A DNA stretch of 64,000 bases from an uncultured Rikenellaceae bacterium (GCA_964638955.1 CAZWZQ010000006.1:2400-66399), one strand, 5' to 3'. Counted from the first letter of the stretch, positions 1-64,000 are shown. The notes: a model not told the origin generated them from the sequence alone. A program made the numbers and translations.

Positions 1-421
1 TAAAGATCTCTTTACGTCGCTCGGGTAATTGATTGACTAATTCAGTTATATATTGATATAGTGAATCATAAGTAATTTTCTGCGAAGTCTGCATATCCAG
101 ATCAGGATTTATTCCGGTTTTAAAATATTCAGATAAATAAGCTTTGGTCCTGAAATGTTTTCTGATAATGTTTAAGGCAATTGCAAATAGGAATGATTTA
201 AAAGACAGTTCCTCTTTAAGATCTGAATGTTTCTCCCAGATTTTTGTAAAGACTTCCTGAACCAGTTCTTCTGCCTCATCTTCAGATTTTAAATACCCCA
301 ATGCAAAACGGTACAGACGGTTACTATATTTCCTGAACAGAGTGTTAAAGGCTAACAGGTTACCTTTTGATAATTGTTTTACCAGTAATCGTTCATCATC
401 ATATATTTTAGGGCTTTGCAT
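1..421 (-). CDS. ECF-type RNA polymerase sigma-70 factor, N-terminal part (C-terminus lies beyond the left edge)
   Basis: My translation of the minus strand from the ATG at 421-419 gives MQSPKIYDDERLLVKQLSKGNLLAFNTLFRKYSNRLYRFALGYLKSEDEAEELVQEVFTKIWEKH..., a typical sigma-70 region 2. The frame stays open to position 1. It is absent from the ORF track because it is truncated at the edge. Confidence 0.8.
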   Translation of the reverse strand, partial: MQSPKIYDDERLLVKQLSKGNLLAFNTLFRKYSNRLYRFALGYLKSEDEAEELVQEVFTKIWEKHSDLKEELSFKSFLFAIALNIIRKHFRTKAYLSEYFKTGINPDLDMQTSQKITYDSLYQYITELVNQLPERRKEIF

Positions 422-803
422 CCTGAAGAGTCTTTTGAATCAGAATATATTTATCATGTCAATTTTAAAAGAAAAAAACAAATCAATCTGTCAATTAACT
501 GTTTATGATTATGGAAAAATAACGTATAAATTTCTAAACGTCTGTTTATAACGTTAAAAGTATGAAAAAAATGCAGGATATTAAAAGATAAAGTATTTTT
601 CCATATCCGGCATTTAAATATTACCGGAGTTTCCTCAAATATTGATGGTTAAACCAATATGATGCCGATATAATGTAGCATTAAGAATTTTAGTAAGTGA
701 AAGTTATTCAAAAATAGAGTTACCTTAAAAAAATTGCGTCCAAATTACAAATTTGGCAGTTAGTCAAACCCATAAAATGCTTATGGAGGCAAATTCTTTA
801 TTA

Positions 804-817
804 TTGAACCGGTTCAA
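804..817. promoter_or_regulatory. Perfect 14-bp palindrome TTGAACCGGTTCAA (TTGA-N6-TCAA, CRP/FNR-like half-site geometry)
   Basis: Read directly from the sequence. It lies in a 520-bp non-coding gap between the ECF sigma gene start and a gene remnant. No regulator can be assigned. Confidence 0.25.
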
Positions 818-939
818 GATGTAATATAATAAATCTTCAGGGACTATTTCAAAAAATCCTGGCAAAGTTAAAAAGCGATTAGTGAAGAAGATGATTTTCG
901 GAATACAGCCAGACAGGCAAAGGCAGAGCGCATTGATCG

Positions 940-1272
940 TCATGTAGAGCTGAGGAAACTCAAGAATCCTGAGATTTCAACAACAGGTTTTTCACCATGG
1001 GTATCCTCGTCCCTGAGCTTAATTTCAATCACCTTTTCCTCGCCGGGCATCAGTGATACATAATTATCGCTGTAGAATACCGGCAGAATGCGTTCTCCGC
1101 TGCTCTTTCCAATAACCTTGAGCTTAACCATAAGAACAAGTGTCTCTGCAGTGTTTTTCAAAGTGGTGGTCAACAGCCATTCATCACCTGATTTTTTAAC
1201 AGCCGTGCTGTTATTAAGGTCTACCTTTGGCAGATCGCCGAGAGCCTGGTAGTTGCCGTCTTCAATTCCGCG
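940..1272 (-). pseudogene. Remnant of a glycoside hydrolase (GH2-like) C-terminal Ig-like domain
   Basis: The stop-to-stop frame reads RGIEDGNYQALGDLPKVDLNNSTAVKKSGDEWLLTTTLKNTAETLVLMVKLKVIGKSSGERILPVFYSDNYVSLMPGEEKVIEIKL.... The VFYSDNYVSLMPGEE block is typical of the last domain of large beta-mannosidase/glucosaminidase-type enzymes. There is no ATG (only a TTG), no catalytic domain upstream, and an in-frame stop at 1273-1275. Confidence 0.5.
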
Positions 1273-1333
1273 CTAATAATAATTCTCTGAGATGATCTTC
1301 AGAATGAATCAGAGAAACTGAAAAGCACATTAC

Positions 1334-1804
1334 TTATTTTGACAGCACAGGTATCTGTCTGTTAATTGATTCTTCAAGAGAGATGAGGGTTTCGGTACGG
1401 AGTATGCCGGGTATATTTTGGATCTTGTCGCTCAAAATATTTTTCAGGTGTTCATTATCTCTTGCATATACTTTTATAAAGAGAGAATAGTTACCCGTAG
1501 TATAGTGACATTCAATTATTTCCGGCACATCCTGGAATTTTTTCACTACATCATGGAATTGTCCCGGACGTTCGAGGAAAATACCGATATAAGCGCATGT
1601 TTTAAATCCGACAAGTACCGGGTCGACCTTAAATTCTGATCCCCTTATAACGCCAATACGGATTAGGCGTTGTACCCGCTGGTGTATTGCAGCACCTGAT
1701 ACACCGCATTCCCTGGCCACCTCCAGGTATGGTATCCTGGCATTTTTTGTTATAATATCCAGGATCTTCCTGTCGAGATCATCTATCTGTAAATTATCTG
1801 TCAT
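1334..1804 (-). CDS. Lrp/AsnC family transcriptional regulator
   Basis: 156 aa. It has an N-terminal HTH (LDRKILDIITKNARIPYLEVARECGVSGAAIHQRVQRL) followed by an AsnC-type ligand-binding domain. ATG start. Confidence 0.9.
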   Translation of the reverse strand: MTDNLQIDDLDRKILDIITKNARIPYLEVARECGVSGAAIHQRVQRLIRIGVIRGSEFKVDPVLVGFKTCAYIGIFLERPGQFHDVVKKFQDVPEIIECHYTTGNYSLFIKVYARDNEHLKNILSDKIQNIPGILRTETLISLEESINRQIPVLSK

Positions 1805-1963
1805 TATAAAATTGATTGATTAATAAAATTATACATTTTGCTTTCTGGACTGAAAAAAATCAAGGAAAAGATAGTTATAATTATCTGGAATTACAAAATA
1901 ATGCGGGATGAGTAAAATAATACTCTGGTGGAATAAAGGTAGATCCCCCCTATAAACTTAAGA

Positions 1964-2875
1964 TTATTTATTTATGTACCCTACAATTTCACTGATATCA
2001 GAAAAACTCTTTCTTTCAAGATACTGTTCAATTCCCTCAAGAATCTTCACTGAAGCCCTGGGATCAATAAAAGAGGCTGTTCCCACCTGTATGGCTGAGG
2101 CACCGGCAAGGAAGAATTCAATAGCATCATCGGCATTCATGATACCGCCTATTCCTATCACCGGGATTTTAACGGCCCTGGCAACCTGCCAGACCATCCT
2201 GAGGGCAACCGGCTTAACAGCAGGACCCGATAATCCGCCGGTAACTGTTGAAATCGATGGTTTCATTTCACTGGCATCGACTGCCATACCCAGGAGCGTG
2301 TTGATAAGGGAAACAGAGTCGGCTCCCTCCTCCTCCGCAATACGGGCAAATTCGACAATATCTGTAACATTCGGGGTGAGCTTAACTATAAGCTTCTTCG
2401 AATATACAGCTCTGACAGCCTTTGTTACACTGCGTGTTGATGCCGGATCTGTCCCAAAGGTCATGCCGCCTTTTTGCACATTGGGACATGATATATTGAG
2501 CTCAATGGCAGGTATTTTGCTCAGCGAGTTAATCCTTTCAGCAAGAGCAACATAGTCTTTAATATAGCTGCCGTTGATATTTACAATTACATTCGTCTTA
2601 TATTTCGAAATACGCGGATAAATCTGTTTTTCAAAAATTTCAATACCCTTGTTCTGCAAGCCAACGGAATTAAGCATTCCTGAAGGGGTTTCAGCCATTC
2701 TGGGCGAAGGATTTCCTTCCCTGGGCTCAAGGGTTGTACCTTTCACAATAATGCCTCCTAAGCGTGAAATATCAATAAAATCGTCAAATTCAGATCCATA
2801 GCCAAAGGTTCCCGAGGCTGTAAGAACCGGATTCTTAAAGTGCAGATCCCCTATATTGAAGCCAAGTTTTACCAT
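1964..2875 (-). CDS. pyrD: Dihydroorotate dehydrogenase, class 1B catalytic subunit
   Basis: 303 aa. Motifs: [22 protein letters not shown] (active-site Cys), [16 protein letters not shown]. It overlaps the upstream pyrK by 7 nt. Confidence 0.95.
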
Positions 2876-3636
2876 ATCAGATCTTTAATATTGAAAACCG
2901 GACCATCGGTACAGGTGCATAGGTTGCCGTTCAGAGTTGAAACGATACAGCACAGACAGGCTCCAATGCCACACCCCATAAGTGTTTCCAATGATACTTC
3001 GCAGTCAATGTCATTCTGCCTGCAATACTCCCCTACTGCCTTCATCATTACCTCAGGACCGCAGCAATAGACCCTGTCATAATTCTGCTCCGATAGTATT
3101 GTATGCTCACTGACAAAACCCTTTTCTCCACGTGATCCATCCTCGGTGGTCAGGAACACTCTTCCCACCTTCATATACTCATCATATTCAATAATACGTT
3201 CACTGTTCCGGAAACCCAGTAATATGTCAGGATGGTGACCGTTTTCATCAAGATATTTACCCATAAATAATAATGGTGCCACACCGCAGCCGCCGCCAAC
3301 CAGAAGTATTCTCTGATTGCTCTCAGGCAGGCTGAATGAATTTCCCAGGGGGTATATGATATTAAGCATATCGCCCTTCTCAAGCTTAGAAAGTGCCTCA
3401 GTCCCTTTTCCGGCTATCTGAATAAGGAACTTCAGAGTATTTTCTCCGTAATTGACGTCATGTATAGAGAAGGGCCTGCGTAAGAAGGTCTCCGGACTCC
3501 CCTTCACTTTTATCTCGGCAAACTGTCCGGGTCGCATCTCAGGTAACTTTTCCTTACACCACAGTTCAAGAATAAAGGAGTCCTTGTTAAGCTTTTGATT
3601 ATTAATTATTTTTAGAGATTCGATGCGTTTACCCAT
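2869..3636 (-). CDS. pyrK: Dihydroorotate dehydrogenase electron-transfer subunit (FAD/2Fe-2S)
   Basis: 255 aa. It has an RRPFSI FAD-binding motif, a [15 protein letters not shown] fold, and a C-terminal cluster CGIGACLCC...C. It is translationally coupled to pyrD. Confidence 0.9.
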
Positions 3637-3762
3637 CTCCTGATGTTTACCGTAAAGATAATTTTATTAGCGAATATCATAAAATTATACAGATATAATT
3701 CATCTGAATCAGAGATATGTACACCTCTGAATCTTTCAAACACATACCTCCCCGACTATAGA

Positions 3763-4191
3763 TCAATCTTTTCCCGGCAGGTATTCATGAAAACTGTTAT
3801 CCGCATAGAACCATACTATTTTTTCAACTTTTTGCTTTTCATCCCTTACCTTATCTCCTGTATTTCTGAGATTCACATCACTAATCTTTTTTTTGGATTC
3901 TTCAACAGGCTGATTTACAACATTATCTGTACTTTTTTCGCTTTCTTTAATATCTTCAAACAGTTTCTGCATCAATTCATCTTTATACATGTTTCCCCTG
4001 CCGAAAAGAAGCCATTCAGTTGATAAAAAAGGGTATTTTTCTAGCATCTTCAACACAAAATCAAGACTGGGCTTGTTTCTACCCGATAATATATGGGATA
4101 TACCTGATGGCTGAACACCTATTTCTTCTGCTAATTGTGCAGAAGTCTTATTTTCTGCTTTTAAAAATTCTATTAATCGTTCTTTCATCAT
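3763..4191 (-). CDS. XRE-family helix-turn-helix transcriptional regulator
   Basis: HTH: KTSAQLAEEIGVQPSGISHILSGRNKPSLDFVLKMLEKYP. I prefer the ATG at 4191 (MMKERLIEF...) over the track start at 4227, whose extra 12 aa look non-native. Confidence 0.8.
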   Translation of the reverse strand: MMKERLIEFLKAENKTSAQLAEEIGVQPSGISHILSGRNKPSLDFVLKMLEKYPFLSTEWLLFGRGNMYKDELMQKLFEDIKESEKSTDNVVNQPVEESKKKISDVNLRNTGDKVRDEKQKVEKIVWFYADNSFHEYLPGKD

Positions 4192-4220
4192 ATAATAATT
4201 TAATTTTAATGGTATGATGG

Positions 4221-4306
4221 AACCCACATGTAGCTGATTATTATAATATGGTGTTTAGCTTCGCTGAGCTCGCAAGCTCGGTTGTGTATGTAAATACATG
4301 TGGGTT
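4221..4306. repeat. 12-bp inverted repeat AACCCACATGTA ... TACATGTGGGTT with an internal GAGCTCGCAAGCTC hairpin
   Basis: The arms are at 4221-4232 and 4295-4306 and are exact reverse complements. The left arm lies about 30 bp upstream of the preferred XRE start. Confidence 0.5.
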
Positions 4307-4325
4307 TCATAGAAATAATTTGTTT

Positions 4326-4732
4326 TCACAAATGTAAACCTTTAATTCGTTACACATGTAATTCTTTACCATTACATGTGTAAACATTGGCTTAATTACT
4401 CGGACTGGTAATATAATACTAAGTTTTAACAGCCTGATATTCAGTGCCTTAAAAGTGTAAATATTTCATGTTTTACTGGCGTTTAGACTTGTTATATTCT
4501 GGTATACAATCTATTATGGTCTGTTTCTAAAGATTTTACAGTAATAACTTCATTTTTAGCTCTTTATTCTTATAGTCTGATGCAAAATAATATATATAAT
4601 CATACTGATTTATAATATATTATAAAATTATAAATTTTTATTAAATATAAATTACATCTGTAACATTAATATGTACTATTTATTGATTACATCTGTAAAT
4701 AATGAACTATTTAAGGCTATTTACAAATGTAA
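4326..4732. promoter_or_regulatory. Array of six 12-bp palindromic sites TTACA-N2-TGTAA (candidate operator array)
   Basis: Sites: 4326-4337 TCACAAATGTAA (1 mismatch), 4350-4361 TTACACATGTAA, 4372-4383 TTACATGTGTAA, 4652-4663 TTACATCTGTAA, 4687-4698 TTACATCTGTAA, 4721-4732 TTACAAATGTAA. They form two triplets about 280 bp apart inside a 690-bp ORF-free AT-rich gap. Confidence 0.6.
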
Positions 4733-4933
4733 ATCCGAGCCATTATTGTAATTTTGTTAGGGTTAACTTATATTAATACATTAACTTCGTCAGGATTAAT
4801 TTTTCAGAACTCGTCCTCCACTCTCTATTGAAATATTCAATTCTCACTGAATATATGAAAAAGAAAAAAATCTCCGGTTTGAGAGGAATTATCATATAGT
4901 TTATTTTTCTTTAGAAAATAATTGAATCTTTCA

Positions 4934-6169
4934 ATGGTGAAGAAAAAATTTTCGATTGCTCTGCATTACCAGATCCTTATAATGCTGATTGCCGGAGGTT
5001 TCTTTGGTTTTTATTTCCCCTCAGCCACTTCCTATACCAACTGGATGGGAGAAATATTTCTCAGAGGCCTTAATATGATAATAATCCCGTTGATCCTTTG
5101 CTCCATAACCACAGGTGTTGCAAGTGTCGGCAGCAGCGGCAACCTGGGCAGACTTGGCTTTAAAACGCTGGGTTATTATGTTTTTTCAACATTTGCAGCA
5201 ATTGTAACCGGATTTGTTTTTGTCTCGATACTGAAGCCGGGAGTAGGTGCAGAACTCGGATTTCAGGCGCCTGTGGAAGAAATTGCTGCTGCCACGGACA
5301 ACTTCGGCAGGACACTTATAAAGATAGTCCCCACTAATATTTTCGAGGCAATGGTCCAGGGACAAATGCTTTCGATCATATTCTTTGCCATACTTTTCGG
5401 GTATTTTATAACCCGGGTCAGTGAGAAATCGAGTCAAATGCTTACTGGTTTCATTAATTCTGCCCTTGAGGTTATAATGAAATTAACCCTGTTTGTGATA
5501 AAATTCACACCAATAGGTATTTTCAGCATCACTGCAAAGGTAATTGCGCAGCAGGTGGAAATGGGAAACAATATCAGCGAAGTTATAAGCCGCCTGGGAA
5601 TCTATTTCATCGTTGTGATGCTTGGATTACTGGTTCATGCCTTTGTTACTCTTCCTTTATCGGTAAGAATCCTGGGAAAAGCCAATCCGCTGAAACACTT
5701 CAGAAATATGGCAACTCCGCTGCTCACTGCCTTTTCAACCTCATCATCGAACGCAACACTTCCTCTTACCATGGAAGCTGTGGAAGAAAAAGACGGTGTT
5801 TCCAATAAAATAGCAAGCTTTACCCTGCCGCTGGGCGCTACCATCAATATGAACGGAACGGCATTGTATGAGTGTGTGGCTGTGATGTTTATCGCCCAGG
5901 CATACGGAGTTGATCTCACTATCGGACAACAGCTGGTGATGATCTTTACTGCACTTCTTGCTGCAATAGGGGCTGCAGGCATTCCCATGGCCGGCCTGGT
6001 AATGATGGCTGTGGTTCTGAATGCTGTCGGCCTTCCTCTTGAGGGCATAGGACTGATCCTTGCCGTTGACCGTATTCTTGACATGTTCAGAACGGCAGTA
6101 AACGTATATGGAGACTCCTGCTGTGCAGTTATTGTTGCAAAATCGGAAGGCGAAAATTTAAGTATTTAA
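4934..6169 (+). CDS. Dicarboxylate/amino acid:cation symporter (DAACS/GltP family)
   Basis: About 411 aa and polytopic. Motifs: FSTSSSNATLPLT and GATINMNGTALYE, which are typical of glutamate/aspartate or serine/threonine sodium symporters. I prefer the ATG at 4934 over the TTG at 4922. Confidence 0.9.
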   Translation: MVKKKFSIALHYQILIMLIAGGFFGFYFPSATSYTNWMGEIFLRGLNMIIIPLILCSITTGVASVGSSGNLGRLGFKTLGYYVFSTFAAIVTGFVFVSILKPGVGAELGFQAPVEEIAAATDNFGRTLIKIVPTNIFEAMVQGQMLSIIFFAILFGYFITRVSEKSSQMLTGFINSALEVIMKLTLFVIKFTPIGIFSITAKVIAQQVEMGNNISEVISRLGIYFIVVMLGLLVHAFVTLPLSVRILGKANPLKHFRNMATPLLTAFSTSSSNATLPLTMEAVEEKDGVSNKIASFTLPLGATINMNGTALYECVAVMFIAQAYGVDLTIGQQLVMIFTALLAAIGAAGIPMAGLVMMAVVLNAVGLPLEGIGLILAVDRILDMFRTAVNVYGDSCCAVIVAKSEGENLSI

Positions 6170-6243
6170 GTATTTAGCGGTTTACTCAATCGGGCGATTA
6201 ATTCCCACTGAGAATAACAAATACCCTGTGATATAATAAGGAT

Positions 6244-6272
6244 AAAGGAATTTAATAAATGTATTCCTTTTT
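6244..6272. terminator. Stem-loop between convergent genes (likely bidirectional intrinsic terminator)
   Basis: AAAGGAAT (6244-6251) pairs with ATTCCTTT (6263-6270) and is followed by Ts. It is flanked by the stops of the transporter (+) and the beta-barrel gene (-). Confidence 0.5.
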
Positions 6273-6867
6273 AAAAAGTGAAGCTAACGCGTATCTCCGG
6301 ATTGCCGTAAATATCATATCCTGAATCATTTAACGTCCATAACACCATCATATTAATGGCCCCTCTTCTGCCAAGCGGCTGGCTTATCCCTCCTCCAGCC
6401 AGAAGAGTATTGACAGAAAACCTGTCAGACGTATAGGGCGGATTCTTCCAGAAGGCAGACTCGAGGCTCAGAAATTCATCTTCTGCATGCAGGAAGATAC
6501 CCATATTGAGACCGATGGGTATTATTGAATTTATATCCCTGATAAGGACAATCTGGGTATATCCCCTGCCCCCGTAAATACTCGTTCGTCCTATTGGATC
6601 TTTATAGAACTTGTAATCAGGACCAGCAGCCACTGCTAGCCTGGGTAATACCCACAGACCCATAATCGGAGAGGCTTCTATATTCGTTATGGTCCCAAAC
6701 TGTAATCCAAAACTTCCTCCAAAAAAGAGCCTCTCTTTCAGTGGCGGAACTTCACTGCTGCTCCTCTGGGCTGATGTCTCCGGGACTGCAATAAATACCA
6801 GGCTCAGATTTATCAATATAACATAACATATTTTCTTTAAATCCGTCCTGTAATGATTGAGAGTCAT
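6271..6867 (-). CDS. Hypothetical outer-membrane beta-barrel protein
   Basis: 198 aa. It has an N-terminal hydrophobic signal ending ...ETSAQ, alternating Gly/aromatic beta-strand-like segments, and a C-terminal ...RVSFTF ending in Phe. Confidence 0.55.
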   Translation of the reverse strand: MTLNHYRTDLKKICYVILINLSLVFIAVPETSAQRSSSEVPPLKERLFFGGSFGLQFGTITNIEASPIMGLWVLPRLAVAAGPDYKFYKDPIGRTSIYGGRGYTQIVLIRDINSIIPIGLNMGIFLHAEDEFLSLESAFWKNPPYTSDRFSVNTLLAGGGISQPLGRRGAINMMVLWTLNDSGYDIYGNPEIRVSFTF

Positions 6868-6880
6868 GTCTACATTTTTG

Positions 6881-6888
6881 TAACTTTG
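6881..6888 (+). promoter_or_regulatory. Bacteroidota -7 promoter motif TAACTTTG (TAnnTTTG)
   Basis: Exact match to the consensus, 57 nt upstream of the SDR gene ATG. Confidence 0.45.
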
Positions 6889-6944
6889 AAGTAGCGATTA
6901 CAAATAAACGAAAAAAACTAACCTTTTAATATACCCGTACTGAA

Positions 6945-7640
6945 ATGAACATCATTGTTAACGGAGGAACAAGAGGCATAGGAAAGGAAATAGTCCTTCT
7001 GCTGGCAAAAGAGAATAGTAACCGGGTCATTGTGACAGGAAGAAACAGCGTTGCATTAAAAGAGATGGCTGAAGCGGCTGAAAATAAGAATATTTTCACT
7101 TATACACTTGATATAGCGGCTTTTGAAGATTATAAGAAATCTTTTATTGATGCCGTAACCGGTTGTTTTGAGGGTATTGATATTTTGATAAACAATGCGG
7201 GTTACCTGGTTCACAGGGATTTCATGAATTTTGACAAAGAAGAGGCCAGGAAGCTTATGGAGATCAATTTCTTTGGTCCCGCTTCAGTAATTCGTCTCCT
7301 GCAGCCAATGATGAAGAGAGGTTCTCACATTGTAAATATCTCGAGCATGGGAGGTTTCCAGGGGAGTTCAAAATATAGGGGTATGTCATATTACAGTGCC
7401 TCGAAAGCGGCTCTTTCATGCCTCTCGGAGTGTCTTGCCGGAGAATTTCGTGAAGCAGGCATTGCTGTCAATTGCCTGGCTTTAGGATCGGTACAGACAG
7501 AGATGTTCGAAGAGGCTTTTCCGGGTCTCAAAGCCCCCGTAACTGCAAAGGAAATGGCAAAATTCATCACTGACTTTGCATTGAACGGGAATAAGTTCTT
7601 TAACGGAAAGGTGCTGCCTGTGGCGTTTAGTGATCCGTGA
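6945..7640 (+). CDS. SDR-family short-chain dehydrogenase/reductase
   Basis: 231 aa. Motifs: GGTRGIGKE (TGxxxGxG-like), NNAG, and the catalytic YSASK. Confidence 0.9.
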   Translation: MNIIVNGGTRGIGKEIVLLLAKENSNRVIVTGRNSVALKEMAEAAENKNIFTYTLDIAAFEDYKKSFIDAVTGCFEGIDILINNAGYLVHRDFMNFDKEEARKLMEINFFGPASVIRLLQPMMKRGSHIVNISSMGGFQGSSKYRGMSYYSASKAALSCLSECLAGEFREAGIAVNCLALGSVQTEMFEEAFPGLKAPVTAKEMAKFITDFALNGNKFFNGKVLPVAFSDP

Positions 7641-7649
7641 TGAAATGTA

Positions 7650-7703
7650 CCCTCCCTCCTGGGGGAGAGCCTGTCCTGCTGCGGCGGGAGGTTGGAGAGA
7701 GGT
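7650..7703 (+). repeat. GC-rich structured intergenic element, copy A
   Basis: Sequence: CCCTCCCTCCTGGGGGAGAGCCTGTCCTGCTGCGGCGGGAGGTTGGAGAGAGGT. It shares its ends and a central hairpin (7674-7689) with copies at 16059-16150 and 22230-22282. It starts 10 nt after the SDR stop. Confidence 0.7.
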
Positions 7704-7734
7704 CTATTAAATAAAGGAGGGAAATTAGTATATG

Positions 7735-7764
7735 ATGTTTATGTTTATGTTTATGTTTATGTTT
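7735..7764. repeat. Hexanucleotide tandem repeat (ATGTTT)x5
   Basis: Five perfect units that abut the buk stop codon (TTA at 7763-7765 on the + strand). Confidence 0.95.
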
Positions 7765-8839
7765 ACGTATAAGTCTTTATTGCAATCTTCCCATTCAACG
7801 CCAGTAAACCATTGAAAGCCAGCGATCTGATCTCATCCTCTCCGGGATATATCATTACTTTTGCTATAAACTGAACCATCGATTTAATGCGATTTACAAA
7901 GGACTCATTGAATGTCAGTCCGCCTGTGAGGATTATAGCATCAACATTACCTTCAAGGACGGCAGCCATTGCCCCTATCTCCTTTGATACCTGGTATGCA
8001 GCAGCATCCCTTATCAGGATTGCTTTCCTGTCGCCCTCTTCTGCCATTTTACAAACATCTTTAAAGCTGTTCGTGCCCAGGTAGGCCACCATGCCGCCTT
8101 TACCTGTTATCATCGATTTTATTTCGGCATGGGAATATTTCCCGCTGAAGCAAATATCTGCCAGTTGTCCTGCAGGAAGAGTACCGGAGCGCTCGGGAGA
8201 GAAAGGGCCATCCCCGTGCAGAGCATTGTTGACATCGACAACTTTGCCCCTTTTATGAGCCCCCACACTTATTCCTCCTCCCATATGAGCTATTATAAGG
8301 TTCAGATACTCGTAGTTCTTACCCGCAGTAGCTGCATACATCCTTGCCACAGCTTTCTGGTTAAGTGCATGAAATATTGATATCCTCTCAATCGCAGGAT
8401 GCCCTGATATCCTCGCCAGCGGCTGGAGTTCATCAACGACCACAGGATCAACAATATATGCTTTTGCATCCGGCAGGGTTAATGCAATATCATGTGCTAT
8501 GATGCCTCCAAGGTTACTCGCATGCTGACCAAGAAGTCCGGTTTTAAGATCAGCTATCATTTTCTCATTTACCTCATATATGCCTGATTCAATAGGTTTT
8601 ACAAGGCCTCCCCTTCCAACAACGACAGCTATTCGTCCAAGATCGCAATTCCTGTTATTCAGCTCCTGCATGATAAGGTTCTTACGGAATTCGAACTGGT
8701 CAGTTATATTCTTATAGTCTGCGATATCTGAATGGCTGTGAGCAAGGGTTTTCTCAAAGAGCATTTTCTCCTCCTCGAACAGGGCAAATTTTGTTGAAGT
8801 TGAACCGGGATTTATTACAAGTATCAGTTTTTTTATCAT
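7763..8839 (-). CDS. buk: Butyrate kinase
   Basis: 358 aa. It has the N-terminal ILVINPGSTSTKFALF motif, and its ASKHA fold and length match butyrate kinases. Confidence 0.93.
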   Translation of the reverse strand: MIKKLILVINPGSTSTKFALFEEEKMLFEKTLAHSHSDIADYKNITDQFEFRKNLIMQELNNRNCDLGRIAVVVGRGGLVKPIESGIYEVNEKMIADLKTGLLGQHASNLGGIIAHDIALTLPDAKAYIVDPVVVDELQPLARISGHPAIERISIFHALNQKAVARMYAATAGKNYEYLNLIIAHMGGGISVGAHKRGKVVDVNNALHGDGPFSPERSGTLPAGQLADICFSGKYSHAEIKSMITGKGGMVAYLGTNSFKDVCKMAEEGDRKAILIRDAAAYQVSKEIGAMAAVLEGNVDAIILTGGLTFNESFVNRIKSMVQFIAKVMIYPGEDEIRSLAFNGLLALNGKIAIKTYT

Positions 8840-8874
8840 ATACCGGCAAGAATTTTACTTTATTCTTATTGAAT

Positions 8875-9777
8875 TTATGTCATCAGGCATGCCAGGGCAA
8901 TGCAATAATACTTTGATTTCTCGCTTTCGCTACGTGACATTACTATAACAGGTTTTTCCGTACCTCTTATTAGTCCCGCAAGTTCACCCTGTGCAAAAAG
9001 CATAAGGCTCTTATAGAAAGGATTGCATGATTCGAGTGAAGGGAACAGGAGAATATCGGCATTACCTCCCACCGGAGTGTTAACTCCTTTAATTTCAACA
9101 CTTTCTTTGTCGCATGCAAGAAAGAGATCGAGCGGGCCGTCCATGATACAGTTTTTAATAAGTCCCTTTTCAGACATTCTGCACATCTCAGGGTAATCGA
9201 CGGAGTACTGGAAATGGCGGCTTGGTTTTTCAGAAGCTCCAATAAGGGCTACCACTGGTTTTTCAATACCGAACTTTGTGGCCATTTCAACAGCATAATT
9301 TGCCATTGCCACCTTTTGATCAAGATCAGGAAAAGGTATCACTGCAGGGTCGGTAATGAACAGAAGCTTATGGTATGAAGGGACTTCAACTGCGCAAACA
9401 TAGCTCAGGACGGCTCCCGGGGTCATGAGTCCCGATTCCTTTTCCATTACCGCCTTCAGAAATTTGTCGGTCCCAACCAGGCCCTTCATAACAATATCTG
9501 CCGTACCGTTTTTTGCCAGTTTCACGGCTTCGGCTGCTGCTTCTGCTTCATCGTCAATATCGATGATCCTGAATTTTGTATGGTCAATACCCTTTTTACT
9601 ACAGACATTTTTTATCTCCCCGCTCTTCCCTATCATTATTGCGCTGACAAAACCATCATTTACTGCCTTGCCTATGGCACCTACAGTATTAATATCCTGT
9701 GCCCAGGCAACGGCTATAGTATGCTTCTTTTTCAGCGCAAGCACCTTATCCACCATCTGGTCGAGGGAGCTGATCAT
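8875..9777 (-). CDS. ptb: Phosphate butyryltransferase (PTA_PTB family)
   Basis: 300 aa. Its PTA_PTB-domain architecture is typical of Ptb (…ADIVMKGLVGT…, …PVIVMSRSES…). It lies directly upstream of buk. Confidence 0.88.
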   Translation of the reverse strand: MISSLDQMVDKVLALKKKHTIAVAWAQDINTVGAIGKAVNDGFVSAIMIGKSGEIKNVCSKKGIDHTKFRIIDIDDEAEAAAEAVKLAKNGTADIVMKGLVGTDKFLKAVMEKESGLMTPGAVLSYVCAVEVPSYHKLLFITDPAVIPFPDLDQKVAMANYAVEMATKFGIEKPVVALIGASEKPSRHFQYSVDYPEMCRMSEKGLIKNCIMDGPLDLFLACDKESVEIKGVNTPVGGNADILLFPSLESCNPFYKSLMLFAQGELAGLIRGTEKPVIVMSRSESEKSKYYCIALACLMT

Positions 9778-9785
9778 AGGATCTT

Positions 9786-10688
9786 TTATTTGCTGGCTGC
9801 TGCTGAGAGAAGTATACTGTCGTATTTTGCCTGTTCCGAATCAGATCTGGAGGTCAGTACGATTGGGACTCTGGCACCAAGGATCACTGATGCAACTTTT
9901 GCTTTGGCGAAGAAAACGAGTGATTTATAAAGGACATTACCAACTTCAATATCGGGCATCAGAAGCAGGTCAGTGTCGCCGGCCACTTCACTTCTTATTC
10001 CTTTGTGTTTTGCGCTTTCGAGGCTCACCGCATTATCGAATGCCAGGGGGCCGTCAATAATGCAATTCTTTATTTGGTCGCGCTGATTCATCTTTGAGAG
10101 AAGTGCAGCGTCAAGAGTGGCTCCCATATTTTCGTTCACCATCTCCACGGCTCCGAGCACTGCCACTTTTGGCATTGTATAACCAAGTCTGATAAGACAA
10201 TTAACCGAATTGTTTATTATGGCGATCTTGTCTCTCAGATTAGGTGCGATATTCATTGCCACATCAGTTACAGCAATAACCTTGGGATATGTATCAACTT
10301 CAAAAAGTGCAAAATGAGAAAGAAGATTCCCGGTACGCAGTCCCCATTCTTTATTCAGAATACATTTGAGTAAAGTAGAGGATCCAACCTTTCCTTTCAT
10401 CAGGATATCTCCCTCATTATTGTTCACCATTTTTACTGCCATTTCGACAGCCATTTCAACACCGGACTCATGAATGATCCTGAGTCCTGAAATGTCATAA
10501 TTATTGGCTGCGCATATATTCTGGATACTCTCTTTATCACCAATAAGGATGGGTTCTATAATGTTATCTTTCCATGCTCTTACTACAGCGCTGAGAGATT
10601 GCTGATCCTGAGCTGTAGCAAGGACAAGCTTCTTCTTTGGTCCGCCAGCCACTATGTTTTTAAGGTCTGCAAGGGTCTTTAATACCAT
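9786..10688 (-). CDS. Second, divergent phosphate acyl(butyryl)transferase paralog
   Basis: 300 aa with the same PTA_PTB architecture (…GDILMKGKVGS…, …PIVLTSRSDS…). Most positions differ from the neighbouring ptb. Confidence 0.85.
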   Translation of the reverse strand: MVLKTLADLKNIVAGGPKKKLVLATAQDQQSLSAVVRAWKDNIIEPILIGDKESIQNICAANNYDISGLRIIHESGVEMAVEMAVKMVNNNEGDILMKGKVGSSTLLKCILNKEWGLRTGNLLSHFALFEVDTYPKVIAVTDVAMNIAPNLRDKIAIINNSVNCLIRLGYTMPKVAVLGAVEMVNENMGATLDAALLSKMNQRDQIKNCIIDGPLAFDNAVSLESAKHKGIRSEVAGDTDLLLMPDIEVGNVLYKSLVFFAKAKVASVILGARVPIVLTSRSDSEQAKYDSILLSAAASK

Positions 10689-10706
10689 ATATTATTTGTT
10701 TTATTT

Positions 10707-11918
10707 TTAAGATGTAATTTGTTCAACAATTGATCGGGTATCGGAAGCTATAACAAATTCCTCATCTGTTGTTACAGACATTACCGTGATTCTTGATTCA
10801 GGTTTTGAAATGATAAGATCATCACCTCTCGATCCGTTATTTGCTTCATCGTCGAAAATGATCCCAAGGCTTTCCATTTCAGAACAGATCATTCTTCGCA
10901 TATTGAAATCATTCTCTCCTATCCCGCCGGTGAAGACCAGGAGATCCGCCCCGTTCATGGCTGCACAATATGAACCAATGAATTTCTTTGCCTTGTATGC
11001 ATACATTTTCAGGGCAAGTATTGCCTTTTTATTGCCGGCATCAGCGGCAGTTTCAAGATCACGCATATCCGAAGATATCTGGGAAATACCGAAAACACCG
11101 CTCTTTTTATTAATCATATTATTTACACCCGCAACATTAAGATGCTCTTTATCAGCAATATAGACAAGCACTCCGGGATCTATTTCTCCTGTACGTGTTC
11201 CCATTATCAGTCCGTCAACGGGGGTGAAACCCATTGATGTATCGACTGAAATGCCATTCTGTACAGCAGTTATTGATGCACCATTACCAAGGTGGCATGT
11301 AATGATCTTAAGCTCTTTTATGTCTTTGCCGAGGATCTTTGCAGCTTTATATGCAACAAATTTATGACTTGTTCCATGGTAGCCATACTTACGTATCCTG
11401 TATTTCTCATAATACTCGTATGGTATAGCGTACATATAGGCATAGTCGGGCATGGTCTGGTGAAATGATGTATCGAAAACGGCAACCTGCGGAATGCCCG
11501 GGATAAGCTTGTCCACAGATAATATTCCTTTAAGGTTTGCCGGATTATGAAGTGGTGCCAGCTCGATGCATGCCTCAATATTCTTCTTGACATCGTTATC
11601 AATAAGGACACTCTCCTTATAGCTCTCTCCGCCGTTAACAACCCTGTGACCCACGGCTTTTATTTCGTTGACATCTCTGATCACACCATATCTGGGATCG
11701 CACAGGACCTCCATTACCATGTTTATGCCCGTGGTATGATCGGGAATATCGGTGATCACCTTATATTGTTCCCCTCCTGTCGGAGTGTGAGTCAAAATAC
11801 TCTCATTCAACCCTATACGTTCCAGAAGTCCTTTTGCTTTCATCTCGCAGCCGTCAGACATATCGAACAGCTGGTATTTTATTGATGAACTTCCGCAATT
11901 TAAAACCAGAATAATCAT
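10707..11918 (-). CDS. ackA: Acetate kinase
   Basis: 403 aa. Motifs: ILVLNCGSSSIKYQLF, GHRVVNGG, YGYHGTSH, FTGGIGEN. Confidence 0.96.
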   Translation of the reverse strand: MIILVLNCGSSSIKYQLFDMSDGCEMKAKGLLERIGLNESILTHTPTGGEQYKVITDIPDHTTGINMVMEVLCDPRYGVIRDVNEIKAVGHRVVNGGESYKESVLIDNDVKKNIEACIELAPLHNPANLKGILSVDKLIPGIPQVAVFDTSFHQTMPDYAYMYAIPYEYYEKYRIRKYGYHGTSHKFVAYKAAKILGKDIKELKIITCHLGNGASITAVQNGISVDTSMGFTPVDGLIMGTRTGEIDPGVLVYIADKEHLNVAGVNNMINKKSGVFGISQISSDMRDLETAADAGNKKAILALKMYAYKAKKFIGSYCAAMNGADLLVFTGGIGENDFNMRRMICSEMESLGIIFDDEANNGSRGDDLIISKPESRITVMSVTTDEEFVIASDTRSIVEQITS

Positions 11919-11951
11919 TTTTGTATAATATATTTTTGTAAGTGAATCTAT

Positions 11952-12956
11952 TTATTTTACTCCTGCTGCCTGGTTTGCAGTTATTGCGATCATGCTCACG
12001 ATATCGTTCACAGAGCAGCCTCGTGAGAGGTCATTAATCGGTGCTGCCATACCCTGCAATATAGGTCCTATAGCTTCGGCATGGGCCAGTCGCTGAACCA
12101 GTTTATAGGCAATATTACCACAATTAAGGTCGGGAAAGACAAGGACATTAGCTTTTCCTGCAATCTTACTTCCAGGGGCTTTTTTTTGCCCTATTGCTTC
12201 AACAAGTGCTGCATCGCCCTGCAGTTCACCGTCAATCAGGAATTCGGGAGCCATCTGCTGGGCAATCTGTGTTGCATTTATTACCTTGTCGACCATCTCA
12301 TGCCTGGCACTCCCCTTTGTGGAGAAGCTCAGGATAGCCACTTTCGGGTCCATCCCTGCAAGTACTTTTGCTGTATGTGCCGATGCCACAGCAATCTCAG
12401 CCAGTTCTTTCTCGGTCGGATCAGGATGAACAGCCCCGTCAGCAAAGATAATTACGCCGTTATCACCGAAACTTTTATCAGGAAGTATCATGATAAATGC
12501 CCCTGATACAACTGAAATGCCGGGAGTTGTTTTAACATACTGGAATGCAGGACGGAGTACATCTCCTGTTGCATGGTCAGCACCGGATACCTCGCCGTCA
12601 GCATCACCGCTTTTTATCATCAGAACACCAAGATAAAGCGGATCTTCTATAAGCACTGATGCCTCTTCTCTTGTCAGTCCTTTGCTTTTCCTTAGTTCAA
12701 CCATAAGGTCGATGTACTGTTCTTTTTTACCATGCGATAAGGGATTTACAATCGTTGTTTTTTCAATATTTTTCAGACCCAGTTTTGATGCGTGAGACTC
12801 TATTTGTGCAGGATCACCTAACAGAATAATCTGAGCAAGTTCCTCTGCAACAGCAATATCTGCAGCTTTTATTATTCGCTCCTCATATCCTTCAGGCAGT
12901 ACGATCCTTTTATTGTATTTCCTTGCATTCTGTTTGATAATATCTAACAAGTCCAT
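11952..12956 (-). CDS. pta: Phosphate acetyltransferase (short form)
   Basis: 334 aa containing only a PTA_PTB domain (…ADGEVSGADHATGDVLRPA…, …INDLSRG…). It is the first gene of the five-gene run. Confidence 0.93.
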   Translation of the reverse strand: MDLLDIIKQNARKYNKRIVLPEGYEERIIKAADIAVAEELAQIILLGDPAQIESHASKLGLKNIEKTTIVNPLSHGKKEQYIDLMVELRKSKGLTREEASVLIEDPLYLGVLMIKSGDADGEVSGADHATGDVLRPAFQYVKTTPGISVVSGAFIMILPDKSFGDNGVIIFADGAVHPDPTEKELAEIAVASAHTAKVLAGMDPKVAILSFSTKGSARHEMVDKVINATQIAQQMAPEFLIDGELQGDAALVEAIGQKKAPGSKIAGKANVLVFPDLNCGNIAYKLVQRLAHAEAIGPILQGMAAPINDLSRGCSVNDIVSMIAITANQAAGVK

Positions 12957-13091
12957 TGTATATCAAGATTTTAAATTATCCGAATTTTTTGTTTTAAATG
13001 TACGAAAAAAAAGTCCGAAAATGCAATTCCGGAAAACATGATTATTCTCAGTTTACTGTTTTTTTTTAAATTAGCGGCGCAAAACTGAAAT

Positions 13092-16031
13092 ATGGATACC
13101 GAACAAAAATATGCAGGTCTGGATTCTCTCGCAGACAACCTTGAAGGTGATCTAAAATATGATAAGATCACAAGGATAATTTATTCAACAGATGCCTCTG
13201 TTTATAAAGAGATGCCCCTGGCTGTAATATGGCCAAAGTGTGTGTCTGATCTCAAAAAGATTATTGAATTCGCCTTAAAGGAAAGAATTGGTGTCACCAT
13301 GAGAGCAGCAGGGACCTCACTTGCAGGTCAGGTGGTAAGTTCAGGTATTATTGTTGATATCTCGAGATACATGAAGAGAATCATAGAGATAAATGAAGAG
13401 GAGATGTGGGTAAGAGTTGAACCCGGTGTAGTGCTTGATGAGCTAAACCTGGAACTTAAAAAGAAGGGACTATTCTTTGGTCCTGAGACATCAACCTCAA
13501 ACAGGTGCAACCTGGCAGGGATGGTAGGAAATAATGCATGTGGTTCTCATTCTATTATATACGGATCAACCAGGGATCATACTCTTGAACTGAAAACCAT
13601 ACTGAGTGACGGAAACGAGGCATCATTCGGGCCTGTTGACAGAGAGACCTTTAACACCAGATCCCGTTTACAGAACCTTGAAGGTGAGATTTACCGTAAA
13701 ACAAGGGAAATACTTGATGATCCGGTAAACAGAAAAAATATACTTGAGGAATATCCCGATCCGGGTATACCACGTAGAAATACAGGCTATGCCCTGGATC
13801 TTTTACTTTCCAGTTGCGTATTTGATGAGAAATCCGAAACGCCTTTCAATTTCTGCAAGATCCTGGCTGGTTCTGAAGGAACCCTTGCAGTCATCACTGA
13901 AATAAAGTTGAATCTTGTTAAGCTGCCTCCGGCAAATAAAGCTCTTGTATGTGTTCACCTGGAAAGAAGAAATGATGCATTTTCCGCTAATCTGATAGCA
14001 TTAAAGCACAAGCCGGCTGCTGTTGAGATGATGGATGATAAGATACTGGAGCTTACAGAAAACCATGCCGGTCAGAAAAAAAACAGGTTTTTCCTTGAGG
14101 GAAAACCAGCTGCCATTGTGATTATGGAATTTGTGAAAGAGACATGGGGTGAAATCGAGAATGTTATTGCTTCTTTGATAAATGACTTAAAGTCAGCAGG
14201 ATACGGATATGCATTTCCTGTTGTGACCGGTAATGATATCACAAAAGTATGGGATCTGCGCAAAGCCGGCCTGGGTGTGCTGGCTAATATGAAAGGCGAC
14301 TCTAAGCCGGTATCCCTCATTGAGGATACTGCAATCAATGTTGAGCAGATGCCAGAGTATATAGCTGATTTTGAAAAGATGCTTTCAGCTTACGGGAAAG
14401 AGTCGGTGTATCATGCTCATATCGGGACCGGCGAACTCCATATAAGGCCTGTTCTTAATCTAAAGGATCCGGCAGATGCAGAGCTTTTCAGAACACTAGG
14501 CATCGAGACAGCCAGGCTGGTAAAAAAATACAGGGGATCAATGAGCGGCGAACATGGCGACGGCAGGCTCAGGGGTGAATTAATTCCGTTGATAATAGGC
14601 GAACATAACTATAATCTCCTTAAAGAAATAAAAAAAACCTGGGATCCCCGGAATATACTTAATCCGGGTAAAATCACCGACACTCCGCGGATGAACACTT
14701 TCCTGAGATATGTACCGGGAAAAGAGACACCTGAAATAGAAACAATATTCGATTTCTCATCAACAGACGGTATAATAAGAGCTGCCGAAAAATGCAACGG
14801 GTCTGGCGATTGCCGTAAGACAAGCATTATCGGGGGAACAATGTGTCCATCCTTTATGGTTACCGGGGAGGAACAAAATTGTACAAGAGCCAGGGCAAAT
14901 ATACTCAGGGAATTTCTGTCAGCTGATAAGGATAATCCGTGGGATCATAAGGAAATTTATAAAATCCTTGATCTATGCCTCTCCTGCAAGGGCTGTAAAT
15001 CAGAATGCCCCTCTGAAGTTGATATTGCAAAGCTGAAAGCAGAATTTCTGCAACACTGGTACGACAAACACGGTATACCGTTAAGAACCAGGCTGATAGC
15101 ACATATAACACTCCTCAATAAGTTAGGCTCTGTTGCTCCGATGATCTTTAACTTCTTTGTGAAAAACAAACTGACATCAGGACTGGTCAAACGGATTACC
15201 AATATTGCACCGGCAAGGTCAATACCTTCATTACACAGGTTTACATTGAGGAGATGGATAAGGAAGAATCTGGAGTCTTTAAATCCGAAAGAGCCTTCAG
15301 GTAATGTATGTCTGTTTATCGACGAGTTTACGAACTATAATGATGTACCGACAGGAATATCTGCAGTCAGACTTCTCACATCCCTGGGTTATAATGTTAT
15401 GACAGTAAACCATGGGGAGAGTGCAAGAACATATCTTTCAAAAGGTTTATTAAGAAAAGCAAGGAAGATAATACGGCGTAACATCTATGTCTTTTCAGAT
15501 ATTATCAATGAAGAGATGCCCCTGGTAGGCATTGAACCTTCAGCTATTTTTGGTTTTCGTGATGAATATCCTGATCTTGCAGGAGATGATCTGAAAGAAT
15601 CGGCTAATAGAATTGCTGAAAACAGCTTTCTCATTGATGAATTCATTTCACGCGAATTCAGGTCGGGGAAAATTAAAAAAGAATTATTCGCAGATGACCA
15701 CCGCGAAATAATCCTGCATGCTCATTGTCAGCAGAAGGCTATTTCTTCATCCTCTGGTACAATAGAGATGCTCTCCATACCGGCAAACTACAGTGTAACA
15801 GAAATCCCTTCAGGCTGCTGCGGCATGGCGGGATCATTCGGCTATGAAAAAGAACATTTTGAATTGTCCAACAAGATCGGTGAACTGACTCTGTTCCCTG
15901 CTGTCAGGAAGGCCGGAGAGAATGTAATTGTTGCGGCTCCCGGTACAAGCTGCAGGCATCATATCAAGGATGGCACGGGAAGGATTGCATTGCACCCTGT
16001 TGAGGTGCTGTACAGGGCATTCAGGAAATAA
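13092..16031 (+). CDS. FAD-binding oxidoreductase fused to an Fe-S/CCG-domain subunit (GlcD/GlcF-like; D-lactate or 2-hydroxyacid dehydrogenase type)
   Basis: 979 aa. It has an N-terminal PCMH-type FAD domain (GVTMRAAGTSLAGQ), a central ferredoxin motif CLSCKGCKSECP, and C-terminal CCG motifs (CCGMAGSFG, GTSCRHH). Confidence 0.85.
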   Translation: MDTEQKYAGLDSLADNLEGDLKYDKITRIIYSTDASVYKEMPLAVIWPKCVSDLKKIIEFALKERIGVTMRAAGTSLAGQVVSSGIIVDISRYMKRIIEINEEEMWVRVEPGVVLDELNLELKKKGLFFGPETSTSNRCNLAGMVGNNACGSHSIIYGSTRDHTLELKTILSDGNEASFGPVDRETFNTRSRLQNLEGEIYRKTREILDDPVNRKNILEEYPDPGIPRRNTGYALDLLLSSCVFDEKSETPFNFCKILAGSEGTLAVITEIKLNLVKLPPANKALVCVHLERRNDAFSANLIALKHKPAAVEMMDDKILELTENHAGQKKNRFFLEGKPAAIVIMEFVKETWGEIENVIASLINDLKSAGYGYAFPVVTGNDITKVWDLRKAGLGVLANMKGDSKPVSLIEDTAINVEQMPEYIADFEKMLSAYGKESVYHAHIGTGELHIRPVLNLKDPADAELFRTLGIETARLVKKYRGSMSGEHGDGRLRGELIPLIIGEHNYNLLKEIKKTWDPRNILNPGKITDTPRMNTFLRYVPGKETPEIETIFDFSSTDGIIRAAEKCNGSGDCRKTSIIGGTMCPSFMVTGEEQNCTRARANILREFLSADKDNPWDHKEIYKILDLCLSCKGCKSECPSEVDIAKLKAEFLQHWYDKHGIPLRTRLIAHITLLNKLGSVAPMIFNFFVKNKLTSGLVKRITNIAPARSIPSLHRFTLRRWIRKNLESLNPKEPSGNVCLFIDEFTNYNDVPTGISAVRLLTSLGYNVMTVNHGESARTYLSKGLLRKARKIIRRNIYVFSDIINEEMPLVGIEPSAIFGFRDEYPDLAGDDLKESANRIAENSFLIDEFISREFRSGKIKKELFADDHREIILHAHCQQKAISSSSGTIEMLSIPANYSVTEIPSGCCGMAGSFGYEKEHFELSNKIGELTLFPAVRKAGENVIVAAPGTSCRHHIKDGTGRIALHPVEVLYRAFRK

Positions 16032-16058
16032 AAAGTTCAAGGTTCAATGCAAAAAGAT

Positions 16059-16150
16059 CCCCTCCTGGGAGATCGGAACGTAGTGGAGATTCCGCGTTAG
16101 CGGAAGCTTGTCCCGCGTAGCTTTAGCATAGCGGGAGGTTGGGGGTGGGT
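16059..16150 (+). repeat. GC-rich structured intergenic element, copy B (long form), flanked by a 12-bp direct repeat
   Basis: Sequence: CCCCTCCTGGGAGA + 34-nt insert + CTTGTCCCGCGTAGCTTTAGCATAGCGGGAGGTTGGGGGTGGGT. TTCAAGGTTCAA occurs at 16036-16047 and again at 16153-16164. Confidence 0.7.
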
Positions 16151-16926
16151 TTTTCAAGGTTCAAGGTAAAGTCATCAGCATCTTCGAGGACGGGAAATTT
16201 GGTACGAAATTCAGATAATTCCTCCATTGAGATATCTGCTGTAATTGAACATTCCTTATCCTCTGCAGAGACAATAACCACTCCTTTTGGATCAATTATC
16301 ATTGAGTCACCCAGATAATTAATTCCGGCACCATCGGTGCCAATCCTGTTTGATCCGGCCACAAAGCATTGATTTTCAATTGCTCTTGCTTTAAGCAGGG
16401 TCAGCCAGACATCACGCCTGGCTGCCGGCCAATTAGCCACATTTATTAGCAGGTCATAATCATTCCTGTTCCTGCTCCACACCGGGAACCGGAGGTCGTA
16501 GCATATATTCGGGCAAATCCTCACCCCCCTGAAACTGAAAGTATGTTGTGTTTTCCCCGGAGTAAATGACTGATTCTCATTGGTCATCCTGAACAAATGC
16601 CTTTTATCATATGACCATGATTTTCCCTCAGGTGTAACTAATATCAGTCTGTTAAAAAACATGTTTTCATCCCTGACAATATAACTGGTACAAACACCAT
16701 ATTTACCCTCCCTGGAAATATTTTTCAGCCATTCAAAAGTCTCAGCATCAGGCGGTTCGCTTAATTTTTCAGGATTCATTGAGAAACCTGTATTGAACAT
16801 TTCCGGCAGAATAACCAGATCGGTATCGGGTTTGATATCTGATAATAACCGTTCCGTCCTGATTAAGTTTCCTCTTTTATTTTCCCATTCAATATCGGAT
16901 TGGACAATTGTAATTTTCATTTTCAA
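16123..16926 (-). CDS. Carbon-nitrogen hydrolase family amidohydrolase (omega-amidase/YafV-like)
   Basis: 267 aa. Nitrilase-superfamily Glu-Lys-Cys context: ...LPEMFNTGF..., ...YDKRHLF..., ...RICPNICYDLRFP.... The last 9 codons (KPTPNLPLC) and the stop are encoded inside repeat copy B. Confidence 0.85.
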   Translation of the reverse strand: MKMKITIVQSDIEWENKRGNLIRTERLLSDIKPDTDLVILPEMFNTGFSMNPEKLSEPPDAETFEWLKNISREGKYGVCTSYIVRDENMFFNRLILVTPEGKSWSYDKRHLFRMTNENQSFTPGKTQHTFSFRGVRICPNICYDLRFPVWSRNRNDYDLLINVANWPAARRDVWLTLLKARAIENQCFVAGSNRIGTDGAGINYLGDSMIIDPKGVVIVSAEDKECSITADISMEELSEFRTKFPVLEDADDFTLNLEKPTPNLPLC

Positions 16927-16952
16927 TCGTGTAAGATATTAAGATCCCGGTA

Positions 16953-16990
16953 AAGCAAAAAAAAAGTACAGGAACGTTATACCTGTACTT
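16953..16990 (-). terminator. Intrinsic terminator downstream of the 17013-18167 gene
   Basis: On the minus strand, an 8-bp stem AGTACAGG/CCTGTACT with a 9-nt loop is followed by a run of 9 U. Confidence 0.65.
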
Positions 16991-17012
16991 CAATAATATG
17001 TCTGAAAGCAAT

Positions 17013-18167
17013 TTACTCTGCTGTTATGGATTCATAATAATCGTTTATGATGCCACTGATCAGCGGTTTATAATAGAGCCAGAAGAATCTGCGTAAGTCA
17101 TCCGGTTTTTTCGTATATATTATACCTTTAAGTTTTTCCACTCCCCGTAACCTTGATGTCCACATGGGAAGATCTGTGGAAGTGAAGTCGCCTGAGAAAT
17201 AATAGGTTCTCTGAGTTTTGGGTTCCTGGATAACTGCCGGGAACATTTTTGTGAGTCCATATTCAAGCAATGCAGAATCGCCGATTTCTGTCGTATTCAG
17301 TTTAAAATGTGAGATCACGTTATTTGCCAGCGGGTCAACAATATCGAACCATTCACCGAAATTTATTGATCCCGGCAGGTTATATTTTGCACAATAAGTT
17401 GTATCAGTAACGATCTGGACCGGTTGGTTGTTAACATGAGTCCCTTCCTCAAGAACTATGATTGATTTATCTCTGAGAAGTACTATACCCGGTTTAGTGA
17501 ACGTCCAGGGTTTTTTGTCCTGTTTTCGGTACATAGCTGTCATCCATATAGGGAAGTCTTCGTTCAGAGTATCAAGAGATGTGAAGTATTTTCCTGTCCA
17601 ACCCGTATATTTAATCTCAAGTCTCTCCTGAATCCTATACGCTTCGTATGCCGGTGTGGGGTATTCAAAATTGTTATATTCAAGCAGGATAAGTTTATCC
17701 CTGTCCTTCATCTCCTTTATGAGGAAGTTATCGTTGCTGTTAAGCCCGCCATATAATTTTCTTGACCGGCGGCTCTTACTTATTCCCTGATACCAATCGT
17801 TAAAAAATACTCCGTATGTATCGGTAATGTATAGAACATCAGTCTTTTCAGCAAGATCAATGACATTTGCAATACGATAATCATTCCTACCCCATAGTTT
17901 CTCTTTCTTTGGCCGTGTTGGTATAAAGCCATAATAATCTTTTTTGTAGGAGTAACTTGACTTTTTCTCTTTTTTGACAAATCTGTCATGGGTTAAAACC
18001 CAATTAAGTGATTTATGTTTTACACGTTCAAAAGTAGAGACAGTCTTGTCGACTATAATGATTTCCAAAGGCTTTTTTGTCTGGAAAGTCCAGCGAAGCA
18101 GATTTATTACCGGCAGAGCTAAAAGTACCACCAGGACAATAATAACTATAAGCAGAGGTTTTTTCAT
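17013..18167 (-). CDS. Hypothetical protein with an N-terminal membrane anchor
   Basis: 384 aa. It starts MKKPLLIVIIVLVVLLALPVINLL (signal/anchor). I recognise no family motif. Coding quality looks good: a long ORF with its own terminator. Confidence 0.6.
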   Translation of the reverse strand: MKKPLLIVIIVLVVLLALPVINLLRWTFQTKKPLEIIIVDKTVSTFERVKHKSLNWVLTHDRFVKKEKKSSYSYKKDYYGFIPTRPKKEKLWGRNDYRIANVIDLAEKTDVLYITDTYGVFFNDWYQGISKSRRSRKLYGGLNSNDNFLIKEMKDRDKLILLEYNNFEYPTPAYEAYRIQERLEIKYTGWTGKYFTSLDTLNEDFPIWMTAMYRKQDKKPWTFTKPGIVLLRDKSIIVLEEGTHVNNQPVQIVTDTTYCAKYNLPGSINFGEWFDIVDPLANNVISHFKLNTTEIGDSALLEYGLTKMFPAVIQEPKTQRTYYFSGDFTSTDLPMWTSRLRGVEKLKGIIYTKKPDDLRRFFWLYYKPLISGIINDYYESITAE

Positions 18168-18303
18168 AGCTGAATTGATATCTGAGAGTATTCAAATATT
18201 AACACTATCTAAGTACAGTGATAAAATCTCTAAATCAATTGTTAAATGTATTAATTTATTTTTTTTAAAGAAAATAAATTTCGACCAATTTAGTAAAAAT
18301 TAT

Positions 18304-18672
18304 TTAACCACAAAACTGATAATACCCGCAAGCAGTATTATAACCTCTTTTATCCGCACCTCCTTTCAATACATCATCAGGCAGAATCTGTATTGCATTT
18401 ACTTGTCCGATAGACGGCCTCAGCTTTGTCTCATGTCCCATTTGTTTCAATTCAAGCAAAGTCAGACTGTCCAGACTATTAGCCTCATAGCTTATCCAGT
18501 CGGGCTGCCACTGATGATGAAACCTTCCTGTATCAACGGCTTCACCTATGCTCATATTATGTTCAATTACATTTATTATTGCCTGAAAAACAGATGTGAG
18601 TATTGTTGAACCTCCGGGTGAACCGGCTACCAGAAAAAGTTTTCCATCTTTTTCAACAATCACGGGGGTCAT
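18304..18672 (-). pseudogene. ggt: Gamma-glutamyltransferase, C-terminal fragment only (small-subunit tail)
   Basis: 122 aa: MTPVIVEKDGKLFLVAGSPGGSTILTSVFQAIINVIEHNMSIGEAVDTGRFHHQWQPD.... By memory this matches the last ~120 residues of GGT (E. coli ...SMSPTIVVKDGKTWLVTGSPGGSRII...APRFHHQW...). The upstream frame (SYSCNHAPCLVCTAP, then a stop) has no GGT character. Confidence 0.7.
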
Positions 18673-18689
18673 AGAATAGGAGCAATTGT

Positions 18690-18717
18690 GCGCAGGGCAC
18701 AGGACGCAGGTCGCAGG
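18690..18717. repeat. Heptanucleotide tandem repeat (NCRCAGG)x4
   Basis: Units: GCGCAGG GCACAGG ACGCAGG TCGCAGG. It lies 18 nt upstream of the truncated ggt fragment. Confidence 0.9.
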
Positions 18718-18785
18718 TTAGAAAAGGGCACAAATTAAAACCTTGAAAATGGTATTTTATATTACTTTTACACAAACTTCGGTTT

Positions 18786-20084
18786 ATGCTTTCAAATCAA
18801 CCCCTTGCCGAAAGGCTTAGGCCAAAAGATCTTGATGAATTTTGCGGTCAGGATCACCTTGTCGGGAAGAATGCCGTATTAAGAAAGTTAATTGAATCCG
18901 GTAATATTCCTTCAGTTATTTTTTGGGGTCCTCCGGGAGTAGGAAAAACAACGCTTGCATCAATCATTGCACATAAGCTGAAGCGGCCATTCTTTCATCT
19001 CAGTGCGGTACATTCAGGAGTAAAAGATGTGAGAGACACGATTGAGAAAGCAAAAAAACAACAGTTCTTCAATCAGCCAAATCCTATCTTATTCATTGAT
19101 GAGATACACCGGTTCAATAAATCGCAGCAGGATTCTCTGCTGAGTGCTGTTGAGCAGGGAATAATAATCCTGATAGGTGCAACAACCGAGAATCCGTCAT
19201 TTGAGGTCATATCCCCTCTTCTGTCACGCTGCCAGGTTTATGTCATGAATCCGCTTTCGGTAAATGAGCTTTCCGGACTACTGAACAGAGCCTTGAAAAA
19301 AGATACCTATCTTGCAGAATATGAAATTGAAATAGCTGAATATGAGGCAATCATGCGTTTTTCAGGAGGAGATGCCCGGAAATTATACAATGCACTTGAG
19401 CTTGTGGTATCGTCAGAGATCGATACTTCAGGATCAGATAAAATAGTCATTACAGATGAAAAGGTACTGGCTTATGTTCAGGAGAACCTGGCGCTTTATG
19501 ATAAGAATGGTGAACAGCATTATGATATCATCTCGGCTTTTATCAAGTCATTAAGGGGAAGCGACCCTAATGCAGCCGCTTACTGGCTTGCCAGAATGGC
19601 AGAAGGAGGTGAGGATCCTAAATTCATTGCACGCCGTATGGTGATCCTCGCAGCTGAAGATATCGGCATGGCAAATCCCAATGCCCTTCTTCTTGCACAG
19701 TCCTGTTTTGATGCCGTCAATGTAATTGGCTGGCCCGAATCAAGGATAATACTTGCAGAAGTAGCTGTTTACCTTGCAACATCTCCAAAAAGCAATGCAT
19801 CATATATGGCCATTGAAAATGCTACTGAAGCTGTCCGGGAGAGCGGAGATCTTCCTGTTCCGCTACACCTGAGGAATGCACCAACAAAACTTATGAAAGA
19901 TCTCGGGTACCATAAAGATTATAAATATGCTCACAGTTATGAGGGTAATTTTGTAAAGGAGAATTACCTTCCTGAGGAAATTAATGGCTCGAAATTCTAT
20001 GATCCCGGAAATAATCCAAAGGAAGAAGAGATAAGGAAGAGGCTCAAAGAATTATGGAAAGATATTTACGATTACGAAAAATAA
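18786..20084 (+). CDS. rarA: Replication-associated recombination protein A (AAA+ ATPase)
   Basis: 432 aa. It has Walker A GPPGVGKTT and Walker B/sensor LFIDEIHRFNK, plus C-terminal MgsA motifs (HYDIISAFIKSLRGSDPNAA, LHLRNAPT). Confidence 0.95.
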   Translation: MLSNQPLAERLRPKDLDEFCGQDHLVGKNAVLRKLIESGNIPSVIFWGPPGVGKTTLASIIAHKLKRPFFHLSAVHSGVKDVRDTIEKAKKQQFFNQPNPILFIDEIHRFNKSQQDSLLSAVEQGIIILIGATTENPSFEVISPLLSRCQVYVMNPLSVNELSGLLNRALKKDTYLAEYEIEIAEYEAIMRFSGGDARKLYNALELVVSSEIDTSGSDKIVITDEKVLAYVQENLALYDKNGEQHYDIISAFIKSLRGSDPNAAAYWLARMAEGGEDPKFIARRMVILAAEDIGMANPNALLLAQSCFDAVNVIGWPESRIILAEVAVYLATSPKSNASYMAIENATEAVRESGDLPVPLHLRNAPTKLMKDLGYHKDYKYAHSYEGNFVKENYLPEEINGSKFYDPGNNPKEEEIRKRLKELWKDIYDYEK

Positions 20085-20142
20085 TAGTATTACAGAATGA
20101 TTTTTGAAAATAAGGAGATTATTTTTTTAACTTTACAATAGA

Positions 20143-20976
20143 ATGATAAAAACCGGAATAAATATTCCACTGCTGAAACACCCCGATTCCGGTAATTTCC
20201 TGTTGATTGCCGGGCCTTGTGTCGTTGAAGGTGAAGATTTGGTCTTTGAGATTGCTGAACACCTAGTTACACTGTCTGATAAATACAAGCTCCCTTTTGT
20301 TTTTAAAGCATCATACCGTAAAGCCAACAGGACAAGAATCGACTCATTCTCAGGAATCGGAGATGAAAAAGCCCTTAAAATACTTGCCGGTGTCAGGGAA
20401 AAATTCTCTGTTCCGGTAATAACTGACATTCATAATCCGGATGAGGCAGAAATAGCTGCACAGTATGTTGATGTTCTTCAAATCCCGGCTTTTCTCTGCC
20501 GTCAGACCGATCTTCTTGTTGCTGCGGCCAGAACAGACAAATGGATAAACATCAAGAAGGGGCAATTTCTGTCTGGCTCATCAATGAGGTATGCAGTTGA
20601 AAAGATAAGAGATTCAGGAAACAATAACATAATGGTAACTGACCGTGGTAATATGTATGGCTATCAGGATCTTGTTGTTGACTTCAGGAACATTCCGGAA
20701 ATGCAGAAGACAGGCGTACCTGTAATTATGGATATTACCCATTCACTTCAGCAACCCAACAGGGAATCAGGAGTATCAGGCGGTGTACCGGAGATGATTG
20801 AAACCATCGGAAAAGCAGCTATAAGTGTTGGTGCAGATGGTATTTTCATAGAGACACATCCTGATCCTTCATCTGCCCTGTCGGACGGAGCCAACATGCT
20901 GAAAATGTATGGTATGGACGACCTTTTATACAAGCTTGTTGCATTAAGAAATACCATAAAAACATTTAATTCGTAG
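20143..20976 (+). CDS. kdsA: 3-deoxy-8-phosphooctulonate (KDO-8-P) synthase
   Basis: 277 aa. Motifs: AGPCVVE, FKASYRKANRT, LQIPAFLCRQTDL, DITHSLQ. Confidence 0.95.
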   Translation: MIKTGINIPLLKHPDSGNFLLIAGPCVVEGEDLVFEIAEHLVTLSDKYKLPFVFKASYRKANRTRIDSFSGIGDEKALKILAGVREKFSVPVITDIHNPDEAEIAAQYVDVLQIPAFLCRQTDLLVAAARTDKWINIKKGQFLSGSSMRYAVEKIRDSGNNNIMVTDRGNMYGYQDLVVDFRNIPEMQKTGVPVIMDITHSLQQPNRESGVSGGVPEMIETIGKAAISVGADGIFIETHPDPSSALSDGANMLKMYGMDDLLYKLVALRNTIKTFNS

Positions 20977-21001
20977 TCTTAAATTTTAAATTTTACATTT
21001 T

Positions 21002-21706
21002 ATGAAAAAAATTCTTCTGATCACAACATGTCTTTTTACGGCTATTGTGATAAATGCACAGTCTCTGGAAGAGATTGTAAAGAATTACTCGGCTGCCAAT
21101 AAGCTGGATCAGCTGTCAGGTAAGCAAACAATAAAGATTACTGCCAGCATGTCGATGATGGGTATGGATATGCCTATGGAGATGTGGATGAAGAAACCGA
21201 ACAAAATCAAGACTGTAACCAATATGGGAGGACAGGAAATGATACAGGTTTTTGACGGAGAAAAGGGATATGCAGTTAATCCCATGGCAGGTTCAATGGA
21301 ACCGGTAGAAATGACTGCCGAGCAGGCTAAGGATATCCAGCGTAACAATGTGTTCCACAACTACCTGGATAGTTATCTTAAGGAGGGAAAACTCACTCTT
21401 GAAGGAGAGGATAATGTTAATGGAAAGCCGGCCTATAAGATAAAAGCAGATCTCGAAGGAGGATCCACAGCATACTTGTTTATCGATAAGAGTTCCTATC
21501 TTCTTTTAAAGACAACCACAGATGTAACCCAGGGAGGAATGGCAATGACTGTTGAAGCCATACCATCGGATTATACTGATAATAACGGAGTTTTTCTTCC
21601 AATGAAGACTACAACAATGGTGAGCGGGATGGAAATCATTACAACATTCAATAAAGTTGAGGTTGATATACCCATTGATGATAGTGTATTTACTATAAAA
21701 CAGTAG
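21002..21706 (+). CDS. Hypothetical secreted protein, LolA-like/outer-membrane lipoprotein-sorting-like
   Basis: 234 aa. It has a signal peptide MKKILLITTCLFTAIVINAQS and a Met-rich segment MSMMGMDMPMEMWM. The fold assignment is tentative. Confidence 0.55.
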   Translation: MKKILLITTCLFTAIVINAQSLEEIVKNYSAANKLDQLSGKQTIKITASMSMMGMDMPMEMWMKKPNKIKTVTNMGGQEMIQVFDGEKGYAVNPMAGSMEPVEMTAEQAKDIQRNNVFHNYLDSYLKEGKLTLEGEDNVNGKPAYKIKADLEGGSTAYLFIDKSSYLLLKTTTDVTQGGMAMTVEAIPSDYTDNNGVFLPMKTTTMVSGMEIITTFNKVEVDIPIDDSVFTIKQ

Positions 21707-21740
21707 TGACGTTGGATTCAACGTCACTACGTTTTCTTTT
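21703..21740. terminator. Bidirectional intrinsic terminator shared by the 21002-21706 gene and rnpB
   Basis: An 11-bp stem GTAGTGACGTT/AACGTCACTAC with loop GGATTC is followed by GTTTTCTTTT on the + strand. The minus strand has TGTTTT after the stem. Confidence 0.75.
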
Positions 21741-22105
21741 GCAGCCGGTCTGTAAGCCGGGTTCTGTATATTTCCATCATTTACCTGGCCCTGCCATCAC
21801 TGACAGGATCGTACGACCTACCCCCCGGCATTGAACGAGCAGCCCTTGGAGCCGGTATACATGGTCTCTCAACCCATAAGGTGTACGGCTTCCTGTGTTA
21901 CCACCGGAACCGGTGAGCTCTTACCTCGCCTTTTCACCCTTTCCCCCCTGAGCGAAACTCAGAAAGGAGGTTATTTTCTGTTACACTACTATACCCTCGC
22001 GGATATCTTCCTGTTAGGAAGTATGGTGCTCTTTGTTGCCCGGACTTTCCTTCCCGATCCCGAGTACTCGGGAGGGACGATGGAACAACCTGCTGCACTG
22101 CAAAG
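21736..22105 (-). ncRNA. rnpB: RNase P RNA, bacterial type A
   Basis: The reverse complement contains GGGAAGGAAAGUCCGGGCAAC (CR-I/P4), AGGGUGAAAAGGCGAGGUAAGAGCUCACC (P10-12 region) and AUACAGAACCCGGCUUACAG (CR-V/P4). The termini CUUUGCAG and CUGCAAAAG can form P1. Confidence 0.93.
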
Positions 22106-22147
22106 TTAATAAATCTTTCTATTATGATAAAAGGATCTGAATTTGGC

Positions 22148-22155
22148 TATTTTTG
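22148..22155 (+). promoter_or_regulatory. Bacteroidota -7 promoter motif TATTTTTG (TAnnTTTG)
   Basis: Exact consensus match 136 nt upstream of the queA ATG. It implies a long leader containing the 8-mer repeat and GC-rich element copy C. Confidence 0.4.
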
Positions 22156-22171
22156 CAAAAAAAAAATAATA

Positions 22172-22211
22172 ACGGTATGACGGTACGACGGTTCGGCGGT
22201 ATGACGGTTTT
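22172..22211. repeat. Octanucleotide tandem repeat (RCGGTWYG-like)x5
   Basis: Units: ACGGTATG ACGGTACG ACGGTTCG GCGGTATG ACGGTTTT. Confidence 0.9.
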
Positions 22212-22229
22212 ATGATAATATGTATAATT

Positions 22230-22282
22230 CCCCTCCTGGGAGAGCCTGTCCCGACCGGTAGGTCGGGAGGACAGGGGTGGGT
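22230..22282 (+). repeat. GC-rich structured intergenic element, copy C
   Basis: Sequence: CCCCTCCTGGGAGAGCCTGTCCCGACCGGTAGGTCGGGAGGACAGGGGTGGGT. It has an 8-bp hairpin TCCCGACC-GGTA-GGTCGGGA (22249-22268) extended by CCTG/CAGG. It ends 8 nt before the queA ATG. Confidence 0.7.
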
Positions 22283-22290
22283 AATAAAAT

Positions 22291-23505
22291 ATGAAAATTT
22301 TTCCTGATATAAATATTAATGATTTTGATTATGATCTGCCTGAAGAGAGGATAGCTCAGTATCCGGTCAGGGAAAGAGATGGTTCAAAATTACTTATATA
22401 TAATAAAGGCATCATATCCGGTGATCTGTTCAGGAATATTTACCGTTACCTGCCTTCTGATTCCCTGATGGTGTTCAACAATACCAGGGTTATCAGGGCA
22501 CGTATCATCTTCAGGAAAGAGACAGGAGCAAATATCGAGGTCTTTTGTCTTGAGCCGCTGTCACCATGTGATTATGAACGGTCGTTCACTTCGGGAAGCC
22601 CTGTGGAGTGGAAATGCATTATCGGAAATCTTAAGAAATGGAAGAACAGCTTAATTAGTTGCTCATTTGTGCACAGGGAAAAACATTATACCCTTTCTGC
22701 TTCGAAGATAAAAGCTGAAGGTGAAGCCTGGCGGATACTATTCACCTGGGATTCTCCTGAAATAAGCTTTGGAGAGGTAATTGAGGCTACAGGACATATT
22801 CCTCTCCCACCCTATGTGAAGCGGGAAGAGGAGGATGAGGATTATATACGATACCAGACAATTTATTCAAAAATAAATGGTTCCGTTGCCTCACCCACGG
22901 CAGGATTACATTTTACTGAATCAGTACTTGAAGAGATCCGAAAGAAGGGTATCCGTAAGACTGATTTGACACTTCATGTCGGAGCTGGCACGTTCCGACC
23001 CGTAAAAACAAAAGATATTACACTTCATGAGATGCACTGCGAACATTTTATCATAAGTAAGGAACTCATTGAAACCCTGTTATCACATCAGGGCAGGATC
23101 ATTGCTGTAGGAACAACAAGTGTCAGGGCTCTGGAATCACTTTACTGGATGGGAGTACAGATAATCTGTAAATCCGAAAATAAAAGTGATGATTTCTTCG
23201 TTGATCAGTGGGAACCTTATAACCAGGAGAAGGAATACGCTTTACCTGAATCCCTTGAATCAATTCTTAACTTAATGAATAGAAGAAAAACCCGGTTTTT
23301 CCGGGCTTCTACCAGGATAATGATAATTCCCGGTTACAGATTTCATGTGATCAACGGTATGATTACCAACTTTCATATGCCTAAAAGTACTCTACTCCTC
23401 CTTGTATCAACATGGACCGGAGATGACTGGAAAATGATCTACAGGAATGCTTTGGAAAACGATTACAGATTCCTCAGTTATGGGGACAGTTCATTGCTGC
23501 TGTGA
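22291..23505 (+). CDS. queA: S-adenosylmethionine:tRNA ribosyltransferase-isomerase
   Basis: 404 aa. Motifs: FDYDLPEERIAQYP, GHIPLPPYVKR, YQTIYS, VASPTAGLHFT, GTTSVRALES, MPKSTLLLLV. It is longer than E. coli QueA because of an internal insertion. Confidence 0.93.
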   Translation: MKIFPDININDFDYDLPEERIAQYPVRERDGSKLLIYNKGIISGDLFRNIYRYLPSDSLMVFNNTRVIRARIIFRKETGANIEVFCLEPLSPCDYERSFTSGSPVEWKCIIGNLKKWKNSLISCSFVHREKHYTLSASKIKAEGEAWRILFTWDSPEISFGEVIEATGHIPLPPYVKREEEDEDYIRYQTIYSKINGSVASPTAGLHFTESVLEEIRKKGIRKTDLTLHVGAGTFRPVKTKDITLHEMHCEHFIISKELIETLLSHQGRIIAVGTTSVRALESLYWMGVQIICKSENKSDDFFVDQWEPYNQEKEYALPESLESILNLMNRRKTRFFRASTRIMIIPGYRFHVINGMITNFHMPKSTLLLLVSTWTGDDWKMIYRNALENDYRFLSYGDSSLLL

Positions 23506-23552
23506 AACATGATCACATCTTGCAAGTTGACCCTCTGAATGATATAAAGATT

Positions 23553-23560
23553 TACCTTTG
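23553..23560 (+). promoter_or_regulatory. Bacteroidota -7 promoter motif TACCTTTG
   Basis: Exact TAnnTTTG match 44 nt upstream of the ATG at 23604. Confidence 0.4.
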
Positions 23561-23603
23561 CATTTAAACTGTTTTTTTGTTTATTTGCGAAAAATTTTCA
23601 GGC

Positions 23604-23837
23604 ATGGACAGTAATATTGTTGTGAAGCAGATGCAGGCAATCATGAGGTTTTTAATGTCATTGTTTTACATTGGTACCGGAATATTCCTTCTTTTCTTTG
23701 CTGATAATTTTCAGATTGATAAAGCTTTGCGCAATATAGTCGGCGCAGCTTTTCTTTTTTATGGCATATACAGGATTTACACTTCTTTTATAACACTTTT
23801 TAAACTGTTTTTCAGAAGGGATGAAGGTGAGGATTAA
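23604..23837 (+). CDS. Small hypothetical membrane protein
   Basis: 77 aa from the ATG (MDSNIVVKQMQAIMRFLMSLFYIGTGIFLLFFA...). It has two predicted TM helices. The track start at 23577 is a TTG and lies too close to the -7 motif. Confidence 0.45.
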   Translation: MDSNIVVKQMQAIMRFLMSLFYIGTGIFLLFFADNFQIDKALRNIVGAAFLFYGIYRIYTSFITLFKLFFRRDEGED

Positions 23838-23914
23838 TACTGTTGTTCCTGAGTCCGCTTTGTCCTGGCACATACTTTGCAGTACTAATAAGTGGATAAG
23901 ATAAAAATAAGGTT

Positions 23915-24949
23915 ATGAGAGTTGCGCTTTTTATACAAAAAATTACTAATATTACGTGCCGTAAAATGTTTATCATCAACAGGATTAAAGTGGCCGGATC
24001 GTACAATCATTTTATTAATTCAGGATTTCGTATTCTTATTGCGGTTTTCCTGATTTCCCTCATCTCATGTCAGGGTAACACTACAAGGCTGGATGAATCA
24101 CCAACCAGGGGAGACATAAGGATAATTGCAGATGAATCATTTCAACCTCTTATTGATACGGAGGTTAAAACATTCACCAGTCTTTACATTAATGCAAAGA
24201 TTAAGCCCCTTTATAAACCTGAATATGATGTTATAAATGATTTCATGAATGATTCAGTAAAGGTGATTGTAACAAGCAAAAAACTTACTGAAGACCAGAT
24301 TCAGTATCTGCGTGATTCTCTTATTATTGCCCGCACAACCGCGTTTGCATGGGATGCAATTGCACTGGTAACGAACAAGGAAAATAACGATACGCTTTTA
24401 AATTATGAAGATATCAGGGATATTTTTCTTGGAAACATAACCAGGTGGAATGGACTGGATCAAAGATCAAAGCTTGGAGATATCAGGGTAATTTTTGACA
24501 ATACGAAATCAGGTAACATAAGATATTTTAAAGAGCTGTTTGAAATTGAAAATGCACTGCCTGATTATTTTTATGCTGTCAAGAACAACCCTGAGGTAAT
24601 AGATTTCGTTTCAAAAAATAAAGATGCACTTGGTATTGTGAGTGTTAACTGGATTAGCGACAGAGATGATTCACTGAGTATGAGTTTTATCAAAAAGGTA
24701 AATATTGTTGGAGTATCAGAGAGATTTAGCAGTGACGGTACATATTACAGACCGGATCAGGGGTCTATTTATCTCAAATCATATCCTTTTGTAAGGGAGA
24801 TATTTTTTATTTCAAGGGAGACTTTTCACGGACTGGGTGCAGGATTGATCCAGTGGTCAACTGCTGAACAGGGACAAAGGATAGTACTTAAATCGGGACT
24901 CGTTCCGGCAACAATGCCAATCAGGCTCGTACAGATAAAAACGGAATAA
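23915..24949 (+). CDS. PstS-family periplasmic substrate-binding lipoprotein (PBP-like)
   Basis: It has a lipoprotein signal ...LISLISC and a PBP-like domain (GDIRIIADESFQPLIDTE..., ...ALGIVSVNWI...). There is an alternative ATG at 23966 (MFIINRIK...). Confidence 0.7.
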   Translation: MRVALFIQKITNITCRKMFIINRIKVAGSYNHFINSGFRILIAVFLISLISCQGNTTRLDESPTRGDIRIIADESFQPLIDTEVKTFTSLYINAKIKPLYKPEYDVINDFMNDSVKVIVTSKKLTEDQIQYLRDSLIIARTTAFAWDAIALVTNKENNDTLLNYEDIRDIFLGNITRWNGLDQRSKLGDIRVIFDNTKSGNIRYFKELFEIENALPDYFYAVKNNPEVIDFVSKNKDALGIVSVNWISDRDDSLSMSFIKKVNIVGVSERFSSDGTYYRPDQGSIYLKSYPFVREIFFISRETFHGLGAGLIQWSTAEQGQRIVLKSGLVPATMPIRLVQIKTE

Positions 24950-24952
24950 CGG

Positions 24953-24966
24953 ACAGCGTACAGCGT
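24953..24966. repeat. Heptanucleotide repeat (ACAGCGT)x2
   Basis: Two perfect units immediately after the PstS-like gene stop, in the same position class as the other short repeats. Confidence 0.5.
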
Positions 24967-25084
24967 AAAGTGTTTAAAAGTAGAAAGAAAACAAGGAATA
25001 ATTAAGAAGTAAAAAGGGAAAAAGAGACAAAGTTTTGTCAGAAACAAAAAATTTGTATAATTGACTTCAAATAAATTAATAATT

Positions 25085-27328
25085 ATGAAACGTTCAATCT
25101 TGAATAAGGGTTTATTTCTGACGGTTGCACTGGCAATATTGGTTATTTCAAAAAATCAGGCCCAGGACCTTAATTCAGCACTTCTACTGACAAAAAGTGA
25201 GCAGTATGATAATGCCGGAGAAATGTTACAGCAGTTGATTCAAAATGAGCCTTCAAACAGCAAATATTATTTCTATCTTGGAGAAAACAAGCTTCTGGAA
25301 TATTTTTCTGATACAATATCCAACTCATTTACTTTGGCTATTAATTCGGCAAAGGAAACGTATCAGAAAGGGGTTGATGCTGATCCGAATTATCCTCTCA
25401 ATTATGTTGGTCTTGCCAAAGTAGCATATTACAGTGGTGACGACAATACTGCTGATGAGATGCGTGCTAAGGCAAAAAGCTTCCTTCTGCCTTATAAGAA
25501 GATTAAAAAGATAAATCCCCCGGCCGATGTATATTCATTTACACTGGCAAAACTGGCCGAATCATATATTAAGGACAGGAAAGTTGACACTGCTGTAACT
25601 CTTCCACTGGTAAGGGAAGCAATAAGGATCGCTCCTAACAATCCGGAGATATATCTGATTGCAGGTGATATCTACATCCTCGCAAATGATGGATCGAATG
25701 CTATAAAGAACTATAACCTGGCACAGTTTGCCGACCCCACTTCGCCTACTGCAGCTATGAAGATCGGAAGTATTTACGTAAGAGGCAAGAGCCTGCAGTT
25801 TGCAGTTCCATATTTCGAGGAAGCTATAAGTCTCGATCCAAATTTTGCCCCTGCATACAGGGAGCTTGGCCAGCTCTACTGGATGGCCCAGCGACTTGAG
25901 CAGTCAAAGGCAAATTACAAGAAATATCTTGAACTGAGTGCCGGAAATATTCCTGCACAAACAAGGTATGTAACTTCACTCTTTTATGCCGGAGACTATG
26001 ATGAGGTAGTAAAAATTGTTGAAGAGATCCTTGCAATTGACGACTCAAGGTCATTCCTTAACCGACTTGCAGGCTATTCTTATTATGAAAAGAAAAACCC
26101 TGATTATGAGAAGGCTCAATACTATATGGAGCAATTATTCAATACAGTATCAGAAGAAAGAATATTATGGAAAGACCATCATTACATGGCAAGGATTCTG
26201 ATGAATAAGAACCAGAATTATCTAAAGATGGTTGATGAGCTTAACAGCATTCAGAAACAGCTTGATAAAGAAATATCAAGGTACTCTTCAGCTTCTTCTG
26301 CCATGAAATCAAAGATCAAACCTGCGCTGGATGAGCTTACAAGCAAGGTTGCCGAACAAAAAACCGCGGTTGAAAATGCCAGCGAAGAAATTGACAGGGG
26401 ATTCAGCGAATATGAAAAAGTTATTGAAATGAAACCCCAGGACAAAGCCGTATTAAGTGAAATGGCAATCAATTATTACAATTTTAAATTTTACAACAAG
26501 GCAGCTAAAACCTGGGCTAAAATGATAACTCCCGGTAAAGAAAAAGTTGAGGAATACATGCAGATCGGAAGAACATATTATATCGGTGAGAATTACAAGG
26601 CTGCAGACTCAACATTCAGTATTGTCATCCAAAAATGGCCTGAGGAAGTCCAGGCATACGTGTGGGTTGCCAGAACTTATTCCAAAATGGATCCCGATTA
26701 TAATTTGGGGTTTGCAAAACCAAAGTTTGAAAAAGTCATTGAAATGACAAAGTCAGACTCGCTGAAATATGAATCTGAAATGGCGGATGCTATGCAGTAT
26801 CTTGGATTTTATCATATGTCAAAAGAGAATTTTACAACATCAAAAAATTATTATAACAGGCTTATCAATCTTAATCCTGATAATAACGAAAATAAAATAA
26901 AAGGCTATAATGGATTAGGGTTGATAGAATTCCGTATGGCCTATAATGAAAAAGAGAATGAAAAGAGGCTGCCCTATCTTGCAAGATCAGCAAATGCATA
27001 CAACAATATTCTGGAAATTGATCCCAACAATGCCACAGCTAAAAATCAGATTAATACTATTCGTAATTTCGAAGCACAAGTAAGAAAAGGGATCAATCCT
27101 AATGAAATAAAAGGAGTTGTAAAGGATGCTGCAACGGGGCAGGGTATTGCATATGCTTCAATCAGGGTCAAAGACACTGCTGTTGAAAACCTTAGCAACA
27201 CTCGTGGCGAATATAAATTTGAAATTCCACAGGGCTCTGAAATGCTGGTGATATCTGCCGAAGGATACAAAACTAAAGAGATCCCGGTAACAGCATCCAG
27301 AACTTATAACGTTTCTCTTGAAAAATAA
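25085..27328 (+). CDS. TPR-repeat protein with a C-terminal carboxypeptidase-regulatory-like (CarboxypepD_reg) domain
   Basis: About 747 aa from the ATG (MKRSILNKG..., signal peptide). It has multiple TPR-like Ala/Tyr/Pro repeats and the C-terminal GVVKDAATGQGIAYASIRVKDT...GEYKFEIP. Confidence 0.75.
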   Translation: MKRSILNKGLFLTVALAILVISKNQAQDLNSALLLTKSEQYDNAGEMLQQLIQNEPSNSKYYFYLGENKLLEYFSDTISNSFTLAINSAKETYQKGVDADPNYPLNYVGLAKVAYYSGDDNTADEMRAKAKSFLLPYKKIKKINPPADVYSFTLAKLAESYIKDRKVDTAVTLPLVREAIRIAPNNPEIYLIAGDIYILANDGSNAIKNYNLAQFADPTSPTAAMKIGSIYVRGKSLQFAVPYFEEAISLDPNFAPAYRELGQLYWMAQRLEQSKANYKKYLELSAGNIPAQTRYVTSLFYAGDYDEVVKIVEEILAIDDSRSFLNRLAGYSYYEKKNPDYEKAQYYMEQLFNTVSEERILWKDHHYMARILMNKNQNYLKMVDELNSIQKQLDKEISRYSSASSAMKSKIKPALDELTSKVAEQKTAVENASEEIDRGFSEYEKVIEMKPQDKAVLSEMAINYYNFKFYNKAAKTWAKMITPGKEKVEEYMQIGRTYYIGENYKAADSTFSIVIQKWPEEVQAYVWVARTYSKMDPDYNLGFAKPKFEKVIEMTKSDSLKYESEMADAMQYLGFYHMSKENFTTSKNYYNRLINLNPDNNENKIKGYNGLGLIEFRMAYNEKENEKRLPYLARSANAYNNILEIDPNNATAKNQINTIRNFEAQVRKGINPNEIKGVVKDAATGQGIAYASIRVKDTAVENLSNTRGEYKFEIPQGSEMLVISAEGYKTKEIPVTASRTYNVSLEK

Positions 27329-27470
27329 TATTCAGATCCGGGAAATTATTTCAAAAAAAAATTAGGGTATAGAGGTAAATTAACGGTCTTATTGATTGAG
27401 GATGTTATACTAACCAATCAAAAAGAACAATAATATCATAATTTATTTGAAAAAAACAATTGATAATATA

Positions 27471-27478
27471 TATATTTG
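27471..27478 (+). promoter_or_regulatory. Bacteroidota -7 promoter motif TATATTTG
   Basis: Exact TAnnTTTG match 38 nt upstream of the exbB ATG. Confidence 0.5.
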
Positions 27479-27516
27479 CGAATTGTTAAATCTTAAACCT
27501 AAACAAATCGATTAAA

Positions 27517-28335
27517 ATGAGTAAAGGAAGTAGTAGATTCAAAGATGCGCTGCAGAATATATTTGCGGCAAGTGCTATTTTAATAGCTTTTGTGGTATCC
27601 TATTTATTATTTGTCAATATAATGGGTAATCCGGTTAACTTCGAAGGGGGTAATCCCAAAGGCCAAGCTCTTGAAGGGAACTATCTGGGGATCATATATA
27701 AAGGTGGTTTCATTGTTCCTATTCTTATGACTTGTGTTCTATCGCTTATAATCTTCGTTTTTGAAAGGTTGATCACACTTTCAAGAGCTAAGGGAAAAGG
27801 CAGGTTAAACTCATTTGTCCGCCAGCTTCAGACTCTCCTTAATGAAGATAAAATTGAAGAGGCCATGGATGCTTGCGATAAGCAAAAGGGTTCTCTGGCC
27901 AATGTTATGAAAGCAGGCCTGATACGTTACCGTGACCTTCAGAAGGACAAGGAACTTGAGAAAGACCAGAAGATCCTTTCTATCCAGAAATCCTTCGAAG
28001 AAGCCACTGCACTCGAATTACCCATGCTGTCAAGGAACATGGTAATTTTCTCAACTCTGGCTTCCATATCAGTGTTAATAGGTCTTATTGGAACAGTGTT
28101 AGGAATGATTCGTGCATTCGCTGCACTTGCTCAGTCAGGAGCTCCTGATGCATTAGCTCTCTCACAGGGTATATCTGAAGCTCTTGTAAATACCGCGTTC
28201 GGTATCACAGGATCGACTTTATCAATCATTGCCTTCAATTATTTCTCAACATCAGTTGATTCATATACATATAAAATAGACGAAGCAGGATTCAGCCTTA
28301 CGCAAAATTTTGCCACATCCCTTAAAACCGTATAG
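27517..28335 (+). CDS. exbB: MotA/TolQ/ExbB proton-channel protein
   Basis: 272 aa. It has three TM segments and the conserved LIGLIGTVLGMIRAF...GISEALVNTAFGI block. Confidence 0.9.
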   Translation: MSKGSSRFKDALQNIFAASAILIAFVVSYLLFVNIMGNPVNFEGGNPKGQALEGNYLGIIYKGGFIVPILMTCVLSLIIFVFERLITLSRAKGKGRLNSFVRQLQTLLNEDKIEEAMDACDKQKGSLANVMKAGLIRYRDLQKDKELEKDQKILSIQKSFEEATALELPMLSRNMVIFSTLASISVLIGLIGTVLGMIRAFAALAQSGAPDALALSQGISEALVNTAFGITGSTLSIIAFNYFSTSVDSYTYKIDEAGFSLTQNFATSLKTV

Positions 28336-28379
28336 TAATAAATTTATCTTTTGGATTAATCATATAAGAAAAAACTGTA

Positions 28380-29018
28380 ATGCCAAAGATTAAATTACCA
28401 ACAAAGTCACCCCGAATCGACATGACGCCGATGGTTGACCTCTTTTCGGTAGTACTTATTTTCCTTATGCTTACCACTACAATGAGACAACCTGAACCGG
28501 CCATTGTTGATACTCCATTTTCAATATCAGAAAAACCTACACCTGATTTTAATATGATGACTTTCCTCATTTCAAATGATGGAAAAGTCTTCATGAATTT
28601 CGATAACGGCCCTGATACCCTGCTTGCATACAGACCAAAAATTCTGGAGGATATGGGTAAAAGATATGGTATCGAATTTACTCAGGAAGAACTGAGAACT
28701 TTTGAAAAATATAAATCTTCACTGGGAGTCCCGATAATGCAGATGAAAGAATTCCTGAACACTAAAAATAGTAAAGCAAGGGATGAGCTGCAGGTTGGAA
28801 TTCCTTTGGACTCAGCCGACAATCAATTGGCAATGTGGATATTGTATGCACGCCAGGAGAATCCGAATATTAACGCTTGTATAAAAGGAGATGCCAGGGC
28901 TGAATTCCCGGTTGTTAAGAAAGTTCTGGATATACTTCAGGAAAGGAATGTGAGCAGGTTTAATCTGATTACCAGTCTTGAAGCAGCTAAAATTAACTTA
29001 GAAGAAATACAACAGTGA
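28380..29018 (+). CDS. exbD: ExbD/TolR biopolymer transport protein
   Basis: 212 aa. It has the N-terminal motif IDMTPMVDLFSVVLIFLM. Confidence 0.88.
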   Translation: MPKIKLPTKSPRIDMTPMVDLFSVVLIFLMLTTTMRQPEPAIVDTPFSISEKPTPDFNMMTFLISNDGKVFMNFDNGPDTLLAYRPKILEDMGKRYGIEFTQEELRTFEKYKSSLGVPIMQMKEFLNTKNSKARDELQVGIPLDSADNQLAMWILYARQENPNINACIKGDARAEFPVVKKVLDILQERNVSRFNLITSLEAAKINLEEIQQ

Positions 29019-29019
29019 T

Positions 29020-29685
29020 ATGGCAGAAATAATTCAGGAAGAAAAAGGAAAAGACGGGAAGAAGAAAACCAAAAAGCATCCGCCGCATATCGACATGACA
29101 CCTATGGTAGACCTTATGTGTCTTCTTATTGTCTTCTTTATGCTTACAACTGCTTTCAGTAAAGCCAAGATCATGGAGATTGTACTCCCCGAGAAGCTAA
29201 AGGATCCTAATCAGGAAGCCCCGAAGATTTCAGCGAGCCGTACCCAGAATATTATTCTTGGTCCGGAAAATAAAATCTTTTATTATCCGGGAACTGTAAA
29301 AGCTGAGGATTATAATAACCTGCCACCGCTCAGGGAAACTGATTTCAGCGCCACAGGTGTCCGTCAGATACTCCTTGGGTGGAACAGAACATTGTTCAAA
29401 AAGATTGATGATTTTAAACAGCAGGTTCTCAGAGGGGAAATAGAGATTTCCCAGGATTCTGTTCAGGGTGCAATCCGAAAGCTTAAAAATGATGATGATA
29501 CCGGACCTATTGTGCTTATAAAAGCGTACAAGGAAGCAAATTACGGGAATTTCGTCGACATACTGGATGAGATGAATATCTGCGGAGTTGCTCATTATAT
29601 GTTTGTTGATATTGCCTTTTATGAAGAGAAGATGGTGGAAGCAGCCGCCGGCATCAGTTCTGCTGAAGAATCATCATCCAATTAA
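29020..29685 (+). CDS. exbD: ExbD/TolR biopolymer transport protein (second copy)
   Basis: 221 aa. It has the motif IDMTPMVDLMCLLIVFFMLT and starts 2 nt after the previous stop. Confidence 0.88.
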   Translation: MAEIIQEEKGKDGKKKTKKHPPHIDMTPMVDLMCLLIVFFMLTTAFSKAKIMEIVLPEKLKDPNQEAPKISASRTQNIILGPENKIFYYPGTVKAEDYNNLPPLRETDFSATGVRQILLGWNRTLFKKIDDFKQQVLRGEIEISQDSVQGAIRKLKNDDDTGPIVLIKAYKEANYGNFVDILDEMNICGVAHYMFVDIAFYEEKMVEAAAGISSAEESSSN

Positions 29686-29703
29686 TCTGTAAATCTTAAA
29701 AAA

Positions 29704-30483
29704 ATGGCAAAAGAAAAGATAAAAGCTCCTGCCTTCGATGACATAGTCTTCGAAATTAGGAATAAAGAGTACGGAGCTTACAGGTTACGCAAGAAATACA
29801 GCCGTAACGTGCTGATCGCAACTGTGTTAGGAGTTATCATTATAGCTACGGCTATTATCACTCCGTACCTTAATGCCAAGGCTATTGAAGGCAGGCAAAA
29901 AAGGACAGAAAGAGAAGTTGAGATAACGATGGAAAACCTTGATCAGCCAACCGATTTAGTAGCTCCTCCTCCTCCTGCCCCGCCTCCTCCCCAGGAGACC
30001 GTCCAGCAGGCAAAATATGTTCCGCCAATGGTTGTTGACTCTGTCAAACCCGAGGAAACCGTACAGCTCATGACTGCTGACGATGCCCAGATTGAGATTC
30101 AGAACGAAGAGGTTGTTGAATATGTTGAACCAGTGAAGGAAGAGATACAGGAGGAAGAACCTGAAATCGAACCTTTTGTGGTCGTTGAAGAAATGCCAAT
30201 GTTTCCAGGCGGGGAACAAGCCCTTCTGCAGTATATCCGAGAACATACAAATTACCCTGAAGTTGCCAAGGAAAACAATATCCAGGGCAGGGTTATCGTG
30301 AGATTCTGTGTAACTTCCAAGGGTGGTGTCAACCAGGTCAGCGTACTTAAAGGCGTTGATCCGGAACTTGATGAAGAAGCCATGAGGGTAGTCTCAACGC
30401 TTCCTGCATTTAAGCCGGGGAAACAGGGTGGTCAACCGGTACCGGTATGGTATATGGTACCTATTACATTTGCTCTTAAATAA
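29704..30483 (+). CDS. tonB: Energy transducer TonB
   Basis: 259 aa. It has an N-terminal anchor, a Pro-rich spacer APPPPAPPPPQE, and a C-terminal TonB_C domain (MPMFPGGEQALLQYI..., GRVIVRFCVTSKGGV, KPGKQGGQPV). Confidence 0.92.
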   Translation: MAKEKIKAPAFDDIVFEIRNKEYGAYRLRKKYSRNVLIATVLGVIIIATAIITPYLNAKAIEGRQKRTEREVEITMENLDQPTDLVAPPPPAPPPPQETVQQAKYVPPMVVDSVKPEETVQLMTADDAQIEIQNEEVVEYVEPVKEEIQEEEPEIEPFVVVEEMPMFPGGEQALLQYIREHTNYPEVAKENNIQGRVIVRFCVTSKGGVNQVSVLKGVDPELDEEAMRVVSTLPAFKPGKQGGQPVPVWYMVPITFALK

Positions 30484-30502
30484 AATCGATTTGTGATTAT
30501 AG

Positions 30503-30532
30503 AAAAAGGGCTTTTTAACAAGCCCTTTTTCT
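30503..30532. terminator. Bidirectional intrinsic terminator between tonB and ltaE
   Basis: AAAAAGGGCTT ... AAGCCCTTTTT: a GC-cored stem flanked by an A-run and a T-run. Confidence 0.75.
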
Positions 30533-30595
30533 ATTCATCAGCCCCAAATCCCCTAAAGGGGGCACTGTGACGTTTATAGTCAGCGAAGTGGATCT

Positions 30596-31624
30596 TTAAG
30601 ATTTCAATTCTTTTTTTAGCAGTTTCACAAATTGATCAATATCCTCTTCCGTAGTGTCCCAGCTTGTCATTAACCTGTATTCCGAGGTTTTCTCATCCCA
30701 CGGATAAAAGAAATATTCCTGCCTAACTTTCTCTGCTGTCTCAACCGGAATTATTACAAAAACACCATTTGACTCAACCTTCTGAGTAATTTTCACCTGA
30801 CTGATATCTGCCAGTCTTTCCGCCAGGATCCCGGCCATCGAGTTTGAATGTAATGCACATTTTTTCCACAGGTCATCTCTGAACCAGGCTATAAACTGTG
30901 CCGATATGAATCTCATCTTTGATGCCAGCTGCATACCCTGCTTCCTGATATATTTAAAATCGTGAGACAATCCCGGTGTAAGGAAACATACCGCTTCTCC
31001 TGACATCATTCCGTTTTTTGTTCCCCCAAATGATAATATATCAACACCTGCATCAGTCGTAAAATCCCTAAAAGGCCGGTTCAGGGATACCGCGGCATTT
31101 GCTATCCTTGCACCATCCATATGCAGCAGCATACCTCCGGAATGAGTATAATCAGCTATTCTTTTTATTTCCTGAATACTATAAACAGTACCCAGCTCGG
31201 TCGATTGCGTAATGGATATCACCCTGGGCTGTGAATGATGTTCAAAGTCCAGACCATGTATATGTTTCTCAACCATTTCAACGGATATCTTTCCATCAGG
31301 CGTATCAACAGTCAGCACTTTACATCCCGTGAATTTTTCCGGAGCACCACACTCATCCTGCTCCAGATGAGCAGTAAATGCAGTTATTATTGAATTCCAT
31401 GATTTTACTACTCCGCTAATGCTCAATACATTAGCTGCAGTACCTGTAAATACAAAGAAGACCTCTGCATCTCTCCCAAGATGTTCCTTAAACAACTGTT
31501 CTGCCTGTTCGGTATATATATCCGATCCATAACCAATCACATGGCCGTTGTTTACCTTCTCGATTTCCTTCAGGATATCGGGATGGACACCGGCATTATT
31601 ATCGCTTGCAAAACCTCTTTTCAT
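30596..31624 (-). CDS. ltaE: Low-specificity L-threonine aldolase (PLP-dependent)
   Basis: Motifs: MKRGFASDNNAGVHP..., TGTAANV, HMDGARI, SFGGTKNG (PLP Lys). I prefer the ATG at 31624 over the track start at 31663. Confidence 0.88.
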   Translation of the reverse strand: MKRGFASDNNAGVHPDILKEIEKVNNGHVIGYGSDIYTEQAEQLFKEHLGRDAEVFFVFTGTAANVLSISGVVKSWNSIITAFTAHLEQDECGAPEKFTGCKVLTVDTPDGKISVEMVEKHIHGLDFEHHSQPRVISITQSTELGTVYSIQEIKRIADYTHSGGMLLHMDGARIANAAVSLNRPFRDFTTDAGVDILSFGGTKNGMMSGEAVCFLTPGLSHDFKYIRKQGMQLASKMRFISAQFIAWFRDDLWKKCALHSNSMAGILAERLADISQVKITQKVESNGVFVIIPVETAEKVRQEYFFYPWDEKTSEYRLMTSWDTTEEDIDQFVKLLKKELKS

Positions 31625-31784
31625 TGTCATAGGTATCTTTCCAATGCCTGATAGGGGGAGCATGGTTCTGTAAAGCCATCACCACACCATTTTCCTCACC
31701 CATCTTTGCTGCCGACGTGACACCGCCAAGCATCGTGGCACCGGCAGCTGCACCAGATGTTTCGATAAATTTTCTACGGTTCAT
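31599..31784 (-). pseudogene. Remnant: Tat-signal peptide fused to a fragment resembling a xylose-isomerase-like TIM-barrel (sugar phosphate isomerase/epimerase)
   Basis: From the ATG at 31784: MNRRKFIETSGAAAGATMLGGVTSAAKMGEENGVVMALQNH..., then unrelated residues. It combines a twin-arginine motif with an ...GV.MALQNH block. It is only about 61 aa, squeezed into the 190-nt gap, and overlaps the ltaE start. Confidence 0.4.
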
Positions 31785-31813
31785 AGGTTCAGGATTAACA
31801 GTTAAACTTAATT

Positions 31814-33022
31814 TTATCGGATTTTCGATCCTTTTATAGCAAAGAAAGTGATATAAGCGTAATACACAAATAAGCAGCATATTGCGATAACAAGACCAAT
31901 ACTTTTCTGAATACCTCCCATCATTATTGGCAACAATGCAGCCCCGATTACAGAAGTTGAAATGACCCCGGAGCCAACTTTGGTATGCGGGCCAAGATCA
32001 ACCAGAGCCAGGTTATAGATACACGGCCACATTATCGAATGCATGAGTCCGGTTCCAAGGAACAGGATCAGTGCTATCCGGTTTAATCCCATACTACCCA
32101 GCACCAGTGACACTAATAACATTACAGCTCCGGCTACTGCATTAAAGCTGAGTATCTTCGTTGCAGTAAATTTCCGTAGTATAAATATACCGGCAATACG
32201 TCCCACCATCAGGCCTGCCCAGTAGTAAGCCAGCAATCGTGTCCGCATTTCCCCATCGAAATTGAATTCCAGTTTTCCTGAATAATCGGCAAAGAAGCTT
32301 GGTATTCCTATTTCGATGCCCATATAGAAGAAAATAGCCAGTGATCCGAGCCACATGTGCGGGTATTTATAAGCACTGGATTTAATTTTTTTGGCTACTC
32401 CTTCTTCTACTTCATCTTCTTCTTTAATTTCAGGCAGCTTAAGGAAAAACATGACAATCACGATAACAAGGGTGATTATTCCTATTCCTGCAAACGGACC
32501 CTGTACAGCTTTAGGATCAGAAGCACTGCCGATTGCAGATGAAACGATCAGCGATGAAACGAAAATAGGTGCAATTACCGTAGCTACGGAGTTAAGGGCA
32601 TTTGTAAGAGTCAGTCTGCTGGCTGCTGTTTCAGGTGTACCCAGTGCATTCACATAAGGATTGGCAGCAACCTGCAGCATGACAACTCCAAAGGCAAAAA
32701 CTGAAACAGCGCTCAGGAAGCCGTAATAACCAATAGCCACACCGGGTATACATAAGAAGAAACCGATACTCACAAGCGCGACTCCGGCTACCACACCGTA
32801 CTTATAGCCTATCCGGTTTAACAGATAACCCACCGGTATTGACAGAATATAAGCTCCATAAAAGAATGTGTTCGGAAGTTGTTTTTCAACCTCGTTTAGT
32901 CCGAAAGCACCTTTCAGGTAATCGATCAGCGAGTTGTTCATTGTGGTGATAAAGCCCAACAGGAAAAACAGTGAGGCCATCACTATCAATGGAAACAGGT
33001 ACTTTGCATTTTTGCTTTGCAT
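31814..33022 (-). CDS. MFS sugar:H+ symporter, FucP/GluP (fucose/glucose/galactose) type
   Basis: 402 aa with 12 TM segments. N-terminus: FFLLGFITTMNNSLIDYLKGAFGLNEVEKQL. Confidence 0.88.
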   Translation of the reverse strand: MQSKNAKYLFPLIVMASLFFLLGFITTMNNSLIDYLKGAFGLNEVEKQLPNTFFYGAYILSIPVGYLLNRIGYKYGVVAGVALVSIGFFLCIPGVAIGYYGFLSAVSVFAFGVVMLQVAANPYVNALGTPETAASRLTLTNALNSVATVIAPIFVSSLIVSSAIGSASDPKAVQGPFAGIGIITLVIVIVMFFLKLPEIKEEDEVEEGVAKKIKSSAYKYPHMWLGSLAIFFYMGIEIGIPSFFADYSGKLEFNFDGEMRTRLLAYYWAGLMVGRIAGIFILRKFTATKILSFNAVAGAVMLLVSLVLGSMGLNRIALILFLGTGLMHSIMWPCIYNLALVDLGPHTKVGSGVISTSVIGAALLPIMMGGIQKSIGLVIAICCLFVYYAYITFFAIKGSKIR

Positions 33023-33065
33023 ATTTGCTGATTTTATGTTAAAGATTATGATTTAGTATGTCGCT

Positions 33066-34349
33066 TTATAATTCCACTTTCCCTGCTCCCTGATTTCTTA
33101 TAAACAGCTTGTGACAGGCTCCTTTTCCATAGAAATGTTCAAGCGTTTCGATATATCTGTCGAGAAAATTTTGTGGTACAAAGGCCTGAATGGTACCGGC
33201 AAAGCCACCGCCATGTACGCGCCATGCCCCCTCTCCTTTAAGCACCAGATCACTCAGGGCCAAAGCAAGCGATACTCCCTGTTCCCTGACATTACTCGCT
33301 GGGAAAATATTCTGGTTATACATAAAGGAGCTATAACCAGAATCGATTACCATCCCTAAAAAAGCTTTAAAATCATTTCTCTCAAGGGCTGCCACCTGGT
33401 CTACAACACGCTGGTTATCACCCTGAAAATGAATGGCACGCAGTATTGCACGATCTCCTACCTTTTCGCGTATCCCGGGTGCGATTTCAAGGATCTGTTC
33501 AAGTGTTACCTCCCTCAGGACTTTTGCTCCCAGCTCGGCAGCAACAGCTTTCATATCCGCAGGAAGTGAAGCATATTCATCATTAAGGTCGGCATGACTG
33601 CCGCCTGTATTTGTTATAACCAGTGCAAAACCTGTTGCAATAAAATCGAAATTTACTTTTTTTACTATGGGTTTTAAGGGATCAGCAAAATCAATTGTTA
33701 TCAAACCTCCCATTGCACAGGCAGTCTGATCCATTAATCCGCAGGGTTTGCCGAAATAATTATTCTCAGAATACTGTCCGATGATCGCATTTTTAATGGG
33801 GTCTACTTTTCCATTATTGAAAAGATGGCTCAGGATAGCACCAATCAGCACTTCAAATGAAGCTGAGGAGCTTAATCCGGAACCTTTCGGGACACCTCCA
33901 TCAATACATGCATCAAAACTTCCTATAGCAAAGCCTTGTTCCTTAAAACGCGAACAAATGCCCCTCACCAGTGCTGCTGAAGTATATTTTTCGTTTATAT
34001 CGGGTTCCAAAGAGGACAAATCAACCTCAAATCGCGGATACCCTTCCGACAAAATTCGTATAATATTAGTATCGTTCCGGGCCGTGACAGATACTATATC
34101 CAGGTTTACTGCACCGGCAAGTACACGACCCCAATTGTGATCAGTATGATTGCCGCCGATTTCAGTACGGCCAGGAGAAGTGAAAAATTCAATATCTGAA
34201 GTACCGTATGCAGATTTAAACTGATTCAAGAGATTACTATATCTCTCTGCATTACGTTTTAATTCAGCCGGATCATTTCCGTACAATTCGCGGAAAGCTT
34301 TGTTATCACCATTATTGATCTTCATGATAAGATTTTCTGCTGTTGCCAT
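33066..34349 (-). CDS. galK: GHMP-family sugar kinase, galactokinase-like (long form, atypical signature)
   Basis: 427 aa. It has GRTEIGGNHTDHNWG in place of the classical GEHxDY signature, and a GHMP ATP motif PKGSGLSSSASFEV. Confidence 0.75.
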   Translation of the reverse strand: MATAENLIMKINNGDNKAFRELYGNDPAELKRNAERYSNLLNQFKSAYGTSDIEFFTSPGRTEIGGNHTDHNWGRVLAGAVNLDIVSVTARNDTNIIRILSEGYPRFEVDLSSLEPDINEKYTSAALVRGICSRFKEQGFAIGSFDACIDGGVPKGSGLSSSASFEVLIGAILSHLFNNGKVDPIKNAIIGQYSENNYFGKPCGLMDQTACAMGGLITIDFADPLKPIVKKVNFDFIATGFALVITNTGGSHADLNDEYASLPADMKAVAAELGAKVLREVTLEQILEIAPGIREKVGDRAILRAIHFQGDNQRVVDQVAALERNDFKAFLGMVIDSGYSSFMYNQNIFPASNVREQGVSLALALSDLVLKGEGAWRVHGGGFAGTIQAFVPQNFLDRYIETLEHFYGKGACHKLFIRNQGAGKVEL

Positions 34350-34466
34350 AGATATATGATTTGTAAGTTACGGACTATTGTAAAAATAATAATTGTCAGG
34401 TAATAAAGTACAGAGGCCGTCTCAAAATAATGAAACAGCCTCTGATTTTTTTCGGTTAAAAAGGTA

Positions 34467-35831
34467 TTATTTATGTTTACTGCCCACCAATGCGTAAAAT
34501 ACAATATAAAGATAACAAATGATGGGGAGTATAAATGCATATCTTACTCCCATTCCGTCAGCCACAAGACCCATAAGCACAGGTATTACTGCTCCACCGA
34601 CAATCAACATATTTATCAGGCCGGAGGCCATACTGAGTTCTCCTTTATCGAGTCCGTCAACACCCAGAGCAAATATATTCGGGAACATAATGGAGTTAAA
34701 GAAGCCTATTGACAAGCCTAACCAGAGGATTACAGGTCCGTTAGCCAGCATAACAACAAGTAACAGTGTTGCTGCAATTAAGCCAAAGACTGCCAGAGAC
34801 CTGCTTGCATTGCCTCTTCCAAGCTGCATAGCCAGATAGTTTACCAGTGCTATTCCGGCAAATATTAATCCGTCGGTTATTTCATATCTGACAAACCATC
34901 CTACAAAGAGGGCCAGTCCCAATACCAGTATTGCATAAAGATATTTCTTTGATTTTTCGACGTTGGAAAGCATAAATGAACCATAAAGCCTTCCTACCAT
35001 TGCACCACCCCAGTACAGAGCTATCATTGCTGCGGCATCCGACTGTGCTATACTCAACGCTTCCTGGAAATATCTCTGGAGCATTGCTGCAGATCCTACC
35101 TCTGCACCAACATAAAAGAATATAGCAACTGCGCCAAGTATAACGTGAGGATATTTCCATACACTTTTTCGTTCCACACCCCTGGTAGGGATCACAGGCA
35201 GTTTGAGCAGATATACTGCAACTGCAATAATGATTACTATCACAGCTATTATCAGGAACGGTGTTGGCACTGATTCAGCAGCTTCGGACGGATTTAAAAC
35301 ATCAGCGACTTCGGCTGCACTCAAGGCAGATTCCGCTGCAGTTTTAAAGACAAATACACTTGCTATGATGGGAGCAATGTAAGTTGCAATTGAATTCAAA
35401 GCCTGAGTCAGGTTCAGTCTGCCTGATGCGGTCTCAGATGGTCCAAGTGCTGTTACATAAGGATTTGCGGCAACCTGGAGAAATACCACACCGCCTGCCA
35501 TAATAAATATGGCAAACAGAAAGAATGGAAAGGATAGAGCTTTGGCGGCAGGGAAGAATAGGAAACTTCCTGCTGCTACAAGCAGAAGACCAAGAATTAC
35601 CCCTCCTTTATAACCGATCCTTTTAATGATACCGCCGGCTGCAAAGGAGAGAACAAAATAGGTAAAGAAAAATGCACCATTTACCAGTTGGGCTTCAGCA
35701 TTTGACAGGTCAAAGACCGCCTTGAACTTGTCAGCCAGAGTAATGTTGAAAGTTGTTACGAACCCAAACAGGAAGAAAATCATCCCCATAAAGGCCATGC
35801 CTGCTGTTTGCGTTCTTTTCTGTTCTGTCAT
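34467..35831 (-). CDS. MFS sugar:H+ symporter, FucP/GluP type (second copy)
   Basis: 454 aa. N-terminus: FFLFGFVTTFNITLADKFKAVFDLSNAEAQL. It is a paralog of 31814-33022. Confidence 0.88.
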   Translation of the reverse strand: MTEQKRTQTAGMAFMGMIFFLFGFVTTFNITLADKFKAVFDLSNAEAQLVNGAFFFTYFVLSFAAGGIIKRIGYKGGVILGLLLVAAGSFLFFPAAKALSFPFFLFAIFIMAGGVVFLQVAANPYVTALGPSETASGRLNLTQALNSIATYIAPIIASVFVFKTAAESALSAAEVADVLNPSEAAESVPTPFLIIAVIVIIIAVAVYLLKLPVIPTRGVERKSVWKYPHVILGAVAIFFYVGAEVGSAAMLQRYFQEALSIAQSDAAAMIALYWGGAMVGRLYGSFMLSNVEKSKKYLYAILVLGLALFVGWFVRYEITDGLIFAGIALVNYLAMQLGRGNASRSLAVFGLIAATLLLVVMLANGPVILWLGLSIGFFNSIMFPNIFALGVDGLDKGELSMASGLINMLIVGGAVIPVLMGLVADGMGVRYAFILPIICYLYIVFYALVGSKHK

Positions 35832-35965
35832 CGTTAGAGTATTTGGTTAAACAAGTTATCTGATTCTTTTGGTGAAGGTAAAATTACATTTAAAGATCGA
35901 TTTTCAAACAGGTCAATTATAATAATTAAAGATATTTAAACAATTATCGTCATTTTGTGAATAAC

Positions 35966-35973
35966 TATATTTG
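35966..35973 (+). promoter_or_regulatory. Bacteroidota -7 promoter motif TATATTTG
   Basis: This exact match lies inside the track's 5' extension of truA, which argues for the downstream GTG start at 35987. Confidence 0.45.
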
Positions 35974-35986
35974 TAGAAATAAAAAG

Positions 35987-36742
35987 GTGAAGACACGATA
36001 CTTCATATTCATTTCCTTTAAAGGCACTTCCTATCATGGCTGGCAGGTACAGCCCGGTTCTGTAACAGTTCAGAAAACTCTGGATGCAGCTCTCTCCACG
36101 ATCCTTAATGAGAAAGTATCAACCACAGGTGCCGGGCGAACTGATACCGGGGTTCATGCACTGGTATTCTGTGCCCACTTTGAAAGCAGCCTGCCAGATC
36201 TTGCGGGTCGTAAGAACCTGATATTCAGACTAAATAAATTTCTGCCAAAGGATATCTCAGTATCCCGTATAGTAAAGGTCCGTGAAACTGACCACGCCAG
36301 ATTTAGTGCTGTTTCAAGGACCTACAGGTACTATATCTCCAGGAATAAGGATCCATTCCGGGAAGATTTTTCATGGTATGTACATGGTGATATCGATATA
36401 AATATTATGAATAAGGCTTGTAAATTACTTTTAAAACATACTGATTTTACAAGCTTCAGCCGGCTTCATTCAGGTGCTAAAACAAACCTGTGTAAAATAT
36501 TTTTTGCCGAATGGGAAAAAAAGAGTAACGATTTGATCTTAACTATAAGTGCTGACAGATTCCTCCGAAATATGGTAAGGGCAATTGCAGGTACCATGGT
36601 TGATATTGGCAGGGGAAAAACAAGCCTGTTGGAATTTGAAAAAATAATAAAGGCCGGAGACCGTGGCAGAGCAGGGAAATCGGCACCGGCGAAAGGATTA
36701 TTCCTTGAAGCTATTGAATATCCTCAGGAAATTTTTACTTAA
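35987..36742 (+). CDS. truA: tRNA pseudouridine(38-40) synthase
   Basis: Motifs: YFIFISFKGTSYHGWQVQ, GAGRTDTGVHA (catalytic Asp), FLRNMVR. The start is uncertain (GTG at 35987 versus GTG at 35957). Confidence 0.9.
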   Translation: MKTRYFIFISFKGTSYHGWQVQPGSVTVQKTLDAALSTILNEKVSTTGAGRTDTGVHALVFCAHFESSLPDLAGRKNLIFRLNKFLPKDISVSRIVKVRETDHARFSAVSRTYRYYISRNKDPFREDFSWYVHGDIDINIMNKACKLLLKHTDFTSFSRLHSGAKTNLCKIFFAEWEKKSNDLILTISADRFLRNMVRAIAGTMVDIGRGKTSLLEFEKIIKAGDRGRAGKSAPAKGLFLEAIEYPQEIFT

Positions 36743-36756
36743 AAACACCAGGAGTA

Positions 36757-37509
36757 TTACAGACTATCATCATTCCATATCTCCCAGGATCTTTCAGCCT
36801 GGGAACAAAGCATCTTCATTCCCGTAATGATTTTACAACCCCGCTCCTGCCCCATCTTTAGAAATGAGGTTATTTCGGGATTATAAACAAGGTCGAACAG
36901 GATATGGTTCTCATTCAGAAGGCTGTAGTCAATATCGGGTAAGGAGGTTATGTCAGGATACATTCCGAGAGGTGTAGTATTGACAATAATATCAGTCTTC
37001 CCTAACATTTCCGGACTGATCTGTTTATATGTAATGCAGCCGGGTTTGTCTGTCCTTGAAACAATTGTAATTTTCAATCCCATTTCGGCAAGAGCATAGC
37101 GTACAGCCCGCGAACTGCCTCCTGTACCGAGAATCAGTGCGCTTTTAATCCTGCTTTTAACAAATGAAATCAATGAATCCCTGATGCCGGTCACATCGCT
37201 GTTATAGCCGTAAATGCTTATTTGGCCAGCTATTCTTTTGATTTTCAGAACATTTATAGCTCCGATTTCTTTTATTTCGGGTCCTGTTTCATCAACATAT
37301 TTCAGTATTTCCGTTTTATATGGAATTGTAACGTTCAATCCGTAAAGTTCAGGATCTTTTGATATAAGATGTGGAAATCTGTCAAGGGTCTTCAGGGGAT
37401 AATTATTATATGAACAATCCGTAATATTTTCCCTGGTAAATTTCTCTGAAAAATATTTATGTGAGAAAGAATGACCCAGGGGATATCCAATAAGTCCGAA
37501 TTTCCTCAT
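36757..37509 (-). CDS. aroE: Shikimate dehydrogenase
   Basis: 250 aa. Motifs: FGLIGYPLGHSFS, NVTIPYK, GTGGSSRA, NTTPLGM. Confidence 0.92.
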   Translation of the reverse strand: MRKFGLIGYPLGHSFSHKYFSEKFTRENITDCSYNNYPLKTLDRFPHLISKDPELYGLNVTIPYKTEILKYVDETGPEIKEIGAINVLKIKRIAGQISIYGYNSDVTGIRDSLISFVKSRIKSALILGTGGSSRAVRYALAEMGLKITIVSRTDKPGCITYKQISPEMLGKTDIIVNTTPLGMYPDITSLPDIDYSLLNENHILFDLVYNPEITSFLKMGQERGCKIITGMKMLCSQAERSWEIWNDDSL

Positions 37510-37545
37510 ATTAGCTATGATTTAGCAGCTTTCACTGCTTACAGG

Positions 37546-38322
37546 TTACTTGCTTTGAAGATTATCCGGAAGGAACTGAAAGAAGGTATCTCCCCTGAGG
37601 CCCAGACGCAGCGATTCAAGAGGGATGATCTCTGTTGGAGCAATATTGCCCAGGTTAACATTAGCTCCAAAGTGCTTTATGAACCAGGCTTGCTGTGATT
37701 TCATAGGAGCCTCCCATATCACATTCTCAAGTTTGACATGTTCTGATATTGCATTTATTATGCTGTTATTAACTGATCCATTTTCATTATAAATGCCTGT
37801 TGTTCCTGATTCACGGGCTTCAGCAATTACTTTTACCGAACCTGCGTCAAGTTCAGCCTTCATCATCGCTACCCACTGGTCGGGAGTATAGACCACTTCT
37901 TTCTTTTTTGAGCCAACTTCTGATATAACCGTTCCTCTCCCGGAAAGCTCCCTTATATAATCAAGCTTCACTGAATGGTCAATGTCATAAGAACCGTCAG
38001 AAACCTCCACAAGATCAATTTCACATTCATCGAGGAATTTAACATAATCTTTGAACATATCCCTGACAATAAATGCTTCGAAGAGAGTACCTCCAAAATA
38101 GGGAACAACGCCTGCTTCCTTATAGATCTTTATCTTGTTCCTGAATCCTGGAGTTATCAGGGATGTTCCGAATCCCAGTTTTACATAATCGGTATAATCA
38201 CAACCGACGGACATAAAGTCTTCGGCTTCCCTGATACTGAGACCCTTATCCATGACCATTGTGAGTCCGTATTCTCTGGGTTTGGGAGGACGATCGGGTA
38301 AATAAGGCAGAACTGTTTTCAT
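37546..38322 (-). CDS. comA: Phosphosulfolactate synthase (ComA family)
   Basis: 258 aa. Sequence: PPKPREYGLTMVMDKGLSIREAEDFMSVGCDYTDYVKLGFGTSLI...GGTLFE.... It matches the ComA (PF02679) family pattern as I recall it. Confidence 0.8.
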   Translation of the reverse strand: MKTVLPYLPDRPPKPREYGLTMVMDKGLSIREAEDFMSVGCDYTDYVKLGFGTSLITPGFRNKIKIYKEAGVVPYFGGTLFEAFIVRDMFKDYVKFLDECEIDLVEVSDGSYDIDHSVKLDYIRELSGRGTVISEVGSKKKEVVYTPDQWVAMMKAELDAGSVKVIAEARESGTTGIYNENGSVNNSIINAISEHVKLENVIWEAPMKSQQAWFIKHFGANVNLGNIAPTEIIPLESLRLGLRGDTFFQFLPDNLQSK

Positions 38323-38431
38323 TTATAAAAATTTTATTAGCAGAATTTTAATGAATCTGCATATATTGTCTATTATAATTATATAGCAAGAACATGGAGG
38401 TGTTATATAGTATAATTATACCCGGAGATAA

Positions 38432-39844
38432 TCAAATAAGGTCATTCTTTTCCAGCAGCCTTATTATTCCGGATGTTAGCAGGCATGAAGGGAAAAAATC
38501 AATAAATTCCCTGTAAAGGTCCTTATCAGTTTCAACTGCCAGTTTCAAGTGGATCAGAGCCTTTTCAGGAGAATCCGTCCGCAGGTAAAATGAAGCCAGA
38601 AGGTAATTGATACCGGGAACATCTCCTATCACTTTATAGGCATGCTCAAAATAAAGGATTACCCTGGAAGCAAGGTTCTCCCTGATAATGATCATTCCCA
38701 GATCAGACCATACCTCTCCATAATAGGCATCCAGTTTCAGGGCTTCTCTGAAACACCTGAGTGCTTCTTTTTTTTCTCCTTTAGCATAATGGGCTTTACC
38801 AAGAAGGTACCAGAATTCAGGATTTTCATCATCAAGTTTGACAGCTTTTCTGAAAAATATAAGACTGTCATTTATATTTCCTGTATTGAGTTCTATAACT
38901 CCAAGGCCGAACCATGGATCACCAAATTCCGGAGCCAGTTCAATGGCATCATGATAATATTTCTTTGCCAGTGTAATCTCATCGATTTTTTCATAGCACT
39001 CTGCCAGATATGTCATTGCCTCTACACTGTCATTTTCAAATTCAAGATATTCAAGATAAACAGGTATCGCCTCTGAATATCGTTCAAGATTGTATAGAAT
39101 ATTGGCTTTATTGAAAAGAGCAAAAGAGTTCTGATCATTAATGGCCAGGGCATAATCATATGCTTCAATTGCCTTCACCGGCATTTCTATTTTATTATAG
39201 ATTATACCAAGATTATACCAGGCACTGTCGGAAAATGGCTCATCCTCAAGGTATTTCAGGTAATATTCAATGCTGCTATTAAAATCTTCAGTTTTCTCGT
39301 AAGCAAACGCGAGGTCGTATAGATGAGCTTTAAAATCCGGTTCTTTTTCAATCAGCTTATGCAGATATGGGATCAAATGCTCATAATAATTAAGATTTTG
39401 CAATACCGATACTATTGAGAACAGGATATTTTCAATTTCATCCGAATCGAGTTCCAGGGCATGATCGAACATTTTTTTGGCACCCTGGATATCACCAAGT
39501 ATACCCATGGCAGTCCCCTTGGCAATAAATATTTCATGGTTTCCGGGTTCAATATTTTCAAGCTTCCTGAGAATTTTAAGAGTTTCAACAGCTCTCCCCT
39601 TGTCGAGAAGCACTTTTGCTTTTCTCAGCTGTATTGAGACAGAATTCGGATGTTGTTTTGTTGCCAGCAATGCTGCCTCAAAAGCTTTATTAGAATTGTT
39701 ACTTTCTATATAATAATCTATAATTGACTCAAATTCAATGACATCAAAGAAAAAATTTTCATTATTGTTCCTCATTCTTTCGAACTTCAGAACAGCCTGT
39801 TTTATCTCATCCTCATAGTATAATCCATACTTTTCCTCTTCCAT
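38432..39844 (-). CDS. TPR-repeat protein
   Basis: About 470 aa with many 34-aa TPR-like units (…AIEAYDYALAINDQNSFALFNKA…, …ALRCFREALKLDAYYGEVW…). I prefer the ATG at 39844 over the GTG at 39862. Confidence 0.8.
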   Translation of the reverse strand: MEEEKYGLYYEDEIKQAVLKFERMRNNNENFFFDVIEFESIIDYYIESNNSNKAFEAALLATKQHPNSVSIQLRKAKVLLDKGRAVETLKILRKLENIEPGNHEIFIAKGTAMGILGDIQGAKKMFDHALELDSDEIENILFSIVSVLQNLNYYEHLIPYLHKLIEKEPDFKAHLYDLAFAYEKTEDFNSSIEYYLKYLEDEPFSDSAWYNLGIIYNKIEMPVKAIEAYDYALAINDQNSFALFNKANILYNLERYSEAIPVYLEYLEFENDSVEAMTYLAECYEKIDEITLAKKYYHDAIELAPEFGDPWFGLGVIELNTGNINDSLIFFRKAVKLDDENPEFWYLLGKAHYAKGEKKEALRCFREALKLDAYYGEVWSDLGMIIIRENLASRVILYFEHAYKVIGDVPGINYLLASFYLRTDSPEKALIHLKLAVETDKDLYREFIDFFPSCLLTSGIIRLLEKNDLI

Positions 39845-40098
39845 CACACCAAAATATTTCACAAAAATAATACTATTTTTTACATGAAGTTACCTGCCGG
39901 GAATCAATTATTAACAATCCGACATTTTTTCAAACATTTAATTTTCAGTATAATACAGCATTATTACAGGTTTTTTTACATTTTTTTATACCGACAACGC
40001 AACCTCCTGTGTCAAATATTCATCTTTCAGTTATAAAATGAGGAATTAATACCCTATACCCAATTTACCCTAGAATTAACCTAAATTCTACCTCAGAA

Positions 40099-40130
40099 GA
40101 ACCGGGAACCTTCCCGGTTTTTCATTTTAT
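40099..40130 (+). terminator. Orphan intrinsic terminator with no upstream + strand gene
   Basis: GAACCGGGA-ACCT-TCCCGGTT(T) forms an 8-9 bp stem with a tetraloop, followed by TTTCATTTTAT. The only upstream gene (38432-39844) is on the other strand and points away. Confidence 0.55.
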
Positions 40131-40228
40131 AGTTCTGATACTAAATTATTAATATCTTTACGTTTTATTAAGTCTATAACAGGTCAATATGAAACCTTGA
40201 TGTGACCATTAAAACAAATTATTAATTC

Positions 40229-41236
40229 ATGAAAAGGATATTTATAAGAATGATACAGTTTGCAGTTTCAGGAATGATCCTCATCTTAACCTGCATAACG
40301 GGATGTAAAAAAGAAAGCAATCCGATAGTCTACCCATATGGTACCTTTCCTGATTCTGTAATTAATCTGGATGGTATTAATTCTGCTTATGATGATTATA
40401 ATACTGATTGCTACCAGCTATATGGCGAATTATATATACTTTTCTCGAGTAACAGGGGCAGCTCAGGAGGTCAATTTGACTTTGAGCAGGGAACGATATT
40501 TTTCATTTTTGACCAGACTACCGGATTATTTGAATATGACAGTCACATATGCAACATACCGTTCCTTACCAGCCTTATAAATACGGCTAATACTGATGGT
40601 GATGATCTCGGTCCTTTCAGTTTCTTCAGCTCGGTTGACGGATATGAATATCTTATTACAGCCTCAGAAAACACCGATGGTGATCTTGATTTCTTCTATT
40701 TTAAAAACAGGCCTGTTTATGGTACGGCGATACCTGATATTTTTGGCCCCTACCCGGCCAATTTGCTTAATACATCAGCCAACGATGCATACATCTGTTT
40801 TGATTCAGACCAGGATTCAGCCTATTTTTCATCGGATATTGACGGCAATTTCGACATATATTTAAAAACCATACCTGCAGAAACTGAGATCGAGAACTGG
40901 TTAGAAGGTGATTACTCTGCATCAGAGAAAGTTGACAGTATAAACAGTATCAGCGAGGACAAATGTCCCCTTATTTTTAAGGACATAATGTTTTTTGCAT
41001 CTAACAGGCCGGGAGGTATGGGAGGATTTGATCTGTATTATTCCATATTCAGGAACGGGAAATGGAATTCTCCTGTTAATCTCGGTCCTGGTGTAAACAG
41101 TTCTTCTGACGAATTCCGTCCCAGGATATGGTATCATTACGACTTCACAAATTATTTTATGATTTTCTCTTCCGACAGACCGGGCGGAGAAGGAGGATAT
41201 GACCTCTATTTCACTGGTATCGAATTACCTGAATAA
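40229..41236 (+). CDS. Lipoprotein with TolB-like PD40 (WD40-like beta-propeller) repeats
   Basis: 335 aa. It has a lipobox ...LTCITGC and repeats FASNRPGGMGGFDLYYS and FSSDRPGGEGGYDLYF. Confidence 0.7.
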   Translation: MKRIFIRMIQFAVSGMILILTCITGCKKESNPIVYPYGTFPDSVINLDGINSAYDDYNTDCYQLYGELYILFSSNRGSSGGQFDFEQGTIFFIFDQTTGLFEYDSHICNIPFLTSLINTANTDGDDLGPFSFFSSVDGYEYLITASENTDGDLDFFYFKNRPVYGTAIPDIFGPYPANLLNTSANDAYICFDSDQDSAYFSSDIDGNFDIYLKTIPAETEIENWLEGDYSASEKVDSINSISEDKCPLIFKDIMFFASNRPGGMGGFDLYYSIFRNGKWNSPVNLGPGVNSSSDEFRPRIWYHYDFTNYFMIFSSDRPGGEGGYDLYFTGIELPE

Positions 41237-41260
41237 AGGTTAATTAAAGAATTAAACAGC

Positions 41261-42133
41261 TTATCTCCTGTTTTTTGCAGCAACCAGGGTATTTTTCAGC
41301 AGAGATACCCGTGTCATCGGGCCGACACCTCCTGGTACCGGTGTAATAAAGGAACATTTTGAGGCAACATTGTCAAAATCGACATCACCGGTTAGTCTCC
41401 ACCCTGTTTTGGTACCGGGGGCTTTAGTACGTGTAGTGCCCACATCAAAAACCACAGCTCCGTTCTTTACCATTTCGGCTTTGATAAAGCCCGGTGAACC
41501 CAAAGCAGCTATTATTATATCTGCTTCTTTTACAATATCTTCCAGGTTTTTTGTGCGGCTATGAACCACTGTTACAGTGGCATCCATTCCTTTCTGGGAA
41601 AGCAGAATACTTACCGGTCTGCCGACAATATTGCTTCTTCCTATTACCACACACTTCCTGCCAGAGGTTTCGATATTATACCTTTTTATAAGTTCAACTA
41701 TACCAAAAGGAGTTGCCGGCAGGAATCCGGAAAGTCCGATTACCATTTTCCCGATATTAACAGGATGAAAACCGTCAGCATCCTTTGAAGGATCAATAGA
41801 TTCAATGACATTGTTTTCATTTAAATGACCGGGTAAAGGCAGTTGAACAATAAATCCGTCGATATCATCATCATTGTTCAGTTCCTTTATCTTGTCAAGC
41901 AGCAGAGTTTCCGGAACATTTTCTTCAAATTTAATAAGTGTGGATATGAAGCCCACCTCCTCGCAATCTTTCATTTTGTTTGCCACATAGGTCTGGCTCG
42001 AAGGGTTAGTACCTACGAGGATAGTTGCCAGGTGAGGAGTTTTTTTCCCCTCGCTTTTAAGTTTTTTTACTTCATCAGCAATCTCGTGTCTGATTTCTGA
42101 TGCTGTTTTTTTGCCGTCTATTAATGTATACAT
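41261..42133 (-). CDS. folD: Bifunctional methylenetetrahydrofolate dehydrogenase/cyclohydrolase
   Basis: 290 aa. Motifs: [52 protein letters not shown]. Confidence 0.96.
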
Positions 42134-42142
42134 TTCAGTGAA

Positions 42143-43465
42143 TTATCTTCTTCCCATCAGTCTGGCGGTATTCCCGCCGCTTTTTGTCATCATCTTCATC
42201 ATTTTCCGGGTTTCATCAAATTGCTTCACGAGTTTATTCACATCCTGAACGGATGTACCGCTGCCCATAGCAATTCTCTTTCGTCTGCTCCCGTTGAGAA
42301 TAACCGGATTTGTTCTTTCCTCAGGTGTCATACTTCTAATTATAGCCTCAATGCCCTTGAAAGCATTATCGTCAATATCAAGATCTTTGATTGCTTTACC
42401 TGCACCGGGGATCATTGCCATCAGGTCTTTCACATTACCCATTTTCTTTATCTGCTGGATCTGTGCAATAAAATCATTAAAATCGAACTGGTCTTTTGCA
42501 ATTTTTTTCTGAAGCTTCCTTGCCTCCTCCACATTATATTGTTCCTGGGCCTTTTCAACAAGGGAAACAATATCTCCCATTCCCAGTATTCTGTCGGCCA
42601 TACGTACCGGATAGAAGATATCAATTGCATCCATCTTTTCTCCGGTGCTCACAAACTTAACCGGTTTATCGACAACTGAACGTATTGAAAGGGCTGCTCC
42701 GCCCCGGGTGTCGCCGTCAAGTTTTGTAAGGACAACTCCGTCAAAATCGAGTCTGTCATTGAATTCCTTTGCAGTATTGACAGCATCCTGTCCTGTCATT
42801 GAATCAACCACAAAAAGTATTTCATGCGGATTTACTGCTGTTTTTATTGAGGATATCTCTTTCATCATTTCCTCGTCAACAGCCAGCCGGCCCGCTGTAT
42901 CGATGATAACCACATCGTATCCCTTTATTTTTGCCTCCCTGACAGAGTTTTTGGCTATCTGCACCGGATTCATGTTCCCGTCTTCGGTATATACAGGAAC
43001 CTCCACCTGGGTGCCGATTATCTTGAGCTGCTCAATAGCTGCAGGACGATAAACATCACCTGCCACGAGAATTGGTGTTTTTCCTTTTTTTGTTGCAACC
43101 CATTTGGCCAGTTTTCCACTGAATGTCGTTTTCCCTGATCCCTGGAGACCCGCGATAAGTATAATAGCAGGATTGTATTTTATGTTAATCTCGGTTTTGT
43201 CGCCTCCCATCAGCCCGGCCATTTCATCATGAACGATCTTAATCATCATCTGGGACGGGTTTACTGACTTCAGTACCTCCTGTCCCAACGCCTTGGTTTT
43301 AACCGTATCGGTGAACTGCTTCGCTGTCTTGAAGCTGACATCAGCATCTAGCAGGGCCCTGCGGACCTCCTTAAGTGTCTCGGCAATATTTATCTCCGAA
43401 ATTCTTCCCTGTCCCTTAAGTATCTTAAAGGATCTTTCCAGCCGTTCACTTAAATTCTCAAACAT
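42143..43465 (-). CDS. ffh: Signal recognition particle protein
   Basis: 440 aa. It has the N-G domain motifs GLQGSGKTT, DTAGR and TKLDGDTRGG, plus a Met-rich M domain. Confidence 0.97.
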   Translation of the reverse strand: MFENLSERLERSFKILKGQGRISEINIAETLKEVRRALLDADVSFKTAKQFTDTVKTKALGQEVLKSVNPSQMMIKIVHDEMAGLMGGDKTEINIKYNPAIILIAGLQGSGKTTFSGKLAKWVATKKGKTPILVAGDVYRPAAIEQLKIIGTQVEVPVYTEDGNMNPVQIAKNSVREAKIKGYDVVIIDTAGRLAVDEEMMKEISSIKTAVNPHEILFVVDSMTGQDAVNTAKEFNDRLDFDGVVLTKLDGDTRGGAALSIRSVVDKPVKFVSTGEKMDAIDIFYPVRMADRILGMGDIVSLVEKAQEQYNVEEARKLQKKIAKDQFDFNDFIAQIQQIKKMGNVKDLMAMIPGAGKAIKDLDIDDNAFKGIEAIIRSMTPEERTNPVILNGSRRKRIAMGSGTSVQDVNKLVKQFDETRKMMKMMTKSGGNTARLMGRR

Positions 43466-43485
43466 TTTTACAAAAGTTATTTACA

Positions 43486-45273
43486 TTACATTCTTTCAGG
43501 CATTTCAATTCCCAGCAACCACATGCCCGAGCTTAGTACTCTTGCTGTGACATCTGATAATGCAAGGCGCAGGTTCCTTACCGACTTATCCGGTTCTCCA
43601 AGAATTGAAAAATCGTGATAAAACTGGTTATATTCCTTTGCGAGATCGTAACAATAATTTGCTACAATTGCCGGGCTGTATGCTGCTGCCGCTTCAGATA
43701 CCGTTACTGCAAAGTTTCTAAGAACCTTCATAAGAACAAGCTCTTTGTCTCCAATTTTTAATAAATCGTGAAATTCAGGATCATATTTAATTCCCGTTTG
43801 ATCTGCCTTTCTGAAGACTGATTTTATTCTGGCAAACGTATACTGGATAAAGGGTCCTGTATTTCCGTTAAAATCAATCGATTCTGAAGGATTGAAAGTC
43901 ATGTTTTTCCTTGGGTCCACTTTCAGGATGTAATATTTGAGTGCACCCAGGCCTATCTTTCGGAAAATATCCTCCTTTTCCACGTCAGAATAATCTGAAA
44001 GTTTTCCAAGTTCGAGAGAGACCTCCCCGGCTGTTTCTTTCATCTCACTGATAAGATCATCAGCATCCACCACAGTTCCCTCGCGCGATTTCATTTTGCC
44101 CTCAGGAAGTTCGACCATTCCGTATGAAAAATGAATTAATCCTTCAGCCCATTTAAATCCAAACCTCTTAAGAACAGCCCGAAGCACCTGGAAATGATAG
44201 TTCTGCTCATTACCGACAACATAAATGCATTTGTTGAAACCATAATCTTCCTGTCTTATTACTGCCGTACCAATATCCTGGGTTATATAGACTGCAGTCC
44301 CGTCAGATCGCAACAGAAGTTTCTGGTCGAGGCCTTCAGTATTTAAATCTATCCATATCGAATTGTCCTCTTTTTTGATAAGAAAATCTTTCTCGAGAGC
44401 ATCAAATACTATATCACGGCCGGGCTGCCAGGTTTCTGACTCGTAATAAACTTTGTCAAAATCGACTCCCAATTCCCTGTAAGTCTCATCAAATCCCTCA
44501 TACACCCAGGAATTCATCATCTTCCACAACTCCATTATTTCACTATCTCCTTCTTCCCATTTAAGGAGCATTTCCCTTGCTTCCTTCATCGCAGGAGCAG
44601 AATTCCTTGCTTCATTCTCTCCAAATCCTTTCTTTATCAGGTCATCTACCTGTTTTTTATACTCTTTTTCAAACCGGACATAGTACTTACCGACAAGGTG
44701 ATCACCCTTCATTCCTGATGATTCAGGTGTTTCACCATTTCCGTATTTCTTCCATGCCAGCATCGACTTGCATATATGTATCCCTCTGTCATTGACAATA
44801 TTTGTTTTTATTGCCCTGTGTCCGCATGCTGAGAGGATGCGGTAAAGAGAAAAACCAAGCAGATTATTGCGAATATGACCCAGGTGAAGTGGTTTATTGG
44901 TATTTGGCGAAGAATATTCGATCAGGATTGTCTCCGGTCTGGTGATCTTACATTCAGTAAAGAGATCACTTTCAGAGACCATTTTGCGGAAATAGTCAAT
45001 CCACCATTGATCGGAGACCTCGAGATTAAGGAATCCCTTGATCACATTGTATCCTGTTATAGCCGGAAAAGTCTCTACAAGATACTTTCCGATTGTTTCA
45101 CCGGTCTTTTCGGGCGTATTCTTTGAATAACGCAGCAAAGGAAAGACAACGAGTGTAAAATCGCCTTTAAAATCTTTTCTCGTCTCCTGTACCTGGATCA
45201 GCTCATCACACGGATTACAATTATAAAGATTCCTGACAGTTTCTTTTATCTTTTCTGTAATAATTTGCTCCAT
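43486..45273 (-). CDS. argS: Arginine--tRNA ligase
   Basis: It has a HIGH-type motif SSPNTNKPLHLGHIRN and a DALR anticodon-binding C-terminus. I prefer the ATG at 45273 (MEQIITEKIK...) over the GTG at 45285. Confidence 0.95.
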   Translation of the reverse strand: MEQIITEKIKETVRNLYNCNPCDELIQVQETRKDFKGDFTLVVFPLLRYSKNTPEKTGETIGKYLVETFPAITGYNVIKGFLNLEVSDQWWIDYFRKMVSESDLFTECKITRPETILIEYSSPNTNKPLHLGHIRNNLLGFSLYRILSACGHRAIKTNIVNDRGIHICKSMLAWKKYGNGETPESSGMKGDHLVGKYYVRFEKEYKKQVDDLIKKGFGENEARNSAPAMKEAREMLLKWEEGDSEIMELWKMMNSWVYEGFDETYRELGVDFDKVYYESETWQPGRDIVFDALEKDFLIKKEDNSIWIDLNTEGLDQKLLLRSDGTAVYITQDIGTAVIRQEDYGFNKCIYVVGNEQNYHFQVLRAVLKRFGFKWAEGLIHFSYGMVELPEGKMKSREGTVVDADDLISEMKETAGEVSLELGKLSDYSDVEKEDIFRKIGLGALKYYILKVDPRKNMTFNPSESIDFNGNTGPFIQYTFARIKSVFRKADQTGIKYDPEFHDLLKIGDKELVLMKVLRNFAVTVSEAAAAYSPAIVANYCYDLAKEYNQFYHDFSILGEPDKSVRNLRLALSDVTARVLSSGMWLLGIEMPERM

Positions 45274-45518
45274 TCGTTCTTGCACAATTTCAGGCTGCTA
45301 AGATAGCATTTTAATAAATTGACATAAAACAAATTATATCCAAAACAGGTACTCCGGAACCTGATTATTATCATAAGTTTATGCAAACAGTCGAAATTAT
45401 TTGACTATTGGACAATAATTTTTGATGAAGAGTGTGTTAAGAGTGCAGGTATTATTAAAAGATGTGCTATTTTTATATCAAAATTCATAACTATTTAATT
45501 GTTAATATTCTTTTTAAG

Positions 45519-45974
45519 GTGGAACAAAAGAAGATATACGTTGAACCTACGAACAAAACACCCCAGATTGACCTTAATCATCTTACAGGAGAATTGATCC
45601 TGTCTGGCAGATCAATTCCTGAAAATGCTGCCGAACTATATGAAAATATCTTGCAGTGGGTTACACAATATGCAGTAAATCCCCGCCAAACAACCAATCT
45701 GAGACTTAATCTTGAATACTTCAATACAGCCTCATCCATCTGGCTGGCAAAAATAGTAAAGGTCCTTTGCTTAATTACGAAGCCCGAAGCAACACTTATT
45801 ATTCACCTTTATTTCCATATTGAGGAATTCGACAGTATGGATATTGAGGATCTTAAGGATGCTTTAAGTCCTATCATTGATATGATCGGTACTCCATCTG
45901 TAAGCCTGGGAATTAAAATATATGGAACAGATGAAAGCGGCGAAATTCTCAAGGAGTCAATGGTTCTGATATAA
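45519..45974 (+). CDS. DUF1987/SiaC-like protein
   Basis: From the GTG at 45519: VEQKKIYVEPTNKTPQIDLNHLTGELILSGRSIPENAAELYENILQWV...LNLEYFNTASS. This matches the DUF1987 pattern as I recall it. The track's ATG at 45462 adds an implausible MCYFYIKIHNY... leader. Confidence 0.6.
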   Translation: MEQKKIYVEPTNKTPQIDLNHLTGELILSGRSIPENAAELYENILQWVTQYAVNPRQTTNLRLNLEYFNTASSIWLAKIVKVLCLITKPEATLIIHLYFHIEEFDSMDIEDLKDALSPIIDMIGTPSVSLGIKIYGTDESGEILKESMVLI

Positions 45975-46019
45975 ACCGTTTTTTAAACTTAACCTTATTT
46001 TACATTTTTTCATTTTTTT

Positions 46020-46048
46020 GGCCTAACTTTATTAGGCCATTTTAATTT
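46020..46048 (+). terminator. Possible terminator after the DUF1987 gene
   Basis: A GGCCTA/TAGGCC stem (46020-46025 / 46033-46038) is followed by the T-rich ATTTTAATTT. The stem is short. Confidence 0.35.
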
Positions 46049-46054
46049 ATTATT

Positions 46055-47563
46055 ATGTACAGGGTATTAATTGTATTGTTATCAATTTTCAGTGTTATGG
46101 AAATCTATTCCCAGGGCAAATCAACTGACAGACAGCCGGTTGCAGCAGGCAGTTTTTATGAGGCCAACAGGGATATTCTTCTGAGGGATATAGCAGGCCA
46201 TTTTACAAATTGCATGAAATCACCGGAGAACTGGAAGGTGAGAGCGATTATAAGTCCTCATGCAGGATATGTATTCTCAGGAACAATAGCAGCCTCGGCC
46301 ATCTCAGCAATACCTGAAAATGCTGAGATAGAAAATATCTTCCTTATTGGTTCGAGCCATGTAATGGCATTCGATGGAGCATCGGTATATAATATCGGCG
46401 ACTTTATTACACCTCTTGGTAAGGCAGAGGTAAACAAGGATATTGCCAGTAAACTCAAAAATGAGAACAAGGTCTTTAATTTTCCTGTCACTGCACACCT
46501 CCGGGAGCACAGTCTGGAAGTTCAGATTCCCCTGTTACAATATTATTATAAGAAAATACCGAAAATAGTCCCAATAGTAATCGGCACAAACAATACAAAC
46601 ACAATCAAATTGATAGCCGAAGCTCTCAGACCATGGTTCACTTCTGACAATCTCTTCGTGATAAGCAGTGACTTCTCCCATTATCCCTCCTACAAAGATG
46701 CCATTGAAGTAGACAATAGAACTGCTGAGGGCATTGTATCAGGTGATCCAAAGGTATTTCTTAACGCTCTCAAAGAAAATTCAGCAAAGAATATTAACGG
46801 ATTGGCAACAAGCATGTGCGGATGGGCTTCGGGACTTATGCTTATGTATCTTGCTGAGAATGATACTAATCTTGAATTTAAAAGAATAGACTACTGTAAT
46901 TCAGGAGATACTCCTTACGGAGATAAAAACAGGGTTGTCGGGTATCATGCCATTGCTCTGATTGAAAAAGGACAAACCACAAAAATGAATGAAGAATCTT
47001 CAACAACTCTTTCGTTCAGCAGATCGGAAAAAGATCAGCTTTTTGCCATTGCCAGAAACAGCATCAAAACGATGTTATATGAGAAGAAAAGGATAACCAT
47101 TGATGAAAAGAAGATCCCCGAATCACTCAAAAAACAGCTGGGGGCATTCGTAACTTTGAAGATTGACGGCAGGCTGAGGGGTTGTATAGGAAGATTTCTA
47201 TCATCCGATCCTCTTTACGAGGTTGTAAAGGAATCAGCTTTATCTTCTGCCTTTGAGGATACACGGTTTCTTCCACTTACCAAAGAGGAATATGATAACA
47301 CTGATATGGAGATAACCATCCTGGGTCCGATGAAAAAAATCAATAATATCAATGAGATAATCCTGGGTAAACATGGAATTTATATAAAAAAGGGCTTTCG
47401 GTCAGGGACAATGCTGCCACAGGTCGCAATGGAAAATGGATGGACAGTTGAACAGTTCCTTGGTTATACATCGAGAGATAAAGCAGGTCTTGGGTGGGAT
47501 GGCTGGAAAGATGCCGAACTGTATATATATGAGGGTCTGGTGCTTGAAGAAAACAAAAAATAA
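46055..47563 (+). CDS. Fusion of AmmeMemoRadiSam system protein B (MEMO-like) and protein A (AMMECR1-like), with an N-terminal signal-like segment
   Basis: 502 aa. MEMO motifs: ISPHAGYVFSG, IGSSH, EHSLEVQIPLL, SSDFSHY, CGW. AMMECR1 motifs: GAFVTLKIDGRLRGCIGRF, DTRFLPL, GKHGIYI, MLPQV. N-terminus: MYRVLIVLLSIFSVMEIYSQ. Confidence 0.88.
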   Translation: MYRVLIVLLSIFSVMEIYSQGKSTDRQPVAAGSFYEANRDILLRDIAGHFTNCMKSPENWKVRAIISPHAGYVFSGTIAASAISAIPENAEIENIFLIGSSHVMAFDGASVYNIGDFITPLGKAEVNKDIASKLKNENKVFNFPVTAHLREHSLEVQIPLLQYYYKKIPKIVPIVIGTNNTNTIKLIAEALRPWFTSDNLFVISSDFSHYPSYKDAIEVDNRTAEGIVSGDPKVFLNALKENSAKNINGLATSMCGWASGLMLMYLAENDTNLEFKRIDYCNSGDTPYGDKNRVVGYHAIALIEKGQTTKMNEESSTTLSFSRSEKDQLFAIARNSIKTMLYEKKRITIDEKKIPESLKKQLGAFVTLKIDGRLRGCIGRFLSSDPLYEVVKESALSSAFEDTRFLPLTKEEYDNTDMEITILGPMKKINNINEIILGKHGIYIKKGFRSGTMLPQVAMENGWTVEQFLGYTSRDKAGLGWDGWKDAELYIYEGLVLEENKK

Positions 47564-47565
47564 TT

Positions 47566-49989
47566 ATGTATCATGTTGTCGGAACAGGTATCGCTGTTTC
47601 TGTTTTATACTTAATAAGTTTTATTTTTTACCGTATTGGCCTTTTTTCCCAGGCCCGTCACAGGAAAATATGGAATACCATCCTTGCCGTAACATTTCTT
47701 ATTACAGCACTGGCAGGATTGTTTCTGGCCCTTCAAATCAATTATAAATGGGATTTACCTGTAGTAAAATCTGTCCTTAAATGGCATGTTGAGACAGGAG
47801 CCGGATTTGCAATTACAGGGGTATTCCACCTCATCTGGCATCTTAGCTATTTCACAAGGTTATTTAAAAGAACAGAAGAGCCCCGTAAGTTTAAAAGCCT
47901 GTTAAAGATGAGCTCTTCAGATATCGCTATTAACCTGTTTGTCATCGGGTTTACAAGTATGTCCATTCAGATACTGCTCATTCGGGAAATTATGAATATT
48001 TCCGGAGGTTATGAACTGACAGCAGGTACATTTCTTGCCTCATGGCTTATTACCTCTGCAATTGGAGCTGCAACCGCTGGCAGCTCATCATTGAATGATA
48101 TCCGAAAGATCAATCTGGTATTTTCAATAAGCCCCATAATATCATTAATATTGTTTTTCCTGCTGTCCAGGCTTTTTCTTCAGCCCGGAGAGACCCCGTC
48201 ATTCCTGGTAAGCATGATCTTCACTTTCCTGGTACTTATCCCATTCTGTCTTGTATCAGGTTTCACCTTTGTGAAACTCTTAGCTGCCGCAAAGTCGACA
48301 AATGATTTTATTCCCGGAAAATCTTACTCAATTGAAACAATCGGTAGCATCGCAGCCGGTTTGATAATATCGGTCCTCACAGCAGGTTTGTTAAACACAT
48401 ACAAGCTTCTCTTCACAATCATATTGATATCGATAACTTACACCATACTGACATTCTATATTAAAGACAGAAATAAGAAAATCATTGTAAAATTATCGGT
48501 AGCACTGGTAGCAGCCTTTATAATAATAGCTGATCCGGATATCTTTTTCAGGCAGCTCCTTTTACCCGGTATTAAAGTAACAGAAACCAGGGAAACTCCT
48601 TATGGGAGCATAACCTACGGAGAGTATGGAGGTGAAAGGAGTATTTATTACAATCAACGTCTGCTTACATATATCGACGATGTTACTGAAAGAGAGGAAA
48701 ATATACATTATGCGCTACTCCAGAAGAAAAACCCGGAAAAAGTGCTCCTTATCTCCGGTTCCTTGAAATCACACCTGCCAGAGGTACTTAAGTATCCAGT
48801 GAAAAAGGTTATTTTTATTGAAAGAGACCCTGAACTTATAAAAGCTGAAACAGAAAAGGCTGATCCCGGCAATACAGAACTCATAATTGAAAACAAGGAT
48901 GCATTCAAATATATAAAAGGAAAGGAAGATAAACTTGATGCGGTCCTGCTTCTGGTGCCGCCTCCTTCCACTCTCTCGCTTAACAGGTACTATACAAGTG
49001 AATTTTTTAATGATGTAAAGGAGAGACTGGTTCCTGATGGTGTTTTCATGTGTTCACCCGGAATCTGGGATAACTACCCCAACAAAGAGTCAATAACCTT
49101 GTTTTCATCTATTTATAACAGCCTTAACGGAGTGTTCTCTTATGTCAAGCCGGTTGTGGGTAACAAGCTTTATTACATTGCATCTGACAATGAATTATCG
49201 GCTTCGATATGCAGACTTACAGAATTAAGAAGTATCGAAAATATATATGTCGGATCCGATTTCCTCTCTGACGACCTGATTGAGAAAAAAACTTCCGAGG
49301 TCATTTCTCTTCTTGATAAGGAGGTAAGAGAAAACAGGGCAGTATTTCCGATAGCCAGCTTTCACTTTCAGTCGTATTTTTTAAGTAAGAACCTTAACGA
49401 GAAAATACCTGCAATCATAATTATGATTCTTGTATTCGCATTACCGGTACTGTCAATTCGCAGACGCAATCTCATGATGTATTTTGGTGCAGCAGGTCTT
49501 GCCGGATTTGAAATAATAGTATTACTGTCATTACAGATTACTGCCGGGAACATGTATCAGATAACAGGAATTATACTGGCTCTTTTTATGGCCGGACTGG
49601 CAGCCGGATCAGGCATAAATCTCAAATTCCTGAATCGTATACCGCTTAAGATCAAAGCTTTGATCCTTGTTACCTGGTATACCGGAATTGCTCTGATTAT
49701 TAACTATTTGTTATCCTTCACCAGCATTCCGGCAGCAATTTCTATTATTATGTTTTCAGTTCTTCCTCCCTCATTCATGACCGGACATATTTTCAGGGAA
49801 CTGACTTTCAGTGACAGTGATGGTTCAGCATCTGCCATAACCTATGGTGCTGATCTTGCAGGCTCGGCATTCGGATTCATAATTGTTTCAGGTATGGCTG
49901 TACCTGTTCTTGGTATAAAAACCTCAATATTTTTATTATCAGGTCTGATTTTTGCTGGGATTCTTCTTGGAACAAACAGGAATAAATAG
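47566..49989 (+). CDS. Polytopic membrane protein with a central spermidine-synthase-like domain (fused MFS/SpeE-like architecture), with degenerate motifs
   Basis: 807 aa. It has about 10 N-terminal TM helices, then a soluble domain (VLLISGSLKSHLPEVLKYPVKKVIFIERDPELI; DAVLLLVPPPSTLSLNRYYTSEFF...LVPDGVF), then about 5 C-terminal TM helices. It starts 2 nt after the previous stop. Confidence 0.75.
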   Translation: MYHVVGTGIAVSVLYLISFIFYRIGLFSQARHRKIWNTILAVTFLITALAGLFLALQINYKWDLPVVKSVLKWHVETGAGFAITGVFHLIWHLSYFTRLFKRTEEPRKFKSLLKMSSSDIAINLFVIGFTSMSIQILLIREIMNISGGYELTAGTFLASWLITSAIGAATAGSSSLNDIRKINLVFSISPIISLILFFLLSRLFLQPGETPSFLVSMIFTFLVLIPFCLVSGFTFVKLLAAAKSTNDFIPGKSYSIETIGSIAAGLIISVLTAGLLNTYKLLFTIILISITYTILTFYIKDRNKKIIVKLSVALVAAFIIIADPDIFFRQLLLPGIKVTETRETPYGSITYGEYGGERSIYYNQRLLTYIDDVTEREENIHYALLQKKNPEKVLLISGSLKSHLPEVLKYPVKKVIFIERDPELIKAETEKADPGNTELIIENKDAFKYIKGKEDKLDAVLLLVPPPSTLSLNRYYTSEFFNDVKERLVPDGVFMCSPGIWDNYPNKESITLFSSIYNSLNGVFSYVKPVVGNKLYYIASDNELSASICRLTELRSIENIYVGSDFLSDDLIEKKTSEVISLLDKEVRENRAVFPIASFHFQSYFLSKNLNEKIPAIIIMILVFALPVLSIRRRNLMMYFGAAGLAGFEIIVLLSLQITAGNMYQITGIILALFMAGLAAGSGINLKFLNRIPLKIKALILVTWYTGIALIINYLLSFTSIPAAISIIMFSVLPPSFMTGHIFRELTFSDSDGSASAITYGADLAGSAFGFIIVSGMAVPVLGIKTSIFLLSGLIFAGILLGTNRNK

Positions 49990-50018
49990 TAGTTTTATTC
50001 TTTGTGCCGGTTGAAAAA

Positions 50019-51155
50019 ATGACAGATAAAAATTTCGATATCAGCAAACGTGATTTTGTGAAGAAATGCCTCGCATTATCAGCAGGTGTGGTCGCAATGC
50101 CATGCCACGGAGTTATGAGCTGTATGATCCCGGAGGAGCAGGAGCTTTACAGGAAGGTTGCCATGTTCCAGGAAGAGACGCCAAGAGGGATAATGTGCCG
50201 GATCTGTCCAAATGAATGTGTACTTAAAGAGGGTGAGGTAAGTGACTGCAGAAACAGGATAGTACGCAAGTCAAAGTTATATACCATGGCATATGGCAAT
50301 CCATGCTCCGCTAATGTCGACCCTATCGAAAAAAAACCACTGTATCATTTCTTGCCGGGATCAAGGGCATTTTCAATAGCCACAGCAGGCTGCAATCTTG
50401 TTTGTCTTAACTGCCAGAACTGGGCTATTTCACAAACCAGCCCTGACAAAACAAGAAACTTTAACCTGCCTCCTGAAAGAGTTGTGGAAGAGAGTATAAG
50501 GAACAATTGCCTCTCTATTGCATATACCTATTCTGAACCTGTTACTTTTTACGAATATACCTACGAAACAGCTGTTATTGCAAAAAAATCGGGCATAAAG
50601 AATGTCTTTAAATCAAATGGATATATAAATCCTGAACCGCTGAAAAAGCTTTGCACCGTCCTGGATGCAGCCAATATTGACCTGAAATCATTCAATAACA
50701 ATACATATCTGAAGCTAACCGGAGGTAAACTTCAACCTGTGCTCGATGCATTAAAGATATACAAGGAGATGGGAGTCTGGCTTGAAATAACTAACCTCAT
50801 TGTGCCAAAATGGACTGATAATACTGATGAAATAGGCTTAATGTGTAAATGGCTCGGTGAAAACGGATTTAAAGATACTCCCCTGCATTTCAGCAGGTTT
50901 TATCCCACTTACAAACTTGAACAATTACCTCCGACACCTGTTGAACTGTTAAAGACCGCATACAGAATTGCTACCGGTGAAGGATTACAATATGTCTATA
51001 TCGGTAATGTTCCCGGTAATGAAATGGCTGATACAAAATGTCCCAACTGCGGTACAACTGTTATTGCCAGACAGGGTTACACGATAACAGCAAACAAAAT
51101 TAAGGATGGCAGATGTACCAAATGCAATACAATAATTGAGGGTGTCTGGAGCTGA
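50019..51155 (+). CDS. AmmeMemoRadiSam system radical SAM enzyme
   Basis: It has the radical SAM cluster motif CNLVCLNC (CX3CX2C), an N-terminal CRICPNEC...C, and a C-terminal zinc-ribbon-like CPNCG...CTKC. The N-terminus ISKRDFVKKCLALSAGVVAM is Tat-like. I prefer the ATG at 50019 over the GTG at 50004. Confidence 0.88.
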   Translation: MTDKNFDISKRDFVKKCLALSAGVVAMPCHGVMSCMIPEEQELYRKVAMFQEETPRGIMCRICPNECVLKEGEVSDCRNRIVRKSKLYTMAYGNPCSANVDPIEKKPLYHFLPGSRAFSIATAGCNLVCLNCQNWAISQTSPDKTRNFNLPPERVVEESIRNNCLSIAYTYSEPVTFYEYTYETAVIAKKSGIKNVFKSNGYINPEPLKKLCTVLDAANIDLKSFNNNTYLKLTGGKLQPVLDALKIYKEMGVWLEITNLIVPKWTDNTDEIGLMCKWLGENGFKDTPLHFSRFYPTYKLEQLPPTPVELLKTAYRIATGEGLQYVYIGNVPGNEMADTKCPNCGTTVIARQGYTITANKIKDGRCTKCNTIIEGVWS

Positions 51156-53180
<2,025 letters not shown>

Positions 53181-53223
53181 TCTTACACTGTTTACATTAA
53201 CAAAAAACTGTTAGGTTTGCATT

Positions 53224-53805
53224 ATGGAACTCTTCAGGGAAATCAGGCTGAAAATCGGAAATTCTATCCTTTCAAAAAAGACCGGAAAGGTCATAAGAAA
53301 AGTATACTACTCAAATATCAGCCGGATAAAGAATATAGGAATAATATGGGATGCATCAAAACCTGAAGATTTCGTGAATCTTTCAGAATTTCACCAGAGC
53401 ATGAATGATAGGAATATCAATGTGTCCATTCTTGGATACTACCCGGGAAAAGAACTTCCGGATAAATATACAGCATTAAGATACCTTTCGTGTATTCGCA
53501 GAAAAGAGATAAGTTTTTTCTATATCCCTGTGTCGGAAGAGTCTGATTCTTTCACCAATACGATGTTTGACATACTTATCGATATCAATTTCGAAAAGTT
53601 ATTTCCTTTATCGTACATATCAGCCCTGTCTAAAGCCAGTTTTAAAGTAGGTCTTTTCGATCCGGAAACAAACAGTAATACTTTCGACCTGATGATTGAA
53701 TTAAAGAAACCTGTCTCTGTCAAGGATTACCTTACTCACGTTGTTCATTATCTTGAAATGATAAATTCAGGGTCATCTATTGAAATTAACAAAACCCAGA
53801 TATGA
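53224..53805 (+). CDS. Hypothetical protein
   Basis: 193 aa with no motif I recognise. It overlaps the dapA start by 4 nt (ATGA), which suggests translational coupling. Confidence 0.6.
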   Translation: MELFREIRLKIGNSILSKKTGKVIRKVYYSNISRIKNIGIIWDASKPEDFVNLSEFHQSMNDRNINVSILGYYPGKELPDKYTALRYLSCIRRKEISFFYIPVSEESDSFTNTMFDILIDINFEKLFPLSYISALSKASFKVGLFDPETNSNTFDLMIELKKPVSVKDYLTHVVHYLEMINSGSSIEINKTQI

Positions 53806-54680
53806 AAAAATTTAGAGGCACAGGTGTAGCCATCGTAACACCTTTCAAGAATGACTCAAGTATTGATTTCACTGCCATGGGCCGCGTTATCAATCATGTT
53901 ATCGAAGGAGGAGTCAATTACATTGTCGCTATGGGTACTACCGGCGAGGCTTCAACTCTTAGCAGGGATGAAAGACAGGCTCTGATATCTTATATTGTTG
54001 AAGCAGTTGATAACCGTATACCGGTTGTTGCGGGAATAGGTGGCAACAATACCCAGGAAATCATTAACACAATAAGAGAGCTGAATCTGGAAGGAGTTGA
54101 TGGCATATTATCTGTTGCCCCGTATTATAATAAGCCGAACCAAAAGGGGATTTTTCAGCATTTTAAAGCCATTGCAACCTGCAGTCCGCTGCCTGTAATC
54201 ATTTACAACATTCCAGGAAGGACATGCAGCAACATCAGTTCCGACACATGTATTGAACTTGCTCATACATGTGAAAATATTGTTGCCGTAAAAGAAGCTT
54301 CGGGCGATCTGGCTCACATAATGAGGTTAATAAAAGGGAAACCGGAAAATTTCCTTGTAATCTCAGGCGATGACATGCTTACTCTGCCAATAATAGCAGC
54401 CGGAGGAGCCGGAGTTATTTCAGTACTTGCAAATGCTTACCCCGCACAGTGCAGTGAACTGGTAAATAACCTGCTGAAAAACAATTTTAAAGCTGCCCGT
54501 GAAATACAGTTACATTTCCTGGAGATAATCGAACTATTATTTACCGATGGAAATCCAGCCGGGATAAAGGCATTTTTAAGTATTATGAACCTGTGTGACA
54601 ACAATTTAAGATTGCCTCTGGTCCCGGTAAACCGTACGGTTTTTTTAAAGATCCAAAAAGTAATTGAAGATGTCGGATAG
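53802..54680 (+). CDS. dapA: 4-hydroxy-tetrahydrodipicolinate synthase
   Basis: 292 aa. Motifs: GTGVAIVTPF, MGTTGEASTL, YNIPGRT, VAVKEASGD (Schiff-base Lys). Confidence 0.96.
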   Translation: MKKFRGTGVAIVTPFKNDSSIDFTAMGRVINHVIEGGVNYIVAMGTTGEASTLSRDERQALISYIVEAVDNRIPVVAGIGGNNTQEIINTIRELNLEGVDGILSVAPYYNKPNQKGIFQHFKAIATCSPLPVIIYNIPGRTCSNISSDTCIELAHTCENIVAVKEASGDLAHIMRLIKGKPENFLVISGDDMLTLPIIAAGGAGVISVLANAYPAQCSELVNNLLKNNFKAAREIQLHFLEIIELLFTDGNPAGIKAFLSIMNLCDNNLRLPLVPVNRTVFLKIQKVIEDVG

Positions 54681-54692
54681 ATCCGGTTACTA

Positions 54693-57600
54693 TTAATCAG
54701 GTCTTGCCGATTGAGCACCTGGCGCTCCTGCAGCTTGTTGAGCACCATGGCAATGTTTATATTTCTTCCCGCTTCCACAGGGGCACGGATCGTTTCTTCC
54801 AACTTTCTTATCTACTCGCACAGGTTCAGTTTTTTTGTCCCTGTCCTGAGGGCTACCCCCACCTGTTCCATATTGCGAGAAATCGCTTTTGGATGTCTTC
54901 AGGTTCTCCATTTGCCTCCGCCGTTGTGCTTCTTTTACCTGCTCCGGGTCCTGGGTCGGAATATATCCCTTCATCAATGTACCGACCACATCCTTATTCA
55001 CTTTATCTAACATGGTTTTGAACAATTCAAAAGACTCAAACTTATAAATAAGAAGCGGATCTTTTTGTTCATAAGTAGCATTCTGAACCGATTGTTTAAG
55101 TTCATCCATCTCGCGAAGATGCTCCTTCCATTCCTCATCTATTGTTGCAAGAACAACAGTCTTTTCATAAGCTTTTGCCAGCTCTTTACCTTCCGATTCA
55201 GCTGTCGCCTTAAGGTTTGTTATTACCTGAAATACTCTTACGCCATCTGATATGGGAACAACAACATTTTCATATACATGTGACATACGCTCATAAACAT
55301 CCTTCAGCACCGGATATGCCTGTTGTGATATTGATTCAACTTTCCTTTTGTAGGTATCCAGGACTTTTGCATATATTTTTTCGGTTACTTCCTGCGCATT
55401 GATTTTCAAAAAGTCGGAAGAAGGCACCGGCGAATCTATTGAAAATGAACGTATAAGATCAAATTCAAATCCCTCGAAATCTCCTTCAGAATGATATGTG
55501 TCTACAACACTTTCGGTAACATCATACATTGAGTTTGCCACATCAACACTTAATCTTTCACCAAGCAGGGCATGCCGGCGTTTCTTATATATGACCTCTC
55601 TCTGTGAATTCATTACATCATCGTATTCAAGAAGTCTTTTACGAATACCGAAGTTATTTTCTTCTACTTTCTTCTGTGCCCTTTCAATGGATTTTGTGAT
55701 CATTGAATGTTGTATCATCTCACCATCTTTGAGACCAAGACTATCCATTATTCCGGCTATTCTTTCCGATCCGAAGAGCCGCATCAGTTCATCTTCGAGT
55801 GAAACGAAAAACTGTGAAGAGCCCGGGTCGCCCTGTCTTCCTGATCTGCCTCGCAGCTGCCGGTCAACTCTGCGCGACTCGTGTCGTTCGGTACCGATAA
55901 TAGCAAGTCCTCCTGCTTTCTTTACCTCATAGGAGAGCTTTATATCGGTACCTCGTCCGGCCATATTTGTAGCTATGGTGATTGTACCTGACTTACCTGC
56001 TTCAGCAACAATTTCTGCTTCCCGTTGATGCAGTTTTGCGTTAAGGACATTATGTTTTAATCCTTTCATCTTAAGCATCCTGCTCAGCAGTTCAGATATC
56101 TCAACAGATGTTGTACCAACAAGTACCGGTCTTCCCTGACGATTCATATCCGATATTTCGTCTATGACAGCATTATATTTCTCCCGTTTTGTTTTGTAGA
56201 TGATATCTTCCCTGTCATCTCTGATAACCGGCTTATTAGTTGGTATGACAACCACATCGAGTTTATAGATATTCCAGAATTCTCCGGCTTCTGTTTCTGC
56301 TGTACCCGTCATCCCCGCAAGCTTATGGTACATCCTGAAGTAGTTCTGAAGCGTTATTGTTGCATAGGTTTGTGTTGCAGCTTCAACCTTCACATTCTCT
56401 TTTGCTTCAATAGCCTGATGAAGTCCGTCGGAGTACCTTCTGCCCTCCAGTATTCTTCCTGTCTGCTCATCAACTATCTTCACCTTGTTGTCTATAACAA
56501 CATATTCCACATCGGAGTCGAACAGGGTCCATGCCTTAAGCAATTGGGTCATAGTATGAACCCTTTCAGATTTTACCGAGTAATCCTGCAGAAGCTCATC
56601 TTTTTCTTTCAGTTTTTCACGGTCGCTTTTCCCTGATTTTTCAAGCTCGGCTATTGATGATCCCACATCGGGCAATATGAAGAAGCTTGCATCCTCAACC
56701 GAGGTTGAGATAAGATCCAGTCCTTTCTCAGTCAGCTCTATTGAATTTGCCTTTTCATCGATGATAAAATAAAGATCATCAGTTACTTTCGGCATATCCT
56801 TGCTGTTATTCTGCATATAGAAGTTTTCTGTCTTCTGCATCAGTGACTTATTGCCCTCTTCACTCAGGAACTTGATGAGGGCATTATTTTTTGGAAGGCC
56901 TTTAAATGCCCTAAGGAGAAGCTTGCCACCCTCTTCCGTTTTTTCTTCAGCAATCAATCGTTTTGCATCTGCAAGCACCTGAGTAACAAGCTTTTTTTGA
57001 GCAGATACCAGCTTGTCAACCTTTGGCTTTAGCTCATCGAACTGCTGTGTGTCACTTTTAGCTGTTGGTCCCGAGATTATAAGGGGGGTACGAGCATCAT
57101 CAACCAGCACGGAGTCAACCTCGTCAACAATGGCATAATGGTGTTTGCGCTGTACAAGGTCTTCAGGATTTATAGCCATGTTATCCCTCAGGTAATCAAA
57201 TCCAAACTCATTGTTGGTACCGAAGGTGATATCAGCATTGTAAGCTTTCCTCCTGTCGGCGGAATTGGGCTGGTGTTTATCAATACAGTCAACTGTCAGA
57301 CCATGAAATTCATACATGGGCCCCATCCATTCCGAGTCGCGTTTTGAAAGATAATCGTTAACAGTCACTATGTGGACACTCCTGCCAGACAGTGCATTTA
57401 AAAAGACCGGTAATGTTGCAACAACTGTCTTTCCCTCACCTGTAGCCATCTCGGCTATTTTACCTTTATGCAGGGCAACCCCGCCGATAAGCTGAACATC
57501 ATAGTGTACCATATCCCACACTATCTCATTTCCGCCTGCAATCCATTTGTTATTCCAGTAGGCTTTATCACCTTTCACATTTATGCTCTCTCTGGTAGCT

Positions 57601-58022
57601 GCCAGATCCCTGTCATATTGTCTGGCTGTTACTTCAAGAGTACTGTTTTCCTTAAATCTTCTGGCGGTCTCCTTCATTATTGCAAATGCAACCGGAACAG
57701 ACTCATCAAGTATCTCTTCCAGCTTATCGTCTATATGCTTTTCTATTTTATCAATCAGGGCATATATCTCTTCTTTATTATATATATCCTCTTCTGTCTC
57801 GGCTTTCTCTTTAAGAGATCTTATTTCTTTCTCGTCTTCCTCAATATATTCAAGTATTACCTTCTTCAGTTCCAGTGTTTTATCTCTCAACTGGTCATTC
57901 GAGAGATCTCTTAGTTTTTCAAATTCCATATGGACCTTTTCGACATAAGGATTAATCTCCTTAATGTCCCTCTGATATTTGTTCCCCAGAAACAGTCCCA
58001 GGATTTTTGTTAGAATACTCAT
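54693..58022 (-). CDS. secA: Preprotein translocase ATPase SecA
   Basis: 1109 aa. Motifs: [37 protein letters not shown], and a C-terminal zinc motif [14 protein letters not shown]. Confidence 0.98.
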
Positions 58023-58055
58023 TTTTATCTGTTTTACAGAATCTTAAAATTCACG

Positions 58056-58063
58056 CAAAATTA
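58056..58063 (-). promoter_or_regulatory. Bacteroidota -7 promoter motif TAATTTTG (minus strand)
   Basis: The + strand reads CAAAATTA. It lies 34 nt upstream of the secA ATG. Confidence 0.45.
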
Positions 58064-58193
58064 ATCTATTTTTCCAATATTGAAATGTAAATACCAGGAC
58101 AATATATCAGGATTGCCTGAGCTGGAAAATTACATACAAATTTCCTGCCACCTGTAGCGAAAGTGTATTTGGCAATATATGGCCCCTGATTGC

Positions 58194-60647
58194 CTATTTT
58201 ACCAGAACATATTTTATTATTCTCCTGTTGTTGTTCCGTTGCAGTACAATAAAGTATATTCCCTGCGGTTGATCAGTAATATCTATTGTCAGTATATCAC
58301 TGCCTTCAGTCAGGCCTGTCATTATTGTGGTTCCTGTTGAATTATAGATATCATACCTGTATGGTATTCCAGCACTTTCCGGATTCTTTATCATTACCAA
58401 ACCTTTTCCGGGATTGGGGTATGCAACAGCAGTTTCAAAGGCAGTATTTTCGATCTGATCTATAACGGGACCGATATGAAAATCTTCAATAGCCCAGCCC
58501 CATCCATTGGCATAAGGATCGGAGAAAAGCCTGAATCTGATCAGTATGGTGTCACCCGGCGAGATGTATGAAGAGATTTTGGGGAACATAGTGCGGCGTA
58601 TCATCATGGATTCCTTACCCAGATATGTTGAATTCATACCATCAATAGAGCTGTTATAGGCTGTTTTCCATGATTCTATGTATCTGGAGTCATATCCGTC
58701 AAACAACGGGTGCCATGTTTTACCATAATCACCTGAACTTTCCAGAACCACATAATCGTAAAAATCCTCTGAACCAAATTCAGATCCCTCCTCTCCGGGC
58801 TCAACAAGAACTAATTCCATAAAGCTGATTATCATGCCATTAGCATCAAATTTAACAGGATGCCTGAGCATGGCTGAAGAATTAAATTCTACCCCGGAGA
58901 TTTCAGGACTTTCATAAGGATGTTCCGTATGTAATCCGTAGTTTGAAAAATTGTCTGGTTTTGTAATTCCAAATCCCACAATGAAGAAATCATCAGTTGC
59001 ATCAGAAAAGTCAGTAGAATAGCTTTCAACAACCGTACTGATATCTTCAATATTGATTGAATAGAAACCTTCGTCCGGAATTATTTTCATATTAGGAACA
59101 TAGGCTTTGTCATAAGCTATAATCCTGTAACATAAAGAATCGCCTCCCTGGAGGGAAAGTGTAGTAGCATTAATGGCAGTGCTGAATTCAGTTTCATCTG
59201 AAGCTTTAAGACCAACAAACATACTCGGTCTGTCATTTACCTTATATTCTACATAAACCGTGTCTATTCCTACATTATCAGAAGCCTGAGCTTCAAATCT
59301 GATAGTATCAACCTTATCAAAATAGTACTCTGCCGGTGTATGAGTTATTACCGGTTTTACAGTGTCCGTTCCTATATGTACATCGTAGTGGTACTCGCTT
59401 ATATATGAAGGAGAACGATACATTCTCAAAAAATGATCTTCCACAAACATATAGTATTCAAGTTTCGTCTCGTAAGAAGGTATCAGAATTGTTGAACTGA
59501 AATTATCGTCGGAAAGAGGTGAAGTCATATATACTGTATCACAGGTATTGAACTCATCAAACGACCATACCAGCCCAACTTTATCCCGGTTATAGGTTGT
59601 ATCAGATACAATTGAAACTGATATGTCTATATCCGACAGATGCTCTTCAGTGTCCGGAGGATTCTCATGGACAATCTTTGTATTGATCCAGCCCAGGTCA
59701 CCCAGCATTGACATGGTCAGTTGTCCCGGATCATGAATGGCCTCCCCCTTATCAATAAAGGGTGTCATCAGTGCATCAATATTAGCTGTAGAATCCTCAT
59801 CAAGATGAGAAATACTTGATCCGGCATCATAGGTTGATGGAGCATACAGTCTTACTCTTTTCCCTGAATTGATGCTTGTCAGCACAGGACCATTAAAATA
59901 AACCGCTTCGCTTGTTATTTGTTCCTTGAGCTCGGCTGAGGGATTTGGAAATAACAGGGTGTCAATCAGCTTATTACCGTCAATGTTTTCAACAAAATTA
60001 TCATAAATTACAGGGCGTGAATCTGCTCCCCAGCTACCTGTGGAAGCATCAGCATACATACTATCAAAAAAGCCCAGTCCATGAATAAATTCATGTATAA
60101 TAACCGTAAGCAGGTCATATTGTGTTATTGGAGTATTTCCATCAGTACCGGCATACCAGTTAATATCAGTATTAATTTTTATGTAGATATCACCTGACAT
60201 TTCATGATTAAGCTCCTCACCGCAAATCTTTTCAGCCAGCGCCACAGGATAATAAGCATCGGGATAAAGTGCGTCTATGTCGCGTCCGTCGGCAAATGCA
60301 CCGGGACTGGAATTAGCCAGGACTCCCGGTGTCATACTACCTGCTGTAACAATGGCAGTGATTTTTGTATCCGGAGGCAACAGGAATTCAAGTATGGAGT
60401 CAGCATAATTGACCACTGTTCTCCCCCATTCCGGCACATCTGTATAATAGACAGTTATCGAACCTCTGCTACCCTTAGGTGCTTCCGTCTGAAAGAAGCT
60501 CTTTGGTGGAGGAATATATATCCTTTTTACCTTATTGCCGGCATAACATACTCCGGTAATCCTTGAATTCTTCAACAGATCCTGGGAATGCATCTGAAGA
60601 GATGATATCATGAAAATAAATCCCGTAAATAAGATCAGTTTCCTCAT
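58194..60647 (-). CDS. Secreted HExxH zinc-metalloprotease-like protein with a T9SS C-terminal sorting domain
   Basis: 817 aa. It has a signal peptide, the motif HEFIHGLGF, and a C-terminal ~80 aa ...AYPNPGKGLVMIKN...GIYFIVLQ...KYVLVK typical of type-A Por/T9SS tails. Confidence 0.8.
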   Translation of the reverse strand: MRKLILFTGFIFMISSLQMHSQDLLKNSRITGVCYAGNKVKRIYIPPPKSFFQTEAPKGSRGSITVYYTDVPEWGRTVVNYADSILEFLLPPDTKITAIVTAGSMTPGVLANSSPGAFADGRDIDALYPDAYYPVALAEKICGEELNHEMSGDIYIKINTDINWYAGTDGNTPITQYDLLTVIIHEFIHGLGFFDSMYADASTGSWGADSRPVIYDNFVENIDGNKLIDTLLFPNPSAELKEQITSEAVYFNGPVLTSINSGKRVRLYAPSTYDAGSSISHLDEDSTANIDALMTPFIDKGEAIHDPGQLTMSMLGDLGWINTKIVHENPPDTEEHLSDIDISVSIVSDTTYNRDKVGLVWSFDEFNTCDTVYMTSPLSDDNFSSTILIPSYETKLEYYMFVEDHFLRMYRSPSYISEYHYDVHIGTDTVKPVITHTPAEYYFDKVDTIRFEAQASDNVGIDTVYVEYKVNDRPSMFVGLKASDETEFSTAINATTLSLQGGDSLCYRIIAYDKAYVPNMKIIPDEGFYSINIEDISTVVESYSTDFSDATDDFFIVGFGITKPDNFSNYGLHTEHPYESPEISGVEFNSSAMLRHPVKFDANGMIISFMELVLVEPGEEGSEFGSEDFYDYVVLESSGDYGKTWHPLFDGYDSRYIESWKTAYNSSIDGMNSTYLGKESMMIRRTMFPKISSYISPGDTILIRFRLFSDPYANGWGWAIEDFHIGPVIDQIENTAFETAVAYPNPGKGLVMIKNPESAGIPYRYDIYNSTGTTIMTGLTEGSDILTIDITDQPQGIYFIVLQRNNNRRIIKYVLVK

Positions 60648-61030
60648 GAATGAACATCTTGTTCAATATCCAGTAGTTCTTCAATTTTCGTGATCATATC
60701 ATTTACACTGAAGGGTTTTGAATAAATAGCATCGGCTCCCAGTGCTTTTGCCAGGTTCAGGTAGCTGCCCGGACCTGCTTTACCTCCACCCGAGATTGCT
60801 ATTATTTTTATTGATGGTTTTAATTCACGCATTCTCATTATTACTTTCAGTCCATCCTCTTCCGGCATTATCAGGTCAGTAATTACCAGATCGGTCACTG
60901 AAGGTTTAAAATGTGTGAGAGCCTCCTTACCATTTTCAGCTTCAAGAACAATAAATCTTCGCCTGTTAAGTGAGACTTTCAACATTGTTCTCAGGTCATT
61001 ATCGTCCTCAACTATCAGAATACCTGGCAT
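60644..61030 (-). CDS. Stand-alone response regulator receiver (CheY-like)
   Basis: 128 aa. Motifs: ILIVEDDND, DLVITDLIMPEEDG, ...SKPF. Its stop overlaps the protease ATG (ATGA). Confidence 0.9.
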   Translation of the reverse strand: MPGILIVEDDNDLRTMLKVSLNRRRFIVLEAENGKEALTHFKPSVTDLVITDLIMPEEDGLKVIMRMRELKPSIKIIAISGGGKAGPGSYLNLAKALGADAIYSKPFSVNDMITKIEELLDIEQDVHS

Positions 61031-61079
61031 TTATAGTTTGAAGTTTAAGATTTGAAATTTATTACAATAACATTTAATA

Positions 61080-62999
61080 TCAACTTATAGACAAATTAAT
61101 AGCATTAATTATTTCCCTTAATGATACCGGTTTGACCAGGTGCTGGGAAATAATTCGCGAGTTTACCAGTTTTTCCTCTAAAAAATCCTGATCAGAATCA
61201 GTAATCCAGATGCATGGTATTTTTATTTCATGGTCATGGAAAAGGTTTATCATATCATCGGTTTTTATATGTTCAGCATCAGTCATATAAATTAGAAGAT
61301 CAGGTTTGGTTTTCTTGTCTGCTACTGTCCTGATAAGATATTCAGGATCAGACAAAAGTGTTAATTTATATCCTGCACTTTCGAGTGCCAGTGATAAAAT
61401 CCGTGATTCGTGTTTATTACCTGTAATAAATAATATCTTCCTGCTTTTCCTTGCTGTAGATGAGAGTGGTGCATAATCTCTTGAAACAGGAATATACACA
61501 TCAAATACCGAACCCTCATTGACTTTACTTGAAACCAGTACCTCCCCTCCCATTTCAGTAACAATTCCATGTACCACAGATAAACCTAATCCCGATCCTT
61601 TCCCCACTTCGCGGGTTGTAAAAAATGGTTCAAAAATTCTTTGCAACGATGATGGATCCATCCCTTTACCTGTATCCCTTATGGTAACAATAACATACTC
61701 ATCGGCAACAATATCAGTGTTCAGTTCATTTTGTACATCTTTATATTTAGCCAGAGTAAGACTGACATATAATACCCCCTCCAGTTCTTCCATTGCCTGA
61801 ATTGCGTTAGTCATAAGATTAAGGAAGACCCTGAACAATTGGGTGGGATCGGCAAGGACAGGATACTTTCCTGACCGTATATTGTTTTTAATCTTTATGC
61901 CTGACCGAGCAGCGGATCTGATAAAACCAATTGTCTCCTTCAAAATATCATAAACATTGATAGTAACCTTTTCCTGTTCCATCTGCCTGCTGAAGGCAAG
62001 TATCTGGTTGGTCAGGGATCTGGCCTTAGTCACAGATATCATGATCTTTCTTACATTTTCAGCTGAGGGTGAAGATTCAGGGAGATCATTCTTTAGCAGT
62101 TCTGAATAACCCGAGATTGTCGCAAGTATATTATTGAAATCGTGAGCAATACCTCCGGCAAGGGCACCGATGGTTTCAAGCTTCTGGGCCTGGAGCAGTC
62201 GGTTCTCGAGCATAAGTTCACGGGAGGAATCCTCAAATGAAAAATCAATAAAATATGGATTATTCATTTCGTTGACAGTCATGAAGGCACTTATCCGGCA
62301 TACTATTTCACCTCCCCTGCATGTTTTCAGAGGGACTCTGTCAAAAGACTTTGGCTTGCCGTCCATCAACTGTTCCAGGTGCAGATCAAACAGCCCCTCT
62401 TCAGCATAGCAGCTGCGAAGGTTAAGGTCTGTGAGGAAATGTTCATCATCACAATCCATTATCATAAGAAATGCCCTGTTGGCATGCATCATTGTTCCAT
62501 CCGGTCCGCATCTCAGTAAGCCTATCGGAAGGTTTGTTTCAAATCTCCTGAATTCTTCTTCCTTTGTTGTGGCTTTCTTTTCAGTCAGTTTCAGATCAGT
62601 TATATCGAATGTTTCCGCCAGGAGATAATTTATTTCCCCTGATTCGACTGGAATGGGACGAAATATAACCTCGAAATACCTTTTCCCTGACTGCGGAGTA
62701 GTGAAGGAGGCTTCATATTTTACTGTATTTCCTGCAAAGCATTTGTCTATATTCTGTTTTATACTGTTCTGGAAAGTATCGTACCCCCATACATCACCGA
62801 GTGATTTGCCAACAATGGATTGTTCCATACCCTTTTGCGCATCACAAAATGCATTATTGACCTTCTCATAAACATATTCCCTGTTAATGATGCTTATCAT
62901 CGACCGTGAATTATTCAGTATGTGGTCAGAAAAATGTTTTTCCTTAGCTAAAAACTTAAGGTATTCACTTTGGCCCGATCTTTTGCTATGTTGTTTCAA
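61080..62999 (-). CDS. Cytoplasmic PAS-domain sensor histidine kinase with a C-terminal degenerate receiver-like domain
   Basis: 639 aa. It has an H-box HDFNNILATISGYSELL, an N-box LMTNAIQAM, and G-boxes RDTGKGMD and GSGLGLS, with no TM segment. The C-terminal domain (KILFITGNKH...DLLIYMTD...LVKP) lacks the acidic pair. The track start is a TTG, so the start is uncertain. Confidence 0.85.
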   Translation of the reverse strand: MKQHSKRSGQSEYLKFLAKEKHFSDHILNNSRSMISIINREYVYEKVNNAFCDAQKGMEQSIVGKSLGDVWGYDTFQNSIKQNIDKCFAGNTVKYEASFTTPQSGKRYFEVIFRPIPVESGEINYLLAETFDITDLKLTEKKATTKEEEFRRFETNLPIGLLRCGPDGTMMHANRAFLMIMDCDDEHFLTDLNLRSCYAEEGLFDLHLEQLMDGKPKSFDRVPLKTCRGGEIVCRISAFMTVNEMNNPYFIDFSFEDSSRELMLENRLLQAQKLETIGALAGGIAHDFNNILATISGYSELLKNDLPESSPSAENVRKIMISVTKARSLTNQILAFSRQMEQEKVTINVYDILKETIGFIRSAARSGIKIKNNIRSGKYPVLADPTQLFRVFLNLMTNAIQAMEELEGVLYVSLTLAKYKDVQNELNTDIVADEYVIVTIRDTGKGMDPSSLQRIFEPFFTTREVGKGSGLGLSVVHGIVTEMGGEVLVSSKVNEGSVFDVYIPVSRDYAPLSSTARKSRKILFITGNKHESRILSLALESAGYKLTLLSDPEYLIRTVADKKTKPDLLIYMTDAEHIKTDDMINLFHDHEIKIPCIWITDSDQDFLEEKLVNSRIISQHLVKPVSLREIINAINLSIS

Positions 63000-63043
63000 T
63001 TTGTTCAGATTTAAATAAACCTGATCATTTAGGACAGGTAAGT

Positions 63044-64000
63044 TTAATTTATATCAAGATTAAAAGCTTTCCTGAACTCATTCAGAACAGGATATTTTCC
63101 CTGAAGGTAATTATATTTCTGTTCATCGGTATAGGGAAACTCATTTGCTTCGGTAAGATCTACAGATGTCCCAATTTCCAATTCCGAGACCAGGAATCTG
63201 GATTCGAGGAAACCTGTCAGCTTAGGCTTATAATTCTGAACGAACAGGTCTCTCTGAGCAGCATTACTCAGATGAATCCTTATTGTATTTTCATCTTCCA
63301 TCTCGGGTTGAATTGATTTAAACATACTTATTATTCTTGTTCCTTCTCCCTTAAGAGTGTCGACGAATTCCCGCCAGGCTGTAGAGAATGCACTGCTTGT
63401 AAATTCAATTCTCTGCCCTGATATTGTTTGTTCATTATTATCACCTGTTATTTCAGCAGACTTATCTTTTTGTTTCTCATCCTCCAAAATAACCTCTTTT
63501 ATTGAAAATGTCCGGGGTGGTTTTTCTATTACCGGAATATGTCTGTCAGGCGATTGTTCCTTTCCTGGCAGAAATCTCTTTTCCTGCTCTTCAGCCTGTC
63601 TGATGATCTCAGATTTTGGCGGAGGAGTTATCTCCCTCCCTTCTTTAGTCAGTGGCTTTTCGTCATACTTTTTTTTTTCGCCCTGTGTATCAGGCTCTTT
63701 TGTCAGCCTGCATAATTTTATCAGTGCGAGTTCTGTATGCAGTCTGTTATTCTTGCTGCTTTTATAGGAAATATCACACTCACTTCCTATCTCCAGGGCC
63801 CGGTAAAGAAAATTAACAGAACATTCATCTGCCTGTTGCAGGTATCTTTTCTTTACCGAGGGAGTTGCCTCAAGAAGACCAATAGTAACTTCGTCTTTAC
63901 TCACAAGAAGATCACGGAGGTGACTGTTAAGACCTGAAATGAAATTATGTCCGTCAAATCCTTTCTCGAGAATCTCATTAAAAGTCATCAATACAGCCGA
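63044..64000 (-). CDS. dnaX: DNA polymerase III subunit tau/gamma, C-terminal part (N-terminus beyond the right edge)
   Basis: FNEILEKGFDGHNFISGLNSHLRDLLVSKD...YLQQADECSVNFLYRALEI... corresponds to DnaX domain III. It is followed by a low-complexity linker and a tau-type C-terminal region. The frame is open to the window edge. Confidence 0.85.
   Translation of the reverse strand, partial: SAVLMTFNEILEKGFDGHNFISGLNSHLRDLLVSKDEVTIGLLEATPSVKKRYLQQADECSVNFLYRALEIGSECDISYKSSKNNRLHTELALIKLCRLTKEPDTQGEKKKYDEKPLTKEGREITPPPKSEIIRQAEEQEKRFLPGKEQSPDRHIPVIEKPPRTFSIKEVILEDEKQKDKSAEITGDNNEQTISGQRIEFTSSAFSTAWREFVDTLKGEGTRIISMFKSIQPEMEDENTIRIHLSNAAQRDLFVQNYKPKLTGFLESRFLVSELEIGTSVDLTEANEFPYTDEQKYNYLQGKYPVLNEFRKAFNLDIN
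63663..63678 (-). other. dnaX: Candidate recoding site in dnaX: A10 run containing the heptamer A AAA AAG, with a -1 frame stop after one codon
   Basis: The minus strand reads GGC GAA AAA AAA AAG TAT GAC in the zero frame. The -1 frame continues GTA TGA. The +1 frame stops after 6 more codons. Confidence 0.5.

Follow-up and report, generated by a model that had tools for sequence, protein, structure and literature searches.

An array of TTACA-N2-TGTAA palindromes lies upstream of a gene encoding a regulator of the XRE family. Judged by sequence comparison, the array is real, deeply conserved, and of the operator type, and its palindromes are very probably the operators of the adjacent XRE protein itself, serving mainly autorepression, with the more distant of two triplets as an auxiliary set. 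The array was noticed in a window of 64,000 nucleotides, by which I mean the whole stretch of DNA that was analyzed (C6:2400-66399, from an assembly of 3.1 Mb with 40% G+C).

A pattern search finds seven sites between positions 4326 and 4732. Five are perfect (TTACANNTGTAA, starting at 4350, 4372, 4652, 4687, and 4721) and two have one mismatch, those starting at 4326 (TCACAAATGTAA) and 4449 (TTAAAAGTGTAA). The first-pass annotation listed six palindromes; all of its starts were found again, and the one-mismatch copy at 4449 is additional to that list. The spacings it gave hold as well, measured from start to start: 24 and 22 bp within the first triplet, 35 and 34 bp within the second. The distance from the third site to the fourth is 280 bp, and from the end of the sixth site to the ATG of the neighboring transporter gene (4934) it is 201 bp. 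As claimed, no ORF of 60 aa or more is present. The longest within 4228-4933 is a frame of 40 aa (4773-4895, minus strand), the only one of at least that length. The spacer had also been called unusually long. Its length is as read, but 123 bp of it (4189-4311) is a repeat inserted at the start codon of the XRE gene, to which I return at the end.

Chance is not a serious contender for the origin of the array. In 5000 dinucleotide-preserving shuffles of 4228-4933, perfect sites appeared with a mean of 0.004 and a maximum of 1, against the 5 observed, and sites with at most one mismatch appeared with a mean of 0.13, against the 7 observed. The whole 3.1-Mb genome contains 12 perfect copies, about what is expected from composition, and 5 of the 12 are in the array. 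The seven outside it comprise five inside long ORFs and two lone intergenic copies. Elsewhere in the genome no two TACAnnTGTA cores come as close together as 150 bp. The array is thus the only cluster of the motif in the 3.1 Mb, which answers the question of locus specificity that the annotation had itself raised. Table 1 collects the features of the region.

Table 1. Features of the intergenic region and of the genes that flank it (window coordinates)
Feature	Position	Strand	Remarks
XRE-family (HTH_3) regulator gene	3763..4191	-	141-142 aa; Pfam PF01381
MITE-like repeat	4183..4311	-	123-bp insert 4189-4311 bounded by TTTCAT
Operator site 1	4326..4337		TCACAAATGTAA, one mismatch; holds predicted -7 box of XRE gene on - strand
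Operator site 2	4350..4361		TTACACATGTAA; overlaps expected -33 region of XRE promoter
Operator site 3	4372..4383		TTACATGTGTAA; with site 2 forms a perfect 13-N8-13 inverted repeat
Extra one-mismatch copy between triplets	4449..4460		TTAAAAGTGTAA; weakly conserved
Conserved non-palindromic block between clusters	4478..4506		GTTTAGA ... CTGGTATA; 62 aligned loci
Conserved block about 36 bp before site 4	4603..4616		TACTGATTTATAAT
Operator site 4	4652..4663		TTACATCTGTAA
Operator site 5	4687..4698		TTACATCTGTAA
Operator site 6	4721..4732		TTACAAATGTAA; - strand 4731->4724 reads TACATTTG
Candidate rightward -7 box	4749..4756	+	TAATTTTG, 17 nt after site 6
Conserved promoter-proximal block upstream of transporter	4875..4915	+	GGAATTATC ... 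TTTTTCTTTA; without operator site
DAACS sodium:dicarboxylate symporter family transporter	4934..6169	+	411 aa; Pfam PF00375, E 3.3e-129

Then there is the evidence from related genomes. The ortholog set consists of 80 loci from Bacteroidales MAGs that encode relatives of the transporter, at 73-96% identity. About 70 of the 80 keep the order pyrD-pyrK-XRE and, divergently, transporter, orf198, and SDR. The array itself stands at fixed offsets from the transporter ATG in some 60 of the orthologous loci of Bacteroidales, approximately -610, -586, and -563 for one triplet and -282, -247, and -213 for the other (one subgroup has distal offsets of -297 and -251). The sites therefore recur at orthologous loci, the second test that had been suggested for them, and with their locus specificity this supports the operator-type reading. 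For 62 loci the start of the XRE gene was parsed and the sites were counted. Their upstream regions of XRE (800 bp each, 49.6 kb together) hold 180 perfect sites, as compared to 4 in the other 359 kb, an enrichment of 326-fold, to be read with the caution that the loci are mutually related and the counts are not independent events, a point that also weighs against any model drawn from them, including mine. In most of the 62 the first site lies 13-29 bp from the XRE ATG. Two non-palindromic blocks between the clusters (4478-4506 and 4603-4616) have column identities of 70-99% over the 62 aligned loci. A flavobacteria-like locus (L088) has a counterpart of the second, ATACTGTTTATAAT (a TACTG(A)TTTATAAT-type string), in the corresponding position.

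The array could belong to the transporter gene or to the regulator gene, and the two can be told apart by loci in which only one of them is present. Six loci have a homologue of the transporter and no XRE neighbor (L020, L056, L057, L061, L064, and L065), and they contain zero sites. A sample of the phylum, 301 genomes, has homologues of XRE in 36, nearly all of the same class. In 20 distant loci of that class the XRE proteins are 32-41% identical, and each of these loci has at least one site with no more than one mismatch upstream of XRE. Most have several, in two clusters. The DAACS transporter is absent from all 20, the divergent neighbor being instead a gene for an M14 peptidase-like protein, DUF418/YeiB, or rlmD; it is only in the Bacteroidales clade of the window that the transporter occupies this place. 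It follows that the array travels with the XRE gene and not with the transporter. The connection to the DAACS transporter drawn in the first-pass annotation is thus not borne out. Its other suggestion, that the adjacent XRE protein binds the array, fares much better: the array stays with the XRE gene even where the neighbors are different, which makes that protein by far the best candidate.

What kind of protein is this? The gene is single-copy (a single tblastn match in the genome), and its product belongs to the HTH_3 family (PF01381, residues 8-61, with 38.8 bits where the cut-off is 23). The protein collection holds more than 5000 homologues, all under generic names such as 'helix-turn-helix transcriptional regulator'. 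An AlphaFold model built on 58 sequences predicts a five-helix HTH of the Cro/CI type (residues 1-66, pLDDT above 90), a disordered linker (82-115), and a C-terminal beta-hairpin (124-136) with the conserved motif KIVWFYxDxSFxEY. Where the palindrome is kept, the HTH hardly varies or does not vary at all, and this includes a predicted helix at 27-35 (…IGVQxSxISHILSGRNKPSLDF…). In a check of covariation between recognition helix and operator, the divergent XRE proteins of L087 and L102 went with degenerate sites in which the TACAnnTGTA core persists. The nearest solved structure by sequence is 3bs3, an HTH protein of Bacteroides from structural genomics, and the nearest folds are 434 Cro (TM 0.80 on target, rmsd 1.8 A), the N-terminal domain of SinR (3qq6, 1b0n), P22 c2, and P2 C. 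A search of Pfam finds nothing in the protein beyond the HTH, in particular no Peptidase_S24/LexA-like or CI-type C-terminal domain. One feature counts against a Cro-type dimer at these sites: a 12-bp palindrome with 2 bp between its half-sites is short for such a protein.

A second consideration against XRE as the binder is that its supposed operator has been seen elsewhere. TACANNTGTA is the published operator core of CopY/CopR and of BlaI/MecI, which are winged-helix repressors (PMC7253601, PMC1935004). An alternative view is that a dimeric regulator from some other locus, a winged-helix repressor of the BlaI/CopY family or perhaps the nearby Lrp/AsnC protein, binds the array, with the XRE gene as no more than a target. 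Besides the shared 10-bp core TACAnnTGTA (PMC7253601, PMC1935004), there are three genes of the CopY/BlaI family (PF03965) in the genome. A gene of the AsnC type lies within about 2.5 kb of the array here (the order to the left, on the minus strand, is XRE, pyrK, pyrD, and then the Lrp/AsnC gene) and in 15 of the 20 distant loci. It is hard to reconcile this idea with the rest of the evidence. The three BlaI-like genes, all on other contigs, carry palindromes of the type ACTA..TAGT upstream and no TACAnnTGTA, so BlaI/CopY proteins were rejected as binders and the array was not assigned to their class. The region upstream of the AsnC gene in the window lacks a site of at most one mismatch. A separate regulator would be expected to have a second cluster in its own autoregulatory region, and none exists in this genome or in four complete genomes. 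Finally, whatever the other neighbors are, the array always abuts the start codon of XRE, and in every locus examined it is linked to an HTH_3 gene, not to one of PF03965. Binding by a different regulator is in my judgment very unlikely. For reference, the three BlaI-family genes are at C54:17524-17862, C1:100027-100365, and C66:8494-8823 (L001-L003).

The position of the first triplet is telling. Promoters of the Bacteroidetes, as used by the primary sigma factor of the phylum, have a -7 box, TAnnTTTG, and a -33 element, TTTG. Site 1 read on the minus strand from 4336 to 4329 is TACATTTG (TAcaTTTG), an exact -7 box for the XRE gene, and from this match a promoter of XRE is predicted at site 1. 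The operator thus overlaps the predicted core promoter of the gene it adjoins. A large majority of the 62 aligned loci have AA at the center of site 1, and the centers of the other sites vary, as predicted for a site that doubles as a promoter element. Predicted promoter and operator together show the classical layout of autorepression.

If one site resembles a -7 box, might all of them be nothing but clustered promoter elements, or might the region be structural A+T-rich DNA, a small RNA, or a structured leader? Every site contains TAcannTG, that is, 4 of the 6 fixed bases of the -7 box, and all of them if the center is TT. The region is also 74% A+T. The outer bases of the palindrome (T at position 1, AA at positions 11-12) are nevertheless conserved in a symmetric fashion that a -7 box has no need for, and the centers vary freely at most sites. 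An RNA reading must contend with the fact that a 5-bp stem with a 2-nt loop is impossible in RNA. The scan of 4100-5000 against Rfam 15 gave nothing near a gathering score, the best match (22 bits against 60, E 1.9-4) being noise, and RNAalifold found 0 conserved pairs in the leader over 42 loci. The small RNA or long leader that the annotation had allowed for finds no support in these results, and I consider it scarcely credible that any of these non-operator readings is correct. Sequestration of the transporter's start codon by a structured leader, a possibility raised by inverted repeat I2, was dropped on the same RNAalifold result.

I propose that the single-copy XRE protein, through its Cro/CI-type HTH, binds each TTACA-N2-TGTAA site, most likely as a dimer. 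The proximal triplet (4326-4383) would cover the promoter of the XRE gene, site 1 coinciding with the -7 box and site 2 with the -33 region, and its occupancy would block RNA polymerase, so that the gene is subject to autorepression. An auxiliary set of operators is the most likely role of the distal triplet (4652-4732), which lies 280 bp off. It would raise the local concentration of repressor or loop to the proximal triplet for repression, a contact that the conserved C-terminal beta-hairpin of the protein perhaps makes. Looping is plausible in view of the conserved distance of about 280-310 bp between the triplets. The distal triplet may also overlap a local promoter that points rightward, which in the clade of the window could be that of the DAACS transporter.

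How the distal sites lie to a rightward promoter differs between groups. Flavobacteria-like loci have TAC(A/T)TTTG, in the rightward direction, at the last distal site, about 25-30 nt ahead of the ATG of the neighbor, and by this reading the distal cluster clearly overlaps the predicted promoter of the M14 peptidase-like gene. In the window's own clade the distal sites carry -7 boxes in either direction or none, and the lack of a consistent box in one direction speaks against this part of the model. The candidate box at 4749-4756 (TAATTTTG) fits the consensus perfectly but is not conserved in position among relatives. If it were used, site 6 would cover the -33 region and about 170 nt of leader would precede the coding part of the transporter mRNA. 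In this clade some 150 nt separate the second triplet from the conserved promoter-proximal block of the transporter that follows it, and control of the transporter by the distal triplet is therefore no more than possible. That proximal block (4875-4915, -60 to -20) and another conserved block at 4828-4845 (AAATATTCAATTCT, about -105 from the transporter ATG) match neither TAnnTTTG nor the operator. They may be the real promoter of the transporter or the site of another factor. As to the identity of the transporter, it scores under the cut-offs of all three NCBIfam models GltP, DctA, and SstT.

On the other side, XRE, pyrK, and pyrD lie on one strand (window 1964-4191, minus) in an order that is kept in five Bacteroidales families, and no terminator-like hairpin was found between XRE and pyrK. 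Co-transcription is conceivable on both accounts, and the genes for the class 1B dihydroorotate dehydrogenase, pyrK-pyrD, might be expressed and controlled along with the regulator. Beyond these neighbors no targets come to light. In four complete genomes the motif is genome-wide as frequent as a control pattern, and the only cluster is at the XRE locus; in the present genome the other seven perfect sites are mostly in ORFs. A genome-wide regulon was therefore rejected. A regulator whose only detectable targets are beside its own gene leaves the physiological output unexplained, and this too must be held against the model.

Among the closest known systems are the immunity regions of lambdoid phages, in which tripartite operators, OR and OL, bind repressor cooperatively and are joined in a loop, the two clusters being 2.3 kb apart. 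The XRE locus recalls those of lambda, 434, and P22 in the HTH_3 fold, in the two sets of three palindromic operators, in the overlap of operators with the repressor's own promoter (here a predicted one), and in a second set distant enough to loop. The spacing within lambda OR is comparable to the 22-24 bp of the proximal set. The differences are also considerable. The operators are of 12 bp with a 2-bp center, the clusters are 0.28 kb apart rather than 2.3 kb, and the XRE protein has a disordered linker and a 13-residue beta-hairpin in place of the CI-type/S24 C-terminal domain. No Cro partner and no prophage context are seen: the gene is single-copy, chromosomal, and syntenic across an order. 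With pyrD-pyrK-XRE synteny shared by about 70 loci, and with a divergent gene that encodes a transporter or has another housekeeping role, the locus does not belong to the lambda CI type.

SinR of Bacillus subtilis, which joins an XRE HTH to a small multimerization domain and acts at multiple sites with looping, offers another comparison. The likeness lies in the N-terminal HTH_3 fold, in a small C-terminal element that could join dimers, and in the presence of several sites per control region. Against it, the sequences are not similar beyond the HTH, the site is different, no SinI-like gene is nearby, and there is no regulon beyond the protein's own locus. A further comparison is with the XRE antitoxins (HigA, MqsA) and with RstR of CTXphi, which are small HTH_3 proteins too and repress their own promoters by way of short palindromes. 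The XRE protein gives weak profile matches to two of them and falls outside both families (29.2 bits against 80 for RstR, NF041951; 19.4 against 47.7 for HigA, TIGR02607), and its locus has no adjacent toxin gene, pyrK and pyrD being downstream.

A search of the literature with the motif, with the sequences of site 1, and for binding motifs of Bacteroides XRE proteins found no relevant paper. The kind of mechanism proposed is well known; the family, the operator, and the 3+3 layout are in no paper that this search found. If the proposal is right, a generically named, single-copy regulator of many Bacteroidia, among them gut and environmental relatives of the Bacteroidales and flavobacteria-like organisms, gains a precise operator, TTACA-N2-TGTAA. 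It gains also a conserved 3+3 geometry and a predicted promoter, and so becomes directly testable by standard experiments. If in addition the clusters loop, the locus would amount to a compact counterpart, on a chromosome, of the OL-OR switch of lambda, and this in a phylum in which the control of transcription is poorly mapped.

The missing regulon invites a wholly different view, that the XRE protein on its array makes up a nucleoprotein complex of the terminus region which acts in cis, be it a fork barrier, an anchor, or a source of immunity against small dif-integrating phages with the same operators, and that autoregulation is a side effect. The position of the gene speaks for it. The best dif-like sequence in this genome is a 28-mer, AAAGCCTATAATTAATATTATGTCAAAT, at the very end of contig C26 (C26:37-64), whose 21 fixed bases are found in at least 119 contigs, almost all from Bacteroidota, with one copy in each. 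Where both are on one contig, the start of XRE lies 16-64 kb from the dif-like site in 11 genomes of the window's clade, and in four genomes of other families the distances from the XRE locus are 7, 11, 21, and 93 kb. The linkage is real in this sample of 15 genomes. It could be explained by inherited synteny, and that takes away from its force. A further point in favor is the weak similarity noted above to RstR (29 bits against a cut-off of 80 in NCBIfam), the repressor of a dif-integrating phage, CTXphi.

The rest of the evidence is unfavorable. XRE and dif are tens of kb apart, and XRE does not always face dif in the same orientation. There are no operator arrays in the 119 dif-containing loci (894 kb). 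Perfectly symmetric sites would give a fork barrier no polarity. Fifteen viral contigs have paired sites, a number near chance, and 0 of the 15 encode a homologue of XRE. I regard a complex of this kind as unlikely. In its boldest form, XRE and the 3+3 array would be a terminus-linked module of Bacteroidia and not a conventional regulator, either a domesticated repressor that confers phage immunity or a DNA-bridging marker of dif. Were this true, it would account at a stroke for the missing regulon and for the persistence of XRE within 7-93 kb of dif in 15 genomes of several families, and I hold it to be equally doubtful. Autorepression by the XRE protein remains the reading I prefer, and the linkage to the terminus, like the repeat described below, is a lead separate from the operator array.

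Several observations were made along the way. In the present genome the XRE array and the dif-like site are on different contigs (C6 and C26), no end k-mers are shared by which C26 and C6 might be joined, and GC skew at the scale of the contig gives no indication of the position of the terminus. Contigs end within about 200 bp of the dif-like site in this assembly and in several MAGs (e.g. L131, L134, L153, and L154), which would fit variable inserts at dif. One sequence deposited as viral, L266 (MT836585.1, 8720-14653; GenBank 'UNVERIFIED: Bacteriophage sp.', from human feces), encodes a full-length homologue of XRE with the C-terminal motif and has both operator clusters. It is probably bacterial (host) DNA in a virome data set. 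With this sequence looking like host DNA and none of the 15 viral contigs encoding XRE, carriage of the system by phages was rejected.

The repeat at the XRE start codon (4183-4311) is present in the genome in six near-identical and three diverged copies. It is bounded by TTTCAT at 4183-4188 and at 4306-4311, so that the insert of 123 bp falls exactly at the start codon, and it consists of inverted arms (4217-4232 and 4295-4310) around an inner G+C hairpin. The empty site can be seen in the orthologous loci L032, L005, and L006, in which 12-20 bp separate the XRE start codon (…TTTCAT on the plus strand) from site 1. The insert is present in the window and in L004. The insertion adds 123 bp to the distance at which the proximal operators and the predicted XRE promoter stand from the gene in most relatives.

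Insertion of the element regenerates an ATG(ATG)AAA start for XRE (ATGATGAAA), and the old ATG (4311-4309, minus strand), as read by hand, opens an upstream ORF of 33 codons, whose stop lies 14 nt before the new ATGATG. For the RNA of the element, folding gives a long hairpin (-28.3 kcal/mol, z -3.2), in which the new start codon is part of a 7-bp stem. An ORF starts at the terminal ATG of the element in 8 of the 9 copies here and in 16 of 21 evaluable copies in related MAGs. The other copies, at C25:22138, C10:51053, C24:6828, C29:567, C20:50759, C10:31412, C23:30314, and C4:33701 (and L238-L265), are almost always exactly at the start codon (ATGAAA) of unrelated genes. I take the hairpin-rich ends and the fixed flanking hexamer to recall elements derived from IS200/IS605. 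Upstream of the BlaI-family gene on C1 there is a hairpin element with ends ATGATGGAACC…GGTTCCAT that resembles the arms of this repeat (4217-4310).

Follow-up and report, generated by a model that had tools for sequence, protein, structure and literature searches.

MEMO1 and AMMECR1 are disease-linked genes in humans and are conserved from archaea to humans, and prokaryotic relatives of both cluster with a radical SAM enzyme in the AmmeMemoRadiSam system (amrA, amrB and amrS; TIGR04335, TIGR04336 and TIGR04337). We know of no established substrate or reaction for MEMO1, AMMECR1 or the prokaryotic radical SAM partner. Radical SAM enzymes depend on SAM and on a low-potential reductant and are for that reason regarded as cytoplasmic; to our knowledge there is no example of a periplasmic one. 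In literature on AmmeMemoRadiSam, AMMECR1 with radical SAM, fused MFS/spermidine synthases and periplasmic radical SAM enzymes, we found predictions only and no functional study. An earlier description of the gene association discussed below is not excluded; the work likeliest to have met it is that of Burroughs et al. (JBC, 2019), which reportedly covers extended Memo gene contexts.

The window analyzed here, 64,000 nucleotides from an uncultured Rikenellaceae bacterium, encodes what we read as a three-gene, four-domain variant of this system that works outside the cytoplasm, with a membrane protein supplying SAM and/or electrons to an exported enzyme. We assign this overall reading a probability of roughly 0.5. 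The three genes lie on one strand, encoded together, with the membrane gene inserted between the amr genes.

46019..46039, + strand: terminator-like hairpin and T-run (8-bp stem with 4 GC pairs, TTTTAATTTA tail); consensus match only
46055..47563, + strand: amrB-amrA fusion of 502 aa (signal peptide, Memo, AMMECR1), by HMM and motifs
47566..49989, + strand: 17-helix membrane protein of 807 aa, the conserved partner gene, by HMM and structure model
50019..51155, + strand: amrS, radical SAM enzyme of the AmmeMemoRadiSam system (378 aa when read from the ATG), by HMM and motifs

A sequence-only reading of this DNA had described three co-directional genes separated by very short spacers, and both the open reading frames and the sequence bear this out. 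The first two frames fall exactly where it had placed them; the radical SAM frame ends at 51155 and can start at 50004 (GTG) or 50019 (ATG), the latter being the likely start because the position matching the ATG is where every homologue begins. The spacers are 2 nt between the fusion and membrane genes and, between the membrane gene and amrS, 29 nt to the ATG or 14 nt to the GTG. Every motif that had been quoted is present (ISPHAGYVFSG, EHSLEVQIPLL, SSDFSHY, LRGCIG, MLPQV and CNLVCLNC). The identities proposed from them also hold, namely, a single protein with MEMO and AMMECR1 parts, a polytopic membrane protein with a central spermidine-synthase-like domain, and a radical SAM enzyme, since TIGR04335, TIGR04336, TIGR04337 and PF01564 all scored above their curated cut-offs.

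The hairpin sits between an upstream SiaC-like gene and the fusion gene and is the probable 5' limit of the unit. No terminator was found between the three genes; this absence and the spacers of 2 and 29 nt are the sole grounds for inferring their co-transcription. Translational coupling is suggested by genes that overlap start to stop, or lie 2 nt apart, among the loci. A search for a Bacteroidota-type promoter pattern gave no match near the locus, and a sigma-70 promoter scan is uninformative for Bacteroidota. The SiaC-like gene (DUF1987) was not counted as part of the system, as it is conserved only within the clade, is missing from two loci and is followed by the terminator-like hairpin.

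Tight spacing alone is weak proof here: ligA follows the amrS stop by only 12 nt, and in 80/80 close relatives synteny covers the entire block ArgS-SiaC-BA-Memb-rSAM-LigA-DUF6913-DapA. The adjacency could on these grounds be nothing more than inherited gene order without a functional link, with the housekeeping genes argS, ligA and dapA as syntenic in the window clade as the membrane gene is. Synteny in the 80 close-relative genome loci was set aside as evidence for this reason, and linkage was judged instead in a set of 80 metagenome loci for which ~710-aa relatives of the membrane protein had been the sole queries. At 30-48% identity between membrane proteins, the fusion gene stands beside the membrane gene in 43 of the 49 loci with sufficient flank, a radical SAM gene is near it in 50 of 54, and both are present in 32 of the 36 loci that could be judged. 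The linkage extends over Bacteroidota, Ignavibacteria, Acidobacteriota and GC-rich lineages, with independent contexts and unlike flanks in L083 and L089 (Bacteroidota), L085 and L086 (Ignavibacteriales), L178 (Acidobacteriia), and L176 and L180 (70% GC). Inherited order is effectively refuted by a linkage that holds at 30% identity, spans phyla and GC contents of 30 to 70%, occurs in three gene orders and is found among unrelated flanks, while argS, ligA and dapA vanish from the neighborhood in distant relatives.

Membrane genes without a fusion or radical SAM gene nearby are few (L081, L088, L139, L147 and L179). Clustering of the flanking frames of 88 loci revealed no fifth conserved gene, no other family occurring in more than 10 of the 88; the neighbors are lineage specific, such as a PD-(D/E)XK nuclease, an NTP transferase and an HtrA-like protease. 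In three loci a 2.7-kb insertion separates the membrane and radical SAM genes; it encodes an opposite-strand FtsX/MacB permease that we judged unrelated. The suggestion that the membrane gene is a fourth component thus gains support far beyond the syntenic clade, and we consider it highly probable that this gene is a true part of the system and not a local neighbor.

The fusion protein shows the following features.

46055..46111, + strand: predicted Sec (signal peptidase I) signal peptide, cleaved between MYRVLIVLLSIFSVMEIYS and Q, by sequence
46130..46957, + strand: Memo (AmmeMemoRadiSam protein B) domain, residues 26-301, with PHAGY, EHS, SSDFSH and MCGW kept
47036..47536, + strand: AMMECR1 (AmmeMemoRadiSam protein A) domain, residues 328-494, with RGCIG and DTRF kept

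It scores 225.6 bits against TIGR04336 (cut-off 26; residues 26-301) and 157.8 bits against TIGR04335 (cut-off 99; residues 328-494), and Pfam Memo (PF01875, 182 bits) and AMMECR1 match as well. Its A domain carries LRGCIG and EDTRF, the RGChG and DxR[aromatic] motifs defined for AMMECR1 (PMC2034487). The fusion is not peculiar to this locus and was known before: AMMECR1 fused to a dioxygenase-like partner was reported in 2007 (PMC2034487), and fusions without a membrane gene exist in Ideonella and Segatella systems. The Gln at +1 of the predicted signal peptide agrees with the Bacteroidota 'Q-rule', the peptide is kept in ~75 clade members, and position 1 of the TIGR04336 model aligns only at residue 26, after the N-terminal extension. 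A hydrophobic N-terminal signal occurs in 50 of 51 complete fusion N-termini, mostly with a lipobox, and distant relatives bear lipobox signals (..GCSSQ, ..LSAAC) instead of the signal peptidase I type. The Ideonella fusion has no export signal.

The radical SAM enzyme scores 339.8 bits against TIGR04337 (cut-off 220), and this model too begins only past an N-terminal extension.

50019..50099, + strand: putative Tat-type signal or anchor, with S-K-R-D-F-V-K-K at 50043-50066 ahead of a short hydrophobic stretch rich in Gly/Ala
50196-50219, + strand: CRICPNEC, an extra Cys motif, by sequence
50391..50414, + strand: CNLVCLNC, the CxxxCxxC radical SAM cluster motif, by sequence
51039-51125, + strand: CPNC...CTKC, a further extra Cys motif, by sequence

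The N-terminus in the window has K-R, not R-R. K-R was found by regular expression in 53 of 60 amrS loci, with R-R seen by eye in five; FCB-type loci follow the pattern [ST]-K-R-x-F-[LIM]-[KR] ahead of a Gly/Ala-rich stretch, and other phyla have a true twin arginine (DRRDFLK, SRREFIK, RRRFSK, RRRLLK, RRRAFVK). Pfam TAT_signal (PF10518) reaches only 11-14 bits, below its cut-off of 22.7. Where amrS is plasmid-borne and the membrane gene is missing, the Tat-type extension is absent in 6/6 cases, and in a rough neighbor-joining tree the amrS of the membrane-gene variant falls apart from proteobacterial and actinobacterial amrS. A strict rule that all parts share one compartment is broken by Segatella hominis, where a fusion with a signal-like N-terminus accompanies an amrS without a Tat motif and there is no membrane gene.

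These N-termini might not be export signals at all, leaving a cytoplasmic system tethered or docked on the membrane protein, with the SpeE-like domain in the cytoplasm, where ordinary MFS transporters have their central loop. Both SAM and low-potential reductants are found there, the window lineage conserves K-R instead of R-R, the Segatella amrS lacks any signal, and we know of no occurrence of SAM in the periplasm. Yet such a reading must account for the lipobox Cys on the fusion in most relatives and for the canonical DRRDFLK-type motifs in other phyla, and the membrane protein itself offers a further means of deciding.

47566..47901, + strand: N-terminal 3-helix His-rich module (H32, H74-x13-H88, H92), by invariant residues
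47914..48537, + strand: seven-helix N-terminal membrane half, six MFS-like helices plus one extra
48571..49365, + strand: SpeE-fold (Rossmann, AdoMet-type) domain, predicted periplasmic, by PF01564, Foldseek and charge bias
49393..49974, + strand: seven-helix C-terminal membrane half, by structure model

The structure model has 3+7+7 helices, and through the extra helix of its N-terminal half the chain reaches the outer face. In this predicted topology the loops KDRNKK (48463-48480) and RRRN (49459-49470) of the two halves are cytoplasmic. In 23 diverse members, K and R residues number 0-7 on the SpeE side and 13-28 on the opposite side, a strong and uniform bias that places the SpeE-like domain in the periplasm by the positive-inside rule. 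One relative continues past its C-terminus into a single helix and then an FMN_bind domain; as FMN_bind domains are periplasmic in NosR/RnfG, this fusion agrees with a C-terminus-in topology. A canonical MFS central loop is cytoplasmic, but seven helices and not six on each side of the domain, the charge bias and the geometry of the FMN_bind fusion all favor an outward domain, and a cytoplasmic system seems to us quite unlikely. We regard an extracytoplasmic system, on the outer face of the cytoplasmic membrane, as probable, with export itself inferred from the signals. Neither the export signals on both soluble proteins nor the periplasmic orientation of the SpeE-like domain had been noticed in the sequence-only reading, and they change the mechanism that can be drawn from the locus.

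Residues 380-498 of the membrane protein match PF01564 at 48.9 bits (cut-off 22.9), and Foldseek aligns the SpeE-like domain with 1uir (E = 4e-9; TM-score on target ~0.65). The EE..H motif is conserved, as are E419 and D445, acidic residues contacting ribose and adenine that are kept family-wide. In the window protein, ISGSLKS stands at the GGGDG position and VPPPST at that of DSxDP/D-x-x-D-P. The GGGDG Asp, through which SpeE discriminates in favor of dcSAM and against SAM, is missing. The TIGR00417 equivalog is missed widely (38.3 bits against a cut-off of 249.55), and an active spermidine synthase is ruled out by the catalytic residues together with the scores. Because the glycine loop is degenerate, SAM binding by the domain in the window clade remains uncertain.

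The N-terminal His-rich module contains one H-x13-H pair (H74, H88) plus H32 and H92 and is a putative haem-b or electron-transfer module, haem binding being inferred. Its profile matches are sub-threshold: DUF4405 in 12 of 32 (best E = 3.7e-4), Ferric_reduct in 6, Ni_hydr_CYTB in 3 and Cytochrom_B561 in 2. It is modelled at pLDDT <50. Other relatives of the membrane protein are fused to Fer4_5/NapH/NosR and FMN_bind modules, and three such redox-fused proteins (P0426/L176, P0440/L180 and P0267) belong to the same cluster or family. The ~710-aa relatives have no N-terminal His module, and since forms without a redox module occupy the same cluster, electron supply cannot be a universal role.

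In the reading that we prefer, the Memo-AMMECR1 fusion would be exported via Sec, as a signal peptidase I substrate here and as a lipoprotein in most relatives, and the radical SAM enzyme, which resembles pyruvate formate-lyase (PFL) activase, would be exported or anchored by its Tat-type signal with its Fe-S clusters included. The membrane protein would be an obligate partner, built on an MFS-like 6+6 core with an extra helix on either side of the central loop, and these helices would push the AdoMet-type nucleotide-binding SpeE-fold domain into the periplasm; the long forms would add the His-rich module. Such a protein could enable radical SAM chemistry outside the cytoplasm if SAM were moved or presented via the MFS-like core and the periplasmic domain, and if reducing equivalents crossed the membrane via the His module or, in relatives, via the fused NapH/NosR/FMN-bind modules. 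The exported enzyme and Memo-AMMECR1 may then act together on an unknown envelope substrate. The family assignments, the linkage, the signal sequences and their conservation, the charge bias and the domain fusions are observed, whereas actual export, the supply role and the substrate are inferences: we propose only tentatively that the membrane protein provides SAM or electrons, and that this is a first periplasmic radical SAM system, Tat-exported with its Fe-S clusters, served with both SAM and electrons, and paired with a secreted Memo-AMMECR1 and an envelope substrate, is a possibility that we hold with no more confidence.

Another possibility is that the membrane protein is not a cofactor supplier but the pathway's own transporter-enzyme, whose core takes the substrate or product, a small molecule or lipid, through the inner membrane while the periplasmic SpeE-like domain performs an alkyl (methyl or aminocarboxypropyl-type) transfer on a substrate modified by Memo, AMMECR1 and the radical SAM enzyme. 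Conserved acidic residues E257 and D763 are paired in a repeated Y-x2-[ED]-x2-GS (Y254-x2-E257-x2-GS in the N-terminal half, mirrored by Y760-x2-D763-x2-GS in the C-terminal half), as is typical of transporters, and Foldseek finds MFS-like folds such as SLC45A4 and AmpG. These matches are weak (E ~1e-3, very high rmsd, with 7+7 helices in the model), and Pfam MFS does not match the protein. In distant relatives SGGxxG is retained and the SpeE catalytic position is still acidic (LPEP). The membrane gene has a TonB-dependent receptor or TonB-like gene as a neighbor in L081, L083, L088 and L179, a hint of envelope substrate traffic, and Memo contexts have reportedly been tied to isoprenoid modification by Burroughs et al. 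(2019). However, the window clade strongly conserves the gene although its glycine loop is lost and its catalytic position is no longer acidic (VPPPST), a periplasmic transferase would still require SAM outside the cell, and the repeated NosR/NapH/FMN-bind fusions would go unexplained. We consider a transporter-enzyme unlikely, though it is the rival to which we give most weight.

It has also to be considered that the membrane protein is itself the substrate, with the activase-like enzyme and Memo-AMMECR1 placing a modification or radical on its periplasmic domain. TIGR04337 is closest to activases of glycyl-radical enzymes, which act on proteins, and one-to-one gene linkage would be equally expected of a modifying enzyme and its target. 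We find this very improbable, as the trio is widespread without the membrane protein and must ancestrally have had some other substrate, neither a glycyl-radical-type motif nor any other exposed, conserved site for modification was identified, and the membrane protein diverges more quickly, with 50-60% identity where the three enzyme domains of the same loci have 62-80%.

A widespread bacterial variant with a fixed membrane partner and a predicted outer-face location narrows the search for a substrate to envelope lipids or other periplasmic molecules. If the supply reading is true, a Tat-exported radical SAM enzyme and the protein dedicated to supplying it would widen the range of places open to such chemistry, and a first function would be assigned within the 'fused MFS/spermidine synthase' family, which is large and unstudied, to a part of its members.

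Among known systems, the membrane protein shares a polytopic membrane region and a SpeE-fold domain with NF037959 (fused MFS/spermidine synthase) and PRK03612 (membrane-bound SpeE), from which it differs in that another membrane half follows the domain, a His module is added and the SpeE catalytic residues are lost. Its relatives score 29.9-50 bits against NF037959 (cut-off 40), two of them reaching 50 and 40.6; the window protein itself is not matched at E < 0.001, and against PRK03612 it reaches 64 bits (cut-off 472), and a clear NF037959 member from Sorangium (110 bits) has no amr genes nearby. With SpeE (PF01564, TIGR00417) the domain has in common the fold, EE..H and the acidic residues for ribose and adenine, and it departs from it in ISGSLKS for GGGDG, in VPPPST for D-x-x-D-P and in its predicted periplasmic place. 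MsrPQ and the NosR/NapH-type systems offer an analogy only: there, and by prediction here, a Tat-exported cofactor enzyme goes with a membrane protein bearing a haem-b-like module (Ferric_reduct/DUF4405-like hits) or, in relatives, a fused NapH/NosR/FMN_bind module, but all hits are sub-threshold, there is no family membership, and the enzyme served here would be a radical SAM enzyme. The closest characterized relative of amrS is the pyruvate formate-lyase activating enzyme (TIGR02493, 55.7 bits, far under the cut-off of 231.75), which has CxxxCxxC in common with it, whereas amrS in the window has extra N- and C-terminal Cys motifs and a predicted export signal, and no glycyl-radical partner is encoded in the locus. 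AmmeMemoRadiSam itself is the nearest match, with all cut-offs passed, genes clustered and catalytic motifs kept, and it shares the Memo-AMMECR1 fusion with plasmid-borne systems that lack the membrane gene. We file the locus as a variant of it because the fusion and the radical SAM enzyme bear export-type signals absent from other members, an implicit feature of the family and not part of its HMM definition; to the known system this variant adds an obligatory membrane gene, a predicted signal peptide on the fusion, and a putative Tat-type signal with a ~20-aa linker on the radical SAM enzyme.

The locus is an AmmeMemoRadiSam system by all of the HMMs that define one. In the ORF list its three genes share one strand and lie where the sequence-only reading had placed them:

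46055-47563, + strand, fused Memo-AMMECR1 (B-A) gene, 502 aa
47566-49989, + strand, membrane gene, 807 aa
50004 (GTG) or 50019 (ATG) to 51155, + strand, radical SAM enzyme (rSAM, amrS) gene

The spacers, read earlier as 2 nt and 14-29 nt, measure 2 nt between the B-A and membrane genes and 29 nt from the membrane gene to the rSAM ATG (14 nt to the upstream GTG); judging from the N-termini of homologues, the ATG at 50019 is likely the true start. Every motif quoted in that reading is found in the sequence, and its family assignments were borne out by NCBIfam models, all above curated cut-offs: TIGR04336 (protein B) matches B-A residues 26-301 (225.6 bits against a cut-off of 26), TIGR04335 (protein A) matches residues 328-494 (157.8 against 99), and TIGR04337 matches the third protein (339.8 against 220). 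Pfam was concordant, with Memo, AMMECR1 and Radical_SAM domains. The spermidine-synthase-like domain proposed for the center of the membrane protein was recovered as Spermine_synth (residues 380-498, 48.9 bits against a cut-off of 22.9), the sole Pfam domain in a protein that is hydrophobic elsewhere.

When genomes were scanned with the membrane protein as query, 80 loci from Bacteroidales MAGs matched with 50-93% identity, all sharing the gene order ArgS, SiaC-like, B-A, membrane, rSAM, LigA, DUF6913, and DapA, in which only the SiaC-like gene was noted as not universal. Synteny in this clade extends equally to housekeeping genes, and the close clade is therefore uninformative on function. 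Tight spacing in the window is no proof of shared function either, because ligA starts 12 nt past the rSAM stop codon (51155/51168) and is trailed, in the same direction, by the DUF6913 gene and dapA (this stretch spans 51168-54680). Two features lie on the 5' side of the B-A gene:

45462-45974, + strand, SiaC-family/DUF1987 gene (PF09345, 77.8 bits), 80 nt 5' of the B-A gene
46019-46039, terminator-like hairpin between the SiaC-like and B-A genes

The SiaC-like gene is present in most of the 80 loci and missing from L010, L045, and distant clusters. Three of the 80 (L033, L051, and L061) carry an opposite-strand FtsX/MacB-type permease gene between the membrane and rSAM genes, which in L033 encodes 798 aa (10524-12920, - strand). 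The membrane/rSAM spacer is about 120-560 nt in L012, L015, L021, L025, L028, and L030, compared to about 30 nt in the window. Across the more distant loci of this clade (L001-L080), the membrane protein diverges fastest, at 50-60% identity, compared to 60-70% for Memo, 68-80% for AMMECR1, 67-75% for rSAM, and about 70% for ArgS/LigA.

Evidence for the membrane gene as a fourth component comes from distant relatives. An exhaustive profile-free search returned 5450 family representatives at E <= 1e-3, of which 1611 reached E <= 1e-30, in two architectures, one of about 810-850 aa and one of about 710 aa that lacks the first ~115 residues. Around relatives whose identity to the window protein is only 30-45%, the order B-A, membrane, rSAM recurs in an Ignavibacteriales MAG (L086), an Acidobacteriia contig (L178), a Bacteroidota MAG (L089, preceded by PFK), and a Bacteroidales MAG (L083, with an opposite-strand TonB-dependent receptor gene after B-A); another Ignavibacteriales MAG (L085) has B-A and the membrane gene, where its contig stops. 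In two 70%-GC contigs (L176 and L180) the order is membrane, rSAM, B-A, and the stop and start codons of adjacent genes overlap. In a metagenome scan whose query was an alignment restricted to the ~710-aa form, with tblastn to locate partner genes, B-A was present in 43 of the 49 loci whose upstream flank reached 2 kb or more, and rSAM in 50 of the 54 whose downstream flank reached 1.5 kb or more. Both partners were found in 32/36 loci and neither in 2/36, and Memo and AMMECR1 were fused in 51/53. One or both partners are missing nearby in L081, L088, L139, L147, and L179, and no amr genes were found near a clear, remote NF037959 member of Sorangium. From these distant contexts, the metagenome counts, and the Sorangium case, the linkage is specific to a subfamily and far beyond chance. 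When all flanking ORFs of 88 loci were clustered, no further recurrent gene family emerged besides the three; the unit is three genes coding four domains. The suggestion of a fourth component, syntenic beyond chance, is thus sustained, and we put the probability that the membrane protein truly belongs to the system at about 0.9.

Other neighbors are sporadic. Three Bacteroidota loci have a gene for a TonB-dependent receptor of about 750 aa (CarbopepD_reg_2/Plug/barrel) that stands beside the membrane gene and is divergent from it; two of these receptor genes separate the membrane gene from B-A:

L081, 5622-7877, - strand, TonB-dependent receptor
L083, 5619-7916, - strand, TonB-dependent receptor
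L088, 5559-7778, - strand, TonB-dependent receptor

In L179 (Aminicenantes), a TonB-C-terminal protein is encoded 3' of the membrane gene (9256-10251, + strand). Two loci that are not related, L089 (11877-13609, - strand) and L179 (3973-5899), have a DUF362 gene and a DUF6599 gene beside rSAM; these may be an accessory pair but are too rare in this sample (DUF362 in 3/88 loci) for a firm assignment.

Beyond the conserved three-gene unit, we regard as established the export-type signals on both soluble proteins, which had gone unseen in the first reading of the cluster. The B-A N-terminus, MYRVLIVLLSIFSVMEIYS followed by QGK, is a signal of the signal peptidase I class in which Gln occupies +1, reportedly the Bacteroidota 'Q-rule' of Bochtler et al. 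2018. This signal is kept throughout the clade, lipoprotein signals (..GCSSQ, ..FSNCKSQ, ..LSAACK) take its place in distant relatives, and 50 of 51 complete B-A N-termini have a hydrophobic stretch. The window rSAM begins MTDKNFDISKRDFVKKCLALSAGVVAM; the clade-conserved start is S-K-R-x-F-[LIV]-K-[KR], then a short Gly/Ala-rich hydrophobic stretch. By regex, 53/60 metagenome loci have the K-R form. A true twin arginine occurs in more divergent, mostly GC-rich loci (SRREFIKK, SRREMIKR, SRRRFLKY, TRRRMLKY, IDRRRLLKRG, LTRRRFSKY, VRRRAFVKR, MDRRDFLKC); the motif of the window lineage is K-R, not R-R. Pfam TAT_signal and Rieske Tat-signal models gave only sub-threshold matches, as is usual for such short models. 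One or two conserved Cys lie in or just past the Tat-type hydrophobic stretch (..GLMCFPC.., ..GACGFV.., ..GGCVLG..), with no standard lipobox.

Seven plasmid loci were found with this rSAM enzyme. In six (Segatella, Trichlorobacter, Ideonella, Sinorhizobium, Methylocystis, and Mycobacterium), the membrane gene is absent from the 5-6 kb around amrS and there is no N-terminal amrS extension, the enzyme starting where the Tat-type extension stops (...EALFY...). A rough NJ tree separates the enzymes that bear the Tat-type signal, L179 excepted, from proteobacterial, actinobacterial, and Geobacter ones. We infer that the system would act at the outer face of the inner membrane; an extracytoplasmic location is probable, with export itself inferred and the window lineage carrying K-R. 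The sharing of one compartment is not a strict rule, as one system shows:

Segatella hominis plasmid NZ_CP137560.1, 3408-5825 (locus L170), system with no membrane gene

Here a B-A fusion of 491 aa with a signal-like N-terminus, MRKIVLVVLLTMCMMMEAK..., accompanies an amrS of 295 aa without the Tat motif or the C-terminal CxxC...CxxC ribbon. As that amrS product branches as sister to the Tat clade in the same tree, the Segatella system may descend from the exported type by reduction.

An AlphaFold2 model of the membrane protein (pLDDT 73, pTM 0.78) predicts a mixed alpha/beta domain at residues 336-600, preceded by 3 + 7 helices and followed by another 7. With Foldseek, the soluble domain matches polyamine aminopropyltransferases (1uir, E = 4e-9) and the membrane part weakly matches MFS transporters (SLC45A4 and AmpG, E about 1e-3). 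The modeled architecture could be read as an MFS 6+6 core in which an extra helix on each side of the central loop carries the domain across the membrane. Lys and Arg number 28 on the face with KDRNKK (300-305), RRRN (632-635), and the C-terminus and 5 on the opposite face, a bias (13-28 against 0-7) that recurs in 23/23 diverse relatives tested; because of it, the positive-inside rule predicts a periplasmic SpeE-like domain. In the relative P0444 a single helix past the C-terminus leads into an FMN_bind domain, in which a ..TGATVTS.. motif occurs. FMN_bind domains are periplasmic in NosR, RnfG, and NqrC, and this placement fits a C-terminus-in topology. Both membrane halves share a motif:

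48325-48348, membrane gene, Y-x2-E-x2-GS (residues 254-261)
49843-49866, membrane gene, Y-x2-D-x2-GS (residues 760-767)

Its acidic positions are invariant or almost invariant, and the repeat points to an internal duplication and a putative binding site for a cationic substrate.

Within the SpeE-like domain, E419 and D445, the ribose/adenine-contacting acidic positions of SpeE and methyltransferases, are kept family-wide, as are EE..H and NRYYT.EFF; SGGxxG and LPEP are retained in distant relatives. The Asp that gives SpeE its preference for decarboxylated SAM is absent from the whole family. Because these positions are kept and that Asp is missing, an adenosyl ligand is a plausible prediction, less certain in the window's own clade, where the glycine loop is degenerate.

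Putative redox modules are attached at either end of the protein. In the N-terminal ~112 residues, W36, N37, H74, V75, G78, and H88 are invariant and R33, H92, and Y95 nearly so, with H74 and H88 on one helix, 13 residues apart. Scanned singly (n = 32), these modules matched DUF4405 (12), Ferric_reduct (6), Ni_hydr_CYTB (3), and Cytochrom_B561 (2), all sub-threshold and all families that we take to be haem-b transmembrane electron carriers; the haem-b lead, drawn from sequence alone, is consistent but weak. A C-terminal Fer4_5/NapH-like polyferredoxin domain occurs in P0267, P0426, and P0440, and FMN_bind and NapH/NosR-like domains are fused C-terminally in P0444 and P0453. Three fusions were located:

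L177, 1873-5577, P0444
L176, 7001-10084, P0426
L180, 7001-9961, P0440

P0426 and P0440 reside in membrane-rSAM-BA clusters; the ~710-aa forms have no such redox module. The NapH/NosR-like fusions carry CxxCP, and the FMN_bind domains of P0444 and P0453 have a TGAT(V)TS flavinylation-type motif. Recurrent fusion to transmembrane electron-transfer modules is established, as is an AdoMet-fold domain that faces outward by charge bias.

A radical SAM enzyme requires SAM and an electron. The membrane protein may supply SAM and/or electrons to an exported rSAM, a reading that is the most economical because an enzyme outside would need both, the sole conserved extra gene is transporter-like with an outward nucleotide-binding domain, and its product often carries a redox module. 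We hold this inferred role only tentatively, at somewhat worse than even odds. In one variant of this idea, SAM binding would take place before the enzyme leaves the cytoplasm, and SAM would travel with it through Tat as a regenerated cofactor; the main task of the membrane protein would then be reduction or substrate handling. We know of no occurrence of SAM in the periplasm. The TonB-dependent receptor or TonB-like neighbors in four loci hint at envelope trafficking, as does a prediction, reportedly from Burroughs 2019, that Memo systems act in isoprenoid or base modification; neither identifies the substrate.

Compared to known systems, the membrane protein cannot be classed as a spermidine synthase. 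In an alignment with solved SpeE structures, it has ISGSLKS for GGGDG and VPPPST for D-x-x-D-P, and it falls far below the cut-offs of the SpeE equivalog models, which rules that identity out. It lies at the edge of the NCBI 'fused MFS/spermidine synthase' family, whose model the window protein fails, and its close homologues are named 'hypothetical protein' or 'spermidine synthase' in databases. We found no literature on the membrane partner, the export signals, or a periplasmic radical SAM enzyme, and an earlier mention of the gene context is not excluded. The B-A fusion is present as first described but is an ordinary feature, already noted in 2007 (PMC2034487) and seen also in Ideonella and Segatella. 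The locus is a variant AmmeMemoRadiSam system in which a known fusion is joined by a membrane partner and signals that are apparently undescribed.
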